The notes under the pieces: model-generated
What the model was told of the DNA's origin: nothing
Seen by the model: the letters and a program-made list of their open reading frames with translations, nothing else
Databases searched by the model: none
Made by a program: the position numbers and the translations under genes
Part shown: piece by piece, positions 1 through 64,000 of the stretch
Layout: each line of letters starts with the position of its first letter
How positions within the stretch are numbered: the first letter of the stretch is position 1
Source of the DNA: Octopus sinensis
Lineage: Eukaryota
Assembly (NCBI RefSeq): GCF_006345805.1
Contig: NC_043010.1
Span: 56,978,001 to 57,042,000, forward strand
Length of the DNA: 64,000 nt
Reading direction: 5' to 3'

Positions 1-329
1 ACCTCCAGCCCCTACTATATTTAACTTTGCTATTTTCTCCGTAATTCAACTCATCCAGACATGGAAACCTCAGCAATTTCATCATCCAGGGTATCATGTC
101 TTAGAAAATAATCTTAGACCATTATGTTGTTGGTTTTTTTGTTTTGATGTTACTAAGGTTTACAACACTACAGTTGTTTAACTGAATAGAAAAGCTGATT
201 AAAAATAAAAATATTAACGTACGACCAATTTTAGCAGAAGCAGACCTCACGTATTATAGAATGGAAACAGTTCTTTGTGAGCATGTTGTGTCATAAAATG
301 GGATCTTTATGTTGGACCATGCAGCATTA

Positions 330-785
330 CCATGGAAAGCGATAGTACTGTGTTACCATCACATGACACAATAGTAAAGGTAAACTTCTTGACTCATGCT
401 GACTCACAAATGTCAGTTTCCTGGTTTCCATGGTGTATGAATTCTCCAACTGGATGGGGGACACTGGTCCATTGCAGGATTTCTCATTTTTGCCAGCTGA
501 GTGGACTGGAGCAACGTGAAATGAAGTGTTCTGCTCAAGGACACAGTGCATCGCCCAGTCCACGAAACAACAAGCTTACAATCAGGAGTCCAACACCCTA
601 ACCACTAAGCCATGTGTCTCCACATGACACAGTAGTGTGTTACAATGAAATGAGACAGTACTAGGTTACCTTGACATGAAACACTGTGTTACTACAACAT
701 GGGACTGTACTGTGTTACATTGTCATGGTACAGTGATATGTTACAATGACATACGATAGTAGAATGTTAGTGTGACATGGGACAG
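330..785. repeat. Degenerate ~24-bp minisatellite (CATGAGACAGTACTGTGTTACAAT-like) interrupted by a SINE
   Basis: Recurrent GTACTGTGTTAC and GACATG units at 340-380 and 622-785. Confidence 0.55.
430..620 (-). mobile_element. tRNA-derived SINE fragment
   Basis: The reverse complement contains a tRNA-like head (GGCTTAGTGGTTAGGGTGTTGGACTC) and GTGTCCTTGAGCAGAACACTTCATTTCAC. A related copy lies at ~38700-38870. Confidence 0.65.
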
Positions 786-789
786 CAAC

Positions 790-1075
790 ATCATCACCAT
801 TTAACATCCATTTTCAATAGTGGCATGGGTTGGATGGCTTGAGAGGAACTGGCAAGGCCACATTCCACTGCCTGTTTTGGCTGGATGCCCCTCCTCATCC
901 TAGTCTCTCTACTGAGTGTACTGGGTGCTTTTCACATGGCCCCAGCCCACACACCAATACTTTTTATGTAGCACCTTGGTTTTAGGATCTCAATTTTGTT
1001 GTGGTGGGCAGGTCTAGTTGAGCACAGCAATCTCAGCCCTCTGTCATCTCCTCCAGTGTCATCTCATGGACAGTT
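790..1075 (-). mobile_element. Copy of abundant short retroposon / LINE 3'-end repeat with (GAT)n tail
   Basis: CATCATTTAACATCC...GCATGGGTTGGATGG...GGATGCCC motif shared with at least ten other copies in the window. Confidence 0.7.
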
Positions 1076-4000
1076 TGTTATTTAAAGTTTTCTTCTGTAT
1101 CATAAACAGAACAAAATTTCTCTAGACATTTTTCTTGAGATTTAGTGAAAACTAATTATGTTGTATTTTGCAGGAAGCCAGTTAGATTTGATGAAAGTAA
1201 CTGTCATATTTGAGTTAGTCTGGTGGCTGTGTTGTGTGAGGAAGGTTATGTAGACATGGTACTAGGACAAGATCAAGGAGTGTCATAGGAGATGGCTTTT
1301 AATATTGACATCTCAAAGAACACTCTTCATTTATAGGCAAGAGATCATTATCCTAACCCTACTGTTTTCCCTTCCCCTTTTGCTTCTGGCCTCAACTTTA
1401 TCTATTTTATACACAAGTTGGATGTTTGTGAGGGACCATGGTGGCTGCTGTTGTTGTTAGGGTCGTTTAGATGGAACACCTGGTGTAAAATTGTTGGAAC
1501 TGAAAGAAAGCAAAAGGGTTGTAGAAATATTGGCAAATTTGATTTTCAGAGATGTTTCCTTCAGTTTTATATTTTTATTTACATTTATATTTATTCTTTT
1601 ATACATGCTGCTAGTCCTCCATAGGCCGATGACAAACCCAAAAAGTAAGTTTCTCATACTTGGGGTGGTATTTACTTTGTTGTAGAAAGTACAACACACG
1701 CACACACACACACGTGTGTGTGTGTGTGTTGTACTCTGTTGTTTACTGCAAATATTACACTGTTGACATCACAGACACAGGTTATCAATAATGATTACCA
1801 TATATGATTGCTAACAGTAACAAGTTTAATACTGTGATGTATATATGTTTGTGCAGGTGTGTGTGTGTGTTAAACATACATATTGAAAGATATATTCTCT
1901 CACATATCTGTGGGTGGGGGGAGAGAGTTTAGGTTGTTTCTTTATGAAAATATAATTTGTAAATACTAGAAGAAAATATGTGAACTTTGGAAATCTTGTA
2001 AAAATAACCAAGAATTGACAATATGATGATATTGATGAGTTTTTATGTTGACATTTGAGATGGTGGTTTCTAGAGTGAATAGAACTGATACCAGTATATT
2101 ACTGGTATTCTGAGTTGATTTTGCAAGAATGAAAGCTAGTTCAGTATTTGGTTGTTGGGATATATAAGAATGTAGAGACTTGTAATGTAAACAGACACGT
2201 TTCTGCTACTTCTGTGCACTGAGTGTCCTCATCTGAAGTGGTTGGTGACAGCAGGAAGGGCATCAGACCATAGGAACGAAGCCAAATGACATGTTTGAGC
2301 ACTTTGAGAGAGGACTTGGGTCATGATAACCCATCCAACTTAGGCCAAGTTGGAAAACAAACAAAATAATGCTATTGATGATGATGATATATTTCTGGGT
2401 CATGAAAATTAGAGAAAGAGTTATAGCTCAACTAACTTGGAAGAGAATTAGGTTAGATGAGATGCAGTTTGGGAAAGTACGACTGATGCTCTCTTTTGAA
2501 TAAGACAAATGCAGGAGAAGTATTTAACCAAAAGCTAACTGTTGTACTTGGCATTTTTCAACCTGGAAAAGGACCTCAACAGGTTCCCTAGAAGCTAGGG
2601 GTAGACAAACAGTTAATAAGAGCTGCCCAAGGCATGTCCAGAGGTGTCTGAACTGACCTGAACCTTCTGAGTAAATTTGCTTGATAGAATTTGAAGGAAG
2701 CCCATCTTGTATGTGTATGTGTGTGTGTGTGTGTGTGTGAGATAGAGAGAGAGTGTATATTTACACAAATGCATGTTTATGCATGCAAGTGTGTATATAT
2801 TTATATCCTGCCAAGCTTATATTTCCTGCTACCCTTTGCACCCCCCAAACCTCCACTTCTTATCTACCTTTTAATCATTTTCCCCTCTTTCATCCATTGT
2901 CTTATTCACTTCAATCATCTCATCTCTCTCTCACTCATACCCCTCTCTCACTTATGTCCCCCACCACACTGTGACTGGCCACCCTGTATACCACCCAATC
3001 ATTCTACTCTACCATCCTTCACTCAACCTTTGTATTAGAGATTCTATTGCCCCTTCCCCTTCATCGCTCTGCCTCTGCCTACCGTCCCTTCCTCTATCTA
3101 TTTCCTCACTCACATCAATCATGTCTCATCTTAGCACTAGTGATGTTCTCTCACTCATCCACTGCCAGCCATTACTCCCTTTCTCTACCTACATTTCTCT
3201 GCCACCTCAACACCCTCTTATCTCTCTCTTTCCACCTACCCATTCATGACACTCCTCTTTCAAGGACTTTCTATGGTCCTTTGCCATCCTCATCTGTTGT
3301 TTTTCTCTTTCATACTGTTCCCCCATCCCCGGCCTTCCATTTATATTCCCTCCCCGCAATAATGTGAGATAGACCTGCACCCCGTCTACTCAACCTTCAT
3401 CACCCTTACAATGTTGTCCCTTCTTTTCTCATTAACCAATCACACTAATCCCTTTCCTTTCCTCCTCCCATACTCCTTCCCTCAATAGTGACCACCCTCA
3501 GATATGCACAATCAGATCAGGCACGCAACATTGAGCTTGTAATATATAAAGGAGTCCCGTCCCCTAAACGTGCCAAACCAAACAGTAAATGACAAAAAGT
3601 AGATTGGTATGTGTGACGGTGAAGCCAAGGAAAGATTTTATAGTAAGTTATCAATTAGACACACTAACGAACACTATGATGTTAGCAAACTATGTCTGGC
3701 AGCATCAGGCGGAGGATTTTGGGAAGCTCAATGCCATACTTGACCAGATTCAAGAAACACAGCTTTTTTTTTTTTATGGCAGAAAGAACACCATATCTAA
3801 ATTTGAGAGCACTTATTTACCAGATGTTTCCTTGGAAACAAATTTATTCTACCCAGTTGGAAAATATCACCTACAACAGACTAACACCACAACAAATCTC
3901 TATGTTCCCTCTAAATTAAAAATACTTTCACTTTGCATATAGGACAAATGCAATGCACACAGATGTACAGCCCTCAGCTTTAGAACCTCAGAAAAGCACT

Positions 4001-4205
4001 TGGATATCCAGCTTACACACATGTCTTCATTTCCTTAACTAACAATTCCTTGGATTCTATAACAGGTAAAGAATCCAAGAGGTGCAACATGTTTAAGAAC
4101 TGCTGAATAGCCACTACTTCAAAACAAAAACTAGATTCATCCGCTAGTAACTCAAGATAGCCATCACAAGCATGAGATTTGGGGAGAGAAAAACACATTA
4201 CAAGT

Positions 4206-4780
4206 GAAGGGATATGTGGTTTACCTGCCTTCCTACTTATGAGGACTTTGGTTTTAGCTAGGTTGACTCTAAGGCCCTTCGATTCTGATCCTTGTTTCCA
4301 CACTTGAAACTTCTCCTCTAGTTCTGATAGTGACTTAGCAATTAGAGCAAGGTTGTCAGCATAGAGGAGCTCCCAGGGGTATTCAGTCTTGAATTCCTCC
4401 ATTATTGCCTGGAGGACTATGATAAATGCTAGCATGGGTTGGACGATTTGACTGAGGACTGGGGAACCAGATGGCTGCACCAGGCTCCAATCCGATCAGT
4501 CCCCTTTTATTCATAATAGTCCTCCAGGTAATAACAGGGGAATTCAAGACAGGTTGCCCCTGGGAGCTCCTCTTTGCTGATGACCTGGCCCTCATAGCAG
4601 AATCACTACCAGAATTAGAAAAGAAATTTCGGGTGTGGAAGCTAGGTTTTCTACAGATTGAGCAGGGCCATCTACCTGAAGGGATATGTGGTTTGCCTGC
4701 CTTCCTACTTAATAGGACTTTGGTTTTAGCTAGGTTGACTCTAAGGCCCTTCGATTCTGATCCTTGTTTCCACACTTGAC
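4206..4780. mobile_element. Rearranged non-LTR retrotransposon reverse-transcriptase fragments on both strands
   Basis: PWELLYADNL on - (~4300-4435) and SPLLFIIVL...PWELLFADDL on + (~4498-4650). GLRVNLAKTKV occurs twice on -; GRWPCSICRK follows the right-hand copy. Confidence 0.85.
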
Positions 4781-4942
4781 ATCACAAAATGCATCTGAAT
4801 AAACATTGCCGGAGTGCAAATAGAGACTCGGACATTGCTTAGAAAATATTTTTCATTTTTAACCTCGTATATAGTACGCACTAGGGATTTTAACCATTAA
4901 ATTTTGGGGGAAAAATGCGGATTATACTCAAGGATTTATGGT

Positions 4943-4987
<45 letters not shown>

Positions 4988-5560
4988 CATACATACACAT
5001 ATATATCAAAAGGATGTTGTATAACTCTATTCTACATATATACAAAAACAGCCATACCAACAATCCAACATAGGTCCATCATCAGCTGCCCCACAGATAT
5101 TATTATGGTTTCGAGACTTGGGCAGTACCATTCCGTCAGTGTGGACAGTACTAAAAGAAGTGCTGTTTGGGAACAAACATACCAAAAAAGCCACAACTTT
5201 CAAACACCTTTACCCCATGTACAACATGTATATATATACATATATATATAACATTATTTATTTTAAGGGAGAAAGCTGAAACAAGACTTGTCTCCTCCAT
5301 ACTTATTTAATGTACAAACATTATGAAGGTACCGAAAAATGCCATAAATAAATGTGATTGAAAGTGGGCTAATGAGAAGATATTTAAAAAGTCTCCACAT
5401 TAATTGTGAATTAGCTAATTTCAAGATGAAATTATAAATAGATTTTCTTCTACCGGCAGCGCAATATATGTATATTTTTTACATGTATTGTGCTGACAAT
5501 AAAAGAAAATCTATTTAAGATTTTTTTCCTTCTTTTATGAATATATATTTATAACATTAA

Positions 5561-5844
5561 GAGAATGAGATAAAAATCCAAGGCTGTGAAAGATTTCAGA
5601 ACATTTATAAAGAGAAGGTCTTACAGCTGTTTCCAGGATATTTTATATATCCCTTCATCGGAGATGGTGTGAGAAAATGGTTAAGCAATAGTTATTCTAG
5701 AGAAGATGTGAAATAGAGAGTGAAGTGAGAGAACCACACCATCTCCGATGAAGGGATATATAAAATATCCCACAAACAGCTGTAAGACCTTCTCTTTATA
5801 AATGTTGTGAAATCTTTCACAGCCTTGGATTTTTATTTCATTCT
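5561..5844. repeat. Fold-back element: ~108-bp inverted arms with ~66-nt spacer
   Basis: CCAAGGCTGTGAAAGATTTC...CCTTCATCGGAGATGGTGTG is mirrored by CACACCATCTCCGATGAAGG...GAAATCTTTCACAGCCTTGG. Confidence 0.85.
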
Positions 5845-6006
5845 GTTAATTTTTTACATACATGCATGCTGGTATATCTGACCTACGCTGGACTCCTCAT
5901 TCACATAATCACCACACCTGGAGCTTAACTATAGTCTGTCCATAGCACTTACTCAGCATTACCTGACACCTTTGGGTCTTCTTCACACTACTAGTACCTC
6001 TCATAA

Positions 6007-6041
<35 letters not shown>

Positions 6042-6814
6042 GTGGCATATTATGTTAAGAACTTAGTAGAGTACAGTATAAAGCTCGTCCACCCTCAGAT
6101 TTACCCTGTGCTATCATACACAGTGGTAGTATCATACATAATTCCAGGTTTGCTTTTGGGCTCCTGTCATGTGTGAATAGAGAGTTGAAAAAGTTGGAGT
6201 CAACAAAAAGGAGTAGTGTCAGACATTTTTTTGCAATCACTACAATTGTTTCTCTGCAACGTAGTTCTCCAGGTTTACAGATACTTGATTATGCACCTGT
6301 TTCCCTGCATTATGAGATCTAATCCCGTTTCCTCAGGCAGTATGTAAATATTGTCTCCGTAAGTTCAAATTCTTGGCTTCCAGAGCATCCTCTCTATCTG
6401 TCATGGCCTAGAGTTAGTAGTAGCCACTAAGTTTATCAAAACAAATGTAGTGATTGAAAATAAATGTCCAACTTTACTTCTTCTTGTTGACTCCAAATTT
6501 TTGGAATTATATATATACACACACACACACACACGCGCATGCATACATATATAATGATGCTGGCTGGTTCACCAGTCAGCATCATTAGACTGTGACCGGC
6601 ATAATGGAATAGGAGCTTGATTTGCATATTTCAAATATTTCCTGTAAACAAATTTAAAAGATACATACATACATCTATTCATCCATACACACACACACAC
6701 ACGTACATAATATCATTATGAGTTACCATCCGTTTTCCTTGCTGGCATGGGTTGGATGGTTTGACACGAGCTGACCAGCTGAAGGACTGTTCAGGCTCCA
6801 TATCTGTTTTGGCA

Positions 6815-7610
6815 TGGTTATTGCTTAACAGATTGTTATTGAGTTTGATCATTTCTTCGTGGTGTGTATCATAATCGCTACTTATATTCTTTGCACAATG
6901 TTTTAGGCACTGAGCAATCCCTGTATTTACACTGTATGGATGGTGGGAATTGAAGTTGAGGTATTGTCCAGTAAGGGTCGGCTTGCGGTATACGGATCCC
7001 CTGTATCTATACAACTACCCCAAAAGTATATTATCCACTCCAATTATGAAGAAGAGAGAGGATGAGGCCAATAAACTGTCCACAGTCTGTCTACCCTATG
7101 TGAAAGGCCTCTCTGAAAAGATACAAAAGATATGTGGCCCATATGACATCAGGACAGTATTCAAGAGTAATACAGCACTTTGCAAATATCTCCTTCGAGT
7201 AAAACCACCAACAGAAGAGAATATGATTAAGAACTGCATGTACTCCATCCCATGCAGCTGTGGTAGGTTATACAAAGGCGGAACATGCTGCCCCCTCAAA
7301 ATAGGGGTAGACGAACATCGCAAAGCTGTGACATGAGGAGATATTGATAAATCGGGTATAGCTGATGATGATGATCATCATCATTTAACATCCGTTTTCC
7401 ATGCTAGCATGGGTTGGATGGTTGGAAATCACCTCCCCCTGAGAGATGAAGTTAAAATAATCGACAGAGAGCACTACTGGAAAATACGAAAACTAAAAGA
7501 GGCAGCACATATGCTAGGACACATCTACCTCTTAAGCAGACCGAGTGCAGATATGAATAGCATATGGGAAACGGTATCAAGGAAGGATAGGAGAATATTA
7601 GATTTATAAG
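6815..7610 (+). mobile_element. Penelope-like element 3' fragment (RT C-terminus plus GIY-YIG endonuclease), 5' part inverted
   Basis: Minus strand gives YRKPTLTGQYLNFNSHHP. Plus strand gives LPYVKGLSEKI, YSIPCSCGRLYKGGT...DEHRK and KIIDREHYWKIRKLKEA. Contains a stop and a small repeat insertion at ~7371-7415. Confidence 0.88.
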
Positions 7611-7636
7611 CGCTAAAATTCACTCCATAATTGCCC

Positions 7637-7860
7637 ACGAGCATATGGCGTAGTGGTTAAGAGTGCAGGCTACTAACCCCAAGATTCCAAGATGACAATA
7701 ATAAATAATAACATCAAAAAATACCTTAGGAATGAGAACCCAGGATACCTGAAGAAGGCTGGAGGGTATATCAGCCGAAACATGTTAACAACAAACAAGA
7801 TGAAGACATTGAATGTAAATAATGTACATAATTCCTCATCTCTTAAATAAAGAACTGAAG
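7637..7860 (+). mobile_element. Short element with tRNA-like head and Penelope-type tail motif
   Basis: GGCGTAGTGGTTAAGAGTGCAGGCTACTAACCCC resembles a Pol III A-box head. CTGAAGAAGGCTG...CAGCCGAAAC lies downstream. Confidence 0.55.
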
Positions 7861-9152
7861 ATCATGAAAATATGGGCCCTAAATAAATTTAACTTGTACT
7901 TTTAAAGATGTTCTTTAGGATAACATGAAATATTGAACTTCAGATAGAATAAAAGATAACTATGAATAACAGGTACGTAGATTGTGAACTTTGATTGAAG
8001 AGATAGGGATCTCGAAACAAAAATTTGTGACTGAATTTGGTAGACAGAAACTGCAGCATTGCAAAACATGTTTATAAAGAAGAGTTTGCTTCAAACTCCT
8101 CGTGTAAAGTAGCTGATGTTAGGAAAAACATCCAGCCATATGGAAACCATGCCAAAGCAGATAACAGAGCGTGATGCCATCTTGGGACGCATTGGTTACT
8201 GTGAAACCACCCTACCCATACCAGCTTGGAACATGAATGTTAAGCGAAGAAGATGATGAGATATATGTGTGCGTGTGTCTCATTACTATTATGTGAAACT
8301 GTCATATGTCCAAATTTGGGGAAATGCAGTTTTTCAATATTTATTTTTGCTTGCAATAGCCAGTTCTTTTGGTCAAACTACCATATCTCCAGCTGCTTTA
8401 AATGTGATATCAAAAATTGTCAAAATGGAGTACAATGGTTTTGCTACGGAATGGTGAAACTATTTTTTTGTTTTCTGATACAGAAACGTTTTGGATTTAT
8501 GACACTTTTGCATAATAGCAACAATATATATGCATGCACGCATACACATATGTCTACAGATATATATATATATATATACACACACAAATAATCCTCTAAA
8601 ATTATTCTCCCACAATGCTAGAATAAAAACTGAAAATCACTCTTAGACACCCCATATCAAATTTCAACAGATTGGCTGGAGAATGTCTGACCTGCATACA
8701 ATGCCAATATGGTAATGTTGCTGACCTATGTTTGTGACTGTCCATAAAATTCCTATTACTACTAATACTACTACTACTACTCATACTTCTACTATGTACC
8801 TCTCCCTCAATTGCTACTACCCCATTGTAAACTGCCTTTACCTTTTTCTACTTTACCCTTTTGTTACTGTATTTATTTTGAGATGCTCTGTGTTTCTTTC
8901 AATTACTTGTAAATATAACAAAGAATTTAGTAAACTAATTTAGTTATCATTCAGCTAGTGTTAGGAACATAAATTGTGACTAGGGTTTGGTGGAAGATTT
9001 TAATTCAGAACTTATGAAAGCAAGACATTTGTCCTCAGAGCCAGAGCTGGTTTCAGCCAGGTCGGTTACGAAAGGATTAAACATCCCAATCTTCTCCCAT
9101 TTCCTCCATAAAATAGCTATTCTTCAAGTGTTCTGTTTGTTATTTCCAAAAA

Positions 9153-9240
9153 TGGCTCTGACGAAGGTATCATTAATTTTCTTAGGCCTTTCAATTTACC
9201 CAAGTGAATAAACCTATCTACTGGAAACAGCTGTAAGCCA
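9153..9240 (+). ncRNA. Putative type I hammerhead-ribozyme-like motif
   Basis: TGGCT-CTGACGA-A-GGTA...TACT-G-GAAAC-AGCT-GTA-AGCCA. It has an intact CUGANGA/GAAA core, a 5-bp stem I, a palindromic stem III (ACAGCTGT) and a GUA triplet. Stem II is short with a long loop. Fold read by eye only. Confidence 0.45.
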
Positions 9241-9499
9241 GATTTGCTATATAATAAAGGAATTATGCGTAATGACCCCTATTTTTACTTGTCTCTTTAT
9301 ATATCTCTCTGTAAAAACCAGTTTATTTGAAGCTCATCCACGTATTTTCAATAGAGAATTGTGATGAACCCTAAGTTTGGACCCTACCGAAAGACCACTT
9401 GGAGTTCTTCACTAATCTAAGTAATATTGTTAGCCTGGGGTGCCGACAGGGAGCAGAGCTTATCGAGTATTTTGTCCAGATTAATAACCCCTCACTATT

Positions 9500-9546
<47 letters not shown>

Positions 9547-9549
<3 letters not shown>

Positions 9550-10189
9550 AAATTTGTTGTTGAAAATATACCTGAATTTGCAAAACTTGTAATTGTTTGT
9601 AAATAAATTTTTTTATATATACCAAACTAGTTTCAACAACTTTTTGTTTATCAATAGTATAAACGTGTGAAATTTAAAAAAATTAAGATTTATATCACTG
9701 ATATACAAAAAAATTGTTGAAACTAGTTTGGTATGTAGATAAATAAATTCATTTACAAACAATTATAAGTTTTTCAAATTCAGGTGCATTTTCAGCAACA
9801 AATTCTGTAGGTTTTCCTGCATGGAAACACATCCCTTCTTTCCTTATATATATATATATATAATATATATATATATATTATATATATATATATAGGGAAA
9901 TTTGTTGTTGAAAATATACCTGAATTTGCAAAACTTGTAATTGTTTGTAAATAAATTTTTTTATATATACCAAACTAGTTTCAACAACTTTTTGTTTATC
10001 AATAGTATAAACGTGTGAAATTTAAAAAAATTAAGATTTATATCACTGATATACAAAAAAATTGTTGAAACTAGTTTGGTATGTAGATAAATAAATTCAT
10101 TTACAAACAATTATAAGTTTTTCAAATTCAGGTGCATTTTCAGCAACAAATTCTGTAGGTTTTCCTGCATGGAAACACATCCCTTCTTT

Positions 10190-10193
<4 letters not shown>
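9547..10193. repeat. Tandem duplication (two ~299-bp units, period 348) of an internally palindromic MITE-like sequence
   Basis: Units 9547-9845 and 9895-10193 appear identical and are separated by (TA)n. Each unit has ~97-bp inverted arms. Confidence 0.9.
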
Positions 10194-10221
<28 letters not shown>

Positions 10222-10225
<4 letters not shown>

Positions 10226-10990
10226 TCATCATCATCATCATTTAATGTCGCTTGTCCATGCTGGCATGGGTTGGATGGTTTGACCAGGGCTGGTAAGCTG
10301 AGGGTCTGCACCAGACTCCAGTCTGATTTGGCATGGTTTCTATGGCTGGACGTCCTTCCTAACACCAACCACTCCAAGAGTGTAGTGGGTGCTTTTTACA
10401 TGCCACCAGCATGGGTACCATTTGCATGACACCAGTATTTGCCATGACTGTGATTTTGCTTCACTCGATGGGTCTTCTTCTCAAGCACAGCGTAATGCCA
10501 AAGGTCTCGGTCATTCGTCTTTGCCTCTGTGAGGCCCAAAACACTCGAAAGGTGCTTTTCACATGCTACCAGCATTGGCCACTTTGTCTCTGAGAGGCCC
10601 AATGCTCAAAAGGTGCTTTCAACATGCCACTTGCATGGGTGACAATTATGTGATGCTAGCGGCGGCCACAACTACAGTTTCGTTTGGATTGACTGGTCTT
10701 CTCAAGCACAGCATATCACCAAAGGTCTTGGTCACTAGTCATTGCTTCCATGAGACCCAAAGTTCGAAGATCATGCTATGTATACATATCATCATTTAAT
10801 GTCTATTTTCCAAGCTGACATGGGTTAAATGCTTTGACTAAGGCTGGAAAGAGGTCAAAAGACTGCACCAAGCTCCACTGTCTGCTTTGGCATAATTTCA
10901 CCGACTACATGCCTTTCCTAATGCCGACCACTTTACAAAGAGGACTGAGTGCTTTTTATGTGCTATCAGCACCAGCACCAGTGGGATGAG
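10222..10990 (-). mobile_element. Two adjacent copies of the (GAT)n-tailed retroposon repeat
   Basis: CATCATTTAATGTC...GCATGGGTT...CCTTCCTAACACCAACCAC motifs at 10222 and 10790. Confidence 0.7.
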
Positions 10991-11324
10991 TAGGTAATTT
11001 GCAAGAGGTGGTTTTGTGGTAGGTAATGGTAGGAGAGAATGAAACAGGTGCCTTGTAAAGAAGGCACATGCCTACTGCATTTGGAAAGCGAGTGAGAGAG
11101 AGAGAGATGGTGAGGAAGACGTTGTGGAGAGCATGCCCTCAAAGAGCAGTGAATATAAGTGAGGTGGTAGATTGGATTGGTCAGGGTAAGTGGGCAGGAA
11201 GTTCACAAGAGGGTGAGAGGAGAGTTGGCAATAGAATGGTGGGAAAGGGTATTGCGGGGAGTGGAAGGGAGGGCGATTAGGAAGGTGAAATGGTAGGGAG
11301 AGATGCATCAGGGCATACATTTAT

Positions 11325-11660
11325 ATGTGTAGCCATGTGGTAAGAAGTTTACTTTCCAATTATATAGTTTCGGGTTCAGTCCCGTTGCATGACACCTTGG
11401 GCAAGTGTCTTCTACCAAAAACTTGTGAGTGAATTTAGCAGACAGAAATTGAAAGATGTCTGTCATGATTGTATGTGTGTGTTTTAGTGTCTTCTTTCCT
11501 TGCCTTGACTTCACATACAGTTGCAAATAAGTGTCATGGAAGTAGTGACCTTCGTTTCTAGTTGCCCATGAAAACATGTCTGCTCATGGGAAATATTAGT
11601 AAACTTGGAAACAAGTGAAGGTTGGGGAAAAGAAACAGCTGCAGGAACAAATTCTGTCTG
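11325..11660 (+). mobile_element. tRNA-derived SINE
   Basis: Head GCCATGTGGTAAGAAGTTT...GGGTTCAGTCCC (A/B-box-like) followed by ACCTTGGGCAAGTGTCTTCT. Confidence 0.6.
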
Positions 11661-13854
11661 ATCCATGCTAGCATGGGAATGTGGACAATAGAACAAAGAT
11701 GGATATAGATATATAGCTATGCACAATGTGTTAGCATAAAGGAAAAATGTAATTGTCACTAAGTGTAACTGAGGGTGTCAACATACCTACATTGCTAATA
11801 ATAGGAGCTAAAATGCTCTAATGCATGGTTGTTCATATTAATTAGTGTTTCATAAATCATCTCATACATTTTTATGGTAAATACACATATGTTGACAGTG
11901 GATTAAGCCTACATACACCTACACACACATACATACAACTGCTCCAATTTTTGCTGTACCACATCTTGCCTTTAAAAAGGATTAAAACCTTGGAAATCTC
12001 TCAGTAAGAAGTGCCACATCTCCCAGCTCTACACCACCAGGCCATCTTAAACACACTCCCTGATGATGCAACACCTGTGCCTACGTTAGCAATACTACAA
12101 GCATCACTGGGCCGAAGACATGATATCATGTTGCTCGGGACTTCTGTTGCATATTGTTTCACTTCATATGTTGTATCATAGGCAAATTTTGTAGTCTCCT
12201 TTATATTGGGGAAACAGGCCAGTACCCTACAAAATGGCTTTTGAAAGCATATTCAAAGCATACCACTACTCTAACTCGTTCATGACCTGGCTCAAGAATT
12301 CGATGTCAGAGTAACTGCTTCTCTCTTTTGCTCCAGTTTCATGATAAACCTATTATGTCAGTCGGTGACTCTGACAGCTTCCTCTGCCACTCGATTATCT
12401 TCTGCTGCTCTACTTCAACAGATACTTTGATCATTTCAGTGACTCTTTCCTGATGGACCAGGTGCTGTCCCTCCTCCCTTCATATTCTTAATTGTGCTTG
12501 CTACGATATTAATGTCCACTTCAATGGCTCATTTCTGTGTGACATCTTCTTCAGGTAGACTCTCACTCGACAACACATTCTCTTCATTTAACAACTTCTC
12601 ATGGCCTATCAGGTGAGGGACTTCTAGGACTCCCCCACCTGAGTAGTGTCAGAATGAGTAAATGTAATGTTATCCCTCTTGATACACTTATCTACAAATA
12701 TGTTTCACTTCTCTTTGCTACTCTGCCTTGCAATCAGGAACACCTCTTTAATTATATAGTCATTGCAGTATATGTGTGCGTGTGTGTATTTGTGCACATG
12801 CTCATAGACACACATGAACAGACACACACACACACACACACACAAGCTTATGAAGAAATTGTTTGAGTTTGATTGAAGAGAAGTACAAAGATTGAGAGAG
12901 ATTGGTTGGAGATTTTGCTGAGTGTCAAAAAATAGATTTATGACAATAGAGGCAAAATAGAGATTGATTGTATCTCACACACAATGTTGTGTGAAGCTTG
13001 CAAGATTAAGCAACATAGGACTTGTAACAGGGCAAAGAATAGGGCAGGTACCCCTAACCCACCCACCCACACGCACTCTTAATCAATCAAAGTCACTTGT
13101 GAGGTAGACAAACATTTTCAGAGGCCTGACTTGCAATCAAATCTGTTGGCCCAAATCAGGTTTTAAGAAGGTCTATTAGCAAAGTCCCATGGCAGTGGCA
13201 ATCAACAAATTCATTTTGTGTTGGCACCCAACATCTGTAAGATCTGAAACACAACTTGCAGATCAGCAACAGGTCTAAAAAGTTAGTGTAGAATCCATGA
13301 CAAAGAGGCAGACCATCTTTAAGGGAGAGGAAGTGTAAAAGGGAGCCATACACAGCAGTTAGTCACCAACCACAAAGCAGCACGTGTGTGTGTGTGCCTA
13401 CATATTGTATATGCATATATTCATTTATTTGAAGTTGGGCTTTCATTTTGTTACTACTCAGACAGTATATGTATGTGTGTAAGCATGAATAATGAATGAT
13501 TTAACAAAAAACTCTGTACACATACAAAAACTCAAAACTGTATAGTGTAATGAGTAAATTAAACTACTCTGTATTTCTTTCTGTGCCACCATTATAAAGA
13601 ATAATACATCTACGCATCAGATGAGAACATAGCTGCCTCCTCCTAATCATTTGTATCCCTGCTTTCCAGTATGTTGAATGGATTGTTATGATGTGATTTC
13701 AGCTTGTATTTAGAGTTACTGACTCTCTACAGATGTCTCAGTATTCGTTTCCCCTGTTGTCTGCTGTAATGAGGCTCTGTTAAAATAATATTAATGCATG
13801 TTGTCTGCTGTGTTGTCAATTGATAAAATGTTTGCCTCTCATCTTGTGTTGTAG

Positions 13855-13974
13855 GTAGTAGCACGGGTAACACTACCAGGTTATGTCAGGTGTGTGATGA
13901 CAATGCTTCAGGATTTCATTATGGTGTATGGTCTTGTGAAGGTTGTAAAGCTTTCTTTAAACGAAGTATTCAAG
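13855..13974 (+). CDS. ER: Estrogen receptor exon: first zinc finger of the DNA-binding domain (first visible coding exon)
   Basis: TTGTAG acceptor ends at 13854 and G|GTAAGT donor starts at 13975. Translation [41 protein letters not shown] contains the ER-type P-box CEGCKA. 120 nt, phase 1 at both ends. Confidence 0.97.
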
Positions 13975-14328
13975 GTAAGTGATTTGCTTTCTCATTCTTG
14001 GTTCTACTTTTTGCTAGAGTAATTGTCTTTGATGTGGTTGTGATACAATTAGTGTCTGACTTGTGGCAGAATTGTTTTCCAATGTGATCTGAGGAACAGA
14101 CCAGAATCTAGTCATGATTAAAAAATGTTGAAGAAGATCCCTTAGGGCTAGTTCTTCGTTTAGATTGGAATTTATTGTTGATTTAGGAGTCACTGAACTC
14201 CTTTGGTTGGTTCATCTGCTGGACTAACAAACAAGAACTATCTCTACCTATTTGCTTGTAAACCTGTAACTGTTCTCAACGTTGGACAACGACATTGTTA
14301 CTGGGCATTCACTAAGAATAGTCATATA

Positions 14329-14844
14329 CAAGGTCTGATCAAAAAGTATCAGGACTGGTGCTACATCCCTCTTCTGAAGCCACACACTTTATCTAGCGTT
14401 GTTTCCATTGATGGACGCTTTTTTTGGAGCTCCTCGTTTGGGATAGTGAGCAGGTGCTTCTTGGATTTTCTTAATGTCTTGAAATCTTATTGGGGTCTTC
14501 TGCTATGAAGACCCATGATTCCTCACCTGTTGTAACTGTTTTCAAATAGTTTTTGTCTTCCTAACACGATCAACGAGATTCTGCACAGCTGAAACCTGAT
14601 TTTCTTTTGGAGACGATCACACTCTACACACTTTACTTCCAAACACTCTACACACTTTACTTCCAAACACTCTACACACTTTACTTCCAAACACTTCTAC
14701 AAACAACGGAAGTGAGTGAGGACGTTATAACTGAGTGTGTTTCCACGACAGAGTTGAAGGTCAGATGGTGCCAAACAGCTTCACTCTGTGGACTTTATCT
14801 TCATTACCATTACAACAGTCCTCATACTTTTCGGTCAGAACTTA
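14329..14844 (-). mobile_element. Internally deleted mariner element with both TIRs and TA target duplication (ER intron)
   Basis: Left end TA-CAAGGTCTGATCAAAAAGTATCAGGACTGG; right end reverse complement TA-TAAGTTCTGACCGAAAAGTATGAGGACTGT. Internal TVTTGEESWV resembles the mariner IVTGDESW motif. Includes a 3 x 24-bp tandem repeat at 14621-14692. Confidence 0.8.
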
Positions 14845-14939
14845 TATATTGGCCCATCCCATAAATAATGCAGTTTTTTTTATACTTCCTTTCTTTTTCA
14901 AAATTAAGATGAACTAAGTTCTTTTTTCATCTAAATGAT

Positions 14940-15800
14940 ACTCTCCTTCATTTTCTACACTGTTCTTCCATCTGTCTGGTAGACTTGCAAGGCCTCTCTT
15001 CCAAAATTAAAATTCACTTGTCTGTGACATAAAATACTATTCTGACCTTGTCTACAAAATTCATATTTTTTTCCATCCAAATGGTTTTAAAGATTGCAGA
15101 ATAAATGATAATCAAATGGGGCAATGTCCAGTGAATATGGTGGGTGGGGCATCGTTTCCCATTCAAACTGTTCCAGCCTTTGGAATGTCATCCTCATTGT
15201 ATGTGGCCAAACATTATCCTGATGGAAGAACACCTTTCATCTTGAAACCAAAGATGATTGTTTTCCCATGGCACGCAGGTGTCAATGAATGGTGGAATGA
15301 CCAAATCCAAGCTTCTCTGCTAGTTCCTCAACAGTTACGATGGGGTTTTTTCCCACCAGGGTTTGCAGGATGTCCTCGTCAAGCTCTGCAGTTATTCGAG
15401 GACAAGGCTCATCTTCTAGGCTGTAGTTTCTGGAACCACCGTTGACACTGGCTGATGCTTATTGTCCGATCCCCATATACTGCATTAATATTCCTTGCAC
15501 TTTCCGTTGTGTTGTTGCTTTTATGGAACTCCTAAAGCAAAATATACCGAATGTGCTCGTTTGTCACTTCCATTATAACTTTGAAAAAATAATTGTTAAA
15601 ATCGAACTACACTCTTCAAAACTTGCACTAAGAATAAGCACAAGGTAAAATTACTACCTGCTTTTGTAGCAAGTTGATGCAGGTAGTTTATCCTGCCCCT
15701 TCCGACTTTTATTTCATGCAATTGAAAAAAGCTATTATTTATGGGATGATCCAATACATATATATAACTTATCATATACCTATCACATTGTACCGGAATA
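14940..15800 (-). mobile_element. Degenerate mariner (DD34D-type) transposase relic with internal deletion
   Basis: Minus strand gives MEVTNEHIRYILL*EF..., ARNINAVYGD...QCQRWFQK, TVEELAEKLGFGHSTIH, then QDNVWPH and PHPPYSLDIAPFDYHLF. Confidence 0.85.
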
Positions 15801-16092
15801 TGGGGAAAAGTACTCTTTATGGATATAGAATATAGAATAATTATGCCATCCCACAATATTAAACATTAATTAACTTTATGCAAAAGAGGAAACAACTCTT
15901 CTATGCCATAGTAATGACCTGAAAATAATATGGTAATGCTGTTAGTGAATTGTACTTTTGATGTTTAGTGGGGCAAGCAGAATTTTGTTTGAACTTGATT
16001 ATTTAATTCTTTATTATTTCACCTTTTTTTCTGATTTCATTGTGGAATATTTTTTCTGCAGTTGTTGACATTTTCTATTTATTTATGTTTAG

Positions 16093-16206
16093 GTCCAGTT
16101 GATTATGTGTGTCCTGCCACCAACAGCTGTACAATTGATAAACATCGACGTAAGAGTTGCCAAGCTTGTCGCTTACGCAAATGTTATGAAGTGGGCATGA
16201 ATAAAG
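16093..16206 (+). CDS. ER: Estrogen receptor exon: second zinc finger
   Basis: TTTAG acceptor and G|GTAAG donor. Translation [39 protein letters not shown]. 114 nt, phases match the neighbouring exons. Confidence 0.97.
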
Positions 16207-16989
16207 GTAAGATTGTCAGCCCCAACGGATGCTTCTGTTTGTTGGTTAGTAGAGACCCCTTTTCCTTCTGTTCTCTTAACTTCACAACAACGATAGTTTG
16301 TTGATGCAATTGAAGCATTCTATTGTTTTGGAAAGATAATGGATTACAAGACACACACACACACACACCCTGACCTGCCCAGCCAACAGGGCAGTATCAT
16401 TCAAAAGCTTAAACAGCATAAGGTGGTGCATGCATTGTGATCAGTGGTGTGCAGCAATATCTAATAGTTTGGTCAATACAGTTTGATATGTGTGTATGTG
16501 TTACACGTAAATGTTTGTGTGTGCGTCTATTTCCGTGTGTCTTAACGCTGACACGGTTTGGATGACATACATCTGTAAACAATATCTTGTCATTTGGGGT
16601 GTTTGTCAGTTTCAACATGTGAAGACCTGTGGAATAAAAGTACCTCACTTAAAAAACAGGCAAGAGTTGCTTACAGGAAGGGTATCTGTCTTGTATATAA
16701 ATGTGTGCATGTATATATTGGCCAGTGATGATGATGATATATATAAATATTTGTGTGTTGTGAAGCATTGAAAAAATTTAAAATAAGCCAAAGATTGACA
16801 AGTTTCTCTGGTGTTATGTCCAGTCTACATAAACCAACACTTGGCTTGGTTCTTAGGGGTGACTTTGTCCACACCTTTTTCAATATTAGGGGCATTTACT
16901 TATCATCATCATCACCATGGCGGCATCATCACTATATTTGCATGGCTCAGCTGTGATTTGAGGATCTTCACTACTTCTCGTACAAGAGT

Positions 16990-17690
16990 CGCAAGGGACA
17001 AATTCTGACAGCCACAGTCAAGGCGAGCCACTTGACAGGGGCAAAGCAGCTCCTGAACAATCTCCGGCATCCTGTTGAGCTTTTCTCAGATGAAAAGAAC
17101 TGCCAGGACCAGTTGCCCAACACCCAGAACAACAGATGGCTTGCTTACAATCCATGTGAGGCCCCATGTATCATGGAAACCAAGTTCCCCTAAACTGTGA
17201 TGGTCTTTGGATGTGTTTCCAGGGAGGATGACATCGTGCCACCCTACATCTTTGAACAGGGTTTTATGTTTAATTCAGACAGTTATGTGGAGCTACTGGA
17301 GAGGCTTTGCTGTTGGAAGGTTGTATGTGTGGCAGCAGGATTCGGTTCTTTGCCATACATCGGGAAAATATTAATACCCTGGATTACTATCTCTAGGGAG
17401 TGCTTGAGAAAGACACCGATTGCTCTACATGCAACCCCAAAGCCAAGCTGGTGGCGAAGATCAAGGAAGTGTTCAAAAATCTTCCCAGAGATACAGGAAC
17501 ACATTCAAAGATTTTCCCAGGGACACAGTGAAGAATGCATCAGGTGCTCAAGCCATCTTGAAGCTGTGGTGGAAGCTGAGGGTATCTTTTAGTAATCTAA
17601 TTGATTGTCTTTGATTTTTTTTTAAATACTTTTATTTTGGGAAGGGATCTTTTAAGCAAACTGTCAGATTTAGCCAAGACACCTTGTATA
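16990..17690 (+). mobile_element. Tc1/mariner-superfamily (maT/DD37D-like) transposon relic
   Basis: FSDEKN, MVFGCVSREDDIVPPYIFEQG and PLDY remnants; terminal CACCTTGTA. Same family as the copies at 58793 and 60860. Confidence 0.75.
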
Positions 17691-17921
17691 CACACATCTA
17701 TCAATCTGTGTGTGTGTGTGTGTGTATAGAATAAGAGAAGTGAGGTGAGTGAGTACGTTTATTCCATTTTTTACGGCTGTTTTATAATCTTGTTATATAG
17801 TAGATGTCACATCAACACATATATAAATTATACATATACACACAAAGGTGTATACTACATATATAGGTTGTATATATATATATATATATATCTGCATATA
17901 TATTGTTGCTTTGATTTGCAG

Positions 17922-18034
17922 GTAGCCAAAGGAAGGAGAGAAAAAACAGTTCCAACCAAACTAAAGTAAAACGAAGCAGTGCCGACTTCTCAGATTCAAC
18001 AGTGAATTCAACCAGTGGAAACCAACCAGCAAAG
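17922..18034 (+). CDS. ER: Estrogen receptor exon: basic C-terminal extension/hinge
   Basis: TTTGCAG acceptor. Translation GSQRKERKNSSNQTKVKRSSADFSDSTVNSTSGNQPAK ends at a weak AAG|GTTTAC donor. 113 nt links phase 1 to the phase 0 start of the next exon. Confidence 0.85.
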
Positions 18035-18274
18035 GTTTACTTCTTAATCCTCGCTTTCTCTGTGCTGTTGTAGAGTGTGTGCATGTGATGTGCAGTGAGG
18101 AGCTGCTGTGTTGTTGGCTCACCATTCTATCGTACTTCAGTGAAATGTTATAATACCATCTATTTTAGTCCATGTGGTAGTGTTTATATTATTCAATGTA
18201 CAGCCATATAAGCAACAAATCCATATAACTGGTGGATGTATATAACCAAATAGAATTATTCAATGAACAGATCC

Positions 18275-19255
18275 AATGGTTTGCTGTCTGACGTCTCCAG
18301 TGCGAGCAGTGGCGTGCCTCAAAGTTCAGTGCTTGGGCCCTTATTATTTTTAGTCTTCATAAATGACTTGCCCGACGACCTCACGCAACACACCCCTCTA
18401 TTTGCCGATGATGTCAAACTGGTCGCTCCTCGTGGTGATATAGAGGATCTTCGTCAATGCCTCCACTAAGTTTGGAGATGGTCTAACGAATGGGACCTGT
18501 GTTTGAACGTGTCAAAGTGCTGTTATCTGCCTGTTGGCTCCTCTCCTGCAACTCAACTTGATTTCGAGCCGGGTTGTCTGCTGCTGGAGAGGACCGACCA
18601 GGTAAAGGACCTGGGTATCTTGGTGGATTCTTCCTTTTCGCCTTCGGCCCAGTGCGTCCATGCTGCCAACAAAGCACGTGGAGTTCTGATTTTGATTCGA
18701 CAGTTATTCGGAATGCTCACAGCAGCCATATTCCTACCGCTCCATGTCACGCTGGTGAGACCCATATTGGAGTACGGGATTCAAGCCTCTTCTCCTTATC
18801 ACCTCAAAGACATACATCATCTCGAAAGAGTCCAGAAGCTGGCTACCCGCATGGTTCTTGATCTCAAGCATTTGTCTTATGAAGAAAGGCTGAAGACGCT
18901 CGACCGTGGTGATCTCATTCTTGCTCACAACATCATAAGGGGAAAGTGTAACCTCTCGAAAGAGCTGTTCTTCACTCCTGCTCCAGAGCGTGGGCTGCAG
19001 GGTCACTCCGAAAAGCTCTTTCTGCGACGATTTCATCTCAATCGAAGGAGTGGGGCTTTCTCCGTCCGGGTTGCAGATCCGTGGAATAAGCTGCCGGACG
19101 AGATAGTAAAGATGCCGACGACCGCTCGGTTCAAAGTCTCTCTTGACCAGAAATGGCCTGAACTCTTTGTATGAACACCCTCCCTGTACATAACTCCATG
19201 TCCCCCTACATGGCCTTGCTTTTTGCTTTTTGAGCCAAAAAATTAACTTGACTTA
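18275..19255 (+). mobile_element. 5'-truncated CR1-type LINE (RT plus 3' region) in the ER hinge intron
   Basis: [40 protein letters not shown]...YEERL and RVADPWNKLP all lie in one frame, broken by a TAA at 18467. Confidence 0.92.
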
Positions 19256-19443
19256 TACAACCAATAAATCCATCTTTCCCTATAGATTCATATAACAATA
19301 AAACCCGCTGACCTTATACATCCATGTGACTCAAAGATCCTACCAAATAGATATAAGCAAGTTAACCTAAACCTTGTCCCTTAATTGCCATCACATACTG
19401 TGTTTAGTAAAATACTTTCAACTTTATCTTGTTTCTATTTCAG

Positions 19444-19624
19444 AGTCAGCGTTTATCAAAGTCTTCCTCTTTGGTTGAAGAACTCTCCAAGAATGATTTT
19501 GCCGTCCCTGAATGCAAGCTGAATCCCAGTATTCCTCTGACCAAAAATTATATTTTACAGCTTCTGATCCAGGTTGCAGATAAAGATTTAGTTCAGTTGA
19601 TAAACTGGGCCAAACACATACCTG
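19444..19624 (+). CDS. ER: Estrogen receptor exon: end of hinge and LBD helices 1-3
   Basis: Polypyrimidine tract plus TTTCAG acceptor, G|GTGAGT donor. Translation SQRLSKSSSLVEELSKNDF...ILQLLIQVADKDLVQLINWAKHIPG matches the ER helix 3 signature (human LADRELVHMINWAKRVPG). Confidence 0.95.
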
Positions 19625-21127
19625 GTGAGTTGATGTTTGGTTACATTCACCACAACAGACAGTGTCAGTGTTTGCCAACATAGGACATGGGATCCTTCAA
19701 TATTCCTTCTTCATCAGAATTGGCTGTGAAAGATCCAGTTATTTGGCTTGGAATTTTACTGAAGTCAAAACTTGTCTCAGTGTTTTTGCTGTGAGTTCAT
19801 TCCCGATTCAAGGAGAGTGAAAAAGATACTAAAGAAGGGCATCTTTTATCTTTTATTTGTTTCAGTCATTAGAGTGTGGCCATGCTGGGGCACTGCTTTG
19901 AAGAATTTCTAGATGAAGGAATCAAGCCCAGAACTTACATTTTTTGTAAGCTTTGTAATTATTGTATTGGATGCTTTTGCTAAACTGCTAAGTTACAGGG
20001 ACAAACACAGACAAAAAAAACATACACACACACTACTATAGCCTGAGGCTATAGTAGAAGATACGTGCCATAGGTTCCACATAGTGGGAACTGAAGCCAG
20101 ATGGTTGAGAGACAAACTTCACACAGCCACAGACGAGCCTACGCAGCTAGACATGATAAAATGAACAGGAATATATGCTGAGTTACTATAGAAATGTGTT
20201 GGTACTTTAGCCATGTTGTTACTACCTATGAAATTAGCACTGGAATAATTTTGTGTCATCCAGAAGACTGTAATTGGGTCCTGTTTCTTTCATTTTGAAT
20301 ATTGCCATTGCATTCTCTTTCTAGAATAAATTAGCCACATGGTTTTGTTTATTGTATTTTTATTGACTCAGCCAAATTCTTCAAACATGGATTTGTTACT
20401 CCACAATCTGAAGCTGGCATCCAATTATTTTAAAAAGGTAAAATTTATAGATATTTTACAAAGAGTTATGTAAAAGTATCCCCAAATTTGAAGAAGACAA
20501 CATTCACATTTAAGCACCCGTGTGGTACAAGAGAAATCTGGTGCTTTCTCTAAATGGATTTACTGCTACATTACAGCTGTATTTTAGGGTATATATATGA
20601 GAGATTTTAGGCGAGTTGCTAACGAGAGGTTTAATACATGACAATTGCAAAGCTGCTCTGTGCAGACAATAGTATTGCCTGTAGGCTGTGTGGCTTTGCC
20701 ATTGCAGAATTGATTCAGTGCACATCAAAATGGTATCCACTTGTGTTCATTTCACAAAATTCAATTATTTTGACCACTAAAGATTTCTGTCAGGGCAGAC
20801 CAAAATACATTGGTCATGTTGACAAAGAGTATGGAGTGAACTTATACAGCCTTAAAGCCATTTTTATAGAATGCTTGGACTCTCTACTTCCAGGCAGTAG
20901 CTTTGAATATATAAAATCTTTTGACCCAAAGCATCAAATCTTCCTTTCAGTGGTTAGGCAAAATTGAAAGAAATGATGATCATAGCTGACCCCCCCCCCC
21001 CTAATTTACCTCTTTACAAGACTCAGTGACAACCAAAGATGTGCTGATAGATTTTACTTCTTTTGTTAAAATTTCATAACTAGAAATGACATGAAATGGA
21101 TGTTATGCATGATTAATCAGTATTATC

Positions 21128-21166
<39 letters not shown>

Positions 21167-21291
21167 TATATCTTGCTTTATATAACTAAGATCTCTACCT
21201 TTATAAACCTCTAATAATCATTAGTATAACAAAATTATTTTCCCTACTTTGACTAACTTTAGTTTTTTTTTTTTTGTTTCTCTTTCAATAG

Positions 21292-21433
21292 GTTATGCTG
21301 ATTTATCTTTGTCTGACCAAGTACATCTTATAGAATGCTGTTGGATGGAGTTAGTGTTACTTAACTGTGCATATCGTTCCATGGAATATGAGGGGAAACG
21401 GCTTGCCTTTGCCTCAAATCTAATCTTAGAAAA
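21292..21433 (+). CDS. ER: Estrogen receptor exon: LBD helices 4-5 and beta-turn (3' boundary non-canonical)
   Basis: T-rich tract plus AATAG acceptor. Translation GYADLSLSDQVHLIECCWMELVLLNCAYRSMEYEGKRLAFASNLILE(K). The next exon starts in phase 2, which forces the boundary after GAA AA at 21433, where the intron reads TTAAGTAT rather than GTAAGTAT. Confidence 0.9.
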
Positions 21434-22274
21434 TTAAGTATCTTATTTGTTCTTTAAAATGTTTCCAGTTTTAAAATTGAGTCTAGCATTCAGATGACTT
21501 TGTTGGATGTAATGTTTATTTATTCACATTGTTTAGAATTAATCTTGTGTTCTCTTTTAATTCAACATTTGGTGATGTGATTGTTTACTTTTAGAATGAC
21601 ATTGTAGGACAGGTGTGAGAGGCTGGATCTGGTCATTTTAAACCAGATTCAGAAACATTTTGGGCCCCGATATGGTCAGCTCAAATGCTTAATGGGTAAA
21701 TTTAGCATTCCCTATTTGATGGCATATCTACCATTGCATGTTAGATTGTCTGGGATACACCTTACTGACTTTCTTCTTCTCACTGAAGTAGATATCTAAC
21801 TTTAAGAGAGAGAGAGAGAGAGGGAGATGATGTGGTTCGAGGTAATGAACCATTGGATTCAAGTTCAAACAGCTTACTTTGCATGAGTCATCCTCCTTTA
21901 TATTGTCACCTACTGGCTTGTGATGTCTGTTTAGGGTTAGTGGTGAGGTGTTTGTTTGTGTGTGTGTGTGTGATGTTTATTGTGGGTTGACAGTGAAAGG
22001 TAAAGTGAGAATGTAATGTTTGATCCAGATATATCGCATATTTGTGAAATCTATGAACAACTGGAAGAGAAATTCAGCCCCCTTTTCATCCTGTGAACAA
22101 TGACAACAAAATGCAGCACAGTATTGAATTCTATATTGGTTATGGCCACCACTGTATGATAGGTTGATAAAGATGGAATTGGACTTGAGGGGGGGAGTTT
22201 ACTATTCAAAAGTTTCCTACGTTTGTCTGAGTTGTCTATTTTCATTGTGATGATTATTTCCATTCTTGTTTCAG

Positions 22275-22405
22275 GCACCACTGGGAGATTCTAGGAATGA
22301 CCCAGATCTTGGAACAAGTAGCAGCTGTCAGTGAGCAACTCTTACAGTTTGGTATTAATCGAGAAGAATTGTTATTACTTGAAGCTACTATCTTAGTAAA
22401 TGCAG
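22275..22405 (+). CDS. ER: Estrogen receptor exon: LBD helices 7-8
   Basis: TTTCAG acceptor and G|GTATGT donor. Translation (K)HHWEILGMTQILEQVAAVSEQLLQFGINREELLLLEATILVNA. 131 nt. Confidence 0.93.
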
Positions 22406-22629
22406 GTATGTTGGTGACTTTACATGATTACTAACTCAGAACCAACCCATTCTATTACATTATTAATGTAATTTATCTGACATACATGTGGCCTGCTCTG
22501 TCTGACGGCTGTCCTACATTACAGACATATTGTACAACACCTCAAACCTACCATAAAAATGCCCATCACACATAATGTTAGATATACTGTATGACACTTC
22601 AGAAATACTGTTCACACATCACTCATGTG

Positions 22630-22930
22630 TCATATAGTATGTCTAATGTATGTCCTACACTATGCCTGATGTGTTGTACAGTGCCTTTGATATGTGTCCT
22701 ACAGTATGTCTGATGTGCTTGTGCAGTCTGTCTGGTGTGTGTTGTACAGTATGTCTGACAAGTAGAGTGCTTGATGTATGGACACATGTCACACATAGGG
22801 CAAGAGTTACAGAAGACATACTCTACAGTACATGTCAGACAGTATGACTGACGTGTTCTATCATATGTCTTCGATTTTCTACAGCATGCTCTATGTTGTA
22901 TAGTATGTCCGATGTGTATTGTACATTAAA
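22630..22930. repeat. Degenerate ~22-bp minisatellite in the last ER intron
   Basis: Repeated TATGTCTGATGTGTTGTACAG-like units. Confidence 0.55.
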
Positions 22931-22987
22931 TTCCTGTTCAGTAATTCTTTTATTTTTTAATGAGAAATTGTTTTCTTTCTTCTGCAG

Positions 22988-23283
22988 AGGTGCGACGATT
23001 GGCTGGTTTTAGTAAAATTGATGACATCCGGCAAATCATTTTAAATGCATTGATTGACACTGCCCAGAAGTATCACCCAGATAACCCGCGGCATGTTCCG
23101 TCCGCCCTACTGCTGCTCAGTCATGTACGTCAAGCCTCTGATCGTAGCATCATTTACCTACAGAAACAGAAAGACGAAGGTCATGTGACATTTTGCGAAC
23201 TGATAACTGAGATGCTAGAAGCACAGAACAGTTCTAACGATATTGTAGCACCGAGAGCGGATGTGATTGGGATGGGCACCTGA
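22988..23283 (+). CDS. ER: Estrogen receptor terminal coding exon: LBD helices 9-12 (AF-2) and short F domain
   Basis: TCTGCAG acceptor. Translation EVRRLAGFSKIDDIRQIILNALID...LLLLSHVRQASDRSIIYLQKQKDEGHVTFCELITEMLEAQ...GMGT, with TGA at 23281-23283. AF-2 core ELITEMLEA corresponds to human DLLLEMLDA. Confidence 0.96.
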
Positions 23284-23346
23284 GGAGGAGGAGGAGTGTT
23301 GCTACTAAACAATCTAGGAATGTGTGTTTGTGTGTGTGTGTGTTTA

Positions 23347-23412
<66 letters not shown>

Positions 23413-23872
23413 TTTATGTACATATATACATTCAAACATATACACACACATAAATCTGTGTCCCGATACATAAATGTGCATATATACCTATATATACAAA
23501 CATATATATATACTAACATGTATATAATATACAAATATACATACACTCATACATTTGTATTTATGCATATATATATGTATGCATGCATACACACACACAC
23601 ACATACAAAAGAATTATTTATTTAAACACACACACACACACTTAATAGAAACAAATATTGGAGATGCAATGTTGATATATTAGTTTCATGCTGAAATGAA
23701 GGCACTTCTCAGATTGTTCTGTTTCAGATAATTAATTTGCATGAAAGGAAACCAGAAAGGACGGAGAAGAGAGGAGAAAAAACGTTGCAGCCTCAAGTGT
23801 AATAAGTCTTAGTTTACAAATCATGTTTGAAATTGGAAGTTTTAGGAAAAGGATAGAGGTGTGTGTGTGTGT

Positions 23873-23919
<47 letters not shown>

Positions 23920-24169
23920 ATTCATGTGTGAGGTGTGGCTGTGCATATTGCCAAAAATGTTCTTTTTTTTTTTTTCTGCTCCTCATTTCTCTATTGAAGA
24001 ATCTACAAACAACAGTCCCTGAAAGGTTTCCATTCTAGCATGAAAGTAAGACATTCACTTCATATTGCGTATTGGCCATTCCTTGTTAGATGATGTCGCT
24101 TGGTTTTCTGCATTAATGTCTTTTATTTTTCACAATGTGTGTTGGTGTGTGTGTATTTATGTTTAAATA

Positions 24170-24229
<60 letters not shown>

Positions 24230-24984
24230 TATTTGTGTATGTACATAAATTTATATATTTGTGAAAAAAATATACTTGTGTATACATATATATTTGTGAA
24301 TATTATATATATATATACACATACATACATACATTTGTGAATATCATATAAATATATATATATATATGTATACATACATTTGTGAATATTATATACATAT
24401 ATCTATATATATATTTGTGAATATTATATATATGTGTGTGTGTGTGTAAGTATATATGTATATATGTAAACATGTATGCATATATATATATATATACACA
24501 CACACACGCACACATATGTTTACAGGCTTGCACACAGAAACCTTCAAAAGTCACATTCACATAAATATAGCTTCTTAATCTATGTGTGATCCCCTATTCT
24601 CCATCTCTTCTTCACATTGCCCCTTGCTACACGCTTTCACCAGACATTACATTCATTAGTGACCCCTATTCTTTCTGAATGCTAGCATTCAATGATTCCT
24701 GGATGGCTGGTCTCCTGCTCTGCTAATCATCCTGTTGTCCGTCTCATTGCTAACGAAAGACAGATGAGGTCGGTGTCGACTGAAGAGGACAAAATTTACT
24801 TGACAAGATTTCAATAAAGGCCTTTTTCAAAAACGTGTCAGTATGTGGGTGTGTGTGTCTGACTATCAAATGATACACGTCAGGTGAAAATAGCAAACTT
24901 AATAGTGATATGTACATTTATGTCTGTGTATATAAACAGGAACATATATTAACATACATGTACAATTATATGTGTTTGCGTGTC

Positions 24985-25026
<42 letters not shown>

Positions 25027-25289
25027 TACAAACATGTATATACACAGAGACATACTTACAGGGGTGTGTGTATACATACACACACATATATATTCTTCTC
25101 TGTATACACATAAATATAAACACATGCACATTCATATATATATATATATCAGAATACAGATGCACATATACATAAATGTAGATGTATAAATATACACATA
25201 AATACTCATATATATACAAATGAATACATATAATATGTGTTTATGTGTATATTTTTTATAAATATATATATGTGTGTGTGTGTGTATTG

Positions 25290-25326
<37 letters not shown>

Positions 25327-26028
25327 AGTATGTATATGTGAGTGTGTGTATATATATGCATGTATCTATATTGTAAAATTTCTTTGTGTATTGTATAGGC
25401 AGCAGTTTGAAGTGCTCAGATAAAAGCCCGAGATGCAAGATAGAGAAACAGCTTCAACAATGGATAGACACATATATTCCACCATGGATTGATATCAGTT
25501 TTTAAATAGACGAATGTATCAGTCATCAAAATGTTAAAACGTATTAAAAATCTATGAACACAGAAATATTTGAAAATTTAATAAACACATATAGATAGAT
25601 GAATGGGATTAAGTTATAAACATGTAGATGTACAAAGAGATATATATAGAGACATTTAGAATTACAATCGTATTAAAAGCCATTTTAGAACAGCATTGTA
25701 GAAGTTATTTAATGATAAATTTGCCCCTACAAAAAGGCAAGTGGAATAAAGTCATAGGAAAAGAGCGAATAAAGAAATGTTGTAGCGGTTAGATTGCATT
25801 TTTCAAAAAACAGATCAATAATTCAAGAGAATAAGTAATTCTCTTTAGATAACGCTGTTGGTGGTAGGGCTCTTATGGCCATTTCAGGGGACACAGTAAT
25901 CCATGGAGAGTATAAAGTTGGGGATTCATATTTTGGGCATTTCTTATGTTTCATAAGAAGGCTACCATCAACAGTTTGTGTGTGTGTATATATACACACA
26001 CATACATATAGATATATATGTATGTATA

Positions 26029-26062
<34 letters not shown>

Positions 26063-26869
26063 ATATATATATTGTGTATGTATATATATATATATATGTG
26101 TGTGTGTGTATGTATAAGAATATACATATATATGTATATATACACAGCTTGGAAGCTGAAACAGTGTTAGGAACTAAAGGAAATATGTATGTATGTATGT
26201 AAATATATACATGTGTGTGTATGTGTATATATATATATATATATATACCGATATACATATGTATATATGTATGTAAATATATATATATATGTGTGTATAT
26301 ATATGTGTATATGTATGTAAATATGTATATATATGTGTGTGTGTATTATATATATATATATATATATATATTTGCATCATACAGCAGCTTTAGGTTGCTG
26401 AGTTTATATAAAATAAATGTGAATAGAAACTCAGCAACTGAGAAACTGGTGTGCAGTGAAGGAACAAATGGTGTGATCTGCTTTGAAGGCCTCTTCTCCC
26501 ATCTCTTCGTCTTACTTTATTCTTATATTATTCTTGTACTAACACATATTTCTACATGAGTATCCAGTCCTAGAATATACGATACTGCAGCTTATCACGT
26601 AATAGTGAAATAGCTCTTAAATACATTAGAAGATATCATCCAAATTACTATGTATATATGTGTGTGTATGTTCGTCTCAGCATTGATAAGCATGAAACAG
26701 CATGCACTCACATATTCCCAGAGGGTCATATACTACTCAAACGCAACTGCCCTATTTTTCCCCATCCATGCCAGTCCTGATCAGCATGCAGTGTTAGGAA
26801 GCGGCTTTTATCTAACATCTTGTGTAATACCCGGTGCGAAACCATTCATATGATGGGGAGTAGTAAATA

Positions 26870-27586
26870 TATATATATGTGGATATATACGTATATACAT
26901 ACACACACACATATATATATGTACGTATATACGTACATATATATATATACACGTATATTTATATATACACATATATATATATATACATACACACACAAAT
27001 ATATATATTAGATATACGTACATATATATATATACACGTATATATATATAAATTATATATATATATATACATATATATTTATATGATACATATTATATAT
27101 ATATAGAATATTATATATATATACAACAATTATTTATATATACCACTATATATTTATATATACACTATATATTAATATACATATATATATTATATATACA
27201 TATATATTTATATATACATATATATTTTTATATATACATATATATTTATTATATACATATAGATTATATATACATATAGATTTATTATACATATATATTA
27301 TATATTACATATATATATATACACATTATATATAGATAATATATATATATATACATATACATATATACATATCACATATATACATACATATATACATACA
27401 TATATATAACATATATATACATATATATATATACACATATATATATATATACACATATACATATATATACACATATACATTATATATACACATATAATAT
27501 ATATACACATATACATATATACACATATACATATATACATATAACATTATATATACATATACATATATATACATATATATATATAC

Positions 27587-27617
<31 letters not shown>

Positions 27618-27662
27618 CATATCTAATATATATACATATATATATATATACATTATATATAC

Positions 27663-27709
<47 letters not shown>

Positions 27710-28720
27710 ATATATATAATACATAACTGTATATAAACATATATTATTATACATACATATATATATTACATACAGATATATATATACCTATATATATATA
27801 TTATCATATATTATATATACATATACATATATATATATATACATAATATATATATATATTACATTATATATAATATATTATACATATATATATATATATA
27901 GATATATATATACATATATATATACTACATAATATTATATATATATATATTATATACATATATATATATATACATATATATAATATATATACATATATAT
28001 ATAGTATAATATATATATACATTAATATACGATATTATATACATATATATACATATATATATTATATATACATATATTTATATATAACATATAATATATA
28101 TTATACACGTATATTTCATATATCATACATTATATTATACATACGTATATTTATATATAACATATATATATCATACGTATATTATATATACATATATTTC
28201 TATATACGTATATTTATATATACATATATTTATATATACGTATATATATATACATATATTATTATATACATATATAATATACATATATTTTATATAAACC
28301 ATATATATATATACATATATTTATATATACATATATATATATATAATATTTATATACTACACTATATATTTATTATCTACATATATATATATACATTATA
28401 TATCTACATATTTTATATATACATTATATATAATATATTTATATATACATATTATATATACTATATTATATATACATTATTATACATATATTTATATATA
28501 CATACATATATTATATAACATATATATATATACATATATTTTATATAATATTTAATTTACTTTATTACATATATATATACATATATTTTATATATATATT
28601 TATATTACATATATATATACATATATTTATAGATATATTATATTACATATATATATACATATTATAATATATACATATATAATAATATCATATATATATA
28701 TACATCTATATATATTACAT

Positions 28721-28754
<34 letters not shown>

Positions 28755-28843
28755 CATATAATATATATTACATATATATATATAATACATATATATAGAT
28801 ATTATACATATATTATATATATATACATAGATATAATATATAC

Positions 28844-28906
<63 letters not shown>

Positions 28907-30580
28907 TATATATATACATATATATTTTATATATACATATATTTATATATACATATACATATATATATACGTATATTTATACATACCATATGATATATAT
29001 ACATATATTTATATATACATATATTTATATATACATATATTATATTACATATTATACATATATTTATATATACATATATTTATATATACATATATATATA
29101 TACATATATATACATATATTTATATATACATATATATATATACATATTTATATTTACATATATATATACATATGTTATATAAATTTATATTTACATATAT
29201 ATATACATAATTATATATATATTTATATTACATAATATATTACATATATATATATATATACATTATTTATATATATATTTATATTACATATATATATACA
29301 TAATATACATATATTTATATATTTATATACATATATATACATATATTATATATATATTTTATATACATATATATATACAATATATACATATAATATACAT
29401 ATATATATATATATACATATATTTATAGATATATATATTATACATATATTTATTATACATATATATACATATATATATATATACATATATATATACATAT
29501 ATATCTACATATCTATATATAAATATATATATATACAGATATATATATACATATATATATATATACATATATATATACATATATATATATACATACATAT
29601 ATATATACATATATATTATATACATACAATATAACATACATATATATATACATATATATATATATACATATATATTATACATATATATATATACATATAT
29701 AACATATATATACATATATATATACATACATATATATATACATTAGATATACATATATATATATACATAATATACATCTAATATACATACATATATATAT
29801 ACATATATATATACATATATTATATATAACAATATATATACATATATATATAAAATAATATATATATACATATATATACATTATATATATACATATATAT
29901 ATATACATAATATATATACATATATATATACATACATATATACACATATATATATACATATATATATACATAATATATACATATATATATACATATATAT
30001 ATATACATATATAATATAATATATATATACATATATATATACATATATATATACATCATATATAATATACATATATATATACATATATATATACATATAT
30101 ATATATACATATATATATACATACATATATACATCACTATATATAACATATATATATACATATATATATATATACATATATATATACATATATATATACA
30201 TATATATATACATATAATATACATACATATATACATACATATATACATACATATATACATACATATATATATACATATATATATACATATATATATACAT
30301 ATATATATATACATATATACATATATATATACATATATATACATTATATATATATATATACACATATATATATACATATATATACACATTATATATACAC
30401 ATATATATACACATATATATATATACATATATATACATATATTTATATATACAATATATATATATACATATATTTATATATATATATATATTACATATAT
30501 ATATACACATATTATATATACATATATTATATTACCTATATATATATACATATATATATATATATACATATATTATATTA

Positions 30581-30612
<32 letters not shown>

Positions 30613-30753
30613 CCATATATATTTATATATACATATATATATATATTATATATACATATATTTATATACATTAAATATATATATTATATATACATATATT
30701 TTATATATACATATATTATATACATATATTTATATATACATATATATATATAC

Positions 30754-30784
<31 letters not shown>

Positions 30785-30921
30785 ACATATAGTATATTAA
30801 TACATATATATTATATTACATATTATATATATATACATATATATATACACATATATATACATACAATAATATAATACATATATATATATACATATATATA
30901 TATACATATATATATATATAC

Positions 30922-30969
<48 letters not shown>

Positions 30970-31048
30970 ATATTTATATTACATATATATATTTATATAT
31001 ACATATATATATGTATATATATATACATATATTATATATACATATATT

Positions 31049-31144
<96 letters not shown>

Positions 31145-31219
31145 ACATATATATATATAAATCTATATAAATATATATGTGGATATGCATGTATGTGTAT
31201 ATATAATTATATGTGGATA

Positions 31220-31255
<36 letters not shown>

Positions 31256-32966
31256 GTATCCATATATAAATATATGTGGATATGTATGTGTGTGTGTATA
31301 TATACACATATACACATACATATGGATATTATATATACATATATATATATATATATATAGTGTACATTTCAACACATAGGAATCCCCTCTTGCATTCAAC
31401 ACATTACAAAGGACAGCTAGGTTTTATAACCTAATTTTTACATGTTAGGCCACTAGAGGTGAAAATTTAATCAATTTTCCATTTCCCTTTGATATGTTTA
31501 AGTATATATATATATTTCTAAAGGGTGTCACTGTGAATTCGTCCTTGCATTGGAGTTGGTTTCCAAAAGATTTCTAAACGTGTTTCTTCCTCCTTGACTG
31601 ATGTCAATTAGTGCAGAGATGAAAAGTTCAATAATTGTATCAGGAATTATGATTGAAGTGAGGAAATAAACTCTCAGCAAACCCAGTCGTATGTTTTGTG
31701 AATGGAGGGGAATTAAATGTGATTATACATGAGATTTTATTTCTATTCAGGAGCTGTACGATTGTTTTGATGCAGAAAGACAATAAATTCCTTTTTTTAG
31801 AATCCGAGTGTCCAAAAGAACGTTAGAAGTACATAGGTATGGTGTTCATAATGTGTAATTGTTCTCATGGATGTATGTGTGTGTGTATATGTATGCGTGT
31901 GTATGTGTGAACACACACATATATATGTGTGTGTGTGCCTGTGTATGTGTATATATATACATATAGATATATACATATATATACATACATATATATATAT
32001 ACATATATATACATACATATATACATACATATAGTTACATATATATAGATATATACATATATATATAGATATATACATATATATATAGATATATACATAT
32101 ATATAAGATATATAATATATATATATATATACATACATATATATATATACATACATTATATATATACATACATATATATATATATACATACATATATATA
32201 GATATATACATACATATATTTATATACATATATATATAGATATATACATATATATATATATATATACATACATATATATATATACATACATATATATATA
32301 TACATACATATATATATATACATACATATATATAGATATATACATACATATATATATATATCATCATCATCATATACATATATATATATATACATATACA
32401 TACATATATATATATACATACATATATATATATACATACATATACATATATATATATATATACATATATACATATACATATATATACATATATATATATA
32501 CATATATACATATATATATCTATATAATACATATATATATATATACATATATATACATATATATATATATACATATACATATATATACATATACATAAAT
32601 ATACATATATATACATATACATATATTACTACATATACATATACATATATATTATATATACATACATATATATATACAATATATACATAATATATATGCA
32701 TACATATATATAATATAATATATATAAACATACATAGATAATATATACATACATATATATATACATATATATACATATATTATATGCATAAAGCTATATA
32801 CTATACATACATATATATATACATACATATATATATACATATATATACATATATATATATGCATACATATATATACATATACATACATATATGCATACAT
32901 ATACTAGATATATACATATATATATACATACATATAGATATATACATATATGTATGCATACATATA

Positions 32967-33007
<41 letters not shown>

Positions 33008-33420
33008 TATATACATATATATCCATGCATATATATAGACATATGCACATACATATCCATGCATATATATAGACATATACACACATATATACATACATAT
33101 AGATATATACATATATTATATATATATACATACATATAGATTTATACATATAATATATATAAACATATTATATACATACATATATATATTACACACATAT
33201 ATATATACATACATATATACACACACACCACAACATATATATATGTATATAACACATATATATATATAATATGTATGCTCTATATATATATGTACACATA
33301 CATACAATATATATATATATACATACATACACATATATATACATACAATATATATATATAGATAAATATATATATTACCTACATATATATATAATAGATA
33401 GATAGATACATCATATATGT
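26870..33420. repeat. Very long (TA)n/(TACA)n compound microsatellite, with a ~500-bp unique interruption at ~31360-31870
   Basis: Directly visible; almost strictly alternating purine-pyrimidine. Confidence 0.97.
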
Positions 33421-33424
33421 ATTA

Positions 33425-33618
33425 CAGTGCAGGTGGCACGTAAAAAAGCACCACTACACTCGCGGAGTGGTTGGCGTTAGGAAGGGCATCCAGCTGTAGA
33501 AACATTGCCAGAGAAGACCGGAGCCTGGTGCAGCCTTCTGGCTTCTCAGATTCCCGGTCGAACCGTCCAACCCATGCTAGCATGGAGAACGGACGTTAAA
33601 CGATGATGATGACGATGA
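33425..33618 (+). mobile_element. (GAT)n-tailed retroposon 3'-end repeat
   Basis: GGCGTTAGGAAGGGCATCCAGCTGTAGAAAC...CCAACCCATGCTAGCATGG...GTTAAACGATGATGATG. Confidence 0.75.
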
Positions 33619-33711
33619 TATATATATACATAAATATATATATATATATATACATCTATATATATATACATACATATATATATATATATATACATACATA
33701 CATATATATAT

Positions 33712-33742
<31 letters not shown>

Positions 33743-33761
33743 CATACATACATATATATAT

Positions 33762-33792
<31 letters not shown>

Positions 33793-33839
33793 CATACATA
33801 CATATATATATATATATACATACATACATTATTATTATT

Positions 33840-35050
33840 ATTATGGCTGCCCCCTCGCTATCGAGTATGGCCATTGCACGAAGCTTAACTGTTACTGGTG
33901 CTATGATCAAATGTGACCTTTTAGCCCAGCCAAAGATCTACAATGTACAGAATTGGCAACTAAAACACAAGAGCTTCTATACTTTCACACCAAGAGCCTT
34001 CCAATATTTCAAGATCACTGATGCGGTCCTTCCACTTAATGCCGTAGATCCGTCTCAGACACATCAGATGGGAACGTTCCAGTTGTTTAAGGCAGTATCG
34101 ATATGTGACCCACGTCTCGCAGGCATAGAGAAGAGAAGGGAGCACACATGCCTTGTACACCTTTATCTTTGTCTTTCTGCATATGTCTCGCCGACTCCAG
34201 AGGCGCTTTTCTAGCCTTCCGAAAGCAAACATTGCTTTCTTAATTCTATAAGGAATTTCAATCATCAAATTGCTATCTATTAATAGTGCTTCCAGGTATA
34301 CAAACTGATCAACTGCATCAAGCCGTTTACCATTCACATAGATATTTGGTACACTATACTGCTTACCAGGGGCAGGTTGATGCATGACAACAGTTTTCTT
34401 GAGATTGACTGTCAATCCTAAGGCAGTGCAAGCATCAGAGAATGCATTCAAAATGTGTTGCATATCAATCTGTGTGTGTGCTACTAGATCACAATCATCT
34501 GCATACAAAAGGTCTCTTATGATAGAGGTAAATATCTTTGTTTTTGCAGCAAGGCGCCTGATATTAAATATGCTGCCAGAGGTTCGATAATGGACGTAAA
34601 CACCGTATCTGCAGTCTCTGAATGCAATACAGAACATCATCGCAAAATATATGGAAAATAGGGTCGGTGCCAGAATATCCCCCTGTTTCACTCCATTTTA
34701 TATTGAAATGGGTTCTGATATTTTCTCTCTAACATTCACCCTACCATTCATGTCTTCATGAAAAGACTTAACCAAAGCAAGGAACTTTTCAGGACACCCA
34801 AGTTTCTGGAGGACTTTCCACAATGCTTTTCTATTGACGGTATCAAAGGCTTTTGTCAGATCGACAAAAACCTGATACAATCCACCTGTTCCACACACTT
34901 CTCCTGAAGCTGTTCTAGCTGAAAAGATCATATCAGCAGTGCCACGTCTCACACGAAAGCCAGATTGACTTTCTGAAGAACACATCTGCAATGTATTTCG
35001 CAGACGATCCAGAAGTATCCTGCATAAAACCTTTTTCCTACGACAGACAG
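33840..35050 (-). mobile_element. RTE-clade LINE, 5'-truncated, with RT domain and 3' end
   Basis: QSGFRVRRGTADMIFS, VFVDLTKAFDTVNR, KQGDILAPTLFSIYF, LLYADDCDL and [11 protein letters not shown]. Frameshifted; (AAT)n tail at ~33830-33842. Confidence 0.92.
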
Positions 35051-35264
35051 CAATGATACTCCCCTATAATTACCACAATCATTACTGCATCTCTCCAGTC
35101 CTCAGGTACAGATTCACTAGTCCATATCTTACCAAACAAAGAGTGAAGTTTCTGCAGAAGTTTCTCCCTAACATACATATATATATACATACATATATAT
35201 ATATATGTATACATACATATATATAATTATATATATATACTATATATATACATACGTAGATGCA

Positions 35265-36020
35265 AACCATCCCGATCGTGTCCGTTCGCCAGCACATCTG
35301 GCACCTGTGTCGGTGGCACATAAAGACACCATCCGAAGACCCGGCGACGTAGACAGTCCACCTGTGCATACCTTCCTTCTTGTGACACTTGTGAAGACCT
35401 GTTGAGGCAAGTGACACTTGTGAAGACCTGTTGAGGCAAGTGAAAATCAAATCAAATCAAAACAAATCAAAATAGATGAGCATAAATGGAAATTTGTATC
35501 TTGTGGTACCAGTGCCGTGGCACCCAAGAAAATCATCCGAACGTGGCCGTAGCCAGTACCGCATAGACTGGCCTCCGGCTTTGGGGACGTAACAAACACC
35601 ATCCGATCGTGGCCGTCCGCCAGCCTCATCTGGCACCTGTGTCGGTGGCACATAAAACCCATCCGAGCGTGGCCGTCTGCCAGCCTCGTCTGGCCACCCT
35701 GCCAGCCTCATCGGCACCTGTGTCGTGGCACATAAAAACACCATCCGAGCGTGGCCGTCTGCCAGCCTCGTCTGGCCCTGTTCGGTGGCACATAAAAACA
35801 CCATCCGAGCGTGGCCGTTCGCCAGCCTCGTCTGGCACCTGTGTCGGTGCAACATAAATCACCCATACACTCTCGAGTGTTGGCGTTAGGAGGGCATCCC
35901 GCTGTAGAAACACTGCAGATCTGACTGGCTGGTGCAGCCTTCGGGCTCCCCAGACCCCAGTTGAACCGTCCAACCCATGCTAGCATGGAAAACGGACGCT
36001 AACTGATATGATGATTGATG
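35265..36020 (+). mobile_element. Retroposon repeat with an internal array of ~60-bp subunits and (GAT)n tail
   Basis: About six CACCATCCGAGCGTGGCCGTCTGCCAGCCTCGTCTGGCACCTGTGTCGGTGGCACATAA-like units, followed by the common tail. Confidence 0.75.
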
Positions 36021-36038
36021 ATGATATATATACATACA

Positions 36039-36070
<32 letters not shown>

Positions 36071-36639
36071 CATATACATACATGTACACATACATACATG
36101 TACACATACATATATATATATATATATACACATACATATATATATATATATATACACATACATATATATATATATATACGCATGTCTATATGTGAAATCA
36201 CTGCCAGAGCAGCTGTCTGGTTTCTGTGCTAGTGGTACATAAAAAAGTACCATTTGAGCGTGATTGTTACCAGCGTCGCCTTACTGGCACTTGTGCTGGT
36301 GGCACATGAACAAAACATTTGAGCGAGGTCATTGCCAGTGCTGCTGGACTGACTCCTGTGCAGGTGGCACGTAAAAAACACCATATCAAGCGTGGGCGTT
36401 GCCAGTCTTACCAAACTGGCACATAAATGCACCCACCACACTCTCGGAGTGGTTGGCCCGATTAAGGGCATCCAGCTGTAGAAACTCTGCCAGATCAGAT
36501 TGGAGCCTGGCGAAGCCATCTGGTTCATCAATCCTCAGTAAAATCGTCCAACTCATGCCAGCATGGAAATCAGACATTAAATGATGATGATGATAGATAC
36601 ATATATAGATATACTTGTATACACATGTATACATATATA

Positions 36640-36672
<33 letters not shown>

Positions 36673-36911
36673 AATATATATATACACACATGTGTACATA
36701 CATATATATATATATACACAGTAGACATACATATATATATATATATATATACATGTATACATACATATATATATATTACCACATGTATACATACATATAT
36801 ATATATATACATGTATACATACATATATATTATATATACATGTATACATACTATATACATGTATCATACATATATACATGTGTATACATACATATATATA
36901 TACACACATGT

Positions 36912-36957
<46 letters not shown>

Positions 36958-36991
36958 GTATACATACATATATATACACGTATACATATAT

Positions 36992-37036
<45 letters not shown>

Positions 37037-37270
37037 TATACACACATGTATACATACATATATATATATTATATACACATGTATACATACATATATATAC
37101 ACGTATACATATATACACACACACACATTATATATATATATATATACACACATATATATATACACACACACACATATATATATATATACACACACATATA
37201 TATATACACACATATATATATACACACACATATATATATACACACATATGTATATACATATACACATATG
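36020..37270. repeat. (TA)n/(CA)n compound microsatellite with an embedded retroposon copy (36180-36595)
   Basis: Directly visible. Confidence 0.9.
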
Positions 37271-37271
37271 C

Positions 37272-37454
37272 ATCAAATGAAATCAAAAACAGATCACAAA
37301 CGATGTCGCAGTACACGTGTTTCAAGCTTTATAAACGACCTATTCTTACATCGTTGTATGTCGATTATACAACAATGTAAGAATAGGTCGTTTATAAAGC
37401 TTGAAACCCGTGTATTGCGACATCCTTTGTGATCTGTTTTTGATTTCGTTTGAT
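37272..37454. repeat. Near-perfect long hairpin (~88-bp arms, ~7-nt loop)
   Basis: ATCAAATGAAATC...CTTACATCGTTGTAT-GTCGATT-ATACAACAATGTAAG...GATTTCGTTTGAT. Confidence 0.92.
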
Positions 37455-37649
37455 ACATATACCCTCTCACCTCTGCTACTAGCTGGCGTATACAGGTGCT
37501 TACACTTATCAAGTATTCACCCTAAATTTATATACACATATATACATATACATATATATACATACATATATATATACATGCATATATATATTCATACATA
37601 TATACATACATATATATACACATATATATACACACACACATATATATAT

Positions 37650-38206
37650 GGTGGCTGCCCCTTCGTTATCGAGTATGGCCATTGCACGAAGCTTAATCAA
37701 TGTTGTTATCATGCAATGCCTGTGCAAGAAGAATTTTTTTTAAAGTGAGGAAAGGCCGTGCACTGAGTCAATCCCACTCACTAAGCAACAGCAGCCATAA
37801 TCCGAAAAGAAGAACAAGTCAACATCATCGGTAACCACTGAGCCGCAGGTTTTATGTCGGAGTTATCCCAGTTACCTGAGTTACCTTCTCCTAGAAGGAT
37901 GCCCTAACAGAGGTTAGGAGTCCTTCACTCCCAATGGTTTAACCGTGCGATCGGGTATTCAGTCCGATTATTTCTATGTCCCCGTGCATGATACAGCCTT
38001 AAGACGTATATTGGATAGCTGTTGACTCTTAAGAGTTCTTCCGCCCTTTGATGGGTTTTGCTTTTCCTCCCGCAGGGTGTCCAATAAACACCCTCCTCAC
38101 CAAGCAAGCTTGGTGGGGTTGCTGGTTTAGTTGCCGACGACCCGACCATGCAACAGGTTGTACGGGGCTACATGTTACCAGTAGCACTCGAAAATGACCT
38201 GACACA
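37650..38206 (-). mobile_element. Probable RTE deletion derivative (3' terminus joined to GC-rich, 5'-UTR-like sequence)
   Basis: TGGCTGCCCC..CG.TATCGAGTATGGCCATTGCACGAAGCTTA at 37650 matches the RTE 3' end at 33845. The remainder is non-coding and GC-richer; its 5'-UTR identity is inferred. Confidence 0.5.
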
Positions 38207-39330
38207 TATATATATATATATATATATAATACATACATACAGACAGACATATACATACATACATATATACACATACATATACAGACATATATACACATAT
38301 ATATATATACATATACACATATATGTACATACATATACACATATGTACATATATATATATATATATACACATATATGTACACACACACATATATATATAT
38401 ATATACATATACACATACATATATATACATACATATATACATATACATATATAAATATATACACATATATATACCTATATATACATATATATACCTATAT
38501 ATACATGTATACACATATATATATATACATATATATATATGTATAACAATATATGAGATGAGTAGCACTGTCAGTTGCTATGAGGGTCCCAGGGTCCCAG
38601 CTGACAAGGATCAACAGAACAGCTTGCTTGTGAAATGAACATTCATGTAGCTGTGTACTCCACACACATGTGTACCTTAATGTAATTCTGAGGGAGATTC
38701 AGCCATCACACAGAGTATGAGAAGGGTGGCCCTTTGAATTACTGGTACCACTCATTTTTGCCAGCTGAATGGAGTGGAGCAATGTGAAATAAAGTGTCTT
38801 GCTCAAGGATACAACATGTCAGTGGGAATTGAACTTATGACCTTGTGAGTTTGAGCTAAATACCCTAAGTAGTCGACTAATCACTATAGATTGAGAGAGG
38901 GAGAGAGATATTGCGAAGATATATGTATCTGCATGAAAGTTGATGATGTAACTTGATGTAGATTGTGAAACAGCTGTAAGCATAACAGAAATTTTGTTTC
39001 AGTCATTTCACTGTGGCTGTGTTGGGACTTGCCCGTCACATATTTGTGTGTGTTGTTGTGTTTGGTAGTTTCTATAATCTCATTATATATATGTGAAAAA
39101 AGGAAAAGATTAACTTCACTGGTAGTTCTAATTAGTTTAATTTATTTTTTAATTTGCATATAATATAAATTTTACATTTTAGTTCGTAGATATACAAGCT
39201 AAACTATAAAATTTATATTATTAAAAGATTAAAAAGCAAATAATTAAACCAATCAGAACTACCAGTGAAGTCATTCCTTTTCGCTTTTCAAATATACCGA
39301 ACTGTACCAAGGACCTCACACATTTTCCAG

Positions 39331-39362
<32 letters not shown>

Positions 39363-39649
39363 GTAATGTGTATCATCAGCCTCATTTTTCCTTGTAGAGC
39401 TGGGTTGGGTGAGTTGACAAGAGCTGGCAAGCCTGGACACTGTGCCAAGCTCTGTTTTCTGCTATGCCTGGATGCCCTTCCTAACACCAACCACCATATA
39501 AAGTATACGGGGGAGGGCTTCACATGTCACAGAAGCAGTAGCAGGGGGTCGCCAGGTAACTTGCAAGAGAAAGATCTCAAGTCTCTGCGAGTGGGGAGCA
39601 GCTTTGTGTCAGTTGAAGCGTGATTGGAGTGTGTGTGTGTGTGTGCGCT

Positions 39650-39686
<37 letters not shown>

Positions 39687-39689
39687 TTT

Positions 39690-40100
39690 ATTCAAAGAAA
39701 TTCTAACTCTGTTTTTTATGTTTTATTTATATTCTTTATAATATTAATGTAGAATATAGAATATATAGTATAAATAATATATATATAGTAAAAATGAAAT
39801 AAAGTATTGATTGTCTTATTGAATAGATGAAATATTGAATATCAAATATTAAGGGACTAGTATACTTTCTTGCATTAAAGCAGTCTTCAAGGTCCCAGGT
39901 TGTGACAGGAGTGTTTCAACTGTGTCACAGTCCCTTAATATTTGATATTCAATATTTCATCTATTCAATAAGACAATCAATACTTCATTTCATTTTACTA
40001 TATATATATTAGTTATACTATATATTCTGTATTCTACATTAATATCATAAAGAATATAAATAAAACCTAAAAATCAGACAGATTTGGAATTCCTTTGAAT
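39690..40100. repeat. AT-rich fold-back element (~170-bp inverted arms, 70-nt spacer)
   Basis: ...GATGAAATATTGAATATCAAATATTAAGGGACT is mirrored by AGTCCCTTAATATTTGATATTCAATATTTCATC... Confidence 0.88.
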
Positions 40101-40607
40101 TATATATATCCCTCTATACGCAATCATACAAACCCCTTTTTATTTATATATACACACACACACATATAAATATCCCCAAACATACAATATATACATTGAT
40201 ACAAAATGCACACACACCCCTTGACACTTATGCAAACCTTGTGCTCATATATAAAGTGGTTCATATATTCTCATAGGCACACGCGTATGCCTGTACACAT
40301 ATGTATTCTTAAACACATACACATATATACATACATGTGTGTGTGCTCACAGAAATTTATTCTATCAACTGTTTGCAATAACTGACTCTAGGGCTACACT
40401 AAGAGCAGGCTGCCAGCTTCTGATGCCAGAAACATTTCTCTCCACTTTGCCCAGGATATTCACCTCTCGATCAGATCATTCTTTCCACTCCATCACTCTG
40501 TATATTTTTAAAATATATTACATCACATTATATATATAATCATGTGTTTGTGCATGTGTGTATAAATGAAATATGCCTATGCATGTACATATATATGTGT
40601 GTGCATT

Positions 40608-40658
<51 letters not shown>

Positions 40659-41129
40659 ATAAATTCATGTTCATATATGCACATGTATACATCTATTTAT
40701 AATTATGTATACATATTTTTGTAGTCCTACGCAAACATTTATATACATATGCTTAGTTACACTATGACACTCTCACTAATTTACATACACGTGTGTGTAT
40801 AGATGCATGTATATCACTCATGCACGTGTGTGTATATGCATGCAAATATCCATTTATTTGTATGAGTGTACAATATGTTTGTGTTGGTGTGTGTATGTTC
40901 TTTTACTGATAGGTACTGTGTGATGAAGCACACAATACCTATTTCCGAGTTACTGACATGTTTCTGTTGAATGTTTTTTGTTAGAAGAAACTAAATCTTT
41001 CGTCGTCTGATGTGGTGAATGTTTTGCCATTCCTCAGTAGTTTGCATCAGGGTCCCTTGCCGTAGCCAGCCTCATTTTTGTTCACCAACTTAACACTTTG
41101 AAGCTTGATGCCAAAATGAATAACAGCTT

Positions 41130-42030
41130 TTCAGGTTATATATAAACTAGATATTCTAAAGACTAGATTCCTCACCTACGATACCCATGAAACAATGGTT
41201 TAGGAGCTTTACATCGTTGTGACGTTCCTACTGTAGATACATTAAGAAAAGCCTCATCATAGGTGTAGTGGAAAACACTACATAAGCGACATACTTGCTG
41301 CTTCTCTGGACTTTAGTTGAGGCACCTATGAGCCCTTCGTGAAACCGATGAGAAGCTTAGATATAGAAAGGAACTATCTTAAATCCCCACCTTAAAAAAT
41401 TATGATAGGCACCTTTACATTTTCTTGTAATGTGAACATTGATGTAGGAGAAATATTGCTGAGCCTGCTCGATAAGCATTTCCCGAAAGATCTCAGCTGT
41501 TAACAGCCTCTGAAATGGGCTACAGTTGTGGTGAACCACATGAACAGTCTAACATCAAGTAGATACACCAAACACTTTATTTTAGGATAGAATTTCAGAA
41601 ATCCAGGCCCCTGGTCACTAGTTTAGGCATATAATTACAGTTGTGGATGAAAGCAAAGTCTTCTCCACGAAACTAAACCAAGCAACAAGACAATGTCCAT
41701 TGGTAGGTGAAGAAGTGGTTTCAAAAAGACAAAAAAACATTTTATAACTACGAAGCATCTTGTAAGTTCAAGTAGGTACACTAGCGAAAGAAATAAAATG
41801 AAGTGAGCAACCCATCTTTGGAACTGAAAGGAGAACATCCCCTACTGTATTAAATGGGAAGTCTTAATGGGAGGAAAACCTTATGTGAATGAAACAAAGA
41901 AATGCTCCATTTGTGTTGATGAAAAAACACTGACATTCTACTAAAATTGATGAACAACACCTATTTAACTACTTAGATTCCCTAACAGAATTTTTTTACA
42001 AAATGTGTTCAATGTAAACAGTTTATGAAT
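41130..42030 (+). mobile_element. Highly degraded Penelope-like element relic
   Basis: FSCNVNIDVGEILLSLLDKHFPKD at ~41420-41490 resembles the PLE motif PPFSxNVxTNIGxxFLxLIDKHFP. Downstream HLWN/W/CxxC remnants resemble a GIY-YIG C-terminus. Many stops. Confidence 0.55.
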
Positions 42031-42167
42031 CTGGCTAATATCTCCTTCATACCTTGGATAGCTTTAAGAAATAATATTTTAGAACTTCTTGAAACCATTT
42101 GACAACATCACCTAACCACTACAATTAGACACTGACTATACCCTAAGTCACTCGAAAGTTTTATCAG

Positions 42168-42217
<50 letters not shown>

Positions 42218-45200
42218 GTGCTTTCTTTTGAAAACATTCAGCTGACAATCAAAGGAAAGCAAATCACGTTATACAATAGGCTGAATTACTGCCCTTCATA
42301 AGTGAACTGGACAACCTTTTTTATTATGATGCTCCAACATTGAGGGTGTTGAGTTTGTGAACAAAAGTGAGGTGGGCTGAGACAATTGCTTGTGACTGGA
42401 ATTAGCTGTCAATAGGAGAACCTTGACCTCATGGCACGAGACTTTTAGTTTTTTGTTACAACATAATTGTATATTTATGTTTATGTATATATAAAATGTA
42501 TAATACACGTGTATGTATATGTACATTGTGTGTAACTATCCATACATATGTTTGTGTATATTGAAAGAAACCAGGAGCAGAGGAGCTGTTGATGTTTTTT
42601 TTAAATTGTATTTTCTTTTTTTTTTTCTCATCCTTTCTGGCCAAAGTGAAATATTTTGTTGCAGCATTTCAACGACAGTTTTAACATTAGAAAACAGTTT
42701 TTAGGGAGGTTAACCATCACCATTACCACCACCACCACCATCACAACAACTCCATGGAGAATAATTTTCACAATAGTAACTTGATTTAATCCACTGGCAT
42801 TAAATATTTCAAGTTGATTAACACTGATAGAATTAATCTGTTAGAATTTGGTAATTTTGTTTTGTTAGTAACTGAATAGGTTCATTGTTGTGTACTGCTA
42901 ACTCCTAATAACTAATAGCTTGACTCAATTAATATTGATACACATTTCATTTAGCTTGTTAATAATACTAGTAGAAAATTGTTCAGTAATCTTTTAAGTT
43001 AATCTCTTAATAGCCATGAGAGTTGTGGCTTTAAAAAAGTTAAGAAATGTAGTTGATTGTAAAACTGGGGGGACGGTAATGGTGGGTTGACCCTGAAGAA
43101 GAATTTGATCAAGAAATGTCACTTTATTGAGGGACTTTTCTTTTTTGCTGAACAAATAGTAAAATCCCACAACCCAACAGTTTCACACAGGAATATAACA
43201 GCACTCTCCATGTTCCATTGTTTCTCTCTTATTTGTATTCATTGCTCATCCCCATGGTTACCAATATGTCACACGAATGTGTGTGTATGTTTGTGTGTGT
43301 AAATGTCTATCAAATTCTGTATGGTGCTCTTAACTACCCAACATGTATGGAGGAGCAGGAGAAAGACTTCTCCCCCTCAACATACTTGTGCAGCTCTCAT
43401 TAGACTGAACTCACAATATCGGTCTATATTAACACTACTACTACAGCCTGCTGAAAAACCAACAACATCCATGGTCTGTTCACGGTCTCAGCAAACTGTG
43501 ACAAATAGTGAGAAAAACAAAATATGTCTCTGATCTCTCAACACTGAATGACTAAACAACACAGAAGATCAGATTTATTCAAACAGTTACAGAATCATTT
43601 TTTTAAAAAATACAAATCTAGAAAACTAAAGGTTTCTTTTTCTCTAACAAAACAGGCAGTGTGTGTGTGTGTGTATACATATATATACACACACACACAC
43701 ACACAGATATATATATACATACACACACATATATATATACTGGTATGTGTGTGTTTATATATATACACATGCACACATACATACATTTTATTGAACATTT
43801 CCTATTTATTTTTCATTTATTGTTTAGCCTGTTTTCTTGTTTTATTTATTACTTCCCCCCCTCCCTGATGATATATTTCTCTCATTTCAAATGCCACCAA
43901 TCTGCTCATCTTCTCTCTATACCATTTCCTTGATTCTCTCAATTTTAATTTCTTTTTTTTTTTCCTGTTCTTTTCGACCACTTTTGCTGTAAGCATTGGA
44001 AAAAGATATTTTCATTAAAGTCCTTTTGTGATAATCTCTCTCTCAACTATTTGCTACATTTCAAACATTGAAACTTTTCACTTATATATATTTTTTTTTT
44101 TGTTAATGGGAGGAAAGCTTTACTTGAAATTTATGTCTTCACCTGTTACTAATATGACTAGAAGGAGATTTAGATTCAAGTGTAGACTTTAAGGAGAAAA
44201 TAGTGACCAAGCACACAACATTATGGCTTTGGTTCACTTGATTATTGGAGGAAACTACTGGTCTCTATAAATAGCTGTATACAAAATTCACAACCATAAC
44301 TGTTTCACCAAGTTTTATGAACTTTTTCAAGGCCTTATTTAAGTTGAAAAGCTTATCTATAAACAAAACACAAACACACCACTGTCTGGGTGTGTGCACT
44401 CACTTGCAAATTACTTGAATCATTTTGATGCCAACCTGCCTGAGACTGATCCTGTTGGACCCAAATTAAAAGCATCTTCCCTCAAAATTTCATATTAATT
44501 TATGTTTCAAACATTGACTTAATAATTACTATTGAAACAAAAGCTATTTCCAGAGAACTACAGTAAGCAAAGGATTAACGAACCCTCAAGAGGCAGAACT
44601 TTGACGTCTTCACACTGATCCCCATATTTGTCTTACAACATAAACCCCTTCTCTTTGTTTACATAACTATCTTTATACTTGAATTAATGATTTTGTAAAC
44701 TGCTTTGCATTCCTCAGTTGTAGAGGAGTTGTGCTATTCAGTGTCCAAACCTTCATGTTCCAATAGACAAGTCGACAAAGTGTCGCCATTCAGCTAAGTA
44801 TGGTCAGTCCACTTCCACTGGTCACTCAGTCTACTGGAGAGTCTGCAGAGCAATTGGTTCTCTTGTTCTAAGTATAGTTTTAGTTCTTAGCTTGTCTCTC
44901 CATACACATGTAGCCACCAGATTTTGAAACGGACTTTAGCTCATCCAGAGAGCCACTGAGTTGCCATGTGGTTATTGGAGTGAACATGAAAGACCAGGGG
45001 CAACAGTTGACCAACAGACAGAGTGACCAGTCAAGTGCACTCCTACACCCTCCGTAACTCGTTTCCTCCTATTTCTTGTCTGTGTCTCTTCATTCTACAT
45101 CAGTCACTGACTTTGTGCTCCAGATGCTGGCAGATGTTCCTTTTGTTTGCAACAACAGTGAAAAATGAGCGTTGGATTATGGTCATTTCGCTTGCTCCAG

Positions 45201-45329
45201 CCAACAACCTGTTGTCAAGGGTCTCGCAGGGTCCTCAAGACAGTGATCTGGTAGGATTCTTAGCTTATCAAACAAAATGTTTAACTCTGAGCCACATTTC
45301 TTCTGAGTCTTTATGTTCTGAGATCAAAT

Positions 45330-45720
45330 CCCACTGAGTCTTTATGTCAAACTTTGCTTTTCATCCTTTTGGGGTCAATAAGATAAAGGACCACTGAAGT
45401 ATCCGGCTCAATGCAACTGACTTGCTCCCTTCCTTTAAAATTGTTGGCTTTGTCCCAAAATTTGAAACCATCATTGTTATTGTAATTATTATTAATTAAG
45501 GTGGTGAGAATCTAGCAGAATCGTTAGCTTGATGAACAAAATGCTGCTTAGAAGTTTTCTATATTTATGTTCTGAGTTCAAATTCTGAAAGGGTCAATTT
45601 TGCCTTTCTTTTAGGGTTGATTAAATGAGTACCAGTCATGTACTGGGGTCAATGTAGCTGACTTTCTCCCATCCCTGAAATTGCTGGCCTTGTGTCTAAA
45701 TTTGAAACCATTATTATCAT
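45330..45720 (+). mobile_element. SINE copies with a GCCTTTCATCCTTT..GGGGTCGATAA..AGTACCAG-type central domain
   Basis: Head GGTGGTGAG..AGCAGAATCGTTAG and TGAGTTCAAATTC (B-box-like). The central motif resembles the Deu/Nin-type SINE domain (recalled from memory, not aligned). Confidence 0.6.
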
Positions 45721-47129
45721 ACTGTGATTAGTACAAGTGCAATGGTGTGGGTTTGAAATACATTACATATTGGTGTAACCCAAAATGGCACTTTTAACGA
45801 CTAGAATAATAATAAAACAACAACAATGAAATATAAATATATTCATTTATTTATTTAGAGTAATAGAGGAGGAGGAGTAGGTGCCTAACGGTAAAAGAAT
45901 TTTCAATAACTGAAGTGGAAATAAGGTGAATTGCCCCTGCAGCAAGGTTGGCCATACACAACTATATTCAATCCTTGTGTCGTCTCTTCAATGAATCTGT
46001 CTCCTTCTCACACTTTGTTAAAGGTGGGTTGCTACATCTGTTAATTGCTGTGGTAAATAGTGAAATATATCAAGTTGGCTTGGAAACATTTAAATGGTGG
46101 TGGTGTGATTACAGTTGATTACTTAGGAAAGAGAATGTTTCTGACGTTGGTGTGTAGGAAGGTACATTGGTGGTCATTTGATTCCAGTGTCTTCTTCTCT
46201 CCAACACTTGATGCCTGACATTTCATTGATTTCGTTCCAGCTACCCTCACACTCACCCGTATTCACACATATTGTCTATGCAGTAGTTCCATTATTTTAA
46301 GTTCATGTAAAAGTAAAGAAATAATAAAATTCAAGAAGTTCTCTCCATAGTTTCACTACGGCTGTAAGTATATGCTTTCAACAGGAAAAAAATAGTCGAT
46401 ATTTCGGGAGTTGAATTCTGTTTCTATTCAACTTTGACCTCTAAATTCAGTAAAATTTGCCAAATTTTATCTTCTCCCACTGCTTACAGCTTTTCCACAA
46501 CTCCAGCTGGCCACCTTGTCATCTTTGTAAAACATCATCTAAACACTCTCTTTCTCCCCCCTGCCTCCGCACACACTTTACCAAAATCATCTTCATTCAT
46601 TCAACAACAAAAACAACAAATTTCTGGCTCATTCATTTTTTACAATTTTTTTTTTTTTTACAATTTGTTTTTTTTTCTTGTGCTTCTACCATTCCTTAAT
46701 CATCCTGACTTTCTCTACCCATCACCATCACACACTCATATTGCAGTTTTTCTTCTTTCTGCCAAATCATTTTTATGACATATCGCCATTGTTTTAATTA
46801 ACATCGTTAAGATCTTTTATAAGGCATTTGTTTTGATTCTGCTTTTTAAAATTTTTATTTAAATTTTGTTTCTTTTCAACTGGCCCCACCCCCCCATTTG
46901 TTATTTAACTGCTGCCTCAGTGTCAGACATGAATGTACCAAAGTTAAGCGAGGTGGCAGAACAGTTTCTGCTTCTCAAAGACTGTCTTCATAGAGTCCAT
47001 GTCTTCATGGTTTCTACAAACCCATCAATTCTCTTCTCTTCGCCTCATTTCATCTTCACTCATTGCGTTTCTATTCCAATATCACCAGTTTTTTTTTTTG
47101 TTCTTTTTGTTTAAAAAACTTCATGTTTT

Positions 47130-47746
47130 AAGCAGTGTGTGTGTATGTATGTATATATATATATATATACACACACATATATATCACATATATATGCACA
47201 TATATATATATACACACACATATATATATACATATATATGCACATATATATACAGATATTTATATATATATATACACATATATATACATATATTTATATA
47301 TATATATACACATATATATACATATATTTATATATATATATACACATATATATACATATATTTATATATATATATACACATATATATACATATATTTATA
47401 TATATATATACACCATATATATACATATATTTATATATATATATACACATATATATACATATATTTATATATATATATACACATATAATACATATATTTA
47501 TATAAATATACACATATATATACATATATTTATATATATATATAACACATATATATACATATATTATATATATATATATATACACATATATATACATATA
47601 TTTATATATATATATATATTATATATATATATATACACATATATATACATATATTTATATATATATATATACACATATATATACATATATTTATATATAT
47701 ATATATAATATATATATATACATATATTTATATATATATATATATC

Positions 47747-47778
<32 letters not shown>

Positions 47779-47779
47779 T

Positions 47780-47827
<48 letters not shown>

Positions 47828-48401
47828 TATATAATATATATATATATAATATATATATAGCACATATATATATATACATATATACATATATATGCACATA
47901 TATATATGCACATATAATATACACACTTATATATGCACATATATACACACATATATATATGCACATATATATATACACACATATATATATGCACATATAT
48001 ATATGCACACCTATGTATATGCACACATATATATATGCACATATATGTATATACACATATATATATACACATATATATACACATATATATACACATATAT
48101 ATACACATATATATATATGCACATATATATACACATATATATACATATATATGCACATATATATACATATATATGCACATATAAATATGCATATACATTA
48201 TATGCATATACAATATATGCATATACATATATATATACATATACATTATCTATACATATACATATATATACATATACATAATATATATATAATTATAATA
48301 TATACATATATATATATATGCATATACATATTATATATACATATATATATATATATACATATATATATACATATATATATATACATCTATATTATATAAC
48401 A

Positions 48402-48435
<34 letters not shown>

Positions 48436-49417
48436 GCACATATATATACATACATATATATATACATACATATATATATATACATACATAATATATATAT
48501 ACATACATATATATATACAGCAATATATAATATATATGCATATACATATATATATATGAACATATATATACATACATATATATATATACATACATATATA
48601 TAAATACATATATATATATACATACATATATATAAATACATATATATATATATACATACATGTATATATATGCACATATATATATATATATGCACATATA
48701 TTATATATATATATATGCACATATATATATACATATATATATACATATATATATGCACATACATATATATATGCACATATATATTATACATATACACATA
48801 TACATATATACACACATATATATACACATATACATATATACACACATATATATACATATATATATATATATATACATATATACATACACATACATACATA
48901 CATACACACATATATACACACACATATATACATACACATATATATATACATACACATATATATATACATACACATATATATACATACACATATATATACA
49001 TACACATATATATACATACACATATATATACATACACATATATATATATATACACATATATATACATACACATATATATATACACATATATATACACATA
49101 TATATACATACACATATATACATATATATATATACATACATACACATATACATATATATACACATATACATATATATACACATATACATATATATACACA
49201 TATACATATATATACACATATACATATATATACACATATACATATATATATACATATACAATATATATACACATATACATACATATACATATATATACAC
49301 ATACATATATATACACATACATATATATACACATATACATATACACATATACATATACACATATACATATATATATACATATACATATATATATACATAC
49401 ATACATACATACATACA

Positions 49418-49453
<36 letters not shown>

Positions 49454-50312
49454 CACATATATACACATATATACATATATATACATATATATACACATAT
49501 ACATATATATACACATATACATATATATACACATATATATACACATATATATATACATATATATATACATATACATATATATATACTTATACATATATAT
49601 ATACTTATACATATATATATACATATACATATACATATATATATATACATATATATATACATATACATATATATATATACATATATATATATACATATAC
49701 ATATATATATACATATACATATATATATATACATATACATATATATATATACATATATATATATATACATACATACATATATACATATATACATATATAC
49801 ATATATATATACACATATAAATATATATATACATATATATATACATACACATATATATATACATACACATATATATATATACATAAATATATATATATAC
49901 ATACATATATATTATATATTATTACATACATATATATATATATACATACATATATATTATATATTATTACATACATATATATATATATATACATACATAT
50001 ATATATATACATACATATATATATATACATACATATATATTATACATATATATACATATATACATATACATTATACATATATACATATACATTATACATA
50101 TACACATATACATTATACATATACATTATACACATAATACATATACATATATACACATATATACATATATACACATATATACATATATACACATATACAC
50201 ATATATACACATATATACATATATATACATATATACATATATATACATATATACACATATATACATATATACACATATATACATATATACACAATAATAT
50301 ACATATATATAC

Positions 50313-50343
<31 letters not shown>

Positions 50344-50394
50344 CATATATATAATATATACATAATATATATTATATACATATAATATATATAC

Positions 50395-50425
<31 letters not shown>

Positions 50426-50968
50426 CATATATATATATATTATATATATATTATATATACATAGATTATATCATATATATATATATATACATATATATAA
50501 TATACATATATATATATACATATAATTACATATACATATATATACATATATATATATATACATATATATACATATACATTAATACATATACATATAGATA
50601 CATATACATATAGATATAGATACATATTACATATAGATACATATACATACATATACATATAGATACATATACATACATATACATATAGATACATATACAT
50701 ATATATACATATACATATATATACATATATATATATACATATATATACATATACATATAGATACATATACATATAGATACATATACATACATATACATAT
50801 AGATACATATACATATAGATACATATACATATATATACATTACATACATATAATACATATACATATATATACATATACATATATATACATATACATATAT
50901 ATACATATATATATATATATACATTATTATACACATATAATATATATACACAATATATATATACACAC

Positions 50969-50999
<31 letters not shown>

Positions 51000-51001
51000 C
51001 A

Positions 51002-51048
<47 letters not shown>

Positions 51049-51997
51049 CATATATATACATATATATACATTTTATATATATATACATATAATATACATA
51101 TATATATATAGACATATATACATAATATATATATACATATATATATATACATATATATATATGTACATATAATATAACATATACCTATATATATACATAT
51201 ACCTATATATACATATACCTATATATATACATATACCTATATATATACATATACCTATATATATATACATATACCTATTATATATACATATATATATATA
51301 CATATATATATATACATATATATATATGTACATATATATATACACATATACCTATATATATACATAACCTATATATATACATATACCTATATATAGACAT
51401 ATACCTATATATATACATATACCTATATATATATACATATACTTATTATATATACACATAGATATATATATATATATATATAACCTATATATATATACAT
51501 ATATATATACATTATATATACCTATATATATACATATATATACCTATATTAATACCTATATATTACATAATATATATAACTATATATATATACATATATA
51601 TATAACATATATATATACATATATATATACATAATATATAACATATATATATACACATATATATATACACATATATATATAACATATATATATATACACA
51701 TATATATATATACACATATATATATATACAATATATATATACACATATATATATATACACATATATATATATACACATATATATATATACACATATATAT
51801 TACACATATATACACATATATTATATACACTATATATATATAATATATATAACACACATATATTTATATATATACAATATATATATACACAATATATATA
51901 TACACATTTAATATAACATATATATATATACACATATATATATATACACATATATATATATACACATATATATATATACATATATATATAACATATA

Positions 51998-52031
<34 letters not shown>

Positions 52032-52446
52032 ATACATATATGTATAACACATATAGTATATACACATATATGTATATACACATATATGTATATACACATA
52101 TATGTATATACATATATACAATATACATATATGTATATACACATATATGTATATACATATATACATATATATACATATATACATATATATACATATATAC
52201 ATATATATACATATATACATATATATACATACATATACATATATACATATATATACATATATATACACATATATACATATATATACACATATATACACAT
52301 ATATACATATATATACACATATATACATATATATACACATATATATATATACATACATACATATATATACACATATATATATATACATACATACATATAT
52401 ATACACATATATATATATACATACATATATATACACATATATATAT

Positions 52447-52477
<31 letters not shown>

Positions 52478-52504
52478 CATACATATATATACACATATAT
52501 ATAT

Positions 52505-52537
<33 letters not shown>

Positions 52538-52659
52538 CATATATACATACATATATATATATACATATATACATACATATATATATATACATATATACAT
52601 ACATATATATATATACATACATATATATATATACATACATACATATATATATACATACA

Positions 52660-52709
<50 letters not shown>

Positions 52710-52792
52710 CATACATATATATATATACATATATACATACATATATATATATACATATATACATACATATATATATATACATATATACATAC

Positions 52793-52823
<31 letters not shown>

Positions 52824-54571
52824 CATATATACATACATATATATATATATATATACATATATACATACATATATATATATATACATATATACATACATAT
52901 ATATATATACATATATACATACATATATATATATACATATATACATACATATATATATATACATATATACATACATATATATATATACATACATATATAT
53001 ATATACATACATATATATATATACATATATACATACATATATATATATACATACATATATATATATACATACATATATATATATACATATATACATACAT
53101 ATATATATATACATACATATATATATATACATATATACATCATATATATATACACATACATATATATATACATACATATATAATCTACATATATACATCA
53201 TATATATATATACATACATATATATATATACATATATACATACATATATATATATACATACATATATATATACATATATACATACATATATATATATACA
53301 TACATATATATATATACATATATACATACATATATATATATACATATATACATACATATATATATACATATATACATACATATATATATATACATATATA
53401 CATACATATATATACATATATACATACATATATATATATACATATATACATACATATATATATACATATATACATACATATATACATACATACATATACA
53501 TATACATACATATATATATACATATATATACACATATATATATATATACATATATATACACATATATATATACATATATATACACATATATATATACATA
53601 TATATACACATATATATATATACATATATATACACATATATATATATATACATATATATACACATATATATATATATACATATATATACACATATATATA
53701 TACATATATATACACATATATTATATAATATAATACAATTATATATATATTACATATATATACACATATATATATATATACATATATATACACATATATA
53801 TATATATACATATATATACACATATATATATATACATATATATACACATATATATATATATACATATATATACACATATATATATATACATATATATACA
53901 CATATATATACACATATATATATATATACATATATATACACATATATATATATATATACACATATATATACACATATATATACACATATATATACACATA
54001 TATATACACATATATATACACATATATATACACATATATATACACATATATATACACATATATATACACATATATATACACATATATATACATATATATA
54101 CACATATATATACACATATATATACATATATACACATATATATACATATATATACACATATATATACATATACACATATATATACACATATATATACATA
54201 TATATACACATATATATATATACATACACATATATATATACATATACACATATATATATATACATAAATATACACATATATATATATATATATAAACATA
54301 TATATATATATATATACACATATATATATATAACACAATATATAGATATATATAACACATATATATATATATACACATATATAATATATATATATATATA
54401 CAACATATATATATATATATATACATATATATACACATATAATACATACACATAATATACATACACATATAACACATATATATATACACATATATATATA
54501 TACACACATATATATATATACACATATATACACATATATATATGTGCATGTGCATACACACAACACACATA

Positions 54572-54602
<31 letters not shown>

Positions 54603-54620
54603 CATATACATATATATATT
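47130..54620. repeat. ~7.5-kb (TA)n/(TACA)n/(TACACA)n compound microsatellite with higher-order sub-arrays
   Basis: Directly visible; the + strand contains C but almost no G. Confidence 0.97.
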
Positions 54621-54849
54621 CAAATACACTGCTTATATACACACACTTTGATTCACTCTCTGCAAAAGCAGATTACTTACATCGACTCTTCATCCACTGC
54701 CCCCCCTCCCTTATAATCCGAAAACAAAGTACATCCTCTTGTGATGATGCTCCAAGAACTTACTGTGAAAATGCTGAAAAAATAAACTGTTGCAAATTTT
54801 TTAATTGAATTTTCGTTGATTTCTTAAATATTGTCATTGTTTATTGCCA

Positions 54850-56760
54850 AGTGATCTGTTTGAACTGATTGGGATTTGAGGGAGGAGATTTGCCTATTAT
54901 TTCTAGCAGGTCGAGAAATAAGTACCAGTTGAGCACTAGGGTGGATGTAATTAAATTGCTGGCCTTGTGCCAAAATTTGAAACCTTAATTCTGTTTCTAT
55001 CATTGACCAGTGACACGTTCATTTTCCTCTGAAATACCTGGCCCCTCCCCTCAAATTTCTGATCTTGCCTCTTCAGAACTGTTGTTGTTGTTAGCAGCGT
55101 TTCATCTGTCAATACAAGCTCTGCTGAAGACTGTGCCTTTTGTCCTTTCAGCTGTTCACTCTGTTGAGGATGAATGAGGTGTGTGATTGTATGTTCCACT
55201 AAATACCATCAAGTTGTTGGTTCAAATACTGGTGAAGTAAACACAGCCCCTCCCCAGGGCCATCTCCCACACTGACATCAGACTCTGACAACATATGAAA
55301 ATAATAAGAATGGTTTCAAATTTGGCCACAAGGGCAGCAATTTTAGGTGAAGAGATGAGTTGATTACATCGACCCCAGTGTGTAACTGGTATTTATTTCA
55401 TCGACCCCGAATGGATGAAAGACAAAGTCGACCATGGCAGAATTTGAACTCAGAACATAGCAACGGGTGTAATACCGCTAGGCATTTCATCCAGCATACT
55501 AATGAGGCTGCCAGTTTGCTGCCTTGATGATGATGATGATGATGATAACGAAGCCGTTTCATTGTTGAGATGGTGTAAAAGTCTGCAGTTGATCCCTGTC
55601 AACAGATCAGATCTACTTTCCTTTCTGTCAATGGATGAATCTGTCTCTGGTGACAGTACAACAGAAGCATTTAAACAACTTAATAACAGTGAAATACTGG
55701 AGATGATAATCTCCCTCAAGCCCATCTCTTCAAAATTGTGTCCTGATAAATTAGAAACCATTGCTGTGTTGTAGCAGAATTGTAGATTTTGGACTTTGAG
55801 GAGGAAGAGGAAATCTATCTGTTGACCAACTTTGGAGGCAAAGAAAATCCCCCCCCCCTTTCTCAAAGCTCATCTCCCACTTCTCCCTCCACCTCACTGC
55901 CATTTATAAATTTGTTTGTTTTTAAATTCAGAATTTTGTTCAAAGTTTTGCCTTAAAAGGACAAGGAAAAAGGGGTTGACCGGCTTTCTGGGGTTTTGGC
56001 TAGTTTAACAAAAAGTAGGAAATATTAACAATGAAAATGTATGCAGAATATCTGAATAAAACTCAGAGCAAGTACAACAAACCACAACAATAATCATCAG
56101 GATTTCTTTTATTTGCCACAAGGCCAGCAATGTTGAGGGCAGTGGCAGATCGATCCCTTCACCCTCACTGGTCCTTTATTTTACTGACTCCAAAAACATG
56201 AAAGGCAAAGTTGATCTTGGCTGGATTTGAGCTCAGAACATAACGAGTCAGAAGATAATCCTTTTTAATATAAGAAGAAGGCCTGAAATTTCTGGGGAAT
56301 GGGGAGTAGTTGATTACATAGACCTCAGCACATGACTGGTATTTATTTTATCAACAGCTCAAAGGACAAAAGGCACAGTCTTCAGCAGAGCTTGTATTGA
56401 GAGTGTAAAGACAGATGAAACGCTGCTAAGCACTCTATGCTAACAACAACAGTTCTGAAGTGGCAAGATCAGAAATTTGAGGGGAGGGGCCAGGTATTTC
56501 AGAGGAAAATGAATGTGTCACTGGTCAATGATGGAAACAGATTTAAGGATTTCAAAATTTGACACAAGGCCAGCAATTTCAGAGGAGGAGGAAGTTAATT
56601 ACATCCAGCCGAGTGCTCAACTGGTCCTTATTTTAATGAGCCAGAAAGGATGCAAGGTAAAGTCAGCCTCAGCAGAATTTGAACTCAGAACATAATGACA
56701 AACAAAACACTGCTTAGCATTTTGCCTGAAGTGCAAACAATTCTGCCAGCTCACTGATTG
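54850..56760. mobile_element. Cluster of SINE copies (same family as 45330-45720) in both orientations
   Basis: GAATTTGAACTCAGAACATA, CGACCCCAGTG and AAGGCCAGCAATTT motifs are repeated at 54900-55530, 56100-56250 and 56270-56720. Confidence 0.65.
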
Positions 56761-57377
56761 GAATGGAAATAATGCCAGGTATTTCATCTGCCCACCTGAC
56801 TGGGTCTTTTGGATAACATCACTGTTCTTTGATAACATTTTGGTAGAAAGAATTACAGCAGCAAAACAGGTATCGTTTGGCATGACACATCCATTTGTCT
56901 TATTCACACTCACCTCTACTTTCCTTCATCACTCATTAAAATATTAGTTTTAATAAAACAGCTTCCTCCTCTACTTTTGAGGTCCAGTCTATGTTTGAAA
57001 TGAAAATCTTGAAGGTGTACGGTAATAGATCTGTAACATAGAAAGGCTAGTGAGACTAAAGACTAATGATTAAGACTCCAAATATACATTCTGAAGCCAG
57101 CCTGCCATTGTATTGAAATGCTTCTTTAGTTTTTAATCTATAACTAAAGTTTTGTGTTTTCCCAGAGGATTATAAGGACACAAATGAAATCTGATGAAAA
57201 CCTTATTTCACAGCAAACGGAGGAAGTGAGAACTTGTGGCACATTTAAGAGTGGATTTCCTGCTAAGGGTGGGCTCCCCTTCAACTCTTTCAAAAAGAGG
57301 ACACTTCAGCATTTCACAAATTGAAAATAGGGACCATGCATACACACACAGACATATATATATATATATATATATAT

Positions 57378-58035
57378 GTACGAGCATACAAATACATCTA
57401 CACGTACACAGACATGTAAATAGTGTGTGTGTGTGTATATATATATATATTATATATATATAGATACATATAGTTGAAATTTATAGAAAAACAAAAGCCA
57501 AGACAGTGTATGAACAACAAGCTGGTGTATAAGTATGACACTTGGGAAACTGAAAAAGTCTTTTACGTATTGAGCCTCTGCTCTTCAACAGAAAGGAATA
57601 AGAGAAAATAAAGAGAGAGAGAATGAAACAAAAAAAAGACCTGTAGATTTGGCAATCAAGCATGATGATTGATTAGAAGAAAGTTTGGAAGAAAGGGAGA
57701 TAATAAAGTGATGGTGATCCCAACAAGAAAAGGTGCATGTGTGTGAAGGGGCGGGCTGGTGACAGATGTGTGTGTGCGTGGGTCTAGCATGTGGCTGCTC
57801 ATATAGTGGTGTGTGTGTGAGGGGGTATCAATTAAGAGAGGAGGTGGGTAGGGGTGAAGAGAGGAAGTAGGTGTCAAATGATGAGAGGGGGGAGTTGAGC
57901 CCATGTGACGCAAAGGAGCGAAGAGAGAAGATTAATACCTGTTCACGGCAAGGCAGGAGTCTTGATGGCCCCTGTGCAAAGACACACCAAACATACACAG
58001 GTGTTGTAGTGAATGACTGGTAGAGCAGAACTGGC

Positions 58036-58066
<31 letters not shown>

Positions 58067-58125
58067 ATATATATATATATGTACGAGCATACAAATACAT
58101 CTACACGTACACAGACATGTAAATA

Positions 58126-58177
<52 letters not shown>

Positions 58178-58743
58178 GTTGAAATTTATAGAAAAACAAA
58201 AGCCAAAGACAGGTGTATGAACAACAAGCTGGTGTATAAGTATGACACTTGGGAAACTGAAAAAGTCTTTTACGTATTGAGCCTCTGCTCTTCAACAGAA
58301 AGGAATAAGAGAAAATAAAGAGAGAGAGAATGAAACAAAAAAAAGACCTGTAGATTTGGCAATCAAGCATGATGATTGATTAGAAGAAAGTTTGGAAGAA
58401 AGGGAGATAATAAAGTGATGGTGATCCCAACAAGAAAAGGTGCATGTGTGTGAAGGGGCGGGCTGGTGACAGATGTGTGTGTGCGTGGGTCTAGCATGTG
58501 GCTGCTCATATAGTGGTGTGTGTGTGAGGGGGTATCAATTAAGAGAGGAGGTGGGTAGGGGTGAAGAGAGGAAGTAGGTGTCAAATGATGAGAGGGGGGA
58601 GTTGAGCCCATGTGACGCAAAGGAGCGAAGAGAGAAGATTAATACCTGTTCACGGCAAAGGCAGGAGTCTTGATGGCCCCTGTGCAAAGACACACCAAAC
58701 ATACACAGGTGTTGTAGTGAATGACTGGTAGAGCAGAACTGGC

Positions 58744-58755
<12 letters not shown>
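57378..58755. repeat. Tandem duplication, two ~700-bp near-identical units
   Basis: Identical 85-aa minus-strand ORFs at 57656 and 58363 (offset 707). The units are bounded by (TA)n. Confidence 0.93.
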
Positions 58756-58792
<37 letters not shown>

Positions 58793-58793
<1 letters not shown>

Positions 58794-59790
58794 CAGAGTG
58801 CAATTTGAGACCATGACACTTTGTAATTTTTACTGTTATGTCATGAATATTTCAGAAAATAATAATGGCAGACACTCAGCTTACTCAAGAAATGAAGAGG
58901 TTTGCTGTAATTGTGGCCTTAAAAGCTGAGCACAGCAATTTAGAGATCAATCAGTTTTTCAAAGTTACCAGGGTTTTTTTATCTACAAAGTTTTCAAGAA
59001 GTTAGAAGCTTCAAATGGAAAGGTACATCCAGTATTGAAATGCAAAATGTATCCCCAACACTCTGATACCCTCAGAACATCTGAATTTATTCGACAAGTT
59101 CAGCAGATCCTTGATGGAATTCCCCAAAACTCCATGAGTTCAGCTGCAAAAGATCTCCATGTGTCAGAAAGGACAGACAGAAATGTTGTCCACGAAGACA
59201 TCCAGCACAAATCTTGTGATGAGAAGCGGTCAAGACATATCAGAAAGAACAAAAACAAAGGAAGATTGTTTGTTTCAGATTTAAAAGGCTTTTAAACAAA
59301 GTGCAGAATCTGACATAATTTGGTTTTTCTCAGATGAGAAAAACTTTGTCATTTTTCTCTGCTAATCTTCGCGTCCTGGTGAAATGATTTTATTCAGGCA
59401 CTTCTTAAGTTCCAATAGGCAGGTACACAAACTTTCCTGCAACTGTCATGGTTTTTGGAGTTGTCACACTTCTTTCCCCAGGGCCTTAGAGTTAACTCTG
59501 CTGGCTACATTGAGATCCCAGAAACAGTTGTCATGCCCCCTGGGTGGATAGAGTATATAATGGAAGGGCACACAGGTTTCAGCAGGACTCTGCACTATCA
59601 TGTAAGGCTCAAGCAACCCCATAATGGATGATTGAGAAACTTCATGACCCTATAATCCCTAACATTTGACCTCCAAACTCACCAGATCTCAATCCATTTG
59701 ACTAATATGTGTGGAGTGTTGTTGAGTGGTTAATCACCATCCGCACAACACCAAAGATTCTTTGAAAGCTGATATACAATAGGAACCATC
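58793..59790 (+). mobile_element. maT/DD37D-like DNA transposon relic
   Basis: Starts TACAGAGTG. Contains HTH-like SMSSAAKDLHVSERTDRNVVHEDI, FSDEKNF and PNSPDLNPFD. Confidence 0.78.
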
Positions 59791-60600
59791 ATCATTTAAA
59801 GTTCGTTGGTCATAGGTTGGACGGTTTGACCAGGGCTGGCACAGACTCCGGTCTGATTTAGTATGGTTTCTATGGCTGAATGCCCTTCCTAACATCAGCC
59901 ACTTTGAGAATGTAATGGGTGCTTTTACATGCTACAGGCATGGGTACCATTTGTGTGACACTGCTTTCTGCCACAACTGCAATTTTACTTGGCTTGATGG
60001 GTCTTCTTCTCAAACACAACATAATGCCATGGTCTTGGTCATTTGTTATTACCTCAGTGAGGCCCAATACTTGAAAAGAACTTTTCACATGCCACCGTCA
60101 TCCACCACATTGCCTCCGTGAAGCCCAACACTCGAAAAAAGCTTTACATGCTTCCTCAAGGCCCAATGCTTGAAAGGTGCCAGTTACGTGGCACCTGCAT
60201 CAGCCACGACTACAATTTCACTTGGTTTGACTGGTCCTCTCAAGCCCAATATATTGCCGAAGGTCTTGGTCCCTAATCATTGCCTCTGAGGCCCAAAGTT
60301 TGAAGGTCATGCTTCACCACCTCATCCTTTGTCTTCCTGGGTCTACCTTTATCATAGATTCCCTCCACAGAATTTGGCACTTCTTTACACAGCTATCCTT
60401 GTCCATATGCATTGCATGACCAGACCAGTACAGTCAACTCCCTTGCACACCACATCCAATACCTTTTATGCCAAACTTTTCTCTCAAAATGCTGACATTC
60501 TGTCGTACATGCAAACTGACATTGCACACCCAGCAAAGCATACTAGCCTCATTTCTTTCAAGCCTACACTTGTCTTTGGCTGAGCATTTAATTTGGGCAT
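59790..60600 (-). mobile_element. 3' end of a non-LTR retrotransposon: ORF C-terminus plus the (GAT)n-tailed 3' UTR
   Basis: RLERNEASMLCWVCNVSLHVRQNVSILREKFGIKGIGCGVQ is followed by the tail shared with the abundant short repeats. Confidence 0.75.
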
Positions 60601-60859
60601 GTAGAGATGATTCAGATCTCATACAGAAGCAGTTACTGATGCTGAAGGTGGCTTTATTGAATAACATTATAGAGAAAACAACCTAGTTTATCTATACAAA
60701 GTTTTTCCTTAATAAAGTTACATTTCTAAAAAAATAAATTTGTCCCCAAATACCTTGCACATCCTGTAAATATACAATGGGTAAATTGACACCAATTTAG
60801 GTTTTTAATTTTGTGTATGTGCATTGTTTGTTTTGGATTTTGTCGACTACACAGTATAG

Positions 60860-61987
60860 TAGGGTCAGTTGGGCACCATCTGTGAGAAAAACAGTACCAC
60901 GACGCAATTCACTCTGCCAGAAATTTGGAAACGACATGCTGTACTGTTTGGTATTCCCACCAGAAGCTCCAGTACGAACATTTCAGAGTGTTTTGGTGTC
61001 AATCTGAGAACAGTGCAGAGGATTCGGAAAGAGATGGAGGAGTCTAATGGTGATTGCGAAGGTAGGGCAGCTTGGAAAACCCACTCTGATTGTTCTGATA
61101 AGAACTCCTGAATTTGTTGGTGAGATCCAGGCCAACGATCTCTCCAAGTCAATCAGGTCCATCGCCAGGGACATGGGAGTGTCTGAGTTTCTTATCAGGC
61201 ATTAATATATTAGGTATTCCTCATAAAAGATGAGAAAGGGCAAATTTTTATCCCAAGCCACCAAGGACAAGAGGAAAGACCATGCTACGAAGCTTTTCAA
61301 CAAACCCAAGTATTCCCTCCAACTGAAGATGCTTTTGTTTTTTTTCTCAGATGAGAAAAATTTCCACCAAGATCAGATGGGGAACACACAGAACAACCCT
61401 TGGCTTTTGCTGCGTCCCCAAAGCAAGTACTGATAATGATAACGATAAAAATCAAATATCCAGTCAATAGCATGGTGTTTCGTGGCCTCAGACTCAACAT
61501 GGAGGCCTACATCAAGTGCCTGGAGGAGGTAGTGTTGTCCTAGGCCAAGAGGAAGATCCTATGTCTGGTAATAGGACTCTTCATCATGCCACACAAGCAG
61601 GAGAACCCAGTCATGGCTGTCAGATAATTTCTGCGACATATCACCCTTAACATCTGGCCACTTAACTCCCACACTGCAACCCCCTTGATTATTATGTGTG
61701 GGGCACAGTTGAGCAAGAGACCAGCAAAACTCCTTATAACACCAAAGATGAACTGAAGGCAAGGATTATGGCAGCATTCACCAGCTTAGACAAGGGATTG
61801 TCCAGAAGAGTTGCAGGAGATTCTGAAGTCGCCTGGAGGCCATGGTTGATGAGGGCATGACGATTTTATTGCATAAATTTACTCTTTAGTATTTCAAGAT
61901 ATTTTTGTGTAATTTTGGTAAATATATCTGTTAAAATGAGATGTCAGTATTATTTTCATAATTTAGACGAAAATTTATTCATCGCAC

Positions 61988-61990
<3 letters not shown>
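60860..61990 (+). mobile_element. maT/DD37D-like DNA transposon relic
   Basis: ISECFGVNLRTVQRIRKE, FFSDEKNFHQDQ and WPLNSPHCNPLDYYVWG; terminal GCACCCTG. Confidence 0.8.
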
Positions 61991-62036
<46 letters not shown>

Positions 62037-63319
62037 TGTGTATATGTATATATATATATATATATATATACATGGTCTCCAGGTGGCTATCGACGCACTA
62101 CTTACGTCCTTATATTTTCGAACAATTATTATTTCTAAATCTCTGAACGAGAAACATTCAGTGAAAGTACTCAAGAGTAAAGATTATTTGCCAACAATAT
62201 GTGGAAGCCTTGATAAGGACATACACCACACCCGTAATATAAACACCATCTACACCCACCTATATATGCACATATGGTGTGTATAAATAATTTGTGCATG
62301 TACGAGCATTTTTCACACGTTTCTGTACCTGTTGATCAGGAAAAGGCTGGGTTCTTGCAGAATTGCAGTCATTCTCTAATATTACTCACTCATCTGACCA
62401 TACACGCACGAATATACAGGACCATACGAAAATATATACACGTTTATATACACACACACACATAAATCTATATATGTTTATACATACACACTACATAAAT
62501 TTATACACGTGTATATATATACATACATACATACATATATATACACACTACATAGATATATTCACGTATATGTATGAATATACAGACGCACTACATAAAT
62601 ATATGCACACACATTATATATATATATATTATATACACTACGTAAATACACACCCACACGTCTTTTACGATCTGTTTGACTTTAATCTCCCAAAACTATT
62701 TCTCCCGCCATGTACACGGATGTGTTACGTAAGATTGTACCCACATATTTTATTCTACGTGCCTCGAGCATCATCAGCTAATTAACGTAATTGATTCAGT
62801 GTCAGCAATTACTCAATTCCAGCCCCTAATTAAGCTCCCTCCTAACCCTGACCGGGCAAAACCAAAGAACCATCACCTTCATTCATTCTTGCTGGAACGT
62901 TTAGAGTTACCTCCCTTAGATGCCTACAGTTATCTCCCTTGTGCACTAAGCACGTTTTCCTGATTCTTCCACTTGCTAGAAATAGCAGTAACATCGGTCT
63001 GTAACATTTAGAAAGGAAGAACATTAAAAGTTCATAGCTGACGTCTGCAACACATATGTCTCTGTTGCTATTATTTAACCCTCGGTAAGTAGCCATCATC
63101 AAAAGCATCCATGCTGTGGCCACTCTTTCCTTCTTCAGAAACATTGTTCTCCTAGGTTTCCAGTTTGTGAATCAATGATTGGCTGCTATTTTTAGCATGT
63201 AGAGTGATCGCACATTGTTCCATCACTTGAGATTAAACCCTTGGTTACCTTCTCAGTCCATAAACCTATGTTCCAAAACATTTCAGCCAAATCATGCTCT
63301 TCTACATGTTATCTACGAC

Positions 63320-63372
63320 TGCTATATATATATATATATATACATACACAGATATATATATATACACACACT

Positions 63373-63416
<44 letters not shown>

Positions 63417-63421
63417 TATAC

Positions 63422-63452
<31 letters not shown>

Positions 63453-63861
63453 TACATATACACACATACACATACATACCTATATATACACACACACACA
63501 TATACATACATATATACACACACACACATATACATACATATATACACACACACACATATACATACATATATACACACACACATATACATACATATATACA
63601 CACACACACATATACATACATATATACACACACACACATATACATACATATATACACACACACACATATACATACATATATACACACACACACATATACA
63701 TACATATATACACACACACATATACATACATATATACACACACACACACATATACATACATATATACACACACACACATATACATACATATATACACACA
63801 CACACATATACATACATATATACACACACACACATATACATACATATATATATACACACAC

Positions 63862-63910
<49 letters not shown>

Positions 63911-64000
63911 CACACACATATATATATACACACACACACACATATATATATATATACACACACATATACATATACACACACACATACATATATACACACA
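63320..64000. repeat. (TA)n/(CA)n microsatellite with a ~24-26-bp higher-order unit, running off the window end
   Basis: Repeated TATATACACACACACACATATACATACA units. Confidence 0.95.

Follow-up and report, generated by a model that had tools for sequence, protein, structure and literature searches.

The window, by which we mean the whole 64,000-nt stretch of Octopus sinensis DNA that was analysed, carries a single octopus estrogen receptor (ER) gene of the NR3A type (mollusc ER) on the + strand, as judged from the homology of its predicted protein. Seven exons, all on the + strand, were placed by tblastn with a human ESR1 probe and by inspection of the boundaries. DBD exon 1 (13855-13974, donor TTCAAG/gtaagt) encodes the first zinc finger with the P-box CEGCKA and DBD exon 2 (16093-16206, donor ATAAAG/gtaaga) the second zinc finger; both were found by tblastn and their boundaries read. 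The hinge exon (GSQRKERKNSSNQTKVKR...) lies at 17922-18034 (donor GCAAAG/gtttac), a block with an open frame that is conserved with contig L001 from a second octopod, described below. LBD exon 1 (...LINWAKHIPG) at 19444-19624, with the donor TACCTG/gtgagt, was defined by tblastn, boundary reading and comparison with L001. LBD exon 2 (21292-21433, 142 nt) is preceded by ctctttcaatAG, encodes (G)YADLSLSDQVHLIECCWMELVLLNCAYRSMEYEGKRLAFASNLILE(K) and has the 3' end ...CTA ATC TTA GAA AA, followed by a TT donor; it was placed by tblastn and the L001 comparison. LBD exon 3, with (K)HHWEILGMTQILEQVAAVSEQLLQFGINREELLLLEATILVNA, extends over 22275-22405 (donor ATGCAG/gtatgt, L001 comparison), and LBD exon 4, the last coding exon (EVRRLAGFSK...GMGT), over 22988-23283, ending in a TGA stop at 23281-23283.

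When the seven exons are joined, a single 364-aa open frame runs from the first zinc finger through to the stop; this exon set starts at DBD exon 1 and does not include an upstream A/B-domain exon. Identity to human ESR1 is 69% and 83% for the two C4 zinc-finger exons, which carry the ER-type P-box. The joined LBD aligns gap-free over residues 5-232 with the oyster ER structure 4N1Y (E = 3e-85), with which it is complete and colinear including helix 12, and all 60 PDB matches listed for it are estrogen receptors, each with E <= 1e-32. Its C-terminal 71 residues are 100% identical in tblastn to the O. bimaculoides UniRef entry A0A0L8G4A8, which puts the source of the window very close to that species, if not within it. 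Set beside the mollusc ERs (4N1Y and O. vulgaris Q19AB0/ABG00286), the octopus gene is an ER orthologue with an ER-type DBD. A tblastn search across the window found no second or mutually exclusive copy of LBD exon 2.

Several other elements share the window with the ER gene. Long ORFs with reverse-transcriptase-like motifs (e.g. LLYADDCDLVAH), plus one possibly transposase-like ORF, are present at 4013-4780 (-), 18503-19174 (+), 33960-34691 (-) and 17197-17592 (+); from their sequence these look like retroelement or transposon remnants upstream of, within introns of, and downstream of the ER gene. Two large degenerate (TA)n / TACA-type microsatellite arrays at 26867-33422 (6.5 kb) and 47144-54543 (7.4 kb) have a GC content of 9-20% and a strong C-over-G skew, and smaller microsatellite arrays lie at 33618-33826, 36593-37262 and 38206-38554. 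A short GC-rich tandem repeat of 60-82-nt units (CTGCCAGCCTCGTCTGGCACCTGTGTCGGTGGCACATAAAA...), possibly within a SINE-like element, occupies 35619-35858. We also noticed an antisense ORF of 85-99 aa across LBD exon 1, in the window at 19424-19681 (-) and in L001 at 732-1031 (-) (Logan gene call P0024), which most likely arises as a side effect of sense-strand constraint.

The intron between LBD exons 2 and 3 starts in an unusual way. The other five donors of the ER gene are all GT (gtaagt, gtaaga, gtttac, gtgagt, gtatgt) and all six acceptors are AG. At 21434-21441 (+) the sequence reads TTAAGTAT, which differs from the consensus donor GTAAGTAT by a T at +1. A canonical U2-type intron (GT-AG or GC-AG) would start with G, followed by T or C; both the window (21434-21435) and the second octopod (L001-L003) have TT instead. 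Directly behind the cut an in-frame TAA at 21435-21437 (+) would end the protein upon intron retention, the unspliced reading being GAA AAT TAA. The nearest downstream GT, at 21438-21439, is located behind this TAA, which stays within the exon if that GT is used. If the exon were skipped, the reading frame would be lost, since 142 mod 3 = 1, and translation would run into a stop (GGC ACC ACT GGG AGA TTC TAG). The downstream exon begins with base 22275 (G CAC CAC TGG), after ttcttgtttcAG, and the joined peptide ...NLILEK/HHWEILGM... aligns gap-free to 4N1Y, and to human ERalpha at LLLDR/NQG. The initial annotation had described these features, namely a TT start with a stop right behind it, a phase-2 E-K-H-H-W junction (...GAA AA / G CAC CAC TGG) matching the human exon 5/6 junction, retention of the stop by GT 21438 and a frame shift upon skipping of the 142-nt exon, and all of them were borne out by direct reading and alignment.

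Around the deviant dinucleotide the intron, at 21434-22274 (+) and 841 nt long, has the context of U2-like non-canonical introns, with AAGT at +3 to +6, a pyrimidine tract and a 3' AG. The U at +1 is followed at +2 to +8 by the U1-complementary consensus; AAA/TTAAGTAT matches this consensus at seven of seven positions, all consecutive, and on the intron side no other donor of the ER gene matches the U1 consensus as well as the TT donor (7/8). The polypyrimidine tract and canonical AG acceptor (atgattatttccattcttgtttcag) at 22250-22274 (+) end in ...cttgtttcAG, 16 of the 20 bases before the AG being pyrimidines; they are kept in L001, and the acceptor position is the same in cuttlefish contigs L004-L011. 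U12 motifs are absent from the 841-nt intron: it has neither the 5' splice site /RTATCCTT where the cut would fall nor the TCCTTAAC branch site expected 10-30 nt before the 3' end.

An exon-3 ORF from a related animal (P0007) led to the Logan contigs L001-L003 (runs SRR11869391, SRR11869384 and SRR11869385), which are 100% identical to each other, so that one individual may underlie all three. Against window 18001-23353 they show about 77-88% identity with many intronic indels, the introns being ~77% identical, indicating that they come from another octopod species. The contigs cross the donor without a break, in several runs, and read AGAAAA/TTAAGTATCTTAT, the same as the window, within an identical 19-nt donor context. 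All five exon boundaries from the hinge to the stop are ungapped and conserved between the window and L001. The T at 21434 is therefore real and common to two species, and must be older than the split of the two lineages; in both species compared at the donor, the TT dinucleotide is conserved between constrained exons.

Strong purifying selection acts, in the ER frame, on all coding exons to either side of the donor. From the hinge to the stop, the window and L001 differ at 26 positions, 23 synonymous and 3 non-synonymous (pS 0.122, pN 0.004, pN/pS about 0.03, binomial p = 9e-13). All three differences in LBD exon 2 and all five in LBD exon 3 are synonymous. In the two exons that follow the would-be stop, 16 differences are synonymous and 3 non-synonymous (p = 2e-8, pN/pS = 0.055), with no indels and no stops between the window and L001 past the in-frame TAA; neither a dN/dS near 1 nor further downstream lesions, the marks of a pseudogene or null allele, were found. 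Within LBD exon 3, two synonymous changes are located 5' of its first Met, in the ER frame, which fits a ribosome entering from LBD exon 2. In a more distant third cephalopod, whose contigs L016-L020 cover LBD exons 1 and 4 only, the last exon (L016) has diverged by 17% in its nucleotides but shows just 5 changes among 98 aa, and LBD exon 3 of the cuttlefish Acanthosepion esculentum has 1 change in 43 aa at 15% nucleotide divergence (cuttlefish run ERR12945500 is named in bioRxiv 10.1101/2025.04.22.649952). On L016, at 283-972, the 229-aa Logan call P0023 takes TGA for Trp and thereby passes the true ER stop; under the standard code the ORF ends ...GMGT followed by the stop, the same as in the other species.

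Other molluscs point to the ancestral state of the site. ER-like mollusc contigs from metagenome assemblies have the same phase-2 intron with the donors GACAA/gtaggt (L012/L013) and GACAG/gtatac (L015), which makes G at +1 the ancestral state and T a change that arose on the line to these octopods. The cuttlefish contigs L004-L011, which hold LBD exon 3 and its acceptor and end short of the donor, have the matching acceptor ttttcag/ACACCATTGG. A further ER-like genomic ORF, the 81-aa protein P0002 from an ENA metagenome assembly, is lophotrochozoan and has the LBD exon 2 acceptor; it reads through the exon 2/exon 3 junction (...APDFHLERGQWGTTGMGEVLEQV), and the intron studied here seems absent or shifted there.

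Word-indexed protein searches and an exhaustive HMMER search found no spliced cephalopod ER and returned only genomic exon ORFs and the fragment A0A0L8G4A8 (= P0008). This O. bimaculoides model is a 110-aa fragment corresponding to window 22297-22417 and 23068-23283. Its N-terminus is the first Met within LBD exon 3; it overruns that exon by 3 intronic codons (GML; donor GTGACT, not GTATGT) and omits the first ~20 conserved residues of the last exon (EVRRLAGFSKIDDIRQIILNALIDTAQ), and it looks like an annotation artefact.

We put at about 0.7 the probability that 21434-22274 is a genuine, fixed and conserved U2-type TT-AG intron that arose from a GT-AG ancestor when G at +1 changed to T. The initial annotation had listed such a rare non-canonical intron as one option, which comparison now favours, and had regarded a base-call error or a private variant as the most likely explanation. 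If the true base at 21434 were G, a single G to T step would be the simplest route from a perfect GTAAGTAT donor to the observed site, and exact look-ups of two window ORFs returned no independent record from the same species. However, examination of the orthologous donor in another cephalopod, a check that the annotation itself had proposed, gave the same T in L001-L003; these are independent short-read assemblies from a different octopod species, ~23% diverged in its introns, with an otherwise identical donor context, and the chance of an error or a private variant is now very slight. The annotation had also allowed for a splice-null allele truncating the LBD, so that the receptor would end ...NLILEN at the stop and lose the second half of the LBD. 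A +1 G to T change is a classic null lesion, here with TAA directly after it, and loss of the LBD might be tolerated, since mollusc ERs do not bind ligand (PMC3886901). Against this pseudogenising mutation stand the excess of synonymous changes past the stop in two lineages that both carry the T (16 versus 3), the freedom of those exons from indels and stops, the nearly unchanged last-exon protein of the third cephalopod and a joined LBD that is complete up to helix 12, and we consider it very unlikely.

If the T is real, a productive mRNA could still arise through a canonical site nearby. All frame-preserving junctions near LBD exons 2 and 3 were listed, with GT, GC, AT or TT as donor and AG or AC as acceptor, and only 21433/22275 gives the full-length product; none of the cryptic canonical donors and acceptors in this exhaustive listing preserves the full-length LBD. 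The best canonical alternative, GGA/GTTAGTGT at 21349/21350, could be joined in frame to the acceptor at 22275, and another GT (21438) sits 4 nt 3' of the TT, where it could act together with recoding; in Burset's model, as it is cited in PMC4176328, non-canonical sites rely on a nearby canonical site. Use of GT 21350, however, would shorten the LBD by 28 conserved core residues, and the 84 nt that would become intronic encode the most conserved part of the LBD, gap-free against oyster and human ER, and differ between the species at 1 position, synonymous, versus ~23% in introns. GT 21438 was rejected: it retains the TAA and adds 4 nt, so that the frame at the AG acceptor stays off even with the stop edited away. 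Splicing through either GT is the least improbable of these rivals, though still quite unlikely. Separate expression of the downstream exons from an internal start (MTQILEQ...), with the upstream part ending at the TAA, has in its favour that A0A0L8G4A8 starts at that Met, but this model uses a wrong donor and lacks 20 conserved last-exon residues, as expected of an artefact, and the two changes upstream of the Met are synonymous only, in the ER frame. We know of no fold or function for half an LBD, which also counts against an internal start, and we give it only a slim chance. Least probable of all is a U12-type intron or a site restored by A-to-I editing. The sequence GTATCTTAT at 21438 loosely resembles the U12 5' splice site RTATCCTTT, coleoids edit their RNA heavily, and human AT-AG sites edited to GT-AG exist (PMC4176328). 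Yet GTATCTTAT is 4 nt out of register and downstream of the stop, and a branch motif like TCCTTAAC occurs nowhere in the intron, hence the U12 type was rejected. Editing was rejected as well, given that the deviant base at +1 is U, not A, and thus not an ADAR substrate, and that the 200 nt around the donor fold no better than shuffled sequence (z = +1.33), leaving no stable local duplex.

The position of the cut is set by the entire 5' splice-site region, not by GU alone, and the G at +1 matters chiefly for catalysis. A tolerated U at +1 would accordingly be expected in an unusually strong context. Under the favoured reading of a functional TT-AG intron, the U2-type spliceosome would cut at 21433/21434 and 22274/22275 to give ...GAA AA/G CAC CAC... 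(E-K-H-H-W), with a predicted mRNA junction of ...TTAGAAAA joined to GCACCACTGG. Full complementarity of +2 to +8 (UAAGUAU) to the U1 5' end may offset the missing G, the AGU at +4 to +6 used by U6 is retained, and U5, with its U-rich loop, could pair with the A-rich end of the exon (AAA). The strong pyrimidine tract with its AG acceptor would be a third compensating feature.

A change of G to T at +1 normally abolishes splicing, as IVS+1G>T disease alleles and mutagenesis have demonstrated. Those null alleles involve the same base change at the same position of a consensus donor; whereas they are removed by selection, the octopus T is shared between species and the coding sequence downstream of it is under strong constraint. 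To our knowledge, few types of splice site are rarer than a constitutive donor that naturally carries U at +1. The closest known case is human ETV1, which has a constitutive, GENCODE-annotated TT-AG junction, and canonical-only aligners break its transcript (Parada et al. 2014, NAR, PMC4176328). Both are protein-coding genes with TT...AG ends in a U2-like context, spliced constitutively in ETV1 and by prediction in octopus, with no canonical alternative nearby, and in both canonical-only tools break transcript assembly. The ETV1 junction is backed by RNA-seq and GENCODE, whereas the octopus junction is deduced from conservation and reading frame; gene and phylum differ, and the origin would be independent. 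The conserved GA-AG 5' splice sites of FGFR1-3 (Twigg 1998, Brackenridge 2003, both as cited in PMC4176328) are likewise non-canonical and conserved and, according to that account, are used efficiently by the major spliceosome via strong flanking signals; there the deviation is at +2 (GA) and in alternative splicing, in contrast to +1 in octopus. The intron position itself is common to other molluscs and to human exon 5/6, while the donor is GT in ER-like mollusc contigs and TT in the octopus lineage. An O. vulgaris ER cDNA (Q19AB0/ABG00286) was cloned and is described as a constitutive activator (Keay et al. 2006, as cited in PMC2529310), which, if as reported, indicates that an intact ER mRNA is made in the genus. 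As the TT-AG class is already known, and very rare, the octopus ER would probably add a case to it, not a new principle.

A further-reaching version holds that the TT donor is ancient across coleoid cephalopods and that its usage is regulated rather than just tolerated; we regard this as unlikely. One form of it is A-to-I editing at 21433, the A at -1, which would create the consensus G at -1, strengthen U1 pairing and turn the split codon from AAG (Lys) into AGG (Arg). Oyster and human ER have Arg at this position, but the local fold (z = +1.33) gives editing there no support. If it were true, ER output would depend on RNA editing.

For annotation, pipelines that drop non-canonical junctions will break the ER gene or call it a pseudogene; STAR with RemoveNoncanonical was used in a recent cuttlefish genome paper. 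A start at the first Met of LBD exon 3 is the output expected of a canonical-only pipeline, and the TT donor probably explains the fragmented, mis-spliced A0A0L8G4A8. This pitfall bears on cephalopod endocrinology and on the evolution of steroid receptors. In addition, a conserved +1 U donor in so well understood a gene would lend itself to a clean study of how the major spliceosome copes without G at +1.
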